A DNA stretch of 63,595 bases, counting the filler, from Reticulomyxa filosa (taxonomy: Eukaryota; Protista; Foraminifera): assembly GCA_000512085.1 (NCBI GenBank). It is 14 parts of 14 records of this genome, joined end to end, with 100 filler letters (N's around TTAATTAATTAA, not from the genome) between each part and the next. Parts side by side here need not be neighbours in the genome. Positions count along the whole stretch, not along the records: positions 45,727 to 54,393 come from ASPP01002767.1; 13 more parts are not named here. The stretch is one strand, 5' to 3'. Made by a program: the position numbers and the translations under genes. How positions within the stretch are numbered: the stretch's first letter is position 1; every line of letters starts with the position of its first letter. Positions 1-63,595 of this stretch are shown here, one piece after another. Under the pieces are notes generated by a model. It worked only from the letters and a program-made list of their open reading frames with translations. It did no database searches and was not told the DNA's origin.

Positions 1-474
1 AAAAAAAAAAAATGTGCAACGACCACAACAATAACCAAAAGTACATGCTAAAATTCCACTCGCTCCCTTTGCCCCTCCTCTCCTATTGAAAATTTATAAA
101 AAGAAACCCATCACCACAAAAATAATGCTTTTTATCTGTGGCTTGTTTTCAAACCCGAGACAAAACGCAACACCAGAACAACAACAAAAAAAAAAAAAAA
201 AAAAGGTAAAAAACAAAAACAGTTTAAATACACCAACTCATTGTTTGGAGGAGTGAAGAGCACAGGAGCAGATTAATTTGATTTCAACCCCAAAGTAAGT
301 GCCGAGTAAAAATTATGGGAGGGGTGGCCAACTTCGAATAGACATTTGGTTTCGGTGGACAGTTTTTGTTTCTTTTTTATTTTTTAAATTCCTTTCGAGT
401 TTCAATTACAATAAACATTCGGTGTTTTATTTTATTTCTTAATTTATTTATTTTATTTTGTTTTTTAAATTGGA

Positions 475-1255
475 TTAAACACCGAAGGTTCGTCCACGAA
501 TTCTTCGTGCAAGTTGGATATCCCTTGGCATGATGGTCACTCTTTTTGCATGAATGGCACACAGATTCCTATATTCCAAAGAGGTTTTTCAGTTCAGTGA
601 ATTTTTTTTTAAATTAAAAAATGATTAAATTCAAAAAAAAAAAAGGGGGGAGGGAGAAGAGAACACTGATTTTTAAATGAAAAAAAAAAAAAAGTGCTTA
701 AACGCGTCTTCAAATAAAGCCACTAAGTGTGCTTCACATGCGGTTTGCAAAGCCTCGATTGCAACTGCCTGCCAGCGCAGGTCTTGCTGAAACTTTTCGG
801 CTATTTCACGCACCAGTCGGGAAAATGGCAATTTGCGGAGTAGTAAATCGGCACTACGTTGGTATTTTCGGATCTCTCGCAAAGCAACTGTTCCTGGTCT
901 GTGTCTGGGCCGACGAACTTTTTTTTTTTTGGAATTAAAGTGTTTCTGCAATTTTTTTTTTTTAAAAAAGATTGTGTGCAATACCAGCAACAGCTTGTGG
1001 ACTCGTTTCCGCCGCTCTTCGACGAAGGTGCGATGGACTGATAAGAGAACCAGTTGGCGTCCCTCTGGCTTGTTTTTTGGCCACACTACGTCTCATCTTT
1101 TTATTCGCGTTGCTTACCCGATGATGATGCCTTAAAGTAAAATTTTGAACTTTACGACTTTGCTTCGCCCTAAGAACAATACTATGTATTAGCCAAGGAA
1201 AAGAAGCGGTGTCAGAAACAACTGGATGCCACAACATGATCTCTTGTTTGCCCAT
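475..1255 (-). CDS. Histone H3 variant, CenH3/CENP-A-like (3 exons: >=985-1096/1255, 704-917, 475-568)
   Basis: Splicing GT-AG introns 918-984 and 569-703 gives ...[108 protein letters not shown]. This is a complete H3 histone fold with a divergent N-tail. The start codon is uncertain (ATG 1096 or 1255). Confidence 0.9.
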
Positions 1256-1478
1256 AACATTGAAAAACTAAAACAATAGCTTTTTTCCAGTTTTTTTCAC
1301 ACATCATATTGCTTTATTAATTGATGGGGTATGTGTTGTTATTATTTTTTTTTACAAGTTTTTCATATTCTATTTGCAAGCAACAGCAAAGAGTTTTTAC
1401 CTTTCACTGTAGAAGTAGGGAAAAAGACCCCAGCACCTTCTTTTTTTAAAAAATATTAATGTTCATTGTCGCTTGATA

Positions 1479-2213
1479 ATGAGTTTAGATGCGTTGAATT
1501 CAGTGGATAAACTTCTCTCATTGGTTGATAATGCGCCAATAGTAGAATATAGGTTGCTAAGACCCAACGAGGTGGCGCAGGCACTGAAACTACTGAGCGA
1601 CGCGTTCCAACACGGAGCGATTCCAGACCCTCCCAACTCGCTATTGAGTCATCGACTTTTCACAGACATTTACTACCATTGGCTGGAACAACTTTGTAAA
1701 AAAAACACTCATCTTTGTGCGGTGCACAAATACAGTGGAGAAGTGGTCGGGCTGTGTTGTGGAGAGGATTACGCGGATGTGGACGAAATTTCCTACGATA
1801 GCGTTTTTCTGGACGTGAAAAAAGAAAAGCCAAGTTTGGAAGAACTTATGCAATTGTGTTATGATTTGCGAAAGGCATTTGTGGATCACGAGAGGACCCA
1901 TGGACACGTTTGGTATATTGAGATGATGGCAGTGGATAGCAGGTATAGAAACCTTGGCATTGTCACTCAATTGATCAAACAATCGGTGGAATTGGCAAAG
2001 TCATTGAAATCTCAAAAATCTTTTCATGTTGTGTTTGCAGAATCAAACAGTGATATTTCATTAAAGTGTTTCAAAAAGTGTGGTTTTGAGTGTCGCCGAG
2101 AAATAAAGTACAAAGATTGGGAGTCCCCAAAAGGCTCTGGTCGCTTTCCTTTGAAACGATATGGCCAAATCCCTTTGTATGACACTTTTCGCTTGGTTGT
2201 TTTTCCCTTGTAA
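1479..2213 (+). CDS. GNAT-family N-acetyltransferase (arylalkylamine N-acetyltransferase-like)
   Basis: Intronless ORF with acetyl-CoA motif A (MMAVDSRYRNLGIVTQL) and motif B (ESNSDISLKCFKKCGF..REIKYKDW). Confidence 0.85.
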   Translation: MSLDALNSVDKLLSLVDNAPIVEYRLLRPNEVAQALKLLSDAFQHGAIPDPPNSLLSHRLFTDIYYHWLEQLCKKNTHLCAVHKYSGEVVGLCCGEDYADVDEISYDSVFLDVKKEKPSLEELMQLCYDLRKAFVDHERTHGHVWYIEMMAVDSRYRNLGIVTQLIKQSVELAKSLKSQKSFHVVFAESNSDISLKCFKKCGFECRREIKYKDWESPKGSGRFPLKRYGQIPLYDTFRLVVFPL

Positions 2214-2892
2214 CTTTTTCTTTGATCACCAGTTTCCAATTGACAATCACTTTGAACGAAGCACCAAAACAAAATTTGTACAATTTATTAAACCAGTAAA
2301 AAAAAATGCTTAAACTCACACTTGCGTCGATTCCTCTTACAAACATTAGACAAAAATTAAAAATCTTTAGACAAACAAAACAAATGTGAGAAATGGAAAA
2401 TAAAGTATTTGGATTAAATGTATTTTATACGTGTGAATCGACAATAAAGACAAAAACAACCAGGAAAACAGTATGTTGATGCAGTTTCTTTAATTGCTTG
2501 GTGTTTTTTTAGTATCTTACATATGAAATGAATACGCAACATAGAAACATACAATTAGAGCACATATATTTTGTTTAACATAACGTAAGGACAGGCATTA
2601 CCTTTTTTATCTTTTTCAATTTGATTTAAATAAAAAAGGACAATAAATCAAGAAAAAAACAAAACAAAACAACAACCAAGCATTAAGCAAGAAAACAAGA
2701 GGTTTTGTTTGATTGTTTGTAAATGATTCTTTTTATATGAAAATGTTTGTTGTCTCATTCATTTCCTTTCTTTTGTTGTGGCATTGATATACCCAATACC
2801 TTCATAAAATCTTGAAGGTGTTGTGGCTATTTAAAAAGTAGTGGATGACAACAGCTTATTTCAAAAAAGAAAGTGTATGTAAACATATACAT

Positions 2893-5800
2893 CTAGCACT
2901 TAACCATCGAAGAAAGAGAATTTGGAATATTAGTTTGGATCATTTGCAAAAGATTTTCCCAGGTCTCTTTGTACTTTTTGTTGTTGTTTTCCAATAGTTT
3001 ATCAACACGTGGATGTCTTTCGTGTTTGATTCTTTCTTTCATTGCCTTAATGTCTTTTCGTCGTTTCCACAAGACACGAAAATTATCCCAATAATCTTCG
3101 CCATAATCGGTTAATAATTCCTCTCCTGCATGGATTTTCTTGTTTTATTTTTGTGGACAAAAAGGTCAATATTTCAAAATAGAGTTTAATAAGACGACAG
3201 ATAGAAAAAACAAAAAAACTATGTAAATACTTAACTCTTGTGGAAACTGCAAAAATATGAGGCCAATAATTTACTAACACTTCATACATGGTCACATTTG
3301 CAGTTCGTTTTGACGCTGGCAAAGATGCTTTGCAATTCTCTGTTTTTTTCGTTCTATGTTTCATTCCTATTCTATTGCTATTGTTCGTTATTTTCAAATC
3401 TGTACTGCTTGTAGAGGACGAATGACAAGCTTCATTTCCTTTGGTGAAATCTTCACGATAGTCGTTCATATAAACACCCCTATTTTGTAACATTTAATTA
3501 TTGGCGACATTGTATAATGAATGTTAAAAAAAAAAAATTATTAAAAAAACAAAAACAAATACAAATACAAAACTCATTGTGATAATCGTGCGGATCAATC
3601 ACCATTTGATCATTTGGTGTTGGACCCCATGAAAATGTTTCATTTTTTTCTTGATGCTGACGCGTTTGTCCATTTAAATTGAACAAAGTAGTCTGATCCA
3701 ATTCATGCTCAATGTTATGCAATAATTGCTCTGCTTCACGCACTTGATTGACCACACCAGTGTATTCAAATAAAACCGTATGTTTTGGTATATCTTGAAC
3801 TGCAAAAAGCCCATATACTTTATTTTGATGAATGGCACTTTCCATACATCTCATTGCAGGATTGTTTACATCAGTAATTTGACCTTTTTTTCACAAAAAT
3901 AAAAAATATAAAAATGTAAAATAAAATAAAATAAAATAAATTAACATCAGCAATAATGTGTGATAAGATATTGTTGTACATTTATTTATTTACTTCCTCT
4001 TTCCTCTCCCCTTTCTCAAATTAATACCAACAACATAAGACCATGACGCAGTGTCACAAAGAGTGGACCATTCCTGCCAGTTTCTCTCCAAAAGCTCTAT
4101 GACCTGATTCGGTTTATGTAGACCTTGGACATCCCATTCCTCGCTAATGTTTTCTAAATGATATTCTGGGATTTGTCGAATTAGCATATCTTGTAACATT
4201 TGAAGACAAGCCTGTTCCCTCTTCTGTTTAATAGGCTTTTTATTATTTTTATTGTTAATTATTATTATCATTATTATTATTATTATTCAAAAACTACATA
4301 TTGATATGATATGCATTCAATCAATTTTTACAAAAAATTAATACAAAAAAAAAAAAAAAAAAAAGAAAGATAGATATTAACTCCAGATTTAACACTATGC
4401 ACTTGCTGTTGCGTGATAAATTTAGCATTAACAATTTTCGTAAGCGGTACTGGAACAAAATAATCAAATTTTTGCTTCATTCTTTCGGATATTGGTAAAT
4501 AGTTAAGATTCCGATATAAACTTGCTTTTGATCTCGTTGCTTTTGGTTTTGGTTTTGGTTTTGACTTTGGACTTGATTTTGGCTTTGGTTTTGGCTTTGG
4601 TCCTGGTTTTGATTTTGGCTTGGATTTGTCATCATTCTTTTACTTTTTTTGATATCTGAAAAATAAAAGAACAATGGGGTTTTAGAAGAGCCTTGCAATT
4701 TTTCAATAATCGCTTTTGCCTTTGAAGGTGGCAAAGTGTCAGGATGTTCAAATACCCATGTTTTCCAATATGCAATAATAGCATCATAAAAACCAGGATC
4801 TGCATGCCTCCAATTATTAGCAGTATGTGGATAATTTCGCCACTTGATTAAGTATTGATCAGATTCCTTATCATAATCCATAATTTCTTCAACTTCAAAG
4901 AATGCATCATCGAATGATTGCAAAATTGCCTGGCGTCGTTTCATCAAAATCGGCATATCATTATGACTGTACTCCACACAAATGGGACAAAACCAAGCCA
5001 AGTGATAATCATCCAAAGCAATTTTTTCCGAAGGATCAAATAAAGTGGATGGAACAGTTGCCAACAAATTAGGATGACAAGGACAATTCATATGAGTTAT
5101 TTTCTGACAATCACACGCCAACAAAAAATGTTGTGTAATATCCTCTAATCCACACATTGAACATATAAATTCTTCCAAAGGTGCACTTTCCATTGCATTT
5201 ATTAACACTTTGTCATTGGATACAGTTTGGCTTTGATAAAGAAGTTGACGATCTATTTTTTTTTCATACAAATAATACAACACTCAATTGTGCTTCGTTG
5301 TGTTGTATTCACAATACAATACTTTCTTACATTGATATCTTTTCCTAAGATAATGTTTAAGCAAGTCATTCTTGTTATCATAGCCTGACAAAATTGCAAC
5401 GAATAAACAATATCCTTCTTCACTTATATATTCTTCACCTTCAAATGTTACTACATATTTGTATATGCTATTTTGACAATCAACATGATCAAATTCAACA
5501 GTTTATTTTTATGCTGTTTTTTTTTTTTTCATTGCAAACTAAACAAATAAATTTGAATTTATAAAATATTGTTTGTTTGTTTGTTTGTTTGTTTTTTTTT
5601 TTTTTGCAAAACGAATGAGTCAATCCTTTATGTTTAATAAAATTTTTTTGTAAATCTGATATGAACACGTCCTTATAATTACGAAGTGTTCTTTTATGGA
5701 AGCGATTACCAAAAGCGTAAAACAAATCATTGACATTGATCCATACATGAAACAAACTTAAATCTTCAGGTACCTTGTCCGTATGCAAATTTTCCGTTTC

Positions 5801-6306
5801 CTTTGTATGGATATGTTGTTTTGCCATTTGTGACCACTCGGGATAAATTCTTTTCGTCATTTTGTTTTTTCCTGTTCCACATACGTGCTCGAGCTTGCGT
5901 ACTTTCAATGTCGTGTCTTGTTTCGAAATATCATCAACTTTACTCAATTGTAATATTACTTGTTCATATTTGTTTAAAAAACAATTGTCTGAATCTTTCG
6001 ACTCAGTACTCTCAATTGAATAGTTTCTCTCCTTTTTGTTTTTTTTTGTATGTACCAAAAAAAAAAAATTCTTTTTTTAAAATTTTTTATTCATTTTTTT
6101 TTAACAATTATGATTGGTTCATGTATTGAAATTGGCTCTGGCTCTTTGATTACTGCACTCCTATTTAATCTTCTTCTTTTTTGTCTCAGCTTTGGCTCAT
6201 TCTCGCAATTTTCTTCATTGGAATCTTTCGTTAAATCAATTACAACATCTACATCTGGAGAATAGCATCTTTTTCTTTCACTTCGTATTCTACTTCCAGT
6301 TTTTCC
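2893..6306 (-). CDS. Multi-exon PHD finger + chromodomain + SET domain protein (putative lysine methyltransferase); 5' end unresolved
   Basis: PHD-like CSMC...ACDCQKITHMNC...WFCPIC (about 4975-5165). Chromodomain FEVEEIMDY...YLIKWRNYPHTANNW (about 4810-4900). SET motifs YGLFAVQDIPKHTVLFEYTG, IDP...NE...MNDYR, ANV...V...WPHIFAVSTR and KIHAGEELLTDYGEDYW (about 3085-3140), spread over exons with AT-rich introns. An SQNQ repeat lies at about 4540-4625. Confidence 0.8.
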
Positions 6307-7971
6307 TAAAATGATTTCACAAGTTCAAGTGTGTTAAGTTTGTAATGTTAGTTTCTGCAATGGAAATGTTTCAACTGTTATTATTTTCATCTATATGCGT
6401 CATCAAATATCTTTTGTACTTGGAGCAAAAGTTTCCTAAAAAAGGATTATTAGTGCAATAGAAAAGTTTTTATTCGAAAGGGTTTCCCATAGGGGGACAG
6501 GACGGCCACTTTACGCGTCTTTTTCAATCCTGTTGATAGCTAAGAAATATCCACTATCACATTCTTCCAAAAATTAAACAAAAAGAAAAAAGAAAAAAAT
6601 AATTTTTTCAGGTTGGAAGCGTTACAGTCCATCCTGTGGTGAATATACCAAAACTACATTGGCCCATAGAAGGGCACACAGGGCAAGAATTAATTCCTAG
6701 TACATATACGTCTCTATACATTAAAAAAAAATGTAATAAAAATCTAGAAGCTTCTTTAACTTTGGATGGATAAAATTAACTGAAGCCTTGGATGGTGAAG
6801 ACGCAAAAATACGACGACGGATTCGTGTACCATAACAAAAACAGTCAAAAAATATTACGAAGATGGGACATCATCTTGCCGAAACAACAATACAACAAAT
6901 ATAAAATTTGAAGTTATACAATTGACCAACAGAAAAATTTTTTAAAATGTTTTAACAATTACATTATCAAATCAATGTCATTTAGAAAAATATATAGATA
7001 GAAATACAAATATACTGCAACAATATCATGCCAATATGTTCTAATGGAAACAGTTACAAAATTCAAAAGTTTTTTCTTAAAGAACGGAGTTAAAGGTATT
7101 AAAATGCACTTATTCTATGGCAGATCAATGATCTCTGAGAACAGTAATCAAGAAAAAATAACGCGTTCTGACATTAAAAAATTTTATGTTTTTTTCGTGT
7201 ATTCTTTCATGAAAGACCTGCTCTGATTTATTGTGTTATGAAAGAAAGATCCTCACTTGTTTGCATAGTAAAAATGTTTTCATGTTATTTTTTCTCGTTT
7301 TGAAGATATTCATTTAAACAATTGCAAATGCTTGAGTCGTATCATTTGCAACAATTCGCTGTTTTCATTAAAATTGATAAACACACGACCTTGGCAAAAA
7401 TATCAACAAAAATTGGAAAAAATATAAAATTTTTAATCATCAAAACAAAGTCTCATGAGATCAATATTTTAAAATTTTTTGAAAATGCCTGAATTAAAAA
7501 GTATGAGTTATTTTGATATTTGTGATGATTTTTCAAAATTTTGTCATTAAAAGAGTTCGATGTTCAAGCAGACCGTTGTTAAAATGTGTGAAGCCAAAAG
7601 AAAGGTTTTTTCTCAAGACAAAAACAACACCTTTTGTAACATCAATTTTTGTTCTCTCAACGCTTACATAACAAGCAACGGAACCTTTTTATTTTGTACA
7701 TTTTTTTGAATTTTTTTTTTACCAATATGGATATATTTGTTCTAACACCATTTTTTTTTTGTTGTAAAAATACTTTTTTTAAAAGGTTTCAAAGACAGCC
7801 AAAGTTGAAGATGCAGATTGCTATTGGCTGAAATAAAAAAAAAAGAAGGTTCAAGTTTTGTGTTATGAGCAAAGCGCCTAAGACAATTATGATGGACCAG
7901 AATGGCATAAACACTATTTATTCAGTCCGCCAACTGTCCTACTTTATTTCACAAGGTTTAATAGTTTTTTC

Positions 7972-9650
7972 TCATGCTTGGGGCGTGGTGGGTGTCTCCA
8001 CAGCGGTGACATTGGAACTTGGTGCAATACCTCCATCTCCATCGCCATTGTTTTGACCTGCAATCTCCTCACTGCTTCGCACGCTGTAGACTTCACTACT
8101 ATCTTCTTCACTGATACTGCCTTCACTTCCATGCGAGCTGTCACGCACACCACTTCGTGAGCTTCGAAAACGTGGTTTGGATTTTGATTTCCGTTCCCCT
8201 TCTTTGTCTCTTTCTCTCTCCCTCTCTCTGTCTCTATCCTTATCTCTGTCCCGTTCTCTTTCCCTGTCCCTCTCTCGATCTCGGTCTCGGTCTCGATCGC
8301 GATCTCTGTCTCTTCCCCTCTCTCGGTTGCGACTTGTCCGACTTCTATCTCTCTCCTCTCGATGCACTCTCCTTCGATGTCTGCTCCGGTTCTCTCTTGT
8401 CCGATGTCTGGACCGAGAATGCGATCGGCTTCTGTCTTCGTCGCCAGTGCGATATTCCCGTCGGTATCGCTCTCGATCACGTCGAGATCTGTCGCGATGA
8501 CCTCTCTCCCTTCTATGCTCTCTTTTTCTGTAAGATCAAAGGTGGTCGTTTTTTTTTTTTTTTTTAAACAAATTAATAAGCTAACAAATTAATTAAACAA
8601 AATTAACAACATATACACATATATACAAAGATGGAAGACCTGTCCTTTGAAGTGTCTCTGGGACCACGGTGTCTGTCCATCGAAGTGTCGTGACAGCGAT
8701 TTGTGGGGGCCAAAAATTCATGACTTTTGTCGCCGTCATTGTTTTCGATTGGATAGCTTTCGAAATTCGCGTTGCTCGGAATGTCTTCACTCAGAAGCTG
8801 TTGCACGTTGTCGACAGCAGCAGCGCTTGCGTTAGCGTCATTATTGTTGTTGTTGTTGTTGTTGTTGTCATTGTTGTTGTTATCGATTGTCACACTATCC
8901 ATTGGATTGATGTTATTACTATTATTATTGCTGTTATTGTTATTGCTATTATTGATATTGTTATTATTATTATTGTTATTATTATTGGCATTGTTGCTCA
9001 GGTTGACATGCTGCAATACAGATTCGGAGACAACAGTCGGTACAATCTTCTGCGCTGCTTCGCTGTTACCATACAATGAATTCACTCGGGGCGGGCGGTT
9101 ACGTATTTGAAAACTGAATGGCTTTGTTTGCACGCTTGAAGCTGTTGACATTGGATTTGAGGTCTGACTTTGGGCTTGAGTTTGGAGTTGAGTTTGAGTT
9201 TGAGTTTGAGTTTGAAGTTGAGTTTGGGTTTGGGTTTGAAGTTGAGACGGAGATTGGGCTTGCATTGACATCGACACTGGCATTTGCATGGACATTGGCA
9301 TTGGTACCGAGGTTTGCATCGGTGTGGGCACCGACGTCGACGTTGTCAGTGGCTTCGGAGTCGGCATCGACATTGATACTGGGATCGATGTGGGCGTTGG
9401 TGTCGACGTCGATGCTTGCATTGGCATAAGAGGCTGTTGAATTTGCAGAGGTGTTTGCATTTGCATTTGTGTCTGTGTGGGGGGATGCACTTGCGTTTGC
9501 ATTTGCATTTGCGCTTGAGTGACGACGCAATAGTCTCTCTCCGCTGTCGGTTGTGAGCGTCTTCGTCCGAATCACTCTGGACAGGGATTGAGGAGTCTTT
9601 GTCACGCCTGGAACTTGACTCGTTTCAAAGTCGTTCACTACAATATTCAA
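7972..9650 (-). CDS. 3' part of a low-complexity protein with QT/MQ, poly-N and RS/RD-RE dipeptide tracts
   Basis: ORFs 8603-9508 and 7972-8367 (open upstream to about 8530) are separated by an AT-rich intron. They include RDRDRDRERERD and RSRSHSRSR tracts. No folded domain was recognised and the 5' end is off-contig. Confidence 0.55.
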
Positions 9651-9715
9651 AAGAATATGTTCACAACAAGAGATATATAAAGAAAACGTATTACAAATAA
9701 ATAAATAAATAAATA

Positions 9716-9815
9716 NNNNNNNNNNNNNNNNNNNNNNNNNNNNNNNNNNNNNNNNNNNNTTAATTAATTAANNNNNNNNNNNNNNNNNNNNNNNNNNNNN
9801 NNNNNNNNNNNNNNN
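9716..9815. other. Artificial contig spacer
   Basis: N44-TTAATTAATTAA-N44, with stops in all six frames. Confidence 0.98.
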
Positions 9816-9829
9816 ATTCCGGGTTTTTA

Positions 9830-11042
9830 AAAACCCGGAATTCAAACCCTTTCGTTTCCAACCCACCTCTGCTGCTCGAGTCTCTCTTCCTTCCGCTCCT
9901 GGTGTTCTTGGGCCTTCCCATTCTTCCCAGTCGTCCGAGGATAGGACGGTCAATACGAGTACTAACAACAATAACAATAAAGACAACAATGTTGAGGCTC
10001 TTCCTTCGTCGTTGGTTGTTGTAAATGAGACAAGTCCTGTCTTGGCAGAAGCAACAACAACAACAACAGCAACGGACATTAAAGCTGACCATGGTAACAC
10101 TACTAATGACAATGACAATGACAATGATAATGATAATGACAATGATAATGATAATGATAATGACGTGACAGATAAACAGGAAAACAACGACAGCCATTCA
10201 AACCCTTACTTGTTTCACGACAAACGCGCAAGAGCAAAGAGTTTGTGCCGCATTCGAAAGTGAACAACGTCAGTACGGACAACATGACACTGGAGACGAA
10301 ATGGTCGAAGAACACGCCATTGCCGCCAGCAGACCCTGACGAGGATTCAAAGTCCAAAGAGTCGCGACGCCGACGGAAATCAGACTTGCTGTTGCTCGCA
10401 AAGTCTTCTCCTGCGGACGAGGAGACCATTCGCAATTTGCAAAAAATCGGCCAAGTCTATCAAAACAAAATGTCTTCCAAAACAAGGTTGCAAGATCCCG
10501 ACCACCATTCTGTTCTTCCTTCGCAACCACCATCGCAAGTTGACGATAGCGTCCAACACAAGCAAGATGACTCTGATTCTGAACACGAACAAGAGCAAGA
10601 GGAGGTGCAAGAGCAAGAAGAGGTGCAAGAGCAAGAAGAGGTACAAGAACGAGAAGAGATGCAAGAACATGAAGAAGAATATGTTCAAGAGGAACCAGAA
10701 CAAGAACAAGGACAGGAACAGGAACAGGAACAGGAACAGGAACAAGAAGACGGTGACAATGAAAGAGAAGAAGAAAGACAACAACAGCAACAGCAGCAAA
10801 TGGAAAAAGTGAGACAGGCAAAACAAAACTGCTTTCTGTAAATGAATCCGACACGGTGCCCTTGTCCAAAGGCCAAGCATCAAGTCCCAATGGCAATCCC
10901 AAAGACAATCCCAAAGACAATGGTAGTCAGCACAATGACGGTGATGTCCGCATCCGCAACCACGTGCGCGACCGAACGGCCAGCGCTTTCGCACCTCGTA
11001 GTCCCGCACCGCAGCGACCCTTACCGATAATTAACAACAACG

Positions 11043-11076
<34 letters not shown>

Positions 11077-11080
11077 TAAT
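9830..11080 (+). CDS. Internal fragment of a low-complexity (ND, EQ/E-rich, poly-N) protein with two apparent frameshifts
   Basis: Reads KNPEFKPFRFQ...NDNDND...EQEQEQ...PLSKGQASS...NNN across ORFs 10012-10263, 10245-10841 and 10856-11080. The frame changes near 10245 and 10828. Confidence 0.5.
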
Positions 11081-11180
11081 NNNNNNNNNNNNNNNNNNNN
11101 NNNNNNNNNNNNNNNNNNNNNNNNTTAATTAATTAANNNNNNNNNNNNNNNNNNNNNNNNNNNNNNNNNNNNNNNNNNNN
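11081..11180. other. Artificial contig spacer
   Basis: N44-TTAATTAATTAA-N44. Confidence 0.98.
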
Positions 11181-11258
11181 AAAAAAAAAAAAAGTGGTTC
11201 ACATGTGCATGTACACGCATGCAATATTTTTTTTTTTTTTTTTTGTGGACAATGTTTG

Positions 11259-12514
11259 TCAAGAGGATGTATGAAGACAAACTGGTCTGAGCATTTCTTC
11301 GGAAAATGCACGCTGCAAAGTGGTGGCAATAGCGACATGACTTGAATTGGGGCTGGAAGGATCTTCCCATCGTGTGGTCATAAAATTGCGAAATTCTTCG
11401 AAATCGATGCCACGAGACCCATTGGTGTCCAAAAACTCAAATTCGCGCTTCAAGTCGTTGTAGCTGATTTTGCACTTTCAGTTTGGTGATTGCGTCATAC
11501 ATTTCATCCAAATCGATTGCGCCGGATTTGTCGTAATCAATACTGTCAAATATGTCCCTCAATTTTTTTTCCAGATTGTCATTTTTCTTTTGTGTTATAT
11601 CGTGTATTTCGACATTGTTTTATTGTAAGATAGAACAAAGGAAGAATTATATACGTATATGAAAAAAAAAAAAAGGGAGGGAGAGTCAATGTACGTCCAC
11701 GTTTTTGATGACCGACAATCATTACACTACAAAAAAAAAAAAAAGACATCGGATACAAAATATAGATTGAATGTATATGTCGATACTTGTTTTCGCTCTT
11801 TGACTGATTTGGATGTGATTGGAATAGCCACTTTGGTTGCTCTCGGACTTGTCATCTTCCTTGTCCTTTCTTCTTTTTTATCTTTCTCATCGTCGTCTTC
11901 TGTATCGCTCTGCCATTTTGTGTGTGTACGTATTTGTTTGTTTGCTTGTCTTTTTTAAGTGATGGCAAGAACAATCAATAACAACAGGTCTCAACAAGAT
12001 ATAAGTGTAATGCGAGAAGTATAACTATAATGTCACTATTGCTGAGGGCTCTTTGAATCACCATCTTGGCGTCGTTCGAATCGTCGAAATTGGCCGTCAT
12101 CAGTCGCTTGAATTCATTGAAATCAATCGATCCTGATTCGTCAATGTCTATTATTTGCCATTGCTTCACCAATTCTGCTTTTGTCAGTTTGCATTCTATA
12201 TTCAAGTTGATGTATCGTGTGTACATGTGTGTGGTTTCAATGCTTGTGAGCTAAAAGCACGTAACACATATTTCAACTTAGTTTTGACAATGCACTCCAT
12301 AGTTCTTCAAATTCTATTGTACCACTCTTGTCGATGTCAATATGATCAAACAATTTCCGAAGTTGCTCATCTCTGCGTCTCTGCTCCTATTTGTTTGTTT
12401 TTGTCGTGTAGAACTGTCAGATTTGGTGTTTGTCTGTGTCCAAACAACTTTTACTTCTCGGCCTTACTAAACTGCCATGAGCTCAGCCACAGAAGAAAAG
12501 CCTGCAAACGACAT
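11259..12514 (-). CDS. EF-hand calcium-binding protein (two EF-hand pairs), multi-exon; 3' end uncertain
   Basis: Four canonical loops: DIDKSGTIEFEE, DIDESGSIDFNE, DYDKSGAIDLDE, DTNGSRGIDFEE. The probable start is MSFAGFSSVAELMA at 12514, spliced to EQRRRDEQLRKLF. Confidence 0.85.
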
Positions 12515-13380
12515 GTCAGTGGAATTTTGTCTTTTTTTTTGTTTGTCACCTGGCAAGACAACTGAGATTCAAGTGAAATTTAGTACCTTTTTTTAGACCA
12601 GTGTACTCACAAACACAAAAAAAGAGCCTAACACAAGATATTACATACTAATCTAGTATTTGACAAATCATATTTTAATTTTGAAAATTTGATATGCACA
12701 CAAATTATCAGCTATTGGTAACTTGCTTAACAGTTCGGAGGAAATTTGCATTTGCTCAAAACAATTATTCCTAATTGGAGTGCTCTTAAGCATAATATAT
12801 ATCATACATGTTACTAGCTGTGAACATCTTAATACGAAATATGTATTATTTATTATATAATTTACTGATATTCAATAACTAAATATTACACTTTCATTTT
12901 AACATTAAACTCCAGATTTTTGCTTCTAGCTCTAAACTTTTAGACTGACTTTCTTTTTGATTTCACATTGAAGTGAATTTATTGAAATTATATTTTGTTT
13001 CGGTGATTTTCTTTTTTGGTTGGTAAGCGCTTTCCACGCGTCGATATTTAAGGGCTGCAGTTACTGAGTGTTTATTTCTTGTGAACGGATACAATATATT
13101 TGTCATATAATCACGAATGAATATGTTTTAATATGAAATAAAAAAGCACTTATTAAAAAAATATTGATGGCCCTGTCTTTTAGAAGAGCCGTTGTTGGTG
13201 TCGGTTGTATTTACATGTTCACATTGTAACAGTCCTTTTCAAAACTTTGAAGTAGTAATTAAAATATTTACAAGTTCAAGAAACAGCGTATCTACAATAT
13301 ATTTTTAAGGTCAAAGAGTTCACTATTTCTTTTCCTTTTTTAAAGCAAGTTTTTAGTTTAGCCTGACATAATAACTTGCA

Positions 13381-14961
13381 ATGTCTGTTTTGGTGTTTTC
13401 CATATTTTGGAGTTTGATATCTTGTGCTTTCGGCAAAGATCCAGGTGAGGATCAAAAGCTTTTATGATGATTTTGGTTAGGTAGTTTGTGAGCAAAGCAA
13501 TATTGTATATGCATACATCCATAGATGTGGGCAAAACGATGGTCGAGATTGTTGCTGAAAAGGGCTATCCAATCGAAGGTCGGTGCCGAATATTACGTTG
13601 TTTATCCTTTCTAGACTCATTAGTACATAATTGAGATTGGTGTGTGTTTTTTTTTTTAAAAAAAGAGCACTACATAACAACGAGGGATGGGTATATATTG
13701 GGCTGTTTTCGCATTCCATATGGAAGACATGAGAACGACAATGCATTATATATTGGAAAACCGGCAGTATTTTTAATGCACGGATTATTGGACAGCAGTT
13801 TTACATGGGTAAATAATCCAATTAACGAATCCTTGGGATATTTGCTGGCCGATGCTGGTAAAAAAAAACAAACAAAAAAAAAGAAAAAGGTAACCACAAG
13901 GTATTAATTTTTTTTTTTGGTGGTGCGGGGGGCGGCAAAAAAAAAAAAAAAAAAGGTTATGACGTATGGTTGGGAAACAACCGTGGAAATCGATACAGCA
14001 AATCACATGTAAAGTATAAAGTAAACAGTGACGAATTTTGGAATTTCAGTTATGATGAAATGGCCAAATTTGACGTTCCTGACCAAATTAGCTACGTGTT
14101 GAATTACACTAACCAAGAAAAATTGGCATTTGTCGGACACAGTGAGGGAACCATTCAAATGTTTGCAGCGCCCACGTTTACCCGCGATTTGGAATCCAAA
14201 GTCGCTATTTTTGGTGCTTTAGCACCTGTTGCTTGGGTGTACCATTGTAAATCACCCTTGATCGACGCTATGGCACTCTTTCATGTCGATACATTGTTTG
14301 AAGCGCTTGGAGTACGACAATTTCTCCCTGGCACTTTTATCAATATCTTTGCCCCTGACTTGTGCAATACCACTCCCGACATGTGTGGCCTATTCCTCGA
14401 ATTGGTGTGTGGGCCATCGCAAGATTTGAATGATAGCAGAATTGAAGTGTATGTGAGCAAAACCCCTGCCGATACGTCCGTCAAAAACATGGTCAGTTTG
14501 AATCTGTGTTTTTTTTTTTTTACACATCTGTGTACGTAGCATTTTTAAAAATTGTTTGAAGAAATTTTTTTGTTTTTTTTTTCTTCCCTCTGGTACACTC
14601 CAAAAAAAAAAAGGGACACTGGGCTCAAGGCGTCCGTCGTGATAAATTTGAAATGTTTGATTATGGAAGTGACCAAGCCAACATAGATCATTACGGATCA
14701 AAAGACCCACCACAATACAATGCTACATTGCTAAACATTCCAACAGTGTTGTATTCTGGAACCAATGATTGGTTGGCTGATCCTACTGATGTTGCAACTC
14801 TTATGAGTGTGTTGAACCCCGCTATTGTCATCGAGCACAAAGTCGTTGATGGCTTTGCTCACTTGGACTTTGTTTGGGGGATTCATGCCAACAGCGAAGT
14901 TTACTATGATTTGATCAGCAAAATCACTCAGTACTTAGGACCTGGCAAGACATCATCTTAA
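13381..14961 (+). CDS. Lysosomal/gastric acid lipase family (AB hydrolase); exons 13381-13444, 13525-13578, 13666-13857, 13956-14491, 14614-14961
   Basis: Signal peptide, then GYPIEEHYITTRDGYIL, HGLLDSS, LADAGYDVWLGNNRGNRYS, the nucleophile GHSEG, GTNDWLAD and AHLDFVWG. All four GT-AG introns restore the frame. Confidence 0.95.
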
Positions 14962-15451
14962 CTTACTTATTCCCTACTTTTCAGTCTCCTGTCGCAATTA
15001 TTTCTTTTCTTTTATAATTTTGTTGCATGGCGTGGGATCAGTCCTTTTGTTTATAAGTTTTTGTCATTAAGTTTTTCCGAGCCCATTTGTTGGGCGCATA
15101 CAATTTTTTTTACCGAAATTTTGACGACTTTGTACTCGTCTTCTCAAATCTGCTTCAAACCTTTTCCAAAATATGAGCCACTTATAATTTTTGAATAAAT
15201 GGCAAGAGAAAACATTTTCACACTTTTAGAGAGTTACCACGATTCAGAATTTTTTTCTTGATGGGAAAAAAAAGTAATATACAATCCGTAGACTGGAGAA
15301 TGAAAAGTTAGAAGGACAGTAGTAAATGAATCGGGTGGATAAATAAATATAGAAAAATGTAAAACGGTGAGTAGAACAATTGTTGGATTTTTTTATTCAC
15401 ACAAACATATTCGAGAAGAAAAATAATGTAAAGCGAGTGTGAGAGTTGGAG

Positions 15452-16650
15452 CTATGACTGGTTCTGACCACAAGGCATGGCCGGTGGTCTACGTGTACGC
15501 GCATTGCAAAACCAACGCGACACTTGATAGCGTGTTAAGCCTGTCAACTCTGCCATCAGCTGCTTTTCTTGTTTACTTGGATATGGATTGTCCAAGTGCA
15601 TGTTGTACCAATCCGCAAAGACGCGTACATCGTACTCGCTAAATTTTGGTTTTTTGGTACGTTTTTTGCGTTTGGCGGATTTTTTTTTGGCAACACAGCT
15701 GCCACTTCCGTCCAAACTCTCAGGCGTTCGATCCAAAGTGTCACTATTTGTGCCATTGTTCGGGTCGGTGTGATCTGAGACATCGCAGTTGGGGACATCT
15801 TCCGAGCTGTACCCTTTGCCGAGACCCACCTGAAAAAAGTTGTTGAAATACTTTCGCTCTTGGATTTTGGCATCAATTTCCATTTGCGTTAGGTATTGTT
15901 GCATTTGAACATAAGACAGCCTCTGACACATAATAAAAAAAAAAAACATTATCAATGACGTGTACCAAACAACAAACAAGAAAAAAAAAAAAAAAAAATA
16001 TACACAAAAAAACGTAACCATCGATCGCACGGACTGAGAGTTTGCAATAAACTGTTGAAAGAGAGAGGTCCTCGCGTGACAGTATTGCTGATACAAGATT
16101 GGATCTGCCTTGATCAAACACGCTTCCCTTTTCGGACTCACATACGACTGCTGAAAAGGGCTCCTCTATTTCCCCCCGTCGCTTTCGCATGTCATTCAAC
16201 AAGTGCAAATAATGCACGGATATTGCATACAACAAACAAACGTACACAAGGTACCAGACGTGCGTTTTCTGGCTCATTGTTCTTGGACTTGGCGTCGGTC
16301 TCTCCGACGCTTGCGACAAAGTAGTCGCCCTGCAATGACTCGCCGTTTCTGTGATGGACATGGGGGCTTGGATAGCAGGGCGCAGGATGGGATGGCACGG
16401 ACGACAGCACGCCATTCGACGCGAACTGAGTAAAGTCGTTTGAGAACATTGGCATTGTCGACGCGCCCAAAGGCAAATAGGGAGACATGTACGGGACGGC
16501 GTTGTTCGCCAACATCACTCGTGAGAAGGGAGCACAGCCAGGGGCGGCAGTATTGCACAAATCTGTGTAAATATGTTCGGCATTGGTCTTAACGTTACCG
16601 ATCGACATAAGCGTAGGGGAATTATTATTGTTATTGTTATTATTATATTA

Positions 16651-16696
<46 letters not shown>

Positions 16697-16886
16697 CGTT
16701 ATTGCTATTGTTGTCTCCGTTATCCAATTGCACGGCATCTTCGCACGTCATCAACTGTTCTGGAATATTCGCGCACTCGTGTTTGTCATATCTCGTAAAC
16801 CTATCGTCGCTGGTGGTCGTCTCATTGCTGCTCATTTCGTCTTTCATTCGAGGCAATGTTCCAATTCGAGGCCCTTCACAGTACAT
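15452..16886 (-). CDS. TALE-class homeodomain transcription factor, multi-exon
   Basis: C-terminal KKRTKKPKFSEYDVRVFADWYNMHLDNPYPSKQEKQLMAELTGLTRYQVSRWFCNARTRR has the TALE three-residue insertion and PYP. The N-terminus contains poly-N and the start is uncertain. Confidence 0.9.
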
Positions 16887-16979
16887 ATCATTTGTACGTC
16901 TTCGCTTATTTTTGTGCGCGCTTTCCTTGGTTTTTTTTTTTAAAAAAAAACGTTTTCTTTTTTTTTTTTTTTTTTGTTT

Positions 16980-17079
16980 NNNNNNNNNNNNNNNNNNNNN
17001 NNNNNNNNNNNNNNNNNNNNNNNTTAATTAATTAANNNNNNNNNNNNNNNNNNNNNNNNNNNNNNNNNNNNNNNNNNNN
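16980..17079. other. Artificial contig spacer
   Basis: N44-TTAATTAATTAA-N44. Confidence 0.98.
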
Positions 17080-17112
<33 letters not shown>

Positions 17113-17198
17113 TTCAACGATTATTGCAGGATTGGAGAGATTATAGCACATTCATACATCTTGTGTTTTTTTTTTTTTTTTTTTTTTGGGAAAAATAG

Positions 17199-17423
17199 AA
17201 CTTCACACATTGTTGATTTCATGCTTGCAATCACTGAAAAAACTCGTAATCATGTTGGTCTTGTACGCAATATTTTATTTGGTCTTCTCAATCTTCGGAG
17301 TCTATTTCATGAATGGGATTTTGCACAATCGCTGTTTTCATGATACTACTAACATTGCTTTAACACCAAACTCAAGTTTTTTGTTTGTTTTTTTTCCCTC
17401 AGTCAATACGAACAACATATTAC

Positions 17424-17456
<33 letters not shown>

Positions 17457-17852
17457 TACATATATATATACATGAAAGCATGGGATGGCATAAGCTCGAC
17501 AGATCGAAATGAGATGCAAAGTAACTTGTTTTGCAACTACCACAAATCGGATTGGCAGAATAACTCGTACTGCTTAAAGGCCTCTGAATACTACAATCTA
17601 TCGCGTCCGTATGGCCAGTGCTTGCCGATCGCGTCCAACCCCTCGGAAGGTCTTTACTCTTTTGACAACACGCTACTCGCGCTCGTGCAAGTCTTTAGCG
17701 TGTCGCTGGGACATTGGTCCATTTTGATGTCTTACGTCGAGGCTGCTCTTGGCACAAAGACCGTTCGCATTTATTTCGTGATCATTAGCTTCTTATTCTA
17801 TTTCATTCTCATTCCACTCTTTCTCGCCTGTTATTTACTTTTCGTTCTTTCA

Positions 17853-17890
<38 letters not shown>

Positions 17891-18313
17891 GCATTGACTT
17901 TGACTTTGACTTTGACTTTAACTTTGTATGACAAATTGTTTGAATAGACATAATAAATTTTTTTAGCAGCGACGCCAACGTCGAGAACGAAGAATACGTC
18001 CATCAAACAAAAGGAACATTGTTTTCAAATATGACGGCCAATGTCGTGGCGCTGCTGCCTAACAGTCCTCAGAAATTGATTCAGAAACAACGCAACGCAC
18101 TAGCAAAGGCGAGTGCGGTTGAAAAGCCAACACGCCCATTTCGACTGCAGTCTCTGTCAAGTCACTCGGCCAGCACGACCATCCGCACAAAGGAATCGAA
18201 CTACAGCAATTCTCGGATGAAAGTATGTATGTATACATATATGTATAATATATATATACATATATATGTATATGCATATTTTTCAGCTATCCTGTACCAA
18301 TATTGACATTGCG

Positions 18314-18347
<34 letters not shown>

Positions 18348-19103
18348 TTTAAAAAAAAGAGGAAATTGAAACGATGAAACGACAACTGTCGCAAAAAGCA
18401 CGACGGCATTCACGAAAAATATCATCCGAAAACGCCACAAAGCTAAACGAAGAGACACTCTCTCGCCAAAATTCTACCAAAGACGTCCCGGTGGATCGAA
18501 TGGAGCCCGTCCAACAATCCAAAGTGTTAACCGTTGCAGAAGCGCTGGCGAATTTCCAAATGGCATTGGTTAGCTATATACATATATATTTTTTTTTTAT
18601 ACAATACAACAAAGCTAATATGCGTACGTGCATAATACATATAAACATGCAATGCATACATTACACATATACATAAATATGTGTATACATGTATATGTTT
18701 ATGTGTACAAATATATATATGTGTATATGTATATGTGCAAAAAGTCGCAAGAGGGAATCGAGGAACGTGACAATCGATTAGTGGCCATAGCGGCCAAACT
18801 AAGCAACGATGCAGTGACATTGGACAAATCCGAATTGGAGACGATGACGCCTTTTCGGAAAAAGTGCTATCAGGCCGTCCGTAGCGTGTATTTCGATTTC
18901 CTTATCGTCCTATTCGCCGTGGTGAACACAGCCACGTTATCGACCAGTCAAAAGAGTTGGTCTGCTCACGCTTACTGGCGGATCGTGTACGTCAATATGA
19001 TCTTTCTGGGCTTTTACATTGTCGAAATGTTTTTCAAAATGTACGTGTTTGGGCTCAAAGGTTTTTGGACATCGAGATATGAAATCCTTGATGCTTTGGT
19101 TAT

Positions 19104-19147
<44 letters not shown>

Positions 19148-19604
19148 ATGTATATGTATTTGTGATGATAATAATATAGTTAATAATCGTTGCCAGTGGC
19201 AAGTGGATAACATCGTCAATTTTGTCAGGAGATTTAGATTGGACGAGAAACGAGGGTATTGGACTGGGCGCGGTGGTGTGCTTGCGAAGTCTGCGTATCG
19301 TTGCGTTGATTCGAAAAGTCCCGTACTTTGAGAATTTCAACCGCGTCATGTCCACGGTCTCGGACATCTTCAGCCGCATGGCGTGGCTCATGATCCTGGT
19401 CCTGTTTTGCATGGTCACGTTGGGGCTGGTGGCGACCTCGTGGTTTGGCCCGAGCATGAAGTCGACCGACAGCAAGCTGCAATTCGATTTCAGTAATGCC
19501 GTCACCTCCGTGCTTACCGTCTTCCAAGTGTCCGCCGGCCAAGATTGGCTTACCATTGCGTTACGTGCTTTGCAGCATTTCCATCCCCTCTTTCTTTTTA
19601 TATA

Positions 19605-19605
<1 letters not shown>
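17199..19605 (+). CDS. Fragment of a Cav/Nav-like voltage-gated cation channel (repeat I S5-S6, linker, repeat II S1-pore)
   Basis: S5 ..FSIFGVYFMNGILHNRCF, then SFDNTLLALVQVFSVSLGHW and S6 IYFVIISFLFYFILIPLFLA. Repeat II has FDFLIVLFAVVNT, EMFFKMYVFGLKGFW..YEILD, S4 LRSLRIVALIRK and pore FSNAVTSVLTVFQVSAGQDW. Confidence 0.85.
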
Positions 19606-19646
<41 letters not shown>

Positions 19647-19746
19647 NNNNNNNNNNNNNNNNNNNNNNNNNNNNNNNNNNNNNNNNNNNNTTAATTAATT
19701 AANNNNNNNNNNNNNNNNNNNNNNNNNNNNNNNNNNNNNNNNNNNN
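19647..19746. other. Artificial contig spacer
   Basis: N44-TTAATTAATTAA-N44. Confidence 0.98.
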
Positions 19747-20842
19747 CAATTTTAGGCAATCGTTTTTACTGATTTTCAAATTTTTTAAATGCCAACTTGT
19801 TTTGTTTAGTTAAAGTTGCTGCTCAACTTTGCTGTAATAACTCAAGTAACAAGATTGTCAAACTTTTTTCTTGACATGATTAGCTCTTTTTTTTTGTACA
19901 AGTTGGAGTAAGGACTTTTGTTTTAATTTCAATTTTTCAAATGAAATTAAGTTCTTTTAAAAATAGAAATTATAAATCATTCATACTCAAGAAGAGTAAG
20001 TAGATTTCATAAAGTTTATTTTTTTAGGGTATTCGTCCATCTATTTTTAGTTTTGAAAGGGGAATAAAAGAGGTTTTTTATTTATAATTATTAAATAACA
20101 CATTTTTTCCAGGATAGATTCCAAAAAAAAAAGAATTGCATTATTTAAAGTTTATTATTGCAAATAAGGAGATCATTGACTGCTGTTTGTGCTTTTGTGG
20201 ATAATGTGTCGTCACAAATCAGTATTTTGAATCTGTAAGAAAACGCAAATGAATTACAAAGCAAATACAGCAATGCATCTATTTTTTATGGTTCATTTGT
20301 CAAAGAAGTTGTTTTTGTTGAAACACCCAAATGGCTTTTTTTTTCTTAAAAAATTGCTTGGAAGAGAGTTTGCTGCGTTATTACATTGATTAATCATCCA
20401 TAAGAAATATTTGAGTTTGCATGATAATAAAACCTCTACTTTTAATTAATATTATGACATTGATTGTATGCAAACGTTACAATTATCAAATCTTGTAGTC
20501 TCTTTGTTGGAAAAAAGAAACTTTCTAGCAAGTTAATTTGTAAACAAAAAAAAAACCAGCAGTAGTTGGACTCTCATTCATGCTTAATGCCTTTTTTTTT
20601 AGTACCTGTAAACCTTTGAATGTTTACTAATAAATCTAAATTTTTTATGAAAACAATTAATGCTTTCCATCGTCATTGAGATTTTGTGTTTAATATTTTA
20701 TTATGCAACCAGACACCGATATTGAATTATATCTTCTTTGGATCATTGTAAACAAAAAAATACTTATTTAATAAATCAAACAATTTATTCCATTCCTAAT
20801 ATTCTCACAATAAATACATTTTCACTTCACTCTCAAACAATC

Positions 20843-20972
20843 TTCACCTGGAAGATACTGTTTCAAAAAACAATTCAACATCCTCTTCATTCAAATAACA
20901 CACTGCTGGGTTTTCTTTGTCTTGTTTAAATCGTATTTGTATCTTCCATTTGTTTAATTCATCTTCAATACT
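20843..20972 (-). CDS. Possible 3' fragment of an unknown gene at the contig end
   Basis: Open minus frame SIEDELNKWKIQIRFKQDKENPAVCYLNEEDVELFFETVSSR. No family recognised. Confidence 0.25.
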
Positions 20973-21072
20973 NNNNNNNNNNNNNNNNNNNNNNNNNNNN
21001 NNNNNNNNNNNNNNNNTTAATTAATTAANNNNNNNNNNNNNNNNNNNNNNNNNNNNNNNNNNNNNNNNNNNN
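20973..21072. other. Artificial contig spacer
   Basis: N44-TTAATTAATTAA-N44. Confidence 0.98.
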
Positions 21073-21869
21073 TTTTTAAAAAAAAATTATGTATAAATGT
21101 TGATTTTTCATTGAGAAAATCAATTATCATCATAAGATATCTAAGAATATTGTAGTTTTTAAATATCATTTTCAATTTAGCTTTTTATTAAATTTTTAAT
21201 AATTATTTCAATATTTTGTCTTCTTTTTTATTTTTATTTTTTTTAGTTGAAAATGACTAAATGGTTGCAAAAAAGTACTTTCTATGATGAACGCAAAATT
21301 AATTTTAAAAGTATTTATTGAATGTGCCAACTTAGAAGATACAAGGAGCTCCACTTACCGAAAGTGCAATCAAAATTTAGTAATTGAAGTATAATATCGT
21401 AGTATTGCTTTAGAGTGTTATGACATGTGTATGAATGTAAAAGTGACAGATGTGTCAATGCAGACATACAAAGAATTTATATACTTCACAAACTTTGAAA
21501 ATAGCAGTAAATTCTGCAAAAAATTGAGTTTTCTCAAAAATTACGCAACGTATAATGCTAATTTTTTAAAAAATATCTAATCATCGAACACTTTCTGAAA
21601 ATGCTTAAAAAAAAGTTGGCAAATTTAATGGCTACTACAAAGTCTAATTGTTAATTTTTTATCGAAAATTTTCAAAAGTAAATAAAATATTAAAATTTTT
21701 TAAACAATTAGTAAAGATTTAATAAAAAACCAAAATGATTTAAAAATCACAAGATTCGAGATATTCTTTAAAATTAAAAAAAATTATGTCTGGATGTTAT
21801 TTTTCATGAAGAAAATCACATCCATAAGATGCTGTTTTAGGTATCAACTTTACTTTGCATTCTACTGTA
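21073..21869. mobile_element. AT-rich dispersed repeat, MITE-like (Tc1/mariner-pogo-type end)
   Basis: 21090-21140 matches 40540-40588, and 21680-21869 matches 41140-41322. 21136-21220 is an inverted copy of about 21680-21765. The element ends in TTGCATTCTACTG|TA. Confidence 0.6.
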
Positions 21870-22981
21870 TTAAAAGATTAAGTGTTTAACATTATGACTT
21901 ATTATTTATGTTGTGGATGTTAATTGTTGATCCATAAGATATTGGAACAAGACTCAAGACTTAATGAATTGTTTTGAAGAAAATAAAATATAATCACACA
22001 AATTTTACATAAATGAACTATATTGAAAACACTTGTCATATAATAAAAATAAAATTATACAAATGCAAAAACTAAATACAAAACAATATTTATCGAAAAA
22101 ATTTGAAATATATGTGGGGAGTCTACTGTGGAGAATGTCACTAAATGTAATACGAAAGGAACTTAGTTCCACAAGAACAATTTCAGCAAAAGGAAAGTAA
22201 ATTAAAGAGAATAATGACAAAAAGGAAAGTAAGAAAAACAAGGAAGTAAGAAGTAGTTAACTGAGGAAGTTTAACCCAAAGGAAGCTCCTCAGTTCCATA
22301 CGAGTTCAATCATGTGTGATAAGGGCTTGCCCTACATATCGTATGAAAAAATAATGTCTTTATCTATAATAAAAGAAAGTTATTATAAAACAAATTTCAA
22401 ATTAAAAACTACAAGATTTTCAGATATTTAAATGTTTTTGAAATAGACTTTGCAATTGAGCATCAATATATTTTCAAGACAAAAAATATTATAAAAAAAA
22501 TAAGTGATATTTGATACAAGTTATTTGCAAGTGAATTGATTTAAAGAGTTGCTAAGTATTTATATGTATATGTGATATATACTTATGTATGCTGTATACG
22601 TATAAGTATATAATGATTAATTCTGTTGTCAAAACATGCGCAGAAAGTGATTACTGTCCCTCCAAACAAAGATTCCTCAATATTAAATACTTTGGAGTTC
22701 AAAAAGCCTAAATTTTCAAGAGTTCTTACATGGCCGTTGTTGAAATTATTCTTTGTCTTGTTACTTTGACAATAAATAAATTATTCCAAAGATATTGAAT
22801 GTGACAGAGTTTTGTACTCTTTCTTTTTTGTGTAATGTTATTTGTGTGCATGTTATTATACATTTATTACAAATGATTTTTAAAACTTGTAAATTGGAAA
22901 TGGTTGTCTTGTCTTAAGGATTGTTGCAACTAATTCGGAAAAGAAGAAGGGAGAAAGAAAGAAACGTGCATTTATGAGATA

Positions 22982-23352
22982 ATGAGTTGCATATCATTTT
23001 TGGGAAGCTTATGCCAAAGTAAGAATGTGCCACAAGTAAGTAAATATGAAGCGTCTTGTAGAACATTAGGCGAAAGTGCAGAAATAACAATTACTGTGGC
23101 AACGAGTAAGACGTACAATATAAACTATGGATTAAGTGATCACCCATTTACCCTGTATGAATTTGTGATATCGTATAACACGACATTGAACTGGAACATA
23201 CGGAAAAGATACAACGACTTTGCACAATTTCACAACGAACTTATAGCCAAGTATAAGCCATCCAACCCAACGAAATGCGAAGCCCTAACGAACCTGTTAC
23301 CAAAGAAGACATTGAAAAAGTCATTTGAAGCGGACTTTATCAAACAGCGACA
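22982..23352 (+). CDS. PX (phox homology) domain protein, 5' exon
   Basis: YEFVI...WNIRKRYNDFAQFHNEL...LLPKKTLKKSFEADFIKQR matches the PX consensus RRYSDF..LH..L / LPPK / F..R. Truncated by an intron and the contig end. Confidence 0.85.
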
Positions 23353-23397
23353 CGTTAACAAAAAAAACTCTCTACTTTGGTCTCTCTCTCCCCCTTC

Positions 23398-23434
<37 letters not shown>

Positions 23435-23534
23435 NNNNNNNNNNNNNNNNNNNNNNNNNNNNNNNNNNNNNNNNNNNNTTAATTAATTAANNNNNNNNNN
23501 NNNNNNNNNNNNNNNNNNNNNNNNNNNNNNNNNN
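23435..23534. other. Artificial contig spacer
   Basis: N44-TTAATTAATTAA-N44. Confidence 0.98.
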
Positions 23535-23755
23535 TCTGAAATTTCGGTGAAAAAATGTTGTTGTGTGACAAAGTTAAACCGCAATCAATCTTTTTTCAAA
23601 TAAAATTATTATTATATAAAAGATTTAATTGATGCAATAAGATATACTTTTTAAAAATCTGTTCGCTGTAATAGAAGGCAATATTCATCGAACAGAACCT
23701 TTTTAGTAAACTTGGTAACAATCTGTAAAAAAAAAAAAAAAAGCAAAATCCCAAC

Positions 23756-24646
23756 ATGAAGTATTTTTGGTGCGCTTTATTGGCAAGCTTAGCAAGTGCT
23801 CGCTTGAAAGCCAATAACATTGTGGAAGTTTCGGTTTTAATAAACGGAAACCAAAATACGTATCAAGTAGTTGAAGGGATAGCTCCAAACGCTGATGTGA
23901 CAGCATCGTATATGGATGGGATGTCAAGTGTCGGTTGGGGTTTATTGAATGTAACAATAACGAACAAGCAAGGGACGAGTATTTCCGATCCGCAACGAAT
24001 GTACGCTGCAGGGTTAGCAGAAGGATATTTGACAAGTGTGCGAATCTACGAAATATACATGAACACATACAACGTTAGCGGATTGTGGGATTTCACCAAC
24101 GGTCCTTCGGCGACTTTGAGAGAATTTTTGAATACTCAGCAACAGTACATGGACAGCCAAATTGAAGCGCACAGTAGCAATGACCAATTTTGGTGGTATG
24201 CAAAGTTGTTACAAGAGCAATTTAACGGCTTGTGGTATGGATATAACTTGTCGATAACGGAAGGATATGTCAAACAACAAAACGGGTCAATGGTACCAAT
24301 TTTCAATGATTCGTGGCCCTTGCAATTCCTGAACCTGGTAGGAGATCTGTTGGACCTGATGAGCGCTCTCAACCAAACGCTGCGAGTGGATTACAACGAC
24401 TACTTGGATAGACCCAACGAATATTGGGAAATTATGCAAAGACGAGGTCGTTGTTCCGCCTTAATCAAAGTTATGTCATATAATTTCTATTCATAGTTGT
24501 ACGTGCATATGCATATATAATATATACGTATATGTATACGTATATATTATATTTATATATGCCATATATGCAGTTTGAAGAATTAATTGTTTGCATCAAT
24601 TATAGATGACACCATTGCTGGATGATATGTTCATTGGTCATTCAAG
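23756..24646 (+). CDS. Phospholipase B-like protein (Ntn-hydrolase, PLBD family), 5' part
   Basis: Signal peptide, GWGLLNV, YAAGLAEGYLT, QFNGLWYGY, NLVGDLLDL, the autocleavage site RCSALIK, and the next exon ..DDMFIGHS (24606-24646). Confidence 0.92.
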
Positions 24647-24737
24647 GTATTTGTGTTGTTTTTGTGTTTGTGCACATGATTGTGTAATGTGGCAATATCT
24701 TACATTTTGTGTGTGCGTACACGTGCATCATACCATA

Positions 24738-24837
24738 NNNNNNNNNNNNNNNNNNNNNNNNNNNNNNNNNNNNNNNNNNNNTTAATTAATTAANNNNNNN
24801 NNNNNNNNNNNNNNNNNNNNNNNNNNNNNNNNNNNNN
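24738..24837. other. Artificial contig spacer
   Basis: N44-TTAATTAATTAA-N44. Confidence 0.98.
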
Positions 24838-25237
24838 TGAAAAAAGTTAAAAATTGCCCCCCGTTTCAATGTATCGTAAAAATTCTTCCAAACCGAGTTT
24901 ACAATGCTAATTCTAGACTCAAAATGTAATTAGATATTCCAAAGAAGTTGTCAGAAATTGTAAACGCGCACTTGCGCTAAAGTTTTTTTTAACCAACACA
25001 GAAACTATAATTTAATAAAAATACTTTCAAACGAATAGTTATAATTGACAGTACTACTAAAAAAAATTGACATTTTTTGCCTTTCAGAAACTCAAATCTC
25101 TTTGAAAAGTGTCTCAAAAAATTACGAAAGATAATATTTCGGATTTGAAAGAAACATATGTATTAGGCTGTCTTTTACTTTGTCTTTCAATTTAAGAAAT
25201 GATAAAACTTTGACATTAATTCTTGCTTTCAAGTAAA

Positions 25238-25930
25238 TTAACTCTTTATTTTTTTTATGATTTTATCAAAATCATCGATCCATACTAATTTTATCTTTAA
25301 AATTCGAATCCAATATTCAATAATAGATGTGATTTCATTTTTTGACTGTTTATAATTTATTATTTGTCTCAGTTTCATACAATAAATATACTTCTGCTTC
25401 ATTAAAATAAATAAACAAATCATCACCAATTGTGAAACATCACATACACGCAATTTAGCCTTCACGTGAATTGATACTGTTATCATTTGGCAGAATGCTA
25501 AATATTCATGATAAAATATGTAAACACGATGACACAAAATTCTGTCAAGTGCAATCAATACTAAAATAATTCCTTTCAATTTCATTAACGGTGTATCTTT
25601 TGAAATCTCAACTGTATCGAGTAAAAGTTGATTCTACGTATGTACGACTTTGCCAAAATGAGAGCGATGCGTCATATCTCTTAGTGGATTTCAAAATATG
25701 TATTTTTCATATAAGAACGAAACTGATATATTCTTTTAGTATGAAAAGCTTAAATTTTTTAGAATTATTTTTGTTAGTGTAAAACATGAAGCAATGAAAA
25801 ATAAATTGAAGTTTCAAGCTAAGTCAGTACGTTAGAGCAATTTTTTATAAATTGGTGAAATTTGGTGAAAATTTATTGTTTTGCTTCGAAGTGAATTTGA
25901 TGTTGTATTTGCATTGTTATTTGTTTAAGG
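25238..25930 (-). pseudogene. Degenerate copy of the kelch-like propeller family seen at 50864-52080
   Basis: HVKAKLRVCDVSQL|intron|SKNEITSIIEYWIRILKIKLVWIDDFDKII parallels HMKAKLRVWDVSQL|intron|SKNEIRSIVQYWIRTLNIKLGRINKFNNIV at 51882-52080, with the intron in the same position. The upstream part is broken by stops and deletions. Confidence 0.7.
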
Positions 25931-26381
25931 AGTGATTTCAGCGTTGATTCAATATTTGTTTTTGTTATGTGACAATTTGCGTTGATTATTTTGGTTTTTT
26001 AATGTTTCAAATAAAAACAGCGTCTAATTATTGACAAAGTGTTTTTTTAATTCTTTAATTGTGTAATTTTTGCTTTTGGTGTTATTGTTGAACGTATTCG
26101 ATTAGGTGTTAATTATGCTATCGTTAGCAAATTTATTGGAGTTGCGACAGCAGTGTAGTATCCCTTTAACAAAACCATTCAACAGACGAATTTTTTAGAT
26201 TTAGTCCAATTTAATGATCCAACAGCAGAAGCAGCTTTAGAAAAAATTAAATTTCATCTTTGAGTAAGTCCAGATAGATTTAATATCATTTCAGCTTTCT
26301 TAAACGTTCAAAAAAAAAAAATCAATTAGTGTTTGTAATGTTTTGATGAATAAAAAATGTTTATGTTTCTGGAAAACTTAA

Positions 26382-26481
26382 NNNNNNNNNNNNNNNNNNN
26401 NNNNNNNNNNNNNNNNNNNNNNNNNTTAATTAATTAANNNNNNNNNNNNNNNNNNNNNNNNNNNNNNNNNNNNNNNNNNNN
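26382..26481. other. Artificial contig spacer
   Basis: N44-TTAATTAATTAA-N44. Confidence 0.98.
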
Positions 26482-26519
26482 AAAAAAAAAAAAAAAAATT
26501 AGTATCATCAGCAAATATT

Positions 26520-29500
26520 ATGACGAAACCAACCTCAATGTCGGCAACACCACCCCCGACTGTGTTGCAAAAGAATTCTAAACACATGCAAGCATTTGCC
26601 AACGTAGCGAATAATGCTAGCAGACAGGACCGAGTAATTGTGCACAAATTTCACGCTCGTCCGAAGGGCCATGAAGGAGACACGAAAGAACCTCGATCCG
26701 ATTATGACGATGGTCATGAAGAAGACGATGATGCTGATGATGAGGAAATTGATGGAGATGAAGGCAAAGGAAAGAACCTGCATTATCAACACCATCATCA
26801 AGCCCCGATTAAATTGATTCGCTATCATACCGCACCAGAGTACGTAACGCATCAAGTGAGTGATGATGCTATCACTCAACAACCCTCAGTCACGGTACAA
26901 AACCAGCCAAAGATGTTTCGTCATGGAGTTGGAAATCGAACCAGTCCATCTCATCCTTTTGATACGTATTCATGGTTCGATCCGATTCCTCAATTCAAAG
27001 AATATTCCAATTTTTATGAAGACACGTTTGATGATGGGCAGACTTCTCCACTTCCCGCTACGCAATTAGTTACAAACAAAAAAGTTTTTTTTTTCTCCCT
27101 CCCTTTCCTCCCCCTTTCTTACTTCGAAAATTTTCAAAACTTTTTTTTGTCTAAGTTTGCAAGACTGTGAACACAATAAATGAAAATAAATTATACAGAC
27201 ACCAACCTTCAATCGATCTCAACCCACTTTATTGAAACAACGCACAGCACCAGAGTTTGGAGGAGACGGTAATTTGTATATGTCTGCCTTCAAGGTCACC
27301 AGCGCTGACACTTTAGAAATGACAGCACTGCAAAGAAGGCAGTGGACAATTCAACAGCAACAGCAACATCAACATCAACAGCAACATCAGCATCAGCATC
27401 AGCATCAGCACCAGCATCAACATCAACAGCAGCGCCCCGGTTCGACTCTTGGAACAGGTTATTCCACCCATGCGCTGCAAACGCGACCGAATCGACTTGG
27501 TCCGGTGTCATCGCGCCCGAGACAACATTATCAACATCGGCCCGTTATGCACTCGCCATCGTCGACTACCAATAGTAACAACAACAACAACTCTCGCAAA
27601 ATGGAGCGTATTCATCACATTGCCAAGTTTTGCTTTACTTTACTTTTGGATGATACATGTGTATGTGTGTGTGACATGATTTCGATTATTTTTCCCACTC
27701 TATCAAACAATGATAGAATAAACAATGGAATAACCATTCAAATGCTATCGAAATTGTACGAAGAAAATTATGGCGAGGTATTGCCAGTAGACACGCAGTT
27801 GCTCAAAGAACTGGTACAATCTCCACGATTATTGCTCATGTCTCGAAAAGATACAAACGCGATGATGATATTTTATTCCGAGCAACACTTTTCGGATGTA
27901 CTTGTCGATATCTTTGCTCTGGCGCGAGAACAGCAACAACAGAAGCAACAGGACGAAAAGGAACCTTTTCATGAGATGGACGACGGAGTAATGACGATAC
28001 TTGTGTTTATAAGAGAGTTAGAAGCCTACTTGCATACCGACCTAAGCCAAGTGGACGTAATCAATTTCTTGAAAAGATATCGCGGAGTGGAGCTGATCGA
28101 AGAGGATGAAAACGATCCCATTCGTAACTTGATCCGATTGATCCCAACTGGAGAGTGCACTGTCTTGCTTGGCAACTTGTCGTTGGCCGTTACCGAGTCC
28201 GAAATTCGTGAGCTGTTGCAATTGATCAATCCGCACTGGACAAAACTGCGTATTCGCATTCTCAAAGACAATTCATTTGCTCATGTGTACATTGATTTCT
28301 TGTCTCTTAATGAAGCCGAAACCGCCATGACTCAAATCAAACGGAACAAGTTTTATACTCCACAAATACGCGTGGAACTTGAAAGCACTGTTGGTAATGT
28401 TTTGTTTTTTAAAAATTCTTCAAATTTTTTTCTTGTCGTGGCTATGTTTTTTTTTTTTGAAAAAAAACACTGCAACATAACAACAGGCCAAAAATCTCAA
28501 TTGAGTGACACAAAGCCATTGCTATCGAATATGACGAGCTCTGTTCAAGGTTTGCAGCAACGTGAAGAGCTTCCTAAAGAGGTCGGACAATCACTTGAGA
28601 AAAAAGAAAAGACAAAAAAATGATATCGAAGCGACAGAAGAAAAGGAAATGGATGAACAAGTTTGGCAAGGCCATGGAAATGCATCGCAACGACCCATGA
28701 AAAGCCATTCCAATTTTGATCGAATCACCCAAAATGTGTATCAAGTCATTCGTGCGAATGGTGGTCGCCTGCTCATGTCACAAATTGCGTCCAAATACAA
28801 AGAGATGTTTGACAAACCGCTTGACTTCGATGGCAATCCAAAGTATTTTGTGAAGATGGAACGATTGCTGTTATTGAATTGCAAAAACGAGTTTTGTAAT
28901 CTTTTTTTTTTTTTTTAAATCATACAAGTATACGTACACATGTACACTATGATGTAATATTTGTTATGTTTTCATTTGTCACAGTTCGCAAGATGTGGCT
29001 CTATATTATGCCCCACAGCCAGCACACAAATTGGTCGTCTCTATATTAAAGAAAAATGCGAAAAATTCGGGCACAGGAATGCCTATCAATGAGTTTCGGG
29101 AACAGTTGGAAAAACGAATGGGCTTGAGTTTAGACGACTGCGATTTAACCGATTTTTTGATGCGTTGGCGCTTTTTATCTGTTCGTGAAAATGTAGATAG
29201 CACAAAATCAGTGTTATTTACCCCTCACAATGGATCGACTGTGTTCTTTGGAAATTTGAACGAGTTATGTACTGAAGAGGACATCCGCAAGGATTTGGAA
29301 AAAGCAAATCAAAACTGGAAACACTTACCTGTTCGATTGAAATCCGGAAAAGGCTTTTCTTATGCTTTTGTGTTTAGAAATCGTCTCCTTTGCGACACAC
29401 TCTTTTGTTTTTTTGTTTTCATGACACGTTCCACAAACAAGCATTCATTCCTTTGTTGTCAGAAAGCTTGTACATACCTATAAATTACACATTCCACGAA

Positions 29501-30097
29501 ATTATCATAGCGATTTTCCAACACGTAATGATGCAAGACGTGCAGTCGAAATATTTGATGATAAGGCTGCATTTAAATCGACAAGTGTTTCTGCTGATAT
29601 TGAGGTCGTTGGGCAAAGAAAAAAACCACAAGACAATTCAAATGTTTCCACTGGCTTTCTTTCCACTGTTTGCGATCAGCGCCACGTAAATAACCAAACC
29701 AGCCACTCCATAAATGAAAACAGCACTGATACATTGGCCAGTTCGAACAAAAAATTGTCTCGCACAAAGGTTACGGTTTATTTGGGAAATTTAAAAAACT
29801 CGGTCACCAAACAACAAATCCTGAATGCCCTGGCAGAAATTCATCCAGAATGGCGTATTGTAACGATGCGATTGAATGTGAGAAGTGGCTGGAGTCATGC
29901 GTTTGTAGGTTTGTTATTGGTTGTATTTTGTGTTTCATGCGAGTTACTAAAAATGCATTGTTCTTTTTTATGTGTATTATTATTTTACGCTGATAGATTT
30001 TAACAGTGTCCATGAAGCAAAAGAATTAATCAGTTATTGGCACAACAGTCCTCATCCGTTGACTTTCACACGTTTACGTTGTGAAATCTCAAAATAA
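26520..30097 (+). CDS. Multi-exon RNA-binding protein: low-complexity Q/H N-region, about 4 LOTUS/OST-HTH-like domains and 3 RRMs
   Basis: RRMs: TVLLGNLSLAVTESEIRELL..HVYIDF, TVFFGNLNELCTEEDIRKDL..YAF|DF and TVYLGNLKNSVTKQQIL..HAFV|DF. Winged-helix motifs: GITIQMLSKLYEENYGEVL, GVMTILVFIRELEAYL, GGRLLMSQIASKYKEMFDKPLDF and GMPINEFREQLEKRMG. The stop TAA is at 30095-30097. Confidence 0.75.
27350..27432 (+). repeat. Coding (CAR-CAY)n QH dipeptide / poly-Q repeat
   Basis: QQQQQHQHQQQHQHQHQHQHQHQHQQQ. Confidence 0.9.
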
Positions 30098-30799
30098 TAA
30101 ATATATATATAATTTGCACACGTTTTTTCGATTTTTTTTTATTTTATTTCTTTTGGCCATCCAAAGAAACAATCACTTTCTGTTTTTGTTTATTTGGTGG
30201 AATCTGCATATTTCTATTTTCAGCGAAAGCGACAGATTGTAATTGGATATTTTCAATCCAATTTTTGATGTGTACATGTTTATTTTGATTTGTTTCGAAT
30301 TTGTTTGTTTTTTTTATTGATTTGTATTCGTATAAGTATTATTGTGCTTATACTACGTCATGCCGCTTGTGTTCATATTGTCATTTGCTTATCATTGCTT
30401 TTTGTCAGATTCGAGGAATTTCTTTGCTTTGGAGTGTAACCATTTTCCCTGATTTACACGTGACAATAGTTTAATTTTGTCTGAACGATTCAATTTTCTT
30501 TTTTTGTTTCTTCTCTCGATTCGTGTTATATTTTCGAGCAACTTTTTTTCCTAAATATGGTCCAATTAGTCCAGAATTTTGGGCTAACGTGAGCACTGAC
30601 AAAAGATGCAAAGCAAGAACAGATGACCATTTAAAGTGTCACGATTATCGAAAAAAAGTATTGGTAAAAAGGTAAAATAATCATAGACAGATGCTGCTTT
30701 AATGGATCTGCAAAAAAAAAAAAGGCAACAATCTCTTTGTCACAAATGGAAAAAGTTTTGAGTCGCTATTTTTTTTTTGCTATATCAAGAAGAAAATCA

Positions 30800-31434
30800 T
30801 TATCTTTTGCGACTGGCTTCCTCATACTTGCGAATGTCTCGATAAACTCTTATTATTGGAGGTGTAGACTCGTCGGTTTGAGTTGGAATCCGATGTTGAG
30901 TGCCTTGTTCTATGACACCATCGCATGAAGCTGAGTCTTCTATTTACACCCATGTAAAGAGAGAGAAGAAAGTACAGCATCGCCTGAGATTGTAATATTG
31001 AGAAACAACAAATCAAAGCAAAGTTGCAAAATTCAATGCATACCAAATGTAATTGCAGAAATTGGGATTTGTTTTTGTTGATCGACGATAATTTGAACTT
31101 TATTAACAATTTTTCCAAACCTGGAAAAATAGTTTGTTAAGTCTTGAATCTCAGGGACAAATTCTCTGTGAAATGAACAAATTATGGTGTTATCAAATGC
31201 GGTATGTTTTTTTGATTTTTGATCTTCTAATCCCAAGTAACTGGCCGGTATGTATCCTTTTCGATTGTTCCCCACTTCCACATATGCCCAGCCGTTTAAG
31301 TCGGGGTCCAAGTCTTTCACTAGTACTTTTTCCTCTCTTTTTACACTTAGTTCACTGCTGCTTGGTTCTCCAGCGAAATCATATATAACTGTCATCCACA
31401 CCCCCTCGCTCTCGTTTTTTGATCTCTCCATCAC
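30800..31434 (-). CDS. SH3 domain + RRM protein (intron about 30940-31042); start unresolved
   Basis: SH3 VIYDFAGEPSSSELSVKREEKVLV...GWAYV...KGYIPASYL, followed by the RRM DLTNYFSRFGKIVNKVQIIVD...SAITF|EDSASCDGVI...HRI...IIRVYR. Confidence 0.8.
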
Positions 31435-31689
31435 TGGAACAGCAATTTGTGTTGGCCCCTTTTTTTGTTTCTACTTTTTTCGAAAACAAGTTGTTTTTAA
31501 ACTAGTTAAAAGTAAGTGTAATACCCTGTAATGTTGTAATAAAATATGTCTTATCCGGTTCGAAAATAACAAGCAGCATCTTTAAAATGAATGATTTGAA
31601 TAGAAGCGAAACTTACTGCACAACAAAATTGTTTATTACTGTTTTTATTCCAAAAAATGCTCTAATAAATAAAAGTGTTTGCAATTGTA

Positions 31690-31846
31690 GAAAAAATGTT
31701 ATTTTTATCCACCTAAAAAAATCGATTTCATATTTAAAACTGCAATAATTGTAATATTTCAAATAGGATTATGTTGTCTTCATAGAGAATACAACTATTT
31801 TCATAAAATACTGTTTTAGATGTCCAGTTTTTTTGCAATATTGTAA
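31690..31846. repeat. Degenerate copy of the MITE-like repeat
   Basis: ATTTCATATTTAAAACTGCAA...GTTTTAGATGTCCAGTTTTTTTGCAATATTGTA resembles 40478-40621 and 42060-42146. Confidence 0.45.
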
Positions 31847-33582
31847 TATTTCTACTTTATTATTGCAAATTTTATAAAATTATCTTCTTTTCACTTTTCA
31901 CCGAGTTTATTAACAGTCACCTAGGTGCACAATCTTATGAATCTACATTTCCTCTTAGTGTGCATATTGATTATCAATATTATACTTTTTTACGTAATTT
32001 ATATTTATTTTTTATAATAAATTACCCAAAATAACAGGCTAATTCACGTTTTAAGAACAGAAGCAATCAAATTTCGAAGGTCAAGTAAAAGAGGCATCAA
32101 AATAACAATTTGTATGTATTTTAGTTTCATCTTTTAAAAGGTGCTTGTGTTTACTTAGTCGTAAACAGTAACAAGTTAGAAGATTTAGGACAACTTTTAA
32201 AACAGCATACAAAAATAAAATTTCTTAAATTTCACTGTAATTATTACACCAAAATAAACCAAATTTCGAAATCGAGTCAGAGTATCGGAATGAAAGATTT
32301 CATGTTGTTTTTTGTTTGTGCAGTCATACATGCTAAATTGATCACAGTCTCAAAAATTGCGTAAGTATTCACCTCCTTGTTACTGTACGTTATTGTATCA
32401 TTCAACGCTTGTATTGCAACGCACTACCAGTGTTACTAAAGCAAGAAAGTACTTGAACCTTTGACCCTAAAACTACTCCTTTTTCGCTTTCACCAAAAGT
32501 TTTTATTTTCTTCTTGTGTTGTGATTGATAATCATTTTCTTATTTCATTTATTTTGGTTTTTTGAAAACTAATTTCAGTAATGAAATTACTTTCGTATTA
32601 CACTTAAATAGTGCCACTCTTCTGACAAACTGGACCGCAAATATAGAAAAAAATGGTAAAAAGATTAGGGAAGACGAAAATCTCCCCGTCATTATTAATC
32701 AGTAAATCACATTTATAAGCTTGAATTGTCGACATGTTTTTCGTTTAAGTGTATGAAGTGCGCCAACCTGCACAAAATGTAATAAGAAAGTTACTGGTAT
32801 GAGATAAGAAGTATGTGGAAAAAGAGTCCCAAAATTTCTTCCAATACAGAAAATCTACCCTTGTAAGTATCTTTCAAGTGTTTTAAGACTTTTGCCCCTC
32901 TGTAGGAAGTAGCGATCAGAAAAACGTAATATCAAGTTAGAAACAAAATACAATAAACAAAATGAAAGAAAGACACAAACCAACAAACAAAGGAAACATA
33001 TGTAAAGATGATTATTTTCACACGAAAGAAGACTTGATGATCTATTAATAATTCGGAAATAATTCTGATTGAAATGAGGTTATTTTTAACTATAACTAGT
33101 CATATTTTATTGTGATATTTCGCTCCTGTATTAGTTATGACCAACAAAAGAGCGGTTTCCAGTTATGAAATTGTGGACAAATCAGAAAGGCGCCAAATTT
33201 GCACACCACAAAAAATAACCCCATCCCTCAAAAAAAAAGAATTCATAGAAAATAAAAACAAACAATGACATGTAAGGCTGCAATTCTGGTTTTTTGAACT
33301 CAAAAGAAATCACAACTTCGTCGTAAAGACAAAAAAAAAAGAAAATGGCATGAAAGGGATGTTACACATGAACTTTAAACACCAAAAAAACACCAAAAAA
33401 AAAACAATAAAGAAAAGAACAATAAACAACCCTCAATACGGAAAGAAAAAGATGCGTGTCTTGGAGAGAAACAAAGGAAACAAACTCCAAGGAGCAATAT
33501 ATAAAATATAATAAACAAAAGAAATGAACAAAGTTAAACAAAAAACAAATAAAAAAAGTAAAGATGGAAGAGATATTTGAAA

Positions 33583-36500
33583 TCAAAACTTTGTCTCAAC
33601 ATGGTCATAATCAAGGCCATTATCACTTTCGTTATCCGTGTCGTTATGCGTTAAAAAGTGAAAGTCTTCGGGCTTGATATCTTGATTGACCAGATATTGG
33701 CCCAATCCTCCGCCGCCATTCTCCTCACCCTGTTTTTTAAAAGATTATATAACAAACAAGAACATCACGAGTATGAAAAAAATTAGGAGCAATGCAAGCA
33801 ATAAAAATAATAGAGTTTAAAAACATACGCTCACCTGAATGTCTTCTAAAAGCTTTTCAGAGTGTTGGCTGTGCGAAGCGTTATCCGCGATATGAATTAA
33901 CGAGCGAAAGGATGAGTTTACAGTTCGAGCGAGCGCTTGCAAGCCACGAGGTGTGGTGTGTGCACTCATTGACAAAGCTTTTTTTGATATCTTTGGACTG
34001 TTTGTTTCATGAGTTCTTTCAAAATTGACAGGTGCAGTTGCCTTGGCACGTCGTAGTGGCTGTGCATGGACAGGTTTCGACTTGACCACTTTGGCCAATG
34101 CAGCGGAGTCATGAGTCATTGCAGGAGGAGCACTCGACTCTCGAACGCCCTCTTCTTTGGTCTTGTTCTCTTCTTCCACACTGTCGTTTTCTAGCGACTC
34201 CACGTCCATCTCCGACAGTTCCGAATGTTGCTTGGTTGGGAATATCTTGAATGGTGCGTTGGTGTTCAAGTTGTGAGGATAATCAAACGATTGCATCGAT
34301 ATTGGTGTAATCTGTCCACGCTTTTTACTCTTTTTTTTTTTTGTTTTTTTTTTGGATATACGTAGTTTACATTACCAATGGCAACACAAACAAAGCATAT
34401 TTATACTGCATTGTGCATACACATATATAAAGCAGGGCTCATGTCACGCTCATTCGCAAAATCAAAAGAAAAAAAAAGAAAAAATGAGAAGTGCTACCAA
34501 TATAATCCAACACTCGGTCATCACATATTGTATCATATATATGTGTATATAAATGTATAAATCTACACGCAACTACATCATCATCATTATAATTTTTAGC
34601 GGATACACTGCGAGACAAAACCACTGGTAACGAGGCTTGCACAAAATAATCGTCATTATTGACTTGTGTGGAAAGAGTCAAAGTGCTTGTATTATTGGCC
34701 GTTCGATGCAAATGGACTTCATCTTCGTTTTTTTGTCGTGTGGCTGTGCTCTTGGTTACTTGACTGTAACTTCTGGCAGAGGACGGATGTTGACTTTGTC
34801 GGGAAGGCTGCAGCTGAGTGATCGCAGAAGTGCTATTGGTAACTAACTTGGGTTTGAACTCTTTCCATTGCATAGTTGCATCCATCGTGTAAGCACGTTG
34901 TTCATGAATTGATTGGCAGCCATTGTTTTCCCTATTTTTTTAAGTATGAGCAATTTGAGAAAAATTGTGGTTTGTTTTGACAGAGAAACGAAACAATGGA
35001 TCGACAATATCCAAACAATCATGGATAGGCTCATGGGATGCATTTGCAGCGTCTTTGACCTTCAATGGTGTTGCAGGATTTGATTTGGACTGATACTTGG
35101 CCTGGTTTTTGATTGGTGGCAATTTGATGTCAGCGAGCTTCACACTGGCAAAATGACTCAAATGTAAATCCGCTGAGAAATATTTGTTGTTTTGTTTGTT
35201 TGCACCGACATCAACAATCCGTTTCAGCGGAATCGAAGACGGAAGTGGTAGCGGCAAATCAATTTCATCATCACCGTCACGATTTTCCTCCTCGTCCTCT
35301 TCGTCCTCATCATCATAGCTTTCTTCATCTTCATATTCGTCACACAACGCCATTACCAACCCAGTGCCATTGTTCTTGTTGCTGTCTGTGGGTGCCAATT
35401 CCAATGCTTCCATTTCTAAATTTATTTATTTTTTTTTTTTTGGCAACGTTTGTTGTATACACCCAAACAAACAAACAAACAAATAAATATGTACCTGCAA
35501 ATGTGTATGTATATGTTTGTAAGTATAATGTAACTGCCAAAATTACTTTGCAAATTAGACTCTTTCGAGTGACCCACAGCATGGATACGACTTTCCTTTT
35601 TCGGAGGAATTCTCACCGACCTCTGAATGTCCAGCACTCGACTATCGCGCATTTCGCGACTACTAACACGGTCTTGCAAGCCCAGCAGTTCGCTGGCTTT
35701 TGAGTACTGTATTTGCAGCTCGAGAGCCATTTGATTGATTGAAATCGGGACCATTTCGCCGCTGTATTTTGCGGTTAGACGATTCATTTGAGCACTAGCA
35801 TTAGTGCTATTGACCTCCTCCTCCTCCTCTTCTTCTTCGTCATCATCTTCCTCATTCACGTCTTCGTCTTCTTCTTCCAAAGTGTCTTTTTTTATTTCCT
35901 CCTCATCAGTAGTGTTCGCCTTGGCCAGGGTCTCATGATCAATACGCCGCTCTGGTGGGTGGACAGGTGGCACAGCGAGGATCTCGACGCTTTGAAGAGG
36001 ATTGGATTCCCACGACGAATTGGCAGTGGTGATCAGCTTGGGAACATTCTCCAAGTGCTCGGGCTCATTCGGTTTGGGAGGTCGTCGGGCGATGGGTAGC
36101 ACAGTGTCGTTCCATTGATTGGAAAAAAACACACCGACGTTGTAATGAGTGCTTCGACTTCCAAAAGAAAATTTACTAGTTACAAAAGAAGGTTCGGAAA
36201 GAGTGGACGGTGAGTAGACACGTCTCTGACCGGACCTGTTCCCATGTAACAATTGCGACAGCACCACGCAACAGCCGACCTCACTTGACTTACACTTCAC
36301 ACAGCTTTGCGTGGATGCGGATGCAAAACAGTTGCATTTGTGATATAACTTCCCTCGCTTTTGGAACAACAGGAACAAGCAGATGTTGCCTGCTGTCAGA
36401 TCGAACTGCGTCAGCGCAATGCTCGAAAAGTCCACACCTTGCGAAAACAAGTACACATAACTTATTATGCTGAACAATGCCTGGAAAAAGTATATTGTCA

Positions 36501-37369
36501 AATGTCTGTGCAAAAATTTTTGCGTTCGTTTTCGGTCTTTTTCGCACATGTGACGTAGCACTTGGTCTAATGTATGCCCATAGCCCTTTTTTTTTTTTTT
36601 TTGTATGTTAATTCGGTTTTTTTTTTTGGATGGCAGGAGAGAAGCTTAGCAACGAATTGCTCTACGTATACTTATTTGCAATTTGGACGTTTTTTTTTTT
36701 TTAAACGACTTTTTTTATTTTTAGATCACCTTCCAAAAGAGCATCACAAATCCAAAGCCATAAATAAAATCGCCCAATAACAAAAACAATAACAGTTCCC
36801 AAACTGGCACTGTGTAATGACACCATTTTTCGTGCTCACGATAACCTCCACTGGTTGTAAGCGTTAGTATCAAGCAAAAGACTGCACAGTTTGCGCCCTA
36901 ATAACACAAAGTTTGAATTGATGCAATTAATTTTTTTTTTATTTGTGTTTTGTTGGCTTTTAACTACTATATATGGAGCTCGTTTGACGACCCAACGCAA
37001 TTTGGAATGTAATACCGATGCCACTGCTCTGCCACGGATAACATAAAAGAACCAGATGCAAAATTTACTTATCCATCTACATATCAACCCAATAAGTGCC
37101 ACATTTCGACATAACTCGTTCAATTTTGTGTTCGATACTAAAAAATTGTAATTTAGGTTGTCATATTCAGATAATACAATATGTAGGACAAAAAACAATG
37201 TGCTACTTGTCCATGTCATTATCATAGACACCGTTACTATTAAAAACGCTGCAGGCACCTTGGTGCATTGGACTTTTCTTAAAAAGAACAATTCAACCAA
37301 CCAAACCAACAATAACAATGTATCTACACCATAAAATAAGAAGCAGGCGTAGACTTCAAAACGTGGCAT
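33583..37369 (-). CDS. Seven-transmembrane (GPCR-like) protein with a very long low-complexity cytoplasmic tail, multi-exon
   Basis: Seven hydrophobic segments: YACFLFYGVDTLLLLVWLVELFFL; AAFLIVTVSMIMTWTSSTLFFVLHIVL; CRNVALIGLICRWISKFCIWFFYVIR; APYIVGANCAVFCLILTLT; WELLLFLLGDFIYGFGFVMLFW (needs one homopolymer frameshift near 36828); TIYFFQALFSIISYVYLF; IALTQFDLTAGNICLFLLF. A Cys-rich segment and acidic/S-rich exons follow, ending ..DHVETKF* at 33583. Joining all the tail exons into one gene is inferred. Confidence 0.65.
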
Positions 37370-37719
37370 TTTCAAAACTAATGACTACGACGAGTACAAC
37401 TCCAAAAAAAGACTTCAAAGTTGCGTTTTAGACGTTTTTTTCTCTGTTTTTTCCTTTGGAGCCGTGCTCCGTTTTTGTACGAGTATTGTGTTGGTTTATG
37501 CCGACACCATTCCATTATATACACAGAGACACCAAAGGAACAGAAATGAAGACGAAAACCAAAGTTGGACGATAATTCCACATTTGTGCAATATGTTTCT
37601 TGTCGTAACCACGTGGCTGTCTTAATGTTTGATTTTAGAAAAATAAGTATACAACGCTGTAAGTTTAAAAAATGTTTTAATTTTACCTTTCATATTAATA
37701 GGAACTCATATAAGTAAAA

Positions 37720-38542
37720 ATGTCGACCCTAAGTATCACCTCATCTGGAAGCATTGTGTTGAAAGATTGGTTTTTAATCCCACAAAAAGGCGAATTTGTG
37801 AAAAAATATGGCGAAGCAGACGCTTCGGCCGTTCTTCTTTTCAACGACAATAACAAGGGAGAACCAATCGGGAGCATTCGTTACAAGAGTATCTTGGATG
37901 TGACAAAGACAGATTTCGGAGAAAAAAATGGCGATACTTTTCCGATTTTTAACGACTATAACAAAGTATTGGCAATTTGGAAAAAGGATCGTTCCGTCTA
38001 TTATTTGATCTTTGCGGACAAAGAAACACGACAGCATTGGGCTGACTTTCTCAAGGGGAAAGCCGACCCAGGCAGTTTTCGAGGGAAAACATTGCAAGTG
38101 CCGATCATGACTTCGACTAATCCAACCAGCAAAAGTTTTGTTATTTTTACTTTGTTTTCATATTTTTGCGTAATGTTTAAGTTTGATCTTTTTTTTTTTT
38201 TTTTTTGAAAACAACAAAAAACACGAACATATTTCACATAATAATCCAACTAACTAGACGATGGAAAGTCAAAGAAAACAATACAATTTCCCATTCCAGG
38301 TGTAATATTTCATCATTTTACCAATCGCATATACCGTGATCTCGTGAATCAAAGCTATGTCCGTCCATCACGACAAGATGCAACAAACAATGCAACAGAG
38401 AATAAATATGTTAATGTCTTCATCTCTCCCATCGGATCGTATGCGTTGTTGAACATCTTGTGGTGTGGAGCTGAAGTTGGTTCCAAGACTTATCAGCAGT
38501 TGCAACAATATTTGGCCAATATGCCAAAATATCAAGATCTCA
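37720..38542 (+). CDS. PH domain fused to a serpin-like N-terminus (exons 37720-38134 and 38258-~38542; truncated by contig end)
   Basis: PH: LKDWFLI...VKKY...VLLFND...PIGSIRYKSI..V...YYLIFADKETRQHWADFL. The phase-1 intron 38135-38257 joins in frame to FTNRIYRDLV...NVFISPIGSYALLNILWCGAEVGSKTYQQLQQYL, matching the serpin hA-s6B-hB-hC consensus. Confidence 0.7.
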
Positions 38543-38582
38543 GTTTTTGAAAGATCTTTTTTTTGTTTGTATAATAAATATG

Positions 38583-38682
38583 NNNNNNNNNNNNNNNNNN
38601 NNNNNNNNNNNNNNNNNNNNNNNNNNTTAATTAATTAANNNNNNNNNNNNNNNNNNNNNNNNNNNNNNNNNNNNNNNNNNNN
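38583..38682. other. Artificial contig spacer
   Basis: N44-TTAATTAATTAA-N44. Confidence 0.98.
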
Positions 38683-38699
38683 AAGAGGACAGACTCACA

Positions 38700-40317
38700 A
38701 ACGATCAACCAAAATAACAGCAACTCCTTTGGAGGTCTTGTGAATGTGCGCTTTGATTTCAATGATCACTGTTTCCGTCAAGTATTCCGCTATTTTATGA
38801 GGATTGACTGACTGGAGGGGGGAAGGGGAAATTGATATCATTGTCCCCTAGAGTTACCATTTTTTTTTTTAGCAGTGGTCTTGTCAATGGTAGACCCTTC
38901 CACGTTTCGGATCCGAGTGATTCGGTTTTTTTGGTAACCGAGCAATTTGTATCCACAGCAACTACGTTTATGAGATGAGATAGAGGGAGATAGTGAAAGA
39001 GAGGGATTCGACAGTTGACATAAAATGCTGTCCCTAGCATCGTCAGCACATTACCAATATCCAAATTTTTTTTCTTGATTTGATAAATAATGGAGCGACT
39101 TTTGAATCGTCGATCCAATTATCGACTGGCATGTTGTTGCTTTTTGCGACAAATGTGCAACAACATTAGCTTTTTCATGCACACCAAATCAAATCAAATT
39201 GTGGAATATAGCAATGGCACCCAAATATTGTCGAGCAAAACACCAGTCCAATGTATTGAAACAATTGACAAATAAGTGAACGATGACATGGACTTGCGTT
39301 TCGTCGTCATTACAAGCATCACCAGCGATGTACTTGACATTGTCACAATGTCAAAAAGCTTCCATTGTGAGCGCATTATATGAAATTAGTCCATGAATAA
39401 TAGTGCGCAAAGCCGCTATTCGTGGGTATGAAGAGCCATTTCATAACTAACGCAAAAAATGATAGACAGTTTTTTTTTTCTTTTTAAAATAAATCCAACG
39501 CTGTATTCTCGAAATCTTCTTTATATTCGTCATCATATCTTCCACTCTTCTTGTTTGCTAATGATATATGGCTTGAGTTTCCCACCAAATTGAGCAACGA
39601 TATCGGAAGGATAGTTCCATGTGTACTTATTTATATGTCCTACAATGTCCGCGTCCTCTTATTATTTTTCTTTCATTTCTTCTACCAAATCCAGTCGCTG
39701 CTGTTGTTGCAATGCCGCAATATCGATATCGTTTCTATTTTTGAGCGATATTATCACATCTTTTTTTTTTTTTTTTTCTTTCTTTTTGATAAGTTTGTCT
39801 TCGTTCGTAGTCGGACACCACCAAGATCCAGACAATCGGCGATTGAACTGGGACAATTTTTTTCAATGCCATTATATAATTGATATTTTCTAAAATACCA
39901 AATTTATTCGATCTTGTCACCATTGTAATGATAGACACACGTTTTGGCCTTGAACAATGGTCGTTGCTGGAATTCTCGCATTCATCACAAATGCGCTCGT
40001 TCAACAATTTTTGGATGGACGGTCAGATCCGAGAGAGAGTATCATTTGTACTTCCTTTTTTTGGACGTATTCGCTCTTGTTCTTCTCTCTCTCTCTCTCT
40101 TCCTTTCTTGATTGCAATCCAAACGCAAGGCACACAGCATTGAACATTGTTGATAAATGAAGAAAAAGATAGAGTTAGTTGTATCTTCCGACTCCATCGC
40201 TGCAAGAGTTTCGCGAGCTCACGATTCGAAATCCGAGTGCTCAATATCTACGTTAACAAAATTAGCACCATTTCCATAACGACCGAGTGTTCCTTGTTTG
40301 TTGGCGCCGGTAGATTA
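38700..40317 (-). pseudogene. Degenerate coding-like sequence of unknown family
   Basis: GC is higher than intergenic DNA. Minus frames read as protein-like text broken by isolated TGA/TAA codons (RIAALRTIIHGLISYNALTMEAF*HCDNV...; LDLVEEMKEK**EDADIVGHINKYTWNYP...). Strand and family are uncertain. Confidence 0.3.
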
Positions 40318-40417
40318 NNNNNNNNNNNNNNNNNNNNNNNNNNNNNNNNNNNNNNNNNNNNTTAATTAATTAANNNNNNNNNNNNNNNNNNNNNNNNNNN
40401 NNNNNNNNNNNNNNNNN
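40318..40417. other. Artificial contig spacer
   Basis: N44-TTAATTAATTAA-N44. Confidence 0.98.
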
Positions 40418-40429
40418 TGAAATCAACAT

Positions 40430-42146
40430 TCTTTCAAATAATTTTATCCAATAAAAAAAAAAGTTATTAAAAAACCAATTTCATATTTAAAAACTACAAG
40501 ATTTGTAGATATTTTTTTTAAAATAAAAAAAATTAGGTCTAAATGTTGATTTTTCATGGAGAAAATCAATTATCATCATATGATATCGTTAGACGTTCAG
40601 TTTTCTTTGCAACATACTGTACATCTTAAATTAATTTTGCTTTCATCACTTTTTCCAATTCAAATAGTTCATTAATTTTACTTCTTTGCAAAACCAAGTC
40701 ATGCTTTCTTATTTTTTTATTAAAAGGATTTTTCTTCAAAGTAATAGCATTAAAAAAGTTTTTCCGAAGCATCCTGGTTATTGCTGCACAAATAAAAGCA
40801 AAACCTTCTTTTTAAAGTCTTCTTTTCACTTCTTCAGCTGTAACACATTTAACAGTAACAACCAACAGCGTAATAAGAAGTTAAATTCGTTCTGGTACTT
40901 TTAACGAACCTAATTTTATCGGTTTCTTCTTGATTACTTTTTCAGTCTTGAATATAAGCTTACATTTACGCACATATTAATGACTTACACTAAATTTTTT
41001 TCAACTTTGCGCAAACGCCAGCACTGACTCAACAATAAGTCATTTATTAAAATTCTTAACTAATTTAGTCATTTTAAAAAATAAAAATAATTAAAAATCT
41101 CAAATATCGGACTATACTGAACTAAAAAAAAATAAAGGACAAAATATTAAAATAATTATGAAAGATTTAATAAAAATCCAAAATGATATTTAAAAACTAC
41201 AAGATTCGTAAATATTTTATTTTTAAAAAAATTAGATCTGGATGTCGTTTTTTCATGAAGGAAGTCAATTATCTCTATAAGGTACCGTTTTAGGTGTCAA
41301 ATTTACTTTGCATTATACTGTATTTGTAATTCAAAAGCTGTCAATTAAGATTACTTGATATACAGATTATGGTGAACGACATTAAATTATATCATGCAGA
41401 ACCTTCTTTTTTTTTGCCTTTTGTCAGTTGAACATTTTTATTCGTTTTAATATTTTGAAATAGATAAAACAAGTAAAGAATCAAAAGCTAAAATACAATT
41501 AGCGAAAAATATGTACTGACAACAATACCATCATTTTGACTGAATAAAGCTTCATCATTAATTAACATACGATTTGAATAAATTGTAGATACAATGCGTT
41601 TGCAGTGAGATATATATCACTTTAAAAATTTTACTTATCTTATTAAATAATTTATTATATTTTTAAATATAAATTGGTATCATAATAACTTTTTATATGT
41701 TGGTCAAAAACATCGTTTTTTCACGTGATTTTTCAAAATTTCGTAGTAATGCAAATAATAAACATGTATCTGCAAGATGAAATTTTTAAATCTTTTTTGT
41801 TGATCTTTTGATTTTGACATTATCTTTTAAGTTTGGTTTGGTAATTTTTGAAGATATTTATTTCAATCACTTATACAATTTTATCTTTGTTTCATCTAAA
41901 AAATATCATTTTTACAATAATTTACGATCTGATCTTTGTGCCTTTTTTAAATTCAAAGTTAACATTAATATAATTATCTTTTAATTTTCGCTTTCTTAGC
42001 CTGCAATAAAACAATTTCAAAGAGCCAAACTTTAAATGACAACAAAAATTTTAAAAAATTAGTGTTAAATGTTTTTTCCACGAAGAAAATCGATTCTCTT
42101 CATAGGAATGCCATTTAGGTTGGCAGTTTTTTTGCAATTTACTGTA
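40430..42146. mobile_element. Cluster of three MITE-like element ends (same family as 21073-21869)
   Basis: Three similar right ends terminate TTGCA-N2-3-TACTG|TA at 40619, 41320 and 42144. Confidence 0.6.
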
Positions 42147-42397
42147 ATTTAATTTATTATATTATATTTTAAAAGCATGTCTTCTCTAATGAGTAGCGTA
42201 TTCTAACAATCATTGAGATTGAAAGTATTATGAAGAATATCTTACTTTCAATTGCTTTACTTGTATACCCAATTTAGTTTACCAAATTGAAAATGCCAAC
42301 TGTTTCTTTTTAATAAGGAACAAGCGAACAATAATCATTTGTGCTTCTTTTCAGCTCAACCTGTAGTTTTAAAGGGGCATGTTGCAAAAAAACATTT

Positions 42398-43459
42398 ATG
42401 AACATGCAAAGATTACTGAATATTTCAAGAAATTTACAAAAGACACAACATCAATGTCTCTTTCTTAGCAGATATGTATTAAGTACAAAAAATCCAGGTG
42501 GGCCTTCGCAACAGGATTTTGACTTTGAAGGGCAATCAGAATTGTATCGAATGTACCGACCTCGATACCCGGTGACATTGTTACAACATTTAGCCTTTAC
42601 GTTAGAATCAAACGGTTTTCCTTCAGAAAAACGAGACCTGGCTGTAGACATAGCGTGTGGCTCAGGTCAGGTTACATGTTCGTTGGCGCGGTCATGGAAA
42701 GATGCATACACAAGCAAAGTGACCAAGGAGCAATATGGATTGAATTTTAAAAAAGTGATTGGAATTGATGAATCCACCAAGCAATTGGAAGAAGCAACGC
42801 AAATGGACAATATTGAATACCGTTGTGAAAACGCGTATAACATGCCATTTCAAGAAAATTCAGTTCAACTTGTCACGATTGCACAAGTTACGTAAAATGT
42901 ATAGATATACAACGCACAGTTATGCGTAGTGCACAAACATACAACAAAATAGGGACTGCATTGGTTTGATCACAATAAATTAATGCAACAAATCCATCGA
43001 ATTTTAGTAAAAAATGGTATTTGTGCAGTGTTGGGATACAGCACGCCGGTATTTTTGCGTTATGACAAGTATTTCCATCCCGCGTTTAAAACCTACTACG
43101 AAGAGACCCTAGGCAGTATACATCCTCCATCTGACAAACGTTGCTATTGGAACATTGACCGAAGGTTGTTGGATCATCAATATCAACAACTTTCTTTTGA
43201 TCCTCCTTTTGACAAAAAAAAAATGGATCGGGGCATGTTCTATGAACACGTTCATATGAATGAACATCAGTTGTTTGGCTACTTTTTAACGTGGAGTGGA
43301 TATCGACAATATATGAAGAAACACAATATCGCCATTGGTGATAAAGAAAAAGATCCCTTAAATTCTTTGCGATCCGCTTTTAAAAAAGAATTAGCTGCAA
43401 GAAGTGATACCACTATGCTTGTCACTATCCCTTTCTTTTTAATCACTTTTGTAAAATAA
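42398..43459 (+). CDS. Class I SAM-dependent methyltransferase (Methyltransf_11; Tmt1/Crg1-like), intron 42887-42952
   Basis: YRMYRPRYP, motif I AVDIACGSGQ, VIGIDESTKQL and SVQLVTIAQ|GLHWFD..IHRILVKNG. The basic, acid-free N-terminus resembles a mitochondrial presequence. Confidence 0.92.
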
Positions 43460-43949
43460 TGTTCATACTGTCACAGCTATTCAAGATAATGGAAAAAACA
43501 ATTTTTTAAAGTGATCACGTGGTCTTTTTTTATTAGACTCTTTTGTGTTTCATTCGCTATTCGTTCAAAATATCCTTTTGTTTTTTTTCATTGGTAGATA
43601 CAATACTTCATTTGTTGATTCTATAATTTTTTTTAGCCGAAATTTAAATTTTATACTGGTATTATAAATAAAAACAAAAAGCAAAAGATCAACAAAAATT
43701 TCTCAAGCTCCAAAAATTGTAATGTGAGATCACAATTTGTTTATTCAGTGGGTCGTCAGTGAGGATTGCAGTAGAGTTGATCAACTGAATCATCTAAGTC
43801 CTTGTTTTCGAAGTGCTGAAATTAATAGAATGAAATTCAATATACTTCTTTCAACAATTAAAGAAAAAAGTTTAATGCTTATCATAATAAAAAAAAAGTA
43901 AAGTTGTTGAATTAACTTTTGTCTTATTCAATATCAAATTAGCTGATTT

Positions 43950-45000
43950 TTGTTTGCCATTTTTGCTTGTTTATAGTTCTGTTTGGCCTCTTGTTTCATT
44001 GAAGCTTCGTTTGGATCGATGAATAGTTGACATATACATGATATTTTTAACTAGTTGAGTATTGTCTGCAACGCTTTTGCGAACTTTGCTTAGCGAAATC
44101 GTTGAAAATTTTTGAATAGCTTCTTCAAAATTCTTTCAGATATGCCAGAAGTTGCTGTATCTGGTTGTTAATGTCTTTAATATCATTCAAATAAAACTTT
44201 TTTAGTAAAGTTGTATTTATGATGAACGATATTCGATAGAACTGCATAGCCGTTTAGCATAAATAAATCAAGTCTAAAATATCATTTCAAACAAAGCAGA
44301 AAAAATACATTTCAACACTATATTAACTTTTGCCAAAAAAGTTTTGAAGTTGCAAGATAATTCGACATTTAAGTGTTTTTGAAAGTATCAAAAAATTTCG
44401 AAAGACAGCACGTGAACGAACGAACAATAGATCTCAAATTGAGTCTTTGCCTGTAATCTTGTAGAAAAATTTGAACTTAGATCTTTCAATGATTTCCACA
44501 TTGGTGCAATGCATGTTCAATTTTGTAAGTATTTCTTTGAATATTAGTACGTCGTTAGCTCTGATTGTATAGCAATCTGCTGATTGTAATATTTGTAATC
44601 TTTGGGAATATATTCTTTCCAAAGGGTATTATTTTCACAAATGTCTTTACAGCTTTGATCGATTAGTGACACCAAAAATGACATTATTTTTCGTAGATGA
44701 TCTTGAAGTATTAATCTATACAGTCTTTGGGTCAAAAAATTCCTTTTCATGTGTTAATTTCTCTTCGAAAAGGTTTTGAGATTGTTGTTCTTTTGTTTCT
44801 TTTTTTATGTTATTAGTCGCGTGGGTGAAACTAATATGCAGCTTCGTATATTTTTTCACTTGCTTAGCTTGATCCACACACTTATAATGCATGTAGATGA
44901 TCTTCATTCGCCGCTCTGCGTGTCTTCTTCAGGACAAATCCTTTTCACAAAATATATTCCAATAGGTATTCACTTAAAGCTTGTCAGATCATCATGATAA
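43950..45000 (-). pseudogene. Possible degenerate gene fragments
   Basis: Overlapping short minus ORFs (44434-44907) in shifting frames. No motif recognised. Confidence 0.2.
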
Positions 45001-45359
45001 TCTAATAAGCATTTTTTTTAGATTAGCGATCATATGTGGACTTATGAATATAAAAAAAAGTACAAATGCTCAATATAATTTTTTTTAAGATGGGAATGTT
45101 GTGATATTGAAATTCCAAAAAGAAAAGAAGAAAAGACAAAAGAGGAAAAAACATCATACGAGATGTTACTAAAATACTACGAACAGGCGATCTGTAGATC
45201 ATATGTGCATGGGATTAGTGTGGGAGAAAAATAACATCTAATCAACAATAATCACGTAGTATTTCCTTCTATTTTTTATAAAAGAATAACATACATTGAC
45301 TTTTGTGAAAAAAAACCATTCATCATCGAGATAAACTTTTGAAAAAAAAGTTGTATTTT

Positions 45360-45623
45360 GAAGGAAGCAAAGAACAACTAGAGGTGCACGAACGCAGATA
45401 TGTTTGCAGAGTGATTACAGGTAAAGTGGGATTAAAAAAAGAAGAAACTGTGGAACATTTCCTGATGGAATGTCCACATTAAGAATTTGTTGCCGCATTT
45501 TCAATTCAACACATTGAACATGAGAAGTTTGGTGATTGGAGACAAGATACTGGAACCCGAAATAAGAACAAAATTGTCAAAGAGCTTGTGAAGTTCATCG
45601 TGGCAACTGTAAGAATTATTTAA
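45360..45623 (+). mobile_element. 3' relic of a non-LTR retrotransposon ORF2
   Basis: ERRYVCRVITGKVGL..EETVEHFLMECP ... VKFIVATVR resembles the LINE C-terminal R.RTGH..L...ETVEHFL..CP zinc-knuckle tail. The CxxC part is deleted and the frame is broken. Confidence 0.6.
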
Positions 45624-45626
45624 GAT

Positions 45627-45726
45627 NNNNNNNNNNNNNNNNNNNNNNNNNNNNNNNNNNNNNNNNNNNNTTAATTAATTAANNNNNNNNNNNNNNNNNN
45701 NNNNNNNNNNNNNNNNNNNNNNNNNN
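45627..45726. other. Artificial contig spacer
   Basis: N44-TTAATTAATTAA-N44. Confidence 0.98.
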
Positions 45727-48700
45727 TTATTTTATGAACATACTCGAGCATGGAAACCTAATAATCAATCCGAAGAGGAATTAAAACAAGCAAGTGATGA
45801 AACATTGACAAAGATCAATGACATAATTTGTGAATGGATTGATGCAAAAGAAATCAAAAAAATTGCAAATCGATATAAACCACATTCAGAAATTCGAATA
45901 TTAAAACCTTCTCAATTGAAAGGAATAAATGAAGAAGAAATTAATTCCAAAAATGATGTCACATTAAAATTGATCAAATTTGTATATGATCAACTTTGTA
46001 AATTCAATCCAAAGGAGATTAAGGGCAAAGCTATTTATGTAATTTTATTTGAATATTTCAAGAAATACATTATGGGTGAAATAAATCCAGCAAGCTGTGC
46101 TGATATTGTATCAATATTAAAAGAGTCAAGAAGACAAGAATTGGAAGAAGATACAACAATGTCACAGGCTCTTGAAACATATATTCCATTGCAAGCAAAC
46201 AATTATTCGTACGTTGACAGTGATGATAACAAAAACAATGACGCATATGATTGTTATCAACACATCATTGATATATTGATAGAAAAAAAAGAAAAAGAAG
46301 AAAAAAAAGACGGGCAACTAAATCAATTAGTGTTACAAGGAAAATCAGGATCAGGAAAAAGTTTATTCTGTCGTCATTTAGAAGAAATGTTGTGGGAATC
46401 ATATGTTAATGATCTCACAAAATTCGTTCCGGTATATATCTCATTATCAAAATGTTATAATGAATTAAATGAAAAGCAAATCATCTCACAAGCTTTACAA
46501 ATGAAACAAATAAACAAAGGGATAATTGATGTTATTCGTGAAAATATTTCATTTGTATTTATTTTAGATGGATTTGATGAAATATTTGACAAATATGATA
46601 ACAATAAAAATAATAATAATGAAAGATATTTTTATGATCGATTCAACTTAAATGAATGGAATGCAAAAATAATAGTAACATGTAGAAGTCATGTATTAAA
46701 TGATGAAAATATTAAAAATGTTTTAATTGGATCAAAAAACATAACAACAACATCAACATCAATAATGCACTTATGGCCTTTTTCAAAGGAACAAATGCAT
46801 GGATATATTGACAAATTTGTAAGAATGAATAAAAAAAATAAAATGAATGATAATTTGGATTGGACAGTACAACAATATGAAGAAACGTTGAAAAATTATC
46901 CAAATTTAAATAAAATGATGGAAGAACCATTCTTACTTCGAATGACATTAACTGTATTACCATTACTAATGAAACAGGGTTCTATTGGAACTAAAATATC
47001 AAAATCACAAGTATACGAAGCATTCAATGAACAATGGATTGATATCCATGTTAAAAACATCTCAAATAAATTATCAGAATTAAGAATTCAAGCAAATCCC
47101 AAAAAAATTAAATTTGCATTTCAACAATATTGTCAAGACTTAGCGTTTGAAATGTTTGTTCAAAGAAATCAAGTTGCGACAGAAACTGACTATAAAGAAT
47201 ATGAAAATGATAATACTTGGGGAATACTAGATCCAACAATGGAAATGGAAATTAAACATATGGATGAAAAATCAGAACTAAAAATAGGCAATACAAGAAC
47301 ATCAATAGTAAAAATGCAAGATATTTGGAGACAATATTTTAATGGTGATAGTATTGCCAAATATGTATTAAGGAGAGTTGGTGACAATAAATATCAATTT
47401 TTACATAAATCGTGCCAAGAATATTATGCCGCACAAAAAATCATATTTGATATTATTTCATGGAAACCCAATATTGTCACTGTTGATAATCAACAATTTC
47501 AACAGCAATTTGAGCAACGTGTTCCAAATTTGTCTATCAATTGTAAATTATTAAATGAAGAATTAGGAATTATCCAATTTATTGCAGAGAGAATTCATGA
47601 CAATAATCCAATATTTGTAAATTTAAAATCGAGATTGTTTCGAATTATTGAATTATCAAAAGATAATGAAAATGTTAGTATTGCAGCAGCAAATGCAGCC
47701 ACTATACTCAATTCAGCTAATATAAATATGAATTACCAAAACTGGAACAATATAAAAATTCCTTATGCAATTTTAGACACGCATTCCTTGAGGGAACTAA
47801 TTTTACAAACGCAAATTTGGATAATGTGCGTTTTTACCAAGCCTGCTTAACCAAGGTTAATTTCACAAATGCATCAATGAATGACATTTACTTTGGAGAA
47901 TATGCGTATTTGGAAGGGCATTCAAAGAGAATAAGTGGCATTCAATTTTCGCCAGATGGAACAAAAATAGTATCTTATTCACATGATCATACTATTCGAA
48001 TATGGGATACATTATCACAAAAACAACTTCATGTATTGAAAGGACATTCAGATGCAATAATAACAGTACGATTTTTACATGATAGTTCCAAAATTATGTC
48101 ATGTTCATGGGATAAAACTATTCGTACGTGGGATGTATTATCAGGCCAGCAATTAAACTATTGAAAGGAAATGTATCAGGTATGGTTTCAGCAGTATTTT
48201 CACCAGATGACTCCAAAATTGCTGTATATTCAAAAAAAACTGCCCAAGTGTTGGATACATCATCTGGAGAACAACTTCAATTATTAGAAGGACATTCTGA
48301 TACTATTTTTTCAGTGCAATTTTCATCAGATTCTTCCAAAATTGTATCAAGTTCAGCAGACAAAAGTATACGAATATGGGATATACTTTCTGGGAAACAG
48401 CTTCTATTATTAGAAGGACATTTAGATTATGTAAATAAAGTACAATTTATATCCAATGGATCAAAAGTTATATCATGTTCAAGAGACAAAACTATTCGAA
48501 TATGGGATATATTATCGGGTCAGCAAATTCAAATATTGGAAGGACATAAAGGCCCTGTATCTGGAATTCAATTATCACCAGATGGTTCAAAGATATTATC
48601 ATATTCAGGAGATTGCACTCTTCGATTATGGGATCAATTTTCTGGAAAACAAATTCACGTATTTGAAGGACATTCACGTTGGATAGAAAAAGCACGGTTT

Positions 48701-50080
48701 TCATCAGATGGTTCCAGAATTGTATCTAGTTCAAATGATAATACAACTCGATTATGGGATGTTTCATCAGGAAAGCAAATACAATTATTAGAAGAAGAGT
48801 CATCTGGTGCAGAATTTTTTCCAAAGGAGTCTAAAATTTTGTCATATTCATTAAATGGAACTATTCGAATATGGGATGTAGCAGTAGAAAGAAAAATTTA
48901 TCTAATAGAAGGATATTTAGATGCAATAACAGGATTACAATTTTCTCCTGATAATTCTAAAATTGTGTCATGTTCAAAGGATAAAACAATTCGATTGTGG
49001 GATGTACAATCAAGAAGACAGATTCAAGTTTTTGAAGGTCATTCAGATCATGTATTTGAAGTACTCTTTTCATCAGACGGCTCCAAAATTGTATCATATT
49101 CAAATGATAACACAATCCGAATATGGGATGTATCATCAGGAAAGCAGCTTCAGTTATTGGAGGGACACTCAGATTTTGTATGGAAAGTGCAATTTTCACC
49201 AGATAGTTCCAAACTTGTGTCATGTTCATCAGATAAAACCATTCGAATATGGGATATATCCTCAGGAAGACAAATCCAATTATTAATCGGACATTCTTCG
49301 ACTGTAACTGGAGTACAATTTTCACCGGATGGATCCAAAATTGTGTCTCGCTCTTGGGATAAAACAGTTCGATTGTGGGATGTGTTATCTGGAAAACAGC
49401 TTCAAGTATTCGAAGGACACTCAAAAGATGTAATGGGAGTAGAGTTTTCACCAGATGGATCTAAAATTGTATCATGCTCATGGGATAAAACAGTTCGAGT
49501 GTGGGATATATTATCTGGAAATCAACATTTACTATTAGAAGGACATAAAGAGGAAGTAAAAGATGTACAATTTTCTCCAGATGGTTCTAAAATCATATCA
49601 TGTTCAGGTGACAAAACAATTCGATTGTGGAATTTATTAAATGGAAAGCAGATATATATGTTTGAAGGACATGCTGACGAGGTAGTGAAAGCACAATTTT
49701 CATCAGATGGCTCTAAAATTTTCTCATATTCAAGAGATAATACTATTCGAATATGGAATGCGTCTTCAGGAAGACAAATTCAATTATTGGAAGGTCACAC
49801 CGAGTACATTGATGGCATTCGCTTATCATCTGATGGCTTAAAATTAGCGTCATATTCACGGGATAAAACAATTAGATTATGGGGTTGTGATAATTGTAAA
49901 ATTATGGATGTAACAGAAACAAGTTTGGTAAAATGTGTTTGGAGAGTGGGTATTCAAAGCAGTTTATTAATAAAAGACAGTATTTGGAAGGACACAAGAG
50001 GCTTGAAAGATGAACAAAAATTATTTGTGAAACAACGTGGTGGACTATTTCCATCTTTTTTTAGCTTTTTACATGTGTGA
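45727..50080 (+). CDS. STAND NTPase: NACHT + pentapeptide repeats + about 16 WD40 repeats; two single-base frameshifts (~47779, ~48155); 5' end off-contig
   Basis: Walker A LQGKSGSGKS, Walker B FILDGFDEI, sensor IIVTCRS, PFLL, winged-helix FLHKSCQEYYAA and AAANAATILN. Pentapeptides (AILD-HAFLE-GTNFT-NANLD..ACLTK-VNFTN-ASMND) precede 126-nt GH...FSPDGSKIVS.S.DKTIRIWD units. Confidence 0.92.
47910..49890 (+). repeat. Tandem 126-bp WD40-coding repeat array (about 16 units)
   Basis: Recurrent GAAGGACATTC..TTTTCACCAGATGG..AAAATTGT..ATTCGAATATGGGAT units. Confidence 0.9.
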
Positions 50081-50863
50081 ATAAAATTCATTTTTAGTAT
50101 TCTTGTTAAATACATCTACTCTCATGAGAAAGATAAAATCTTTTCAGATTTGGAAATTTTTTTGACAAAATATTAATAAAATATTTTCAAATAAAACATA
50201 CATATACCACATCGAAAGGAATTAATTTGGGAATTCAAAGAGTGTTTTTAAAAAATTAAAAATGCCATTAAGAAATTCATCATTCGATGTATTGATTTCA
50301 TTCCAATTACATTATTTGTTAATACTTGAGTCCAATATTTAATAATTATTTTAACTTTTTCTTCTTCTGATAAATTTATCTTAAATCACACACAATTAAA
50401 TCTTAAAATTAGTTTTTTGGAGGATATGTTGAAATGAAACCTACCACGCGTTGTGCTGAAGATGCTTTTCTATTTATATTGCCTATTTTTCAACTTCTGT
50501 TGTTCTCTTTGGATTTCTCTTTGATGATAATGATGTAAGACCAAAAACTTGAACTTTTTAGTCCACAAGGACTATTAAATAACTTTGATTTTTTAATAAA
50601 AGAAAAAAAAATTTGTGCTTGAATCCATTTCCATATTTCAAAAACAAAAACTTTTGAATGAAACGAAACATAATCCATAATAATTAGATATCAATTACAA
50701 TTATTTTGTATCATTAAAAGAATACATTGCAAAAAAAAATAAATCCTGTAACATTCTGCATCAAGCTTTGTTTGAATAATTTCTTATTTTTTTCAAAAGG
50801 TCTTGTCACGTCCCCTCTTTAAAAAAAGTTAAAAACTATTTAAAAAAATCCAGTGACATTAAC

Positions 50864-53030
50864 ATGGCTAATCGAAATACAAGACAAAAACCTCCTAAAG
50901 AACAAACTAAACAAGATCAACATCTTATTACTTCATCTCCCTTTCAATCTTTGAAGGATTTGCCCATTCCACTTGATCAATCTCAGTGTGTGTCGCACAA
51001 ACACGAAATCCTCATTTGCGGGGGCTATAGTCAAAGTGATTGTTATTCTTATCATACACTCAAAGATGAATACAAATTTATCTGTAAGTATCCAAGTGAT
51101 GTTAGCTTAAATGGACATTGTGTGGTGAAATTGGCAGATGATGACAATGTAATCACTTTGTTGTCTTTTGGTGGATATCCATTTTCAAACAAACATACAC
51201 TATTAATGAAATATGTAAGTGTTTGGGGTAATGAAAATAATAATAATGAAATAAATAAATCAAACAAGTACAATCAATGGATTTCTGTCATAGACGATCA
51301 CGACCATCCACTTATCATTGGAAGATATCATGATCCTTATCAAGGAGTGCGTGCAGTGATTGGGGGAAGCAAAAATCATTTGTTATTTATAACTTATTTT
51401 AAAAAGGGTATTAGTGTGTATGATTTAAGTACATATCAATTTATTAAACATGAAACTTTACCGACCGATAATTTAATTTATTATCACTGCTTTGTATCAA
51501 AGTCAGGAAATGGACAAAAAAATAAAAAAATAAATGAAATGTTATTGTTTTGTCAAAAGACAGGATTATCAATTGAATACGATGAAGATAACAACACTTT
51601 TCAGTTTCATAAGCTACCTGTTTGCGATGATATTGCATTATTCTTTAAATATGCATATGTGTGTATCAATGAGCAATCTTGTTCTTTGGTGGAGATGGTT
51701 GGAAAGGTGGTAAGTGCATTGTCTCAAAATTAGTGCATAAATATTCAATTCAAGAAAGCAAATGGACGACATTTGAAAACACTTTACCCAGTTCATTGTG
51801 TCATTGTGTTGCAATATTGAGTGAAGACAACACGCATATACACATTATTGGGGGAAAATGATAAAGATACCACAGTAGTACACATGAAGGCAAAATTACG
51901 TGTATGGGATGTTTCACAGTTGGTAATTATTTATTTTTTTTGATCAAACAGAAAATAAATTATACTATAAATAATGAACAGTCAAAAAATGAAATAAGAT
52001 CTATTGTTCAATATTGGATTCGAACTTTAAATATAAAATTAGGACGGATTAATAAGTTTAACAACATTGTCATCAACTATGTTAAGCAGTTTCTTTTGTA
52101 TACAAATGATTGTAATTATATAATTTGCATTTTCAAATAGGTAAAAGGTTATGAACTATTAAAGATTTTGCAAGGACATGACAAATCAGTGAGGATGTAA
52201 GATTTTCTGCAGATGGTCGCAAAATTGTTTCAGCATCATATGATCAGACTGTTCGAATATGGGATGTTTCATCGGGAAAACAACTTCAAATTTTTAGAGG
52301 GCATACAGATTCTGTCTTTACTGCGAGATTTTCACCAAATGGACATGTTGTTGTTTCGTGTTCAGGTGATGGAACAATTCGATTTTGGGATATTAATACA
52401 GGAACTGAAGTAATGAAATTAGAAAAAAATTTTGATAAGGTATTGGATGTAGACATTTCTCCAGATGGAAGATATATTGTGTCAGGTTTTAGAGATAACA
52501 TAATAAGATTATGGGATTTGCATTCTGGAATAGAAATAGGTCAATTATTAGGACATTCAAAAGGTGTATTGAATACACAATTTTCACCAAATGGTAAAAT
52601 GATTGTATCGTCATCATATGATAAAACAGTTAATCTGTGGAGCGTAGAATCAGGTGAAATATTGAAACAATTTAAAGAACATTCTGATGGTGTAATGCGT
52701 GCAAGATTTTCTCCAGATGGCAAATGTATTGTATCTTGTTCATCAGATAATACAATTCGAATATGGAATATTGAAACAGGAAAAGAATTGAACATATTGA
52801 AAGAGCATATAAATTGTGTGAATGATGTAAATTATTTTCCAGATGGTCAAACGATTGTATCGTGCTCAAATGATAATACGATTCAATTGTGGAATGTAGA
52901 ATCAGGAAATAGAATACAAATATTGAAAGGACATTCTCGTTCTGTGAAATGTGTGAATATTTCTCAAAATGGGAATATAATTGCATCGGGCTCTAATGAT
53001 TGTAAAATTCGAATTTGGGGATTATCATGA
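50864..53030 (+). pseudogene. Kelch-like propeller + linker exon + 7 WD40 repeats; about 3 frameshifts (pseudogene or sequencing errors)
   Basis: Kelch-like GG blades (LICGG, LSFGG, AVIGG, LFFGG, HIIGG), introns 51923-51981 and 52081-52140, then 7 WD40 units to 53030. The frame breaks near 51672, 51858 and 52196. Confidence 0.8.
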
Positions 53031-53689
53031 TTCATACAAACAATAAAATTTTTTTTAAGCAATCCAAAAAATCAAAATTGGAGTGAAGGAATTCACTAAA
53101 TAAAAAATTGTATTCTCGATTCTCTTTCGTAATACAACTTTTTTTTAAATATTATTTTAAAGATTTATAATAACAAGGAACAAACACTCAAAGTTTACAA
53201 GGGCATGTTCGGTACTTTTTATTTGATATCCTTCAATATCAAACTTGTTTTTAACTATCTTTGAAACTATTTTTGGAATCGTGTCAAAACTTTTTTTGAA
53301 AAATAAAAAATAATGAACAAAAATTAAATAATAAGTATAGTAATGTTAATTTATTTCAATTAAGTTCTTAAACTTACTGCAATTTTGAAGAGTGAAAAAA
53401 CATAGATAAAAAAAGCAGTGACTATTATGGGATACTTCAAATTACAATAAATAATGTGTATGCGTGTCGAAAAAATCCACTCCATTTAATAAAAAGTTAA
53501 GTAGTGTAAAATTGAGTATAGTCCTCCATCCAACCAAATTTAAGACTTGCTTTTTTAGTCAATAACAATACATTATTATTTAAAAGAAATTACAAATTAA
53601 ATATCAATCATTTCTATTATCAAAAATTACGTGATGAAAATAAAAAAATTAATTTTCTTTTTATTTACTTACAAATTTTTACAATGCGT

Positions 53690-54393
53690 TCATCCCCAAA
53701 CACAAATCCAACGTTTGTTTGAACCATAACATAAATTAACACAAATATCATCATTTACTTTTTTTTCGTTGTTGTTTGAATTCTTTTTCAATTCAATAAA
53801 TTTAAGACATGCTATTTCTTCATATACTTTGATCACATATAATTCACTCTTATTTGATCGAATATCCCAAAAACGAATTGTATTATCCAATGATCCAGAA
53901 CATATCACATTCGAATTACCACCAACTCCATCAGTATTCTTTATTACAAATGGTGAATATTCAACAGCCCAAACCCAATTTGTATGCCCATTGAACACTT
54001 GGATTTGTTCATCAGATCGTATATCCCATAAGCGAACACTTTTATCATCTGATCCAGATAATATTGTATTCCTTAACTCACTTGATCCATATTTTACACT
54101 CCTAACCCAACTATCATGTCCTTTGAATATACCCAATTGTTCAGTTGTTTCAATATCCCATATTCGAATGGTTTTATCAAATGATCCAGAACAGATTGTA
54201 TATCCGTTACCGCCAAGTAAACCAATATTGTTACTTTTATTATCATTCCTGTTGTTGCCTTGCAATGGTGAAATGTCAACACACCAAACAGTACTTGTAT
54301 GCCCATTGAAAACGTGCAATAAACTGGATTTTTCAACATCCCACAAACAAATAGTTTTGTCATCAGATCCAGAACACAAATATCTACCACCAT
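53690..54393 (-). CDS. WD40-repeat protein, 3' fragment (Reticulomyxa-type family)
   Basis: GGRYLCSGSDDKTICLWD..GHTSTVWCVDISPLQ..GGNGYTICSGSFDKTIRIWDIET..ICSGSLDNTIRFWDIRSNK. Confidence 0.9.
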
Positions 54394-54493
54394 NNNNNNN
54401 NNNNNNNNNNNNNNNNNNNNNNNNNNNNNNNNNNNNNTTAATTAATTAANNNNNNNNNNNNNNNNNNNNNNNNNNNNNNNNNNNNNNNNNNNN
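54394..54493. other. Artificial contig spacer
   Basis: N44-TTAATTAATTAA-N44. Confidence 0.98.
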
Positions 54494-54532
54494 AATAATA
54501 ATAATAATAATAATAATAAACGTGTAAAGAAC

Positions 54533-57500
54533 GTGGACGAACATGCATTGAAAAAAGCATCAATTGAACCAGGATGGTACAACCCCGCAGAACCCAAGGA
54601 TTATAAGAACAAGAACAAATTGCGCGACTACCAGACCATTGGTGTGAATTGGATGATCCTAAAGTTTCTGCGCGGTGAAAATTTTATTTTGGCAGATGAA
54701 ATGGGACTGGGCAAAACAGTCCAAAGCGTATGCTTTTTGCTGCACTTGCAGCAGGAGTGCAACATCCACGGACCTTATCTGATCGTGGCGCCCTTGTCCA
54801 CGATCCCCAACTGGAAGCGAGAAATGGAGGAGTGGAGTGACTTCAACGTGGTGGTGTATCACGACAGCGAAAAGTCGCAAGAGTCGCGAGCCATTATCCG
54901 TGAGCACGAGTGGTACAATCATTCCACGGGACAAATCAAGTTCAATGTACTGCTTACGACATACGAAATTGTGTTATCCGACGCCGAGTATCTGGCTGAA
55001 ATCCCTTGGTTCTTGGCCGTGATCGACGAAGGACATCGTCTCAAGTCCACCCAAACCAAACTGGCCGATGCCTTCAAATACATTAAGCCCGATCGTCGAG
55101 TGCTGTTGACTGGCACACCAATCCAAAATAGCGTGCAGGAACTGTTCAACTTGCTATCGTTCCTGGAACCTTCCAAGTTTTTATCCTACGACGCATTTTC
55201 CAAGAAGATTGGGACGAACGTGGACGACAGTGAAAAGTTGATGAAGCTGCGCGAGGAAATCCAGCCGTTTGTGTTGCGACGATTGAAAGAGACGGTGGAA
55301 AAGTCGATTCCAAAAAAAGAGGAAACGATCATTGACATTGAATTGACGACCACACAAAAGACATATTATCGCGCCATCTTTGAAAAAAACCGCGAGTTTT
55401 TGGAGGAAGGAATAACGTCCAAGACCAGTCTACCCAATTTGCTAAACTTGGAAGTGCAGTTGCGCAATCATCCGTTGCTGATCAATGGCGCCATGGAACA
55501 CGAACTGCCCGAACACTTGTCCGAACAAGTGATAATGGAAAAGACAATCAAAGCGAGTGGGAAATTGGTGCTGCTAGACAAACTGTTGCCGAAACTGAAG
55601 GAAGAGGGACACAAAGTTTTGATCTTTAGTCAAATGCGACGCATGCTCGAAATCGTAAGCGACTACATGAAGTACAAACAGTATACGTTTGAACGCTTCG
55701 ATGGCATGACCAAGTCATTGGATCGTCAGGCTGCCATTGATCGCTTTTGCGCGAAAAACTCGAATGTGTTTGCTTTTCTGCTGACGACGCGTGCCGGTGG
55801 ACAAGGCCTCAATCTCGTGGCTGCTGACACGGTCATCATCTTTGATAGCGATTGGAACCCGCAACAAGACTTGCAAGCTCAAGCTCGTTGTCATCGCATT
55901 GGACAAATGAAGGAAGTCAAAGTGTTTCGCTTTGTCACAAAAAACACGTATGAGGCCGACATGTTCGATCGTGCTTCGCGGAAGCTGGGACTCGGACATG
56001 CCATTTTGAAGTCCGTTGAACATGGCACGGGCACCAAAGATTTGAAGGATTTGAAAGTATTGGACAACATGCTACGTCACGGAGCTTATGCGTTGCTGGA
56101 AGAGGACGATACTGCCGCCAAAAAATTTGAAGAATCCAACATTGACGAAATCCTGAAACACTCGTCGCGAAAGTTGGAAATGAAATCGTCGATCAAAAAA
56201 AAAAGATTGAGCGAAAACGGAGATGAAGAAGAGGATGAAGAAGAAGAGGAGGAAGAGGATGATGATCACGAAGATGGACAGCCAAATGGACATTCGTCCC
56301 AAATCGGTGTTGGCTTGGGAATACACGCGTTCACACGAAGCTCCTTTACTGCTGATGCAAATGATTCTTCTTTGAATATGAATGATACTGACTTTTGGTA
56401 AAAAAGTTTTTTTTTTTTTTTTTAAAAAAAAATAAATAAATAAACAAATATAATACAATATAATATATATTATATTGTGATGATCTAACAATGAACATGC
56501 TTAATTGGTTGATGTTACTACAAAAGATATTCAAAATTCGACGGAATAAAAATATGGAGGTAGACGGAGATGATGACGATGCACTGCTGGACGACACGGC
56601 GAAATCACGGCGATTGCTGGACGATATTAGCAGCGACTTCCCTTTCGACAAACCAAAGAAAGTGGAGGTGTGGTGGAACAAGTGCAAGAAGCACGTAGAA
56701 AAGATTGTGCAAAAGTACAAAGAAGGCGAGACGATTCACAACTTGGAAGTTCACAAACATTTAGTCAATGAAATTGTTAGCTTAGCTTCTCAAGATGTCT
56801 TCAATCCCAAATGTTTAAAGAAAGCCAAAGAGTGGCAAAAAGTGCTCAAAAAACGTTTACGCAAATCAATGAAGCCATCTTTGAATGAGGACAAATTAGA
56901 TTTATTTAATAACATTATCAAGCCCCCTGCAAAGAGTTTCGTGTATTTTTGTTATATATATGTATATGTGTATATGTATACATGTACTCTCATGTTTCAA
57001 TTGATATTTTTTACGTTTAAAAAAAAAAAAAAAAAAAGCGAGTAAACGTCGGAAAAAATCCAACAAAAAAAGAAAACTCGTCGAATGAAATGATGGATGA
57101 AACCCCAAAAGCGACAACGAACAAGAATGAAAATGACCCATTTGCTCCGACAGACTGGCCACTGTGGCGAGGTGATTGGTCGGACCAATGTTCCCGATGC
57201 AATCTCGGTGGAGAGCTGTGGCTGTGCGATGGACCTTGTGTCGGGTCTTACCATACCAAATGCATTGGCGAGCTCGCTCTCGATACCGAATCCGACCCTT
57301 GGTACTGCGATCAATGTCACTCACTATTGAAGCGCCGAAATACCATCACGAAAGCCACTCTGGGAAAATCCAAGCGCTTTATGCCTAAATCGCATTGTCT
57401 GGTCCACGTGTGGATCGACGAAGGCGACACCTGTCCTCCCACAAAAGTGGCTGTGCTAGAAGGTGGTCCATTGCACGCTACAAACCTCTTTCAACCTGAA

Positions 57501-58066
57501 ATCACTCCAACTGAACAGTCCAACACCAAACGACCAAAGGAAAACAAAAAAAGAAACAAACCAACAAAAAAACAAAAAAAAGAAATCGCAAAGAAATGGA
57601 AACTGAGTTATAGATTTTATATGTTCTCTTTATTTTATTGGAGTTGTTGTACACAAGAAGAAGAAAATAAATTATTGATGGTGATATGATAGGTGGTGAT
57701 AATGATTAGACTCACAAACTTTAATCTCGTTTTTTTTTTTTATTGTTTGTTTGTTTAAAAAAAAAAAGTGAGTCCAACATTCAGACGGCTAACAACATCG
57801 AAGTCATGAAACCAGTAGAGGACCATGCTCCTCAGCTGAAAAGGCCAAAACTTGAAGAAATACAATCAAATGATGACCTTCATGGGCCGAGTGTCGACAC
57901 AACGCAAATTTGTTCCCCGCTACCAGTTGATGAATACGATACCCCATGCGTCGTCAATGTCATTGATGCGTTTGCTCAAAATCAAATGATGGTCGATATC
58001 CCACACAACCTTGAAAGTACCAAGCCCATGACAGTGACACAACAAACAACGGAAATGTTGCAGTAG
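54533..58066 (+). CDS. CHD-family (CHD7/8/Kismet-like) SNF2 chromatin remodeller with a C-terminal PHD finger; 5' end off-contig
   Basis: LRDYQ, ILADEMGLGKTVQ, DEGHRLK, LLTGTPIQN, KEETIIDIELT..QK.YYRAI.EKN, SGKLVLLDKLL, FDSDWNPQQDLQAQARCHRIGQ and YEADMFDRASRKLGL. The PHD CSRC..GELWLCDGPCVGSYHTKC..WYCDQC is at about 57188-57318. Introns lie near 56398-56526, 56935-57038 and 57610-57768. Confidence 0.93.
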
Positions 58067-58715
58067 GCAATTTGATTACATCGAAACAAGAGGGGGGAGA
58101 AAGAGAGGGCTAGGAAAAGAGAAGAAACCAAAACAATCAAACATGAGAAAAAAAAGAAACACTTTTTTTTTTTAACAATTTAAATGTGCATCTTATCTTG
58201 TGCTACGTTTTTTAAATCTTTCCACGCACTGCTTATCAGGTACAGCTCCCTAAAATATAAAAAAACAAGATAGAAAAAATTGTTGATAACGCAGCTCATT
58301 CTCTTCTTTTTTTTTTGGTAGAATTATCAATTTTGTTTTTTTTTTAAAAAATTGATAACAAAGTGGTCACGACCATTTGAAATAATGCTTGTTTTGGTTT
58401 GATTTGTTTGTTGGGAAACGAAAATGTGAAATGACAAATTCATGACGGTTACTGAAATTGGACTTTTTCGTTCTTTGTTGGCTGAACACACGTTTTAATT
58501 GGTAGTATTTCATTCTCTATTGTTTTTTTTTGTTTTGTGAAGCATATCCAGAATGTTTTTTCCACCAAGATAAGTTGCAAATGGTTGGCAAGTCCATTGC
58601 TTGCCAAACAGTTCACGTATCTACTCATCACTTTTAACACATTGCTGAAAAAAATGTTTTTGGCAAAAACTTAGCAAGTTTTTTTTCACCCCCCCTAAAT
58701 TTTGAAAGATTTTGA

Positions 58716-60667
58716 ATGGATATCCTTGGCCTTCTTGCTTGGTGAGGTTATATTTTTTCACTATTTTGAACAACTCTCAAGGTAGCAATATACATATATA
58801 TATAATAACGTGTATACAATACAGTGAAACGTTATTTTTTGACACAAATCCGTTTCCGTTTGTAATACGCCAAGGTAGGGAAGGAAGAATAAGCCGTGGT
58901 CTATTAGAAGAGCCAATAAGAGGGGAGGAGAAAGTGCTAATCGAAGAGGATGAAAGTGCAATTTTGCAACAAAGATTAGCAAATGATGTGACTCGTACAA
59001 TACAATTTTTATCGGTGTTCGGAACTTTTTGTGTTCTGTTTTGCGGATTGTCGTACAAGATGTACCAAAAACCTTACGACTCGCCACAAGGGAATACTTT
59101 GGTGTCTAAAATTCGTCGGATGGCTTTTTTTGGTTGGTTCTTCCGACAGCCAATGTACGCACAACAAGTAGAAACAGTAGTCGCTGAAACAGAAATAGAG
59201 CCTCTGGCAGGATCTAGTCCCAAAAATTTTCTTGGTTTGTGCAAGCTATTTTTTTTTATTTTTTTTTTAAGGAAGGGAGAAGTTGTTGGTACGTACACAT
59301 GTTCCTACAACATATGATGTGCAGGCTGAAAGTTGTTTTTTTTTTAGAAGAAGGGGGAAAGAAAAAAAAAATATATATACATGTATATCTGTTTACATTT
59401 AATTTGATTAGGAAAAAAAAAAAAAAGACACAAATGAACGTAAACCTCATGCCATTAGTGACGTTGTGCTGTCGGTGCAAAAAGAGGAAGACACGGAAAA
59501 GAAGCATGTTCCGGGAAAGAGGAGTAATGTAAACAAATTGATGACGATAAAACCGGGGGCGTACATTGTGTGCAACTCGGCGAATATGACGCTGCTGTGC
59601 TGTGGACTGCTGCTATTGATCGCGTATTTGATCTGGGGCTTCTTCCAGGAAAGGATTATGGCCCATCCCTATGGGGATGGAAGTGACGAAAGGAATTGGT
59701 TCAAATCTTCCGAATTTTTGGTGCTGGTGAATCGTGCGTTTGGACTGGCTGTTAGCTCTATTGTCATCCGTTACACCAAGTGCAGTGGATTTGATTGTCC
59801 GCCTTATTATTACGGCATGTCTGCTTTAAGTAACATGTCGAGCAGTTGGTTGCAATACGAATCTCTCCATTATGTCACTTTTCCGGTTCAAACAGTATTT
59901 AAGTCGGCCAAAGTATTGGTCACTATGCTCGTTAGCACGTTGATGGGAAAAAAACACACTCTCGATCAATATCTAAGTGCTATCTTCGTTGGAGTGGGGG
60001 TTTATTTGTTTCTTATGTCGCAGGTTTGGATATAAACGTAAAAAAAAAAAAAAAAAACTGTTTTCAAAACAATCAATAATGACTACTACTAATCACAATC
60101 AAACAGAGAACCGACGGCAAAGAACGTGAAATGGGGTGGTACTTTTATTTAGGGTTAGTGTTAGTATCGGCTTATGCTTTGACCGATGCATTCACAAGCA
60201 ATTGGCAGCAAAAAGTGTTTAATGAAACTAAAATCTCATCTTTTGAGATGATGCAAGGTACAAATGCTGTCACTTTTGTCGTCTCGCTTATCTTTGCTTT
60301 ACCTTCGATTCCTCAAATTTTGCAGTTTTATATTACACATCCACTTATTATTACTCATTCCATTGTGGTGGGATTGTCTGCTGGCTTCGGTATTTTTTTT
60401 TTGTTTACAGCTTTTTATTAAAGATTTGTATACGAAAACAAAATTGGAAATTCCAAAAATATGGACAAACAAATAAAAGGCCAAATTCTTATTTTTTATA
60501 CTGTTGAAAACTTTGGTGCAGTGAAATTAGCGGCAGTAATGACAGCTAGGATGGTTGTTTCTGTTTTGTTATCCATTGTCTATTACGGACATCCTGTCAG
60601 TATGACAGGGATTGTGGGAATGTTTATCACTTTTGCAGCATTGTTTTACAGCATTTTGTTTAAGTGA
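58716..60667 (+). CDS. Nucleotide-sugar/PAPS transporter (SLC35B2/PAPST1-like), multi-exon
   Basis: WGFFQERIM..Y, SEFLVLVNR, ALSNMSSSWLQYESLHYVTFPVQTVFKSAK, DAFTSNWQ, GQILIFYTV..FGA and MTARMVVSVLLS..YYGH. The probable ATG is at 58716, with intron 58742-58823. Confidence 0.88.
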
Positions 60668-60966
60668 TATTCAAAAACGTACGATTCTGTTCAGCATCGT
60701 TGCAAGAAAGGAAATCGTGAGATGGAGAGGGGAGACAACATGGACGGCTGCTGTTTTCCATTTTTTTCTCCCCTCTACTTCTCTTGCCAAGCTTTTTTTT
60801 CTCTTTCAAGACATTTTTTAAAAATGTTGTGTTTGAGACTAACATTGTTAGTTTGACAATTTGAAAAGGAAGGAAGGGGAAGTTTCAAATTTCAAATTTC
60901 TGAAAATAGTCATCTTTTGGTATTCTTTGTTAATTCTTTGGTAAAAAAAAAAAAAAATGCTGGATT

Positions 60967-62443
60967 TCAAAGTCCAACAAATGGTCTGTTCCAAATCCAC
61001 TGATTGACTGCCCACTTATTGCCCTGAATAACTGGACATCCTCCGTGCAAAGCTAGCATATCAATATCGCCATTAGGCAACATGTTGTAAAATAAAATAG
61101 CTTTTCCTTGCTTAGGTTCAATGGACAATCCTTTGTTTTCATAGCATCCTTGAAAAAACAAGCGATGCTCATGTTGATCGATAGGATAAGCAGAATCACT
61201 GTCGTTTCCGTTTTCATGGAGGGAGTTCCATTTCTCCTCTTCCCAATATTCAATACCTTTGTCTTGTTCAAAATGATGAACATTGTCATATTGCCCATTT
61301 CCCATACCGTCGCAAAAATAACGGTAATAAAATTCACTGTACCAATGATGGTTGCCATCATACCTTGGAAATCGGTATGTCCACCTTTGGTAACATTACT
61401 CAAATAATAAAAAACTGTCGCGAGACGATTTTTGAATCCACCATGCAATAACTTGTCTGAAGAAGACAAAGAGGCAGAGGAGAGATGGCATTGTCATTCT
61501 CGCTTCTGTAGTCGTAATTATAGTCATATTCACGTGTGTCTTCATCCAAAGTTTCGATATGTTTTTTTGGACTTTTGGCGTTCTTTTTGTGATTACTTCG
61601 AACCTCTTCGTCGTGTTGTGCATCATTGTAATTATGGAACGCATCATAATGCATATCAAACTTTCGTTTTTGTTGTAATGAATGACCTCCATATCTTCCA
61701 TATGTGACTTTGGCGCATTGACAATTCGACTGACTCGATTCTTTATGCTGTCCACAATCACATCATTTGCTCCAAACAGCCATGCCGATTTACACGTTCG
61801 ACTATCACTGACTTTTTTGTCAATGGTTATCCCAACTTCACTTCGACGTAGCAATGGCTTGGACTGTTCCATCAAGTACTCAGCCTCTCCTGTTATGGAG
61901 CAGTTTCGTCCATTTGAAGCAGTGGTCATTAAAATTCACGTATAATTAAACATATAAATAATACATATGTATATAACAAAATATATACATATATATAAAA
62001 GCAAACACACAGTTGTTGTTGTTGTTGTTGAAATACCCACAGTTATAAGATTGAAAATCTCAAATATCAAAGGGCGCATATTCAACGTTTTCAATTGAAT
62101 GTAGGGAAAGCCAATGGGCAGTTTGATGGAATGTCCTTTGCGAATGCCGGGCCAAATGAATCTCCCCCCTTCGAACAAAAACGCAATTCTCTCCAAATCA
62201 AAGGGCTGTGTAGTGTGTAATGACTTGCCCAAAGGAGTGAAAATATTGAATGGGTTTTTGCGCCATTGTTGTGATATCCGTGCCACTTTTGTTTTTTGTG
62301 TTTGCCATATTTTTTTTGGGCTCATTTTTTTGTGTTGTTTTTCACTGAATTCGTCATTACTTCTTCTTCTTCTTCTTCTTCTTCGTCAATGAAAGATAAT
62401 TCTTCTTCTCCTTTCTCATTATCATGATTATCATGATTATCAT
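60967..62443 (-). CDS. Prolyl 4-hydroxylase (2OG-Fe(II) dioxygenase), frameshifted and 5'-truncated
   Basis: LKTLNMRPLIFEIFNL, RTCKSAWL, EDMEVIHY, HYD, NRLATVFYYLSNVTKGGHTDF, PKQGKAILFYNMLPNG and LHGGCPVIQGNKWAVNQWIW. The frame changes near 61662, 61460 and 61366. Confidence 0.9.
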
Positions 62444-62543
62444 NNNNNNNNNNNNNNNNNNNNNNNNNNNNNNNNNNNNNNNNNNNNTTAATTAATTAAN
62501 NNNNNNNNNNNNNNNNNNNNNNNNNNNNNNNNNNNNNNNNNNN
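62444..62543. other. Artificial contig spacer
   Basis: N44-TTAATTAATTAA-N44. Confidence 0.98.
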
Positions 62544-63446
62544 AATATGGCAGTGGTAGCCCCAAATATTGTGAAGAATTTGTTTACCGTCAACGTAAAC
62601 AGACACAAGTCTCTGACGCTATGCCAAAAATTATCCGCAAAGGTTGTGTCGACATGCAATATACTGGCGCTGACGAACAATGGAAAATTTGTCGTAATGG
62701 AAATGGCAATCTAATTTTATAAACTCACGACAACAAGCAAAACTAGCTGTGTGTGCGTGCGCACATGCGCAATTTTTGGATTTTGAATCATATCTATGCT
62801 AATGGGAGGAATAATAAGGTCGAAGGTGGCATTGATCATTGATAATTTGTGAATAGATAGAAAGATAGAGAGAGCTTATTGCATTGTTTGTGGACAAAGC
62901 TATCTTTTACGAACTGCCTTCAGTATCGACTATTGTGACCACGAGAGACGCGTTAGATTGCACTCAAGAAAGCAATAAAGAAGGATACGTCAAAAGTAAA
63001 AAAAGAAAATATAAATAATAAATTCCCTCACCGTATCGTTAATCCAAAAAAGTTGAATAGATGTGCGAAATTTCCAACAACGATCATTATCCAAGGTCAA
63101 AGTATGTCTCCTATCAAAAGGGCGACGAATTTTGTATGCCATTGGAATCGTTGAAAAAAAATTCTCATAGTTTAATCGTCGACGATCTGGGTCTTGGCAC
63201 TATCCAACTACAAAGGCAAGCTTAGTCAAGAAGAAAGGGAAAAAAAAAGACGTGATAATATCGCGTAAAATGGAAACGAAGCGATACCAACATTGCGGTA
63301 TCACAACGACATCAGCGACTAAACTGGCCAAAGAAAAGGAAGACAAAGAAGATATGATGTTGTATGGTGGTCGAGTGAGCCACTCTCACATGGGGCCATT
63401 CTTTCGATATCCGTGACTCAAGTTGGTGGACGATGTTTGCTTGTGA
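62544..63446 (+). pseudogene. Possible degenerate coding fragments, family unknown
   Basis: GC-richer blocks give short protein-like reads (..EDMMLYGGRVSHSHMGPFFRYP*LKLVDD) interrupted by stops. Confidence 0.2.
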
Positions 63447-63595
63447 TACTGGCTTGGAGTTTCGCAAAAAAGAAAATGAAGATAGTAGGAGTTGGATGAT
63501 GATGATTAATAAATAGAATATTTTGAGGATATCGTGTTGGATTAGTCTTAAAAAGTAAAAAAGACATTATGTCAATTTTACTTTCGTTATAAAAT

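What the first reader, a model, noticed from the sequence alone, without database searches (positions are those of the whole stretch)
37720..38542. PH domain spliced in frame to a serpin N-terminus
Seen: exon 1 (415 nt, phase 1) encodes a PH fold. The GT-AG intron 38135-38257 joins it in frame to FTNRIYRDLV..NVFISPIGSYALLNILWCGAEVGSKTYQQLQQYL. Known: this matches the serpin helix A / s6B / helix B-C consensus (F...LY..L...NVFFSP.SI..AL..L..GA.G.T..QL...L), and serpins are overwhelmingly single-domain proteins. I know of no PH-serpin fusion. Inference: with no signal peptide, this would be a cytosolic serpin or serpin-fold scaffold recruited to phosphoinositide membranes. The ORF track splits the two parts and hides the fusion.
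Basis: partly seen in the sequence, partly recalled or inferred. Interest (0 to 1): 0.82.

Follow-up and report, generated by a model that had tools for sequence, protein, structure and literature searches.

The report
PH-like domain fused to a serpin
The last gene on this Reticulomyxa filosa contig starts with a PH-like domain and runs straight into the beginning of a serpin. Related sequences show the complete protein is a so far undescribed PH-serpin fusion whose serpin part probably no longer inhibits proteases.

Summary
The piece is R. filosa contig ASPP01008671.1.

On their own the two exons give only marginal hits: Pfam PH E 0.039 and Pfam Serpin E 0.07. Relatives settle the question.
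- An intron-free contig seen in two JGI samples carries, in order, a PH domain (Pfam E 7e-5), a serpin N-terminus 48-50% identical to this gene, and a serpin body (Pfam 101 bits, profile positions 82-370).
- A genomic contig of a third organism has one ORF running from the PH C-terminal helix into the serpin N-terminus. It stops at the same phase-1 intron.
- Two other R. filosa contigs begin in that intron and encode the missing serpin body.

The public model is therefore truncated. The TGA at 38548 lies in an intron, and the contig ends 40 nt after the donor.

The hinge in every available body (G-E-N-A/P-L-P, loop 3 residues short) fails the inhibitory consensus, so this is probably a cytosolic non-inhibitory serpin-fold protein. 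Phosphoinositide binding is unsupported. I found no R. filosa RNA data, and the physical link between the R. filosa contigs is unproven.

The parts
37720..38134 (+). Exon 1 (415 nt, phase 1): start codon and PH-like domain plus the first part of the linker (aa 1-138 of RFI_11898)
   Evidence: ORF and in-frame upstream stop. It is identical to the public model. It is homologous at 48-50% identity to the N-terminus of P0002.
37792..38052 (+). Stretch matched by Pfam PH (aa 25-111), including the Trp of the C-terminal helix (RQHWADFL)
   Evidence: Pfam PF00169 E 0.039, 14.9 bits. The orthologue P0002 scores E 7.2e-5, 23.7 bits against a cut-off of 25.1. With the family profile against PDB, 16 of 17 hits are PH or EVH1 domains. 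The ESM-Atlas model aligns to PH clusters at TM 0.62-0.69 over 100-120 residues.
38135..38257 (+). Intron 1 (123 nt, GT-AG, T-rich, with in-frame stops)
   Evidence: The same junction is used in the public model. The intron-free relatives L002 and L004 read straight through the homologous point, and the genomic relative L003 has no intron there.
38258..38542 (+). Exon 2 (285 nt): conserved linker motif FPIPGV, putative helix A, a family-specific insertion, and the serpin s6B / helix B / helix C region. It has no ATG before the serpin motif.
38395..38517 (+). Stretch matched by the serpin profile (Pfam positions 16-54 of 370): ...NVFISPIGSYALLNILWCGAEVGSKTYQQLQQYL
   Evidence: Pfam E 0.07. CrmA E 0.08, improving to 0.0014 with the family profile. 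Atlas feature score 0.96.
38543..38582 (+). First 40 nt of intron 2 (donor CA|GTTTTT, phase 1). The contig ends here. The TGA at 38548-38550, used as the stop in the public model, lies inside it.
   Evidence: L003 has an intron at the same position and phase. The R. filosa contig L005 starts with an A17 run followed by ...AG|AC ATG GGG. Together with the leftover A this would give Asn-Met-Gly-Ser-Trp, as in P0002 ...YQELNMGSWEID.

Best explanation
Window 37720-38582 holds the first two exons of a Reticulomyxa filosa gene. Its full product is an N-terminal PH-like domain (about 115 aa), a conserved linker (KTL.[IV]P ... FPIPGV), and a complete serpin fold with an acidic low-complexity insertion after helix D and a conserved Cys-containing C-terminal tail, about 650 aa in all. 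The assembly breaks in intron 2, so only serpin profile positions of roughly 1-55 are on this contig. The public 235-aa model is a truncation that reads two codons into that intron. Shown: both domains, their order, and their presence in one reading frame in relatives. Inferred: the protein is cytosolic, because there is no signal peptide. It is not a suicide-substrate protease inhibitor, because the hinge has Glu/Gln at P14, Leu at P11 and Pro/Ser at P10, and the loop is 3 residues shorter than in PAI-1. I take it to be a serpin-fold binding or scaffold module, positioned by the PH-like domain and perhaps by a lipidated C-terminus.
For: The piece is the R. filosa contig, and RFI_11898 has the same splice. 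The exhaustive search finds P0002 matching aa 13-234 across the junction (E 1.3e-63) and P0004 matching aa 124-233. L002/L004 carry one ORF with PH (Pfam E 7.2e-5) plus serpin N, followed by serpin positions 81-217 and 245-370 at 48 bits each; in L004 this is a single 366-aa ORF at 101 bits, E 1.1e-28. The only break in L002/L004 is at an A10 run inside the acidic insertion. R. filosa L005 and L006 read that region in one frame, and L002 and L004 differ from each other mainly in homopolymer lengths. In L003, PH exons are followed by an ORF from the PH C-helix to the serpin N-terminus, ending at the same phase-1 intron. The R. filosa body models P0006 and P0008 both start at MGSWEID/MGCWDID, the residues that follow ...KYQELN in P0002, at the very starts of their contigs. 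None covers serpin profile positions 1-60, which is what exon 2 supplies. The hinge alignment to PAI-1 is, and the hinge is conserved in four sequences.
Against: No RNA or DNA runs were listed for R. filosa, so the two junctions in this organism rest on sequence logic, the public ab initio model and homology. No overlap links this contig to L005 or L006, and there are two candidate bodies for one head. This copy could therefore be a head-only remnant. Both domain hits within the window are below Pfam's cut-offs. AlphaFold models were useless (pLDDT 34 and 41). The fold evidence for PH therefore rests on the Atlas ESM model (whole-protein pLDDT 0.60) and on weak but consistent sequence hits. 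Both JGI contigs share the A10 frameshift, so a truly split gene in that organism cannot be excluded. That those contigs are transcripts is inferred only from their lack of introns.
Confidence: 0.8

Rival explanations
1. Gene-model artefact: a small PH-domain gene and a separate serpin gene lie next to each other, and the in-frame GT-AG join is fortuitous.
For: The two exons share a frame, which happens one time in three by chance. Ten GT-AG pairs keep the frame. The public model is ab initio, and no RNA runs were listed.
Against: Exon 2 has no ATG upstream of the serpin motif. The tail of the exon-1 ORF (..FVIFTLFSYFCVMFKFDLFFFFF) is T-rich intron read-through. P0002 and P0005 carry both parts in one uninterrupted ORF, and P0004 runs from the PH helix into the serpin. 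The linker on both sides of the junction is conserved.
Confidence: 0.03
2. Head-only remnant: this R. filosa copy is a truncated paralogue or pseudogene (PH plus about 95 aa of serpin) with no serpin body downstream. L005 and L006 belong to other copies.
For: The contig ends 40 nt after exon 2. There are two bodies but only one head in the annotated proteins. L005 itself carries a frame change relative to the conserved reading. The R. filosa genome is highly fragmented.
Against: Both exons are open. They are 48-50% identical to P0002 with conservative substitutions, and the intron-2 donor keeps its position and phase. The L005 acceptor would complete the same Asn codon as in P0002. The contig breaks coincide with homopolymer-rich intron sequence, which is what an assembly gap would look like.
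Confidence: 0.12
3. Functional inhibitor: despite the odd hinge, the fusion is an intracellular cross-class inhibitor in the manner of CrmA or SERPINB3, targeted by its PH-like domain.
For: The best PDB hits of the N-terminal segment are CrmA and clade B serpins. There is no signal peptide. The serpin core motifs are well conserved.
Against: The hinge is G-E/Q-N/H-A/P/T-L-P/S, where the inhibitory consensus is G-T/S-x-A-A-A-A. There is a charged or polar P14, a bulky P11, a Pro at P10 in 3 of 4 sequences, and the loop is 3 residues shorter than in PAI-1. By the accepted hinge rule (established knowledge: ovalbumin, PEDF, maspin) such loops do not insert.
Confidence: 0.1

Closest known systems
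Intracellular (clade B / viral) serpins: CrmA, SERPINB3/B4, ovalbumin
   Same: No signal peptide. The s6B / helix B / helix C segment (NVFISP...L.IL..GA...T..QL..YL) is most similar to CrmA and clade B chains.
   Different: Those are single-domain proteins of about 340-400 aa. This family adds an N-terminal PH-like domain, a conserved linker, a roughly 16-aa insertion between helix A and s6B, an acidic insertion after helix D, and a conserved C-terminal tail.
Non-inhibitory serpins (ovalbumin, maspin, PEDF, HSP47)
   Same: The hinge departs from the inhibitory consensus, while the serpin core is retained (Pfam 101 bits).
   Different: No detectable specific relationship to any of them. They carry no extra targeting domain.
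PAI-1 / neuroserpin / glia-derived nexin (clades E and I)
   Same: Best solved-structure sequence matches of the serpin body: E 1.7e-10 to 6e-8, aligned from s2A to s5B.
   Different: Those are secreted inhibitors with a canonical hinge. Similarity is low and confined to core motifs.
Canonical PH domains (ARHGAP25/KIAA0053 PH, pleckstrin, TAPP1, centaurin)
   Same: Same order of elements, and the Trp in the C-terminal helix is aligned. They are the top hits of the family profile and of Pfam. The Atlas model matches at TM 0.62-0.69.
   Different: Scores are below Pfam's cut-off. The basic lipid-binding motif in beta1-beta2 is not conserved. EVH1 domains, another PH-like fold, score nearly as well.
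Public records of the same genes: RFI_11898 (hypothetical protein), RFI_01726 (serpin domain-containing protein), R. filosa 'serine protease inhibitor' P0008
   Same: They are the same sequences. RFI_11898 uses the same exon 1-exon 2 junction.
   Different: The head carries no domain annotation and is ended inside an intron. The bodies start at an internal Met. No record shows the PH-serpin architecture.

Membership tests
Serpin superfamily (Pfam PF00079) | Sequence match to the serpin profile above the curated cut-off (27 bits) | tested here: inconclusive
   The window's exon 2 alone scores 12.8-13.4 bits, E 0.05-0.07, positions 16-54 of 370. Only about 15% of the domain is on the contig. The orthologous contig L004 scores 101 bits for positions 82-370, and R. 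filosa P0006 scores 77.9 bits.
Serpin superfamily (Pfam PF00079) | N-terminal s6B / helix B motif (N-[IV]-F-x-S-P ... L ... GA) in register with solved serpins | tested here: met
   Aligned to CrmA residues 8-48. The family profile gives E 0.0014, and clade B serpins and ovalbumin align at residues of about 21-57.
Serpin superfamily (Pfam PF00079) | Complete core downstream (s3A, s5A, reactive-centre loop, s4B/s5B signature F..[DN].PF...[IL]) | tested here: inconclusive
   Not present in the window, because the contig ends at 38582. It is present and colinear in L002/L004 and on R. filosa contigs L005 and L006, which start at the next exon. The physical link to this head is not shown.
Inhibitory serpins | Hinge consensus: P15 Gly, P14 Thr/Ser, P12-P9 small residues (Ala/Gly/Ser), with standard loop length | tested here: not met
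   Tested in relatives and R. filosa bodies, not in the window. The hinge reads E-M/S/R-G-E/Q-N/H-P/A/T-L-P/S-Q/V/D-N/D, with a 3-residue gap against PAI-1.
PH domain (Pfam PF00169, PH-like clan) | Sequence match above the curated cut-off (25.1 bits) | tested here: inconclusive
   Window exon 1 scores 14.9 bits, E 0.039. The orthologue P0002 scores 23.7 bits, E 7.2e-5. PH is the only or best family in both.
PH domain (Pfam PF00169, PH-like clan) | Fold: seven-stranded beta-sandwich capped by one C-terminal helix | tested here: inconclusive
   The ESM-Atlas model of this protein aligns to ten PH-containing clusters at TM 0.62-0.69 over residues of about 4-128. My own AlphaFold models were too poor to use: pLDDT 34 and 41, though with strands followed by a helix at 101-111.
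PH domain (Pfam PF00169, PH-like clan) | Conserved Trp in the C-terminal helix | tested here: met
   RQHWADFL in the window and RLWAHAV in L003. It is Phe in P0002. It is aligned to the helix Trp of 1v89.
Phosphoinositide-binding PH domains | Basic K-Xn-(K/R)-X-R motif in the beta1-beta2 loop | tested here: not met
   Judged by eye on alignment A2: PQKGEFVKKYGE / PHKSKLEERYAE / PSKGEFLKKFCV. There is no conserved (K/R)-X-R, and P0002 is acidic there.

The most novel reading that the evidence does not exclude
Foraminifera-type amoebae have a conserved family of cytosolic serpin-fold proteins that gave up protease inhibition. They are held at membranes from both ends: by an N-terminal PH-like domain and by a prenylated C-terminal CaaX-like tail (SKWK-C-x-x-F). 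That would be a new cellular role and the first natural targeting-domain fusion for the serpin fold.
Probability: 0.3. Interest if true: 0.72.

Novelty: new variant of a known kind. Interest (0 to 1): 0.62.

Why it matters
To my knowledge, almost all characterised serpins are single-domain proteins whose biology centres on a mobile loop. A conserved fusion to a PH-like targeting domain, with a hinge that cannot insert, points to a use of the serpin fold as an intracellular, positioned binding module. It comes from Rhizaria, a little-studied eukaryotic lineage.

It is also a lesson in annotation. In every public record the architecture is hidden. The R. filosa assembly breaks in the same intron on three contigs. 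The head is filed as a domain-less hypothetical protein that ends inside an intron. The bodies start at an internal Met. The one contiguous relative is split by a homopolymer frameshift.

The protein is now directly testable by lipid binding, protease complex formation, localisation and prenylation assays.

Tried and rejected
- **Sequencing runs.** The look-up of sequencing runs listed no run, so read laying was not used and there is no RNA evidence for R. filosa.
- **AlphaFold.** P0001 folded alone gave pLDDT 34. The PH region with a 5-row alignment gave pLDDT 41. Both are too poor, so no fold search was run on them.
- **Word searches.** Searches with exon 1 and with aa 139-235 found only the protein itself.
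- **NCBIfam.** Nothing.
- **Metagenome scans.** Two scans, one with the head alignment A1 and one with the body alignment A4, found no relative.
- **Literature.** Searches for Reticulomyxa plus serpin, for PH plus serpin architecture, and for multidomain or fused serpins found only an author surname and engineered fusions. The accession numbers of the L002, L003 and L004 samples appear in no paper.
- **Hits rejected.** The PDB RRM hit for exon 1 (E 0.026) is chance; the family profile gives PH and EVH1 domains instead. P0003, a bacterial repeat protein (E 3.5e-16), is a short similarity amplified six-fold by repeats.
- **Other.** The bacterial promoter/terminator scan is irrelevant for a eukaryote. 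Composition and GC3 cannot tell which body, L005 or L006, belongs to this head.
- The spliced form was used only as the public protein P0001. All pieces were searched apart.

Full report
**What the piece is.** The finding's piece (window 26482-38582) is the 12,101-bp contig ASPP01008671.1 of the foraminiferan Reticulomyxa filosa. It is AT-rich, with GC of about 37%, and its genes have introns. The gene in question is the last one on the contig.

**Checking the observation.**
- The ATG is at 37720, preceded by an in-frame TAA 9 nt upstream.
- Exon 1 is 415 nt, ending at 38134 in phase 1.
- A 123-nt T-rich GT-AG intron (38135-38257) carries in-frame stops.
- A second exon from 38258 encodes ...FPIPGVIFHHFTNRIYRDLV...NVFISPIGSYALLNILWCGAEVGSKTYQQLQQYL..., with a GT at 38543.

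The public protein RFI_11898 (ETO25241.1, UniProt X6NGX8; P0001, 235 aa, "hypothetical protein", no Pfam domain on record) uses exactly this junction. I used that public protein by its id wherever a spliced form was needed and did no joining myself. An alternative in-frame acceptor at 38299 exists.

**The two domains inside the window.**
- *Exon 1.* Pfam PH is the sole hit (E 0.039, 14.9 bits, cut-off 25.1).
- *Exon 2.* Pfam Serpin is the sole hit (E 0.07, profile positions 16-54 of 370). Against solved structures the three best hits are CrmA chains, aligned at residues 8-48 (E 0.08). In the ESM Atlas, 29 of the 30 nearest clusters by features are serpins, with a top score of 0.96 and 185 shared features.
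- *PH fold.* The Atlas's own model of this protein aligns residues of about 4-128 to PH-domain clusters at TM 0.62-0.69.
- *My own models.* The AlphaFold runs were too poor to use, with pLDDT 34 and 41.

**Relatives settle it.** The exhaustive search of 1.84 billion representatives with P0001 found three real hits besides itself.

1. *P0002 (307 aa).* It matches residues 13-234 at 48-50% identity, straight across the exon junction. It lies on a 2.3-kb contig seen in two JGI samples, L002 and L004. These differ by two substitutions and a few homopolymer lengths.
   - The contig has no introns at any of the four positions where the R. filosa genes have them. It is therefore either a transcript or comes from an intron-poor relative; I could not establish which.
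   - Its first ORF holds the PH domain (Pfam E 7.2e-5, 23.7 bits), the linker and the serpin N-terminus.
   - Downstream come serpin profile positions 81-217 and 245-370 at 48 bits each. In L004 these form a single 366-aa ORF scoring 101 bits, E 1.1e-28, positions 82-370.
   - The one remaining break is a frame change at an A10 run inside a Lys/Glu-rich insertion. R. filosa's own copies read that region in one frame. L002 and L004 differ from each other at another A run, which breaks the frame in L002 only.
   - I therefore take the A10 shift for a homopolymer error or polymorphism. I did not read through it.

2. *P0004.* It lies on a 1.7-kb genomic contig, L003, of another NCBI assembly (GCA_024449935.1; organism not identified). 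Reading the DNA shows PH exons at 644-708, 770-910 and 973-1072 (MSKVPLHSGWVLAPSKGEFLKK......IAIWKTDKTIYYL...RLWAHAVRDALK). An ORF then runs from the PH C-terminal helix through the linker and FPIPGV to NVFISPIG...HYQSL. It stops at a GT in phase 1 directly after the Leu codon, the same position and phase as the GT at 38543 here.

3. *P0003.* This is a bacterial repeat protein. It matches a 38-residue stretch six times and is not a relative.

**Where the rest of the R. filosa gene is.** A word search with the L004 serpin body found R. filosa RFI_01726 (P0006, 411 aa, 61% identity) and R. filosa "serine protease inhibitor" (P0008, 68% identity).
- Both models begin MGSWEID/MGCWDID. These are the residues that follow ...KYQELN in P0002.
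- Both genes sit at the very start of their contigs: L005 = ASPP01001713.1 and L006 = ASPP01003416.1.
- L005 opens with an A17 run and then ...AG|AC ATG GGG. The A left over by the phase-1 donor at 38542, plus AC, would give Asn, the residue found in P0002.
- None of the bodies covers serpin profile positions 1-60. Exon 2 supplies 16-54.

Three R. filosa contigs thus break in the same homopolymer-rich intron, and head and bodies are complementary. What is not shown is which body, if either, continues this head. The ends do not overlap and composition does not discriminate. The public 235-aa model is best explained as a truncation, since its TGA (38548-50) lies six bases into intron 2.

**What kind of serpin.** The body aligns to zebrafish and human PAI-1, neuroserpin and nexin (E 1.7e-10 to 6e-8) from s2A to s5B. 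All the usual core motifs are present, namely I..W, the s3A motif, FPK, the s5A motif and F.YPF...IFL.GR...P.
- The hinge is not that of an inhibitor. PAI-1 reads E-E-G-T-K-G-S-S-A-T-A-A. The four available sequences read E-M/S/R-G-E/Q-N/H-P/A/T-L-P/S-Q/V/D-N/D, and the loop is three residues shorter.
- By the established hinge rule (small residues at P12-P9, Thr/Ser at P14), such a loop should not insert into sheet A. I therefore infer a non-inhibitory serpin fold. This inference comes from relatives and from the R. filosa body contigs, not from the window.

**What kind of PH domain.** A profile of the three N-termini (A2) against PDB sequences returns 17 hits. Sixteen of them are PH or EVH1 domains, that is, PH-like folds: ARHGAP25, pleckstrin, centaurin, ROCK2, TAPP1 and Ena. 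E-values are 0.04-1.3. The helix Trp (RQHW) is aligned to the PH Trp. The basic beta1-beta2 motif of phosphoinositide-binding PH domains is not conserved, and P0002 is acidic there. "PH-like fold" is well supported. "Binds phosphoinositides" is not.

**Most likely mechanism.** The PH strand beta-1 starts at about residue 12 in all three homologues and there is no hydrophobic leader, so the protein should be cytosolic (inference by eye; no predictor was available). I propose that the serpin fold serves here as a stable binding or scaffold module rather than a protease trap, and that the PH-like domain places it on a membrane or partner protein. All four C-termini end in a conserved VKDV..SKW[KR]-C-x-x-F (CWGF, CCPF, CWSF, RCCF). 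This resembles a CaaX box with a geranylgeranyl-type last residue and would give a second membrane anchor, which is speculation. My confidence is about 0.85-0.9 that the family is a genuine PH-like-serpin fusion. It is about 0.8 that this window holds the 5' part of an intact member, about 0.6 that the serpin is non-inhibitory, and about 0.3 for the two-anchor membrane model.

**Comparison with what is known.** The serpin part belongs to the serpin superfamily. Its N-terminal segment is closest to intracellular serpins (CrmA, clade B) and its body is closest to clades E and I, both at low identity. Its hinge places it functionally with non-inhibitory serpins (ovalbumin, maspin, PEDF, HSP47), without specific kinship. 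Full-text searches found no natural PH-serpin or other multidomain serpin described. That is absence in that library, not proof. I could not query domain-architecture databases. The sequences themselves are public, but no record displays the architecture.

**Verdict.** The truncation is an assembly artefact, inhibitor function is unlikely, and lipid binding is unproven. This is a new variant of a known kind, of moderate to high interest.

Noticed in passing
L004:1900-1978, L005:1380-1450, L006:1340-1384 (and P0007 C-terminus): All four complete C-termini of this serpin family end in a conserved tail, VKDV..SKW[KR]-C-x-x-F-stop (CWGF, CCPF, CWSF, RCCF). It is CaaX-like and is a possible prenylation or membrane anchor site.
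   Followed up: partly
L005:625-665 (R. filosa contig ASPP01001713.1): Relative to the conserved reading (..NTKT.PF.SD.S.S.ELK..), RFI_01726 has a 1-nt frame change. The public model hides it with a tiny predicted intron, so P0006 lacks 9 conserved residues. This is either a sequencing error or a decaying paralogue.
   Followed up: partly
L002:833-842 and L002:1447-1455; L004:832-841: The two JGI contigs of one species differ almost only in homopolymer lengths. An A9-versus-A8 difference breaks the serpin ORF in L002 only. Both share an A10 run at which the PH-serpin ORF changes frame.
   Followed up: partly
window 38543-38582; L005:1-49; L006:1-3: Three R. filosa contigs end or begin in the same intron of paralogous or identical genes, next to long A/T runs. 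This is a systematic assembly break that splits the gene family in the public annotation.
   Followed up: yes
window 36836-37375 (-): A 179-aa strongly hydrophobic ORF between the neighbouring gene and this one. It is not in the public gene list for the contig and has no Pfam hit.
   Followed up: partly
window 31036-31434 (-): An exon encoding an SH3 domain (Pfam SH3_1, E 2e-7), part of the annotated 360-aa gene on the minus strand.
   Followed up: partly
window 27232-29483 (+): Long ORFs with a His/Gln repeat (QHQHQHQH...) and RRM-like stretches read by eye (VLLGNLSL..., VFFGNLNEL...). There was no Pfam hit at E <= 0.01.
   Followed up: partly
P0003 (bacterial protein, 802 aa): A repeat protein hits P0001 aa 19-56 six times (E 3.5e-16) through a short shared motif (..DE.KGEP.GSI..). 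The score is amplified by the repeats and is not evidence of kinship.
   Followed up: yes

Follow-up and report, generated by a model that had tools for sequence, protein, structure and literature searches.

A gene on the plus strand at 45727-50080 of the window, a 63,595-nucleotide stretch of Reticulomyxa filosa DNA in which joined contigs are separated by N spacers, belongs to a family that we interpret, with a probability of about 0.55, as sensors of non-self inside the cell that activate a nucleotide-consuming, Tas1-like predicted pyrophosphokinase. The family has an effector-NACHT-pentapeptide-double-propeller architecture, WD40 repeats diversified at positions 12, 14 and 30 on a conserved frame, sensor cassettes that have moved between loci, and retained catalytic motifs. 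Its members probably act as immune receptors within the cell, and their predicted output is a nucleotide poison.

The gene and its NLR-like family

The gene codes for a NACHT module, pentapeptide repeats and, C-terminal of the NACHT, a sensor of 16 WD40 units, spread over three frames, and an annotated R. filosa protein matches it at 99%. All three domain types were detected by Pfam, in agreement with the NLR-like architecture proposed in the initial annotation (Table 1). The NACHT match scored 38.7 bits against a cut-off of 26.7, with Walker A and B intact; the names sensor-1-like and winged-helix in Table 1 are putative assignments. An AlphaFold model of the intact paralogue P0004 contains a double propeller (pLDDT 88). 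The C-terminal tail probably packs onto the pentapeptide helix.

Table 1. Features of the NLR-like gene, in positions of the window
Feature	Position	Strand	Basis
End of RelA/SpoT pyrophosphokinase domain (Tas1/Apk-like); motif H-x-x-Y-E-x-x-R, H off-contig	45727-45747	+	Paralogue alignment
Helical linker, effector to NACHT	45748-46191	+	AlphaFold model of paralogue P0071; 62% mean paralogue identity
NACHT module	46327-47424	+	Pfam PF05729, E 1.2e-9
Walker A	46339-46362	+	Within NACHT module
Walker B	46558-46581	+	Within NACHT module
Sensor-1-like motif	46669-46686	+	Within NACHT module
Winged-helix His motif	47392-47424	+	End of NACHT module
Helical domain and pentapeptide repeats; frame break ~47777 inside	47548-47894	+	Pfam PF00805, E 2.7e-10; paralogue alignment
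WD40 units 1-8, predicted propeller one; frame break ~48154; units 3 and 8 degenerate	47895-48889	+	
WD40 units 9-16, predicted propeller two; position-conserved linker before them	48890-49897	+	
C-terminal tail, pentapeptide-like strand spacing, final helix; stop 50078-50080	49898-50080	+	Paralogue conservation; DSSP pattern

The large repertoire that had been suspected was found: we counted 47 long R. filosa proteins, and the gene has 46 long paralogues. The N-terminal effector domain is complete in 37 of these 46, whose gene models each combine its motifs with both Walker motifs. Conservation across paralogues is highest in the enzyme core (79%, against 66% in the NACHT); mean identity in the linker is 62%. 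Database labels on paralogues ('NB-ARC', 'caspase p20', 'G-protein beta') were not accepted, and a match to a coral complement receptor (P0199) was set aside as a repeat artefact. Scans of metagenome contigs by alignment and of genome contigs with the NACHT region yielded no confirmed relatives.

The first base of the gene is the first base of its contig, so that it lacks approximately 370-420 N-terminal residues compared with the closest long paralogues. Two frame breaks had been reported at about 47779 and 48155, and we located them at about 47777 and 48153-48155. At the first, a one-base break, a paralogous DNA contig has one base more. Among contigs of three synthetic-metagenome runs (two at 0.14 share), no matching sequence bridged either break. 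The 1,449-codon read-through of the gene contains no in-frame stop. The adjoining gene has three frame breaks. The deposited model P0001 contains two introns, which we dropped as normal gene structure because the sequence they remove is coding and is 76-87% conserved in type-A paralogues; splicing may nevertheless rescue this copy. As assembled, this family member is cut short at its 5' end and has two frame breaks, and it may itself be dead.

The N-terminal domain of the paralogues

The N-terminus of the paralogues is comprised of a Cys-rich domain and a RelA/SpoT-fold pyrophosphokinase. The initial annotation missed this enzyme because it lies off the contig, which retains only its last motif; that motif aligns with Tas1 chain residues 403-410. 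The first 160 amino acids of the gene product align at 86-89% to paralogues that have the whole enzyme domain directly upstream, so that this copy would be expected to have carried the same effector. Of 34 N-terminal proteins that were aligned, 26 matched Pfam RelA_SpoT, the best at E 3e-6; the single members P0002 and P0071 scored 18.6-20 bits, under the curated cut-off of 27. When the family profile was compared with PDB sequences, the sole match was Tas1 (E 6e-4), and Foldseek placed Tas1 first (E 2e-6), with other alarmone synthetases ranked after it. An atlas search with the enzyme domain gave leads only, all under 0.9.

The Apk catalytic motifs (a basic ATP-binding helix, D-x-x-R and E-x-Q) are present and vary little or not at all across 39-42 paralogues. 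Residues K265, R269, E272, K273, D287 and R290 are unchanged in all 39 aligned paralogues; among 42 paralogues, E350 is kept in 41 and Q352 in all. The roles given to these motifs are those of RSH enzymes. The fold and motif order are the same as in Tas1/Apk1 and Apk2 (PDB 6OX6; PMC10083569, PMC8118318), including the catalytic Asp/Arg, Glu-x-Gln and the C-terminal H-x-x-Y-E-x-x-R helix. Those proteins are toxins, either delivered between bacteria or carried by phages, and are paired with immunity proteins, whereas in R. filosa the domain forms one protein with a eukaryotic NLR switch. The G-Y acceptor-base motif of Tas1 was not found at the corresponding site; of 41 paralogues, 37 have H-H there and 4 have H-Y, so the product may differ.

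This unlike acceptor pocket suits an explanation in which the enzyme would signal rather than poison, producing low amounts of a nucleotide messenger ((p)ppGpp, pApp or another) for a separate reader protein in stress, feeding or symbiont control. So does P0192, an R. filosa protein that is predicted to be transmembrane and carries the Cys-domain and enzyme module toward its C-terminal side, suggesting a reusable signaling unit. However, the nearest solved relative is a toxin, the homologue P0220 has the enzyme domain behind an eCIS-core domain, and the position N-terminal of NACHT is the one that effectors usually occupy according to PMC4986451. We consider a signaling role unlikely.

Variation and exchange in the WD40 repeats

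The estimate of about 16 WD40 units held, with 14 ungapped units of 126 nt and two degenerate ones (unit 3 is one codon short and unit 8 is short by 9 nt). All 11 hexamers quoted as following the GH and all 12 residues quoted for S-x-D are present in the translation. Numbering the repeat with G as 8 and H as 9, strong variation after GH is found at positions 12 and 14 but does not extend across all six residues, position 13 being always V or I. Variation peaks at positions 12, 14 and 30, where the 14 units show 10, 11 and 8 different residues, respectively. As had been expected of the variable sites, these map to the propeller top face: they are known binding or hotspot positions, termed R1-2, R1 and D-1 in PMC3419727, and overlap the sites diversified in HNWD proteins. 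In colinear units of 15 paralogues, only 50 of 498 residues at 12, 14 and 30 are identical to this gene, compared with 69% at other positions. Repetitive WD40 proteins in general also vary most at these three sites, as reported in PMC5587647, and a hypervariable top face is by itself already known and ordinary.

The likeness to the fungal HNWD proteins drawn earlier did not extend to high internal conservation. Repeats within the gene are on average 54% and at most 74% identical (family means 37-68%), versus over 80-85% in HNWD. No HET domain was among the Pfam families listed for residues 1-561 of P0002, nor among the 25 listed of the 27 families matched by 34 N-terminal proteins; RelA_SpoT was found instead. 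Thus, this is not an HNWD gene. It shares with the Podospora HNWD/NWD proteins (HET-E, HET-D, HET-R) a NACHT, WD40 units of 42 aa with matching register, a predicted double propeller, diversified positions 12, 14 and 30, and, at the level of sensor cassettes, exchange between paralogues; it differs in its 16 units, likely arranged 8+8 versus 7+7.

Exchange between loci, which had been put forward for testing, took the form of sensor regions swapped as cassettes between paralogues. The nearest neighbor was in the same gene for 75 of 605 WD40 units, mostly in type-B genes, and only 17 of 605 had a neighbor with at least 85% identity. Several units hold their positional identity across paralogues, and it is mainly whole sensor cassettes that are seen to be exchanged. 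Tested for mosaicism by raw triplets against P0004 and P0030, the gene gave 114:113 in the C-terminal part, an ambiguous ratio that saturation could also give.

An alternative is allorecognition, in which the same receptor would respond to conspecific non-self and cytoplasm fused from dissimilar individuals would be killed or sealed off, like fungal het-e/het-d. R. filosa is multinucleate and its pseudopodia fuse, which fits this role. Further, HNWD repeat classes use seven positions (10, 11, 12, 14, 30, 32 and 39) that include these three, as given in PMC12222747. Against it stand the lack of both HET and high internal repeat conservation, and dozens of diverged loci would be more in keeping with broad surveillance than with incompatibility governed by a few balanced loci. 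We regard allorecognition as improbable.

Per-codon dN/dS, proposed as a check, was estimated from the repeats within this one gene and gave omega above 1 at positions 12, 14 and 30 in most models. M8 was better than M8a in five of six frequency models (omega 3-6); sites 12 and 14 were in the omega>1 class in the five significant models and site 30 in four of the five. In the sixth codon model omega was not above 1 (p 0.21). The observed likelihood ratio was reached in none of 61 recombining null simulations, nine of which passed the nominal 5% level, showing that recombination inflates the test. Across the repeats overall, omega was 0.2-0.4 in five models. The variable top-face sites are saturated. 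A further alternative is a non-immune or largely decaying expansion, in which duplicated scaffolding repeats would vary on their top face simply through relaxed constraint on exposed residues, and many copies, among them this gene, would be pseudogenes. It would account for the frame breaks in this and the adjoining gene, for top-face variability common to repetitive WD40 proteins, for the codon model without omega above 1 and for saturation, but is improbable given the low repeat-wide omega, the uninterrupted 1,449 codons, near-invariant catalytic residues at about 40 loci and a test statistic that no neutral-class simulation matched.

Known relatives and proposed function

Fungal RelA_SpoT-NACHT-WD40 NLRs, described from Gaeumannomyces by Dyrka et al. 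2014 (PMC4986451), have the same order of RSH-synthetase-like effector, NACHT and WD40. Because this architecture is catalogued in fungi, the R. filosa family is a variant of it, with Cys-rich and pentapeptide domains added. PMC12258605 reports that few Sordariales NLRs have RelA_SpoT at the N-terminus: of 4613 such NLRs, 14 are T-NACHT cases, making up 82% of that class, whereas the domain is standard in the R. filosa family. No fungal protein was among the 48 long and 120 listed short effector matches of a word-based search of limited sensitivity. The closest named non-Reticulomyxa NACHT matches (25-27% identity) were Mycoavidus/Mortierellomycota NLRs, which as described by Ciach et al. (10.1101/2021.12.02.471044) have the same NACHT-pentapeptide-WD40 body. 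The Mycoavidus-like relatives also vary most at repeat positions 12, 14 and 30. Their repeats are more homogeneous (mostly 63-83%) than those of R. filosa, and a search of their N-termini detected no Tas1-like motifs. Among listed structural matches of the sensor model, the best TM-scores (0.45-0.53) were to Apaf-1/apoptosome. Apaf-1 is likewise a STAND NTPase with a two-propeller clamp, but it combines NB-ARC and CARD where the R. filosa family has NACHT and an enzyme, and its repeats are not known to be diversifying.

For the intracellular non-self sensor that we favor, a foreign or damage-linked protein would be bound in the cleft between the propellers through the residues at 12, 14 and 30. 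The NACHT would then exchange ADP for ATP and oligomerize, freeing or clustering the N-terminal domain, which would move pyrophosphate from ATP to a 3'-OH acceptor. The likeliest acceptors would be adenosine nucleotides, giving (p)ppApp and an ATP drain, with tRNA ends or GTP/GDP as alternatives; Tas1 is reported to make (p)ppApp and deplete ATP (PMC8118318). Arrest or death of the affected part of the cytoplasmic network would follow. The fuller proposal, a many-locus foraminiferan NLR immunity that kills by Tas1-like conversion of ATP to (p)ppApp and renews its specificity through diversified top faces and swapped sensor cassettes, is offered only tentatively. If true, the killing output would be alarmone-type chemistry from bacterial warfare, closing down an infected sector of a syncytial network.

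To our knowledge, the innate immunity of Rhizaria is almost entirely uncharacterized. The family raises the question of what RelA/SpoT-like domains on eukaryotic NLRs, already catalogued in fungi, produce, and whether (p)ppApp-type ATP depletion is a eukaryotic defense output. Its members provide dozens of naturally occurring variants of a single receptor, and their conserved enzyme can be assayed.

The locus, its family and the predicted sensor

The window is made up of contigs with N spacers between them, and the gene occupies the beginning of one of 8,667 bases (45727-54393), with its NACHT domain, pentapeptide repeats and WD40 repeats spread over three reading frames. The NACHT domain scored over the Pfam cut-off (E 1.2e-9) and both kinds of repeat were found, which bears out the architecture proposed in the initial annotation. 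Its estimate of about 16 WD40 units also held, with 14 clean units of 126 nt each and two degenerate ones. The clean units average 67% identity at DNA level and 54% at protein level (protein range 38-74%). We conclude that the feature is real.

Searching with the first frame gave 70 matching proteins (of 6,614 candidates), 47 from Reticulomyxa filosa. The top match (P0001, 99%) evidently represents the model deposited for this locus, and the 46 others are paralogues with 50-80% identity. The remaining 23 share 23-32% identity, five being from Mycoavidus and Glomeribacter. The closest NACHT protein outside Reticulomyxa (P0048, from ENA; 32% identity over 83% of the query) differs from the family at its N-terminus, which begins with a signal-peptide-like stretch, and its WD40 units are very repetitive, with a mean identity of 86%.

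AlphaFold modelling of the last 847 residues of an intact paralogue, P0004 (pLDDT 88, pTM 0.70), gave helices, strands in a pentapeptide pattern, two eight-unit runs parted by a conserved linker, and a terminal tail with pentapeptide-like spacing; the 8+8 split is our interpretation of the strand list. The best Foldseek E-value was to the repetitive propeller 2YMU, and the top TM-scores among the matches listed were to Apaf-1 and the apoptosome (0.45-0.53; most others about 0.3).

A Tas1-like enzyme domain

Compared with the window gene, long paralogues carry about 370-420 extra N-terminal residues, which make up a short helical stretch, a beta domain rich in Cys and then a domain bearing RelA/SpoT motifs. 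Of the 34 N-terminal proteins aligned, 26 matched Pfam RelA_SpoT at E <=0.05 (best 3e-6), and the scores of two paralogues, P0002 and P0071, were under the curated cut-off. Among 177,635 PDB sequences, the family profile matched Tas1 alone (E 6e-4). The top Foldseek match of the AlphaFold model of paralogue P0071 (pLDDT 75) was also Tas1 (E 2e-6), and further alarmone synthetases and CapRel came next. Searched exhaustively, a metagenomic homologue gave 71 matches, including four unnamed or 'hypothetical' proteins (E 2-6e-4) that aligned across the whole enzyme domain, three of them with RelA_SpoT. When extended with these four, the profile reached Tas1 at E 4e-15, a value not independent of the first profile result.

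This domain has the highest identity of any part of the family (79%, versus 66% for NACHT and 61% for the Cys domain), and its catalytic-type residues are invariant or almost so (39/39 or 41-42/42 aligned paralogues). A conserved Glu aligns with E361 of the Tas1 chain, which we take to be catalytic E382. The core is spanned by 78 of 163 R. filosa proteins examined, 62 of which retain every one of the four motif groups; in 37 of 46 long paralogues, a single model has the core motifs together with both Walker motifs. Among the matches listed in effector searches, R. filosa accounted for 48/48 long and 117/120 short ones, many of the latter being fragments, so that an exact locus count is impossible. 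Three metagenomic proteins match the effector module at 39-58%, which places it beyond the R. filosa genome. The window gene almost certainly once had the enzyme domain, since its 5' edge falls inside the last motif and its first 160 residues are 86-89% identical to paralogues carrying it.

The Cys-rich domain (P0002 residues 120-222, off-window; C-x4-C ... C-x2-C) has no name. In the atlas it resembles, at 0.92, unnamed eukaryotic clusters, mostly rotifer, and more weakly a ubiquitin-associated cluster; P0219 has the domain in tandem. In P0192, an R. filosa protein labelled 'vcbs repeat-containing protein', the Cys-rich and Tas1-like module is on the C-terminal side, preceded by a repeat-rich N-terminal region and a hydrophobic, likely transmembrane segment; P0192 may be a surface receptor that shares the family's output. 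The divergent homologues P0193 and P0197 have degraded enzyme motifs and are possibly inactive or decoy members.

By analogy with NLR biology and with Tas1, a ligand would bind between the two propellers, NACHT would then be activated, and the enzyme would transfer pyrophosphate from ATP, leading to arrest or death of the affected cytoplasm. Tas1 is described as producing (p)ppApp and depleting ATP (PMC8118318; PMC10083569). We give this reading, sensor-triggered pyrophosphate transfer that arrests or kills cytoplasm, a probability of about 0.55. Tas1 has a G-Y acceptor motif, whereas the R. filosa family has H-H (37/41) or H-Y (4/41) there. An enzyme whose output is a non-toxic messenger seems rather unlikely.

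Variable sites and exchange of sensors

In the register of HET-E as given in PMC12222747 (G8, H9), variability in the window-gene units peaked at positions 12, 14 and 30; the hypervariability noticed initially is focused there, not spread over the six residues after GH. PMC3419727 defines these positions as R1-2, R1 and D-1, the three sites at which the top face of a WD40 propeller binds, and the assignment here follows such published sequence rules. Codon site models covered the clean units (14, without units 3 and 8) and used one tree, with relative branch lengths fixed from M0 and naive empirical Bayes. The per-codon dN/dS check favored M8 over M8a in five of six models: GY-F3x4 (p 0.0008, omega 3.2) and GY-F61, MG-F3x4, MG-F1x4 and FMutSel0 (p 0.0001-0.002, omega 3.8-5.8), these nominal p-values being too small because 9 of 61 null simulations with recombination passed the nominal 5% level. 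The observed statistic, 9.99, was matched by none of the 61 (largest 8.7). Sites 12 and 14 were in the top omega class in all five supporting models and site 30 in four. The sixth, with third-position frequencies, gave no support (p 0.21) and fitted ~50 log units worse.

Across 605 clean units of 47 proteins, positions 12, 30 and 14 again had the greatest entropy, and 493 different triplets occurred there. The window gene formed 166 colinear unit pairs with 15 paralogues, in which residues matched at 50 of 498 of these sites, versus 69% outside them. The pattern is a known design: the same sites are most variable in 18 Mycoavidus-like matches (174 units), and diverse hotspots are described as general to repetitive WD40 proteins (PMC5587647). 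The variation is therefore not new in itself.

The seven HNWD positions (10, 11, 12, 14, 30, 32, 39) include all three sites. HNWD repeats are homogenised, but those of R. filosa are not: 17 of 605 units have a neighbor at least 85% identical, the nearest neighbor is in the same gene for about 75 of 605, and position-specific features of several units are kept across paralogues. HNWD-like internal conservation was not found. Allorecognition we consider improbable.

A distinct repeat type (type B), defined from the repeats after the first repeat tree had been inspected, is common to 9 of 42 proteins (5 of 47 were left out for missing motifs). In a tree of the non-repetitive helical/pentapeptide segment (29 of the 42), the six alignable type-B proteins formed a clade (support 100/99), but a single grouping of all nine was rejected by the NACHT data (p-AU 2e-70, LG+G4; six changes). 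The window gene itself belongs to type A, but P0003 and P0007, the proteins closest to it in NACHT, carry type B; its identity to P0003 is 72-90%, drops to 68% and then to about 50% past NACHT. On this evidence, whole sensors have moved between loci. Independent conversion is an alternative, and both it and swapping require exchange between loci.

State of the window copy and novelty of the family

Compared with paralogues, both frame breaks resemble single missing bases, and a paralogous contig has one extra base at 47777. P0001 crosses both breaks by introns that remove conserved coding sequence. The 1,449-codon read-through has no in-frame stops, and the neighboring gene has three further breaks. 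The assembly was presumably built from 454 reads. Because several indels occur and no nonsense change does, sequencing error fits about as well as recent decay. A non-immune or decaying gene expansion is the least probable reading of the family.

Features near the window gene and on other contigs of the window
Feature	Position	Strand
Neighboring gene: kelch-like N-terminal region, two likely introns, seven WD40 repeats	50864-53030	+
Frame breaks of neighboring gene	about 51680, 51860, 52197	
Another WD40 gene, 3' part, long Asn/Gly-rich loop inserts, cut by contig end	53690-54393	-
SAM methyltransferase gene, other contig	42335-43459	
SNF2 helicase gene, other contig	54494-56401	
GNAT acetyltransferase gene, other contig	1419-2213	
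Chromodomain protein gene, other contig	4477-5283	
Phospholipase B gene, other contig	23729-24496	

RelA_SpoT-NACHT-WD40 proteins are catalogued in fungi (PMC4986451; PMC12258605; PMC9815663), Mycoavidus and Mortierellomycota are reported to carry NACHT-pentapeptide-WD40 receptors (10.1101/2021.12.02.471044), and the case has been made that bacteria repeatedly donated NACHT modules (10.1101/2022.07.19.500537). In the literature searched, mostly open access, we found no publication on the R. filosa NLR family and none that linked Reticulomyxa to NACHT-WD40 proteins or to NTPases of biological conflict; papers elsewhere could mention the family. The architecture, a predicted diversified binding face, sensor exchange and a conserved enzyme core are established for the family. 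What is new is that an effector resembling Tas1 is a fixed part of this large, recombining, NLR-like family of a foraminiferan.
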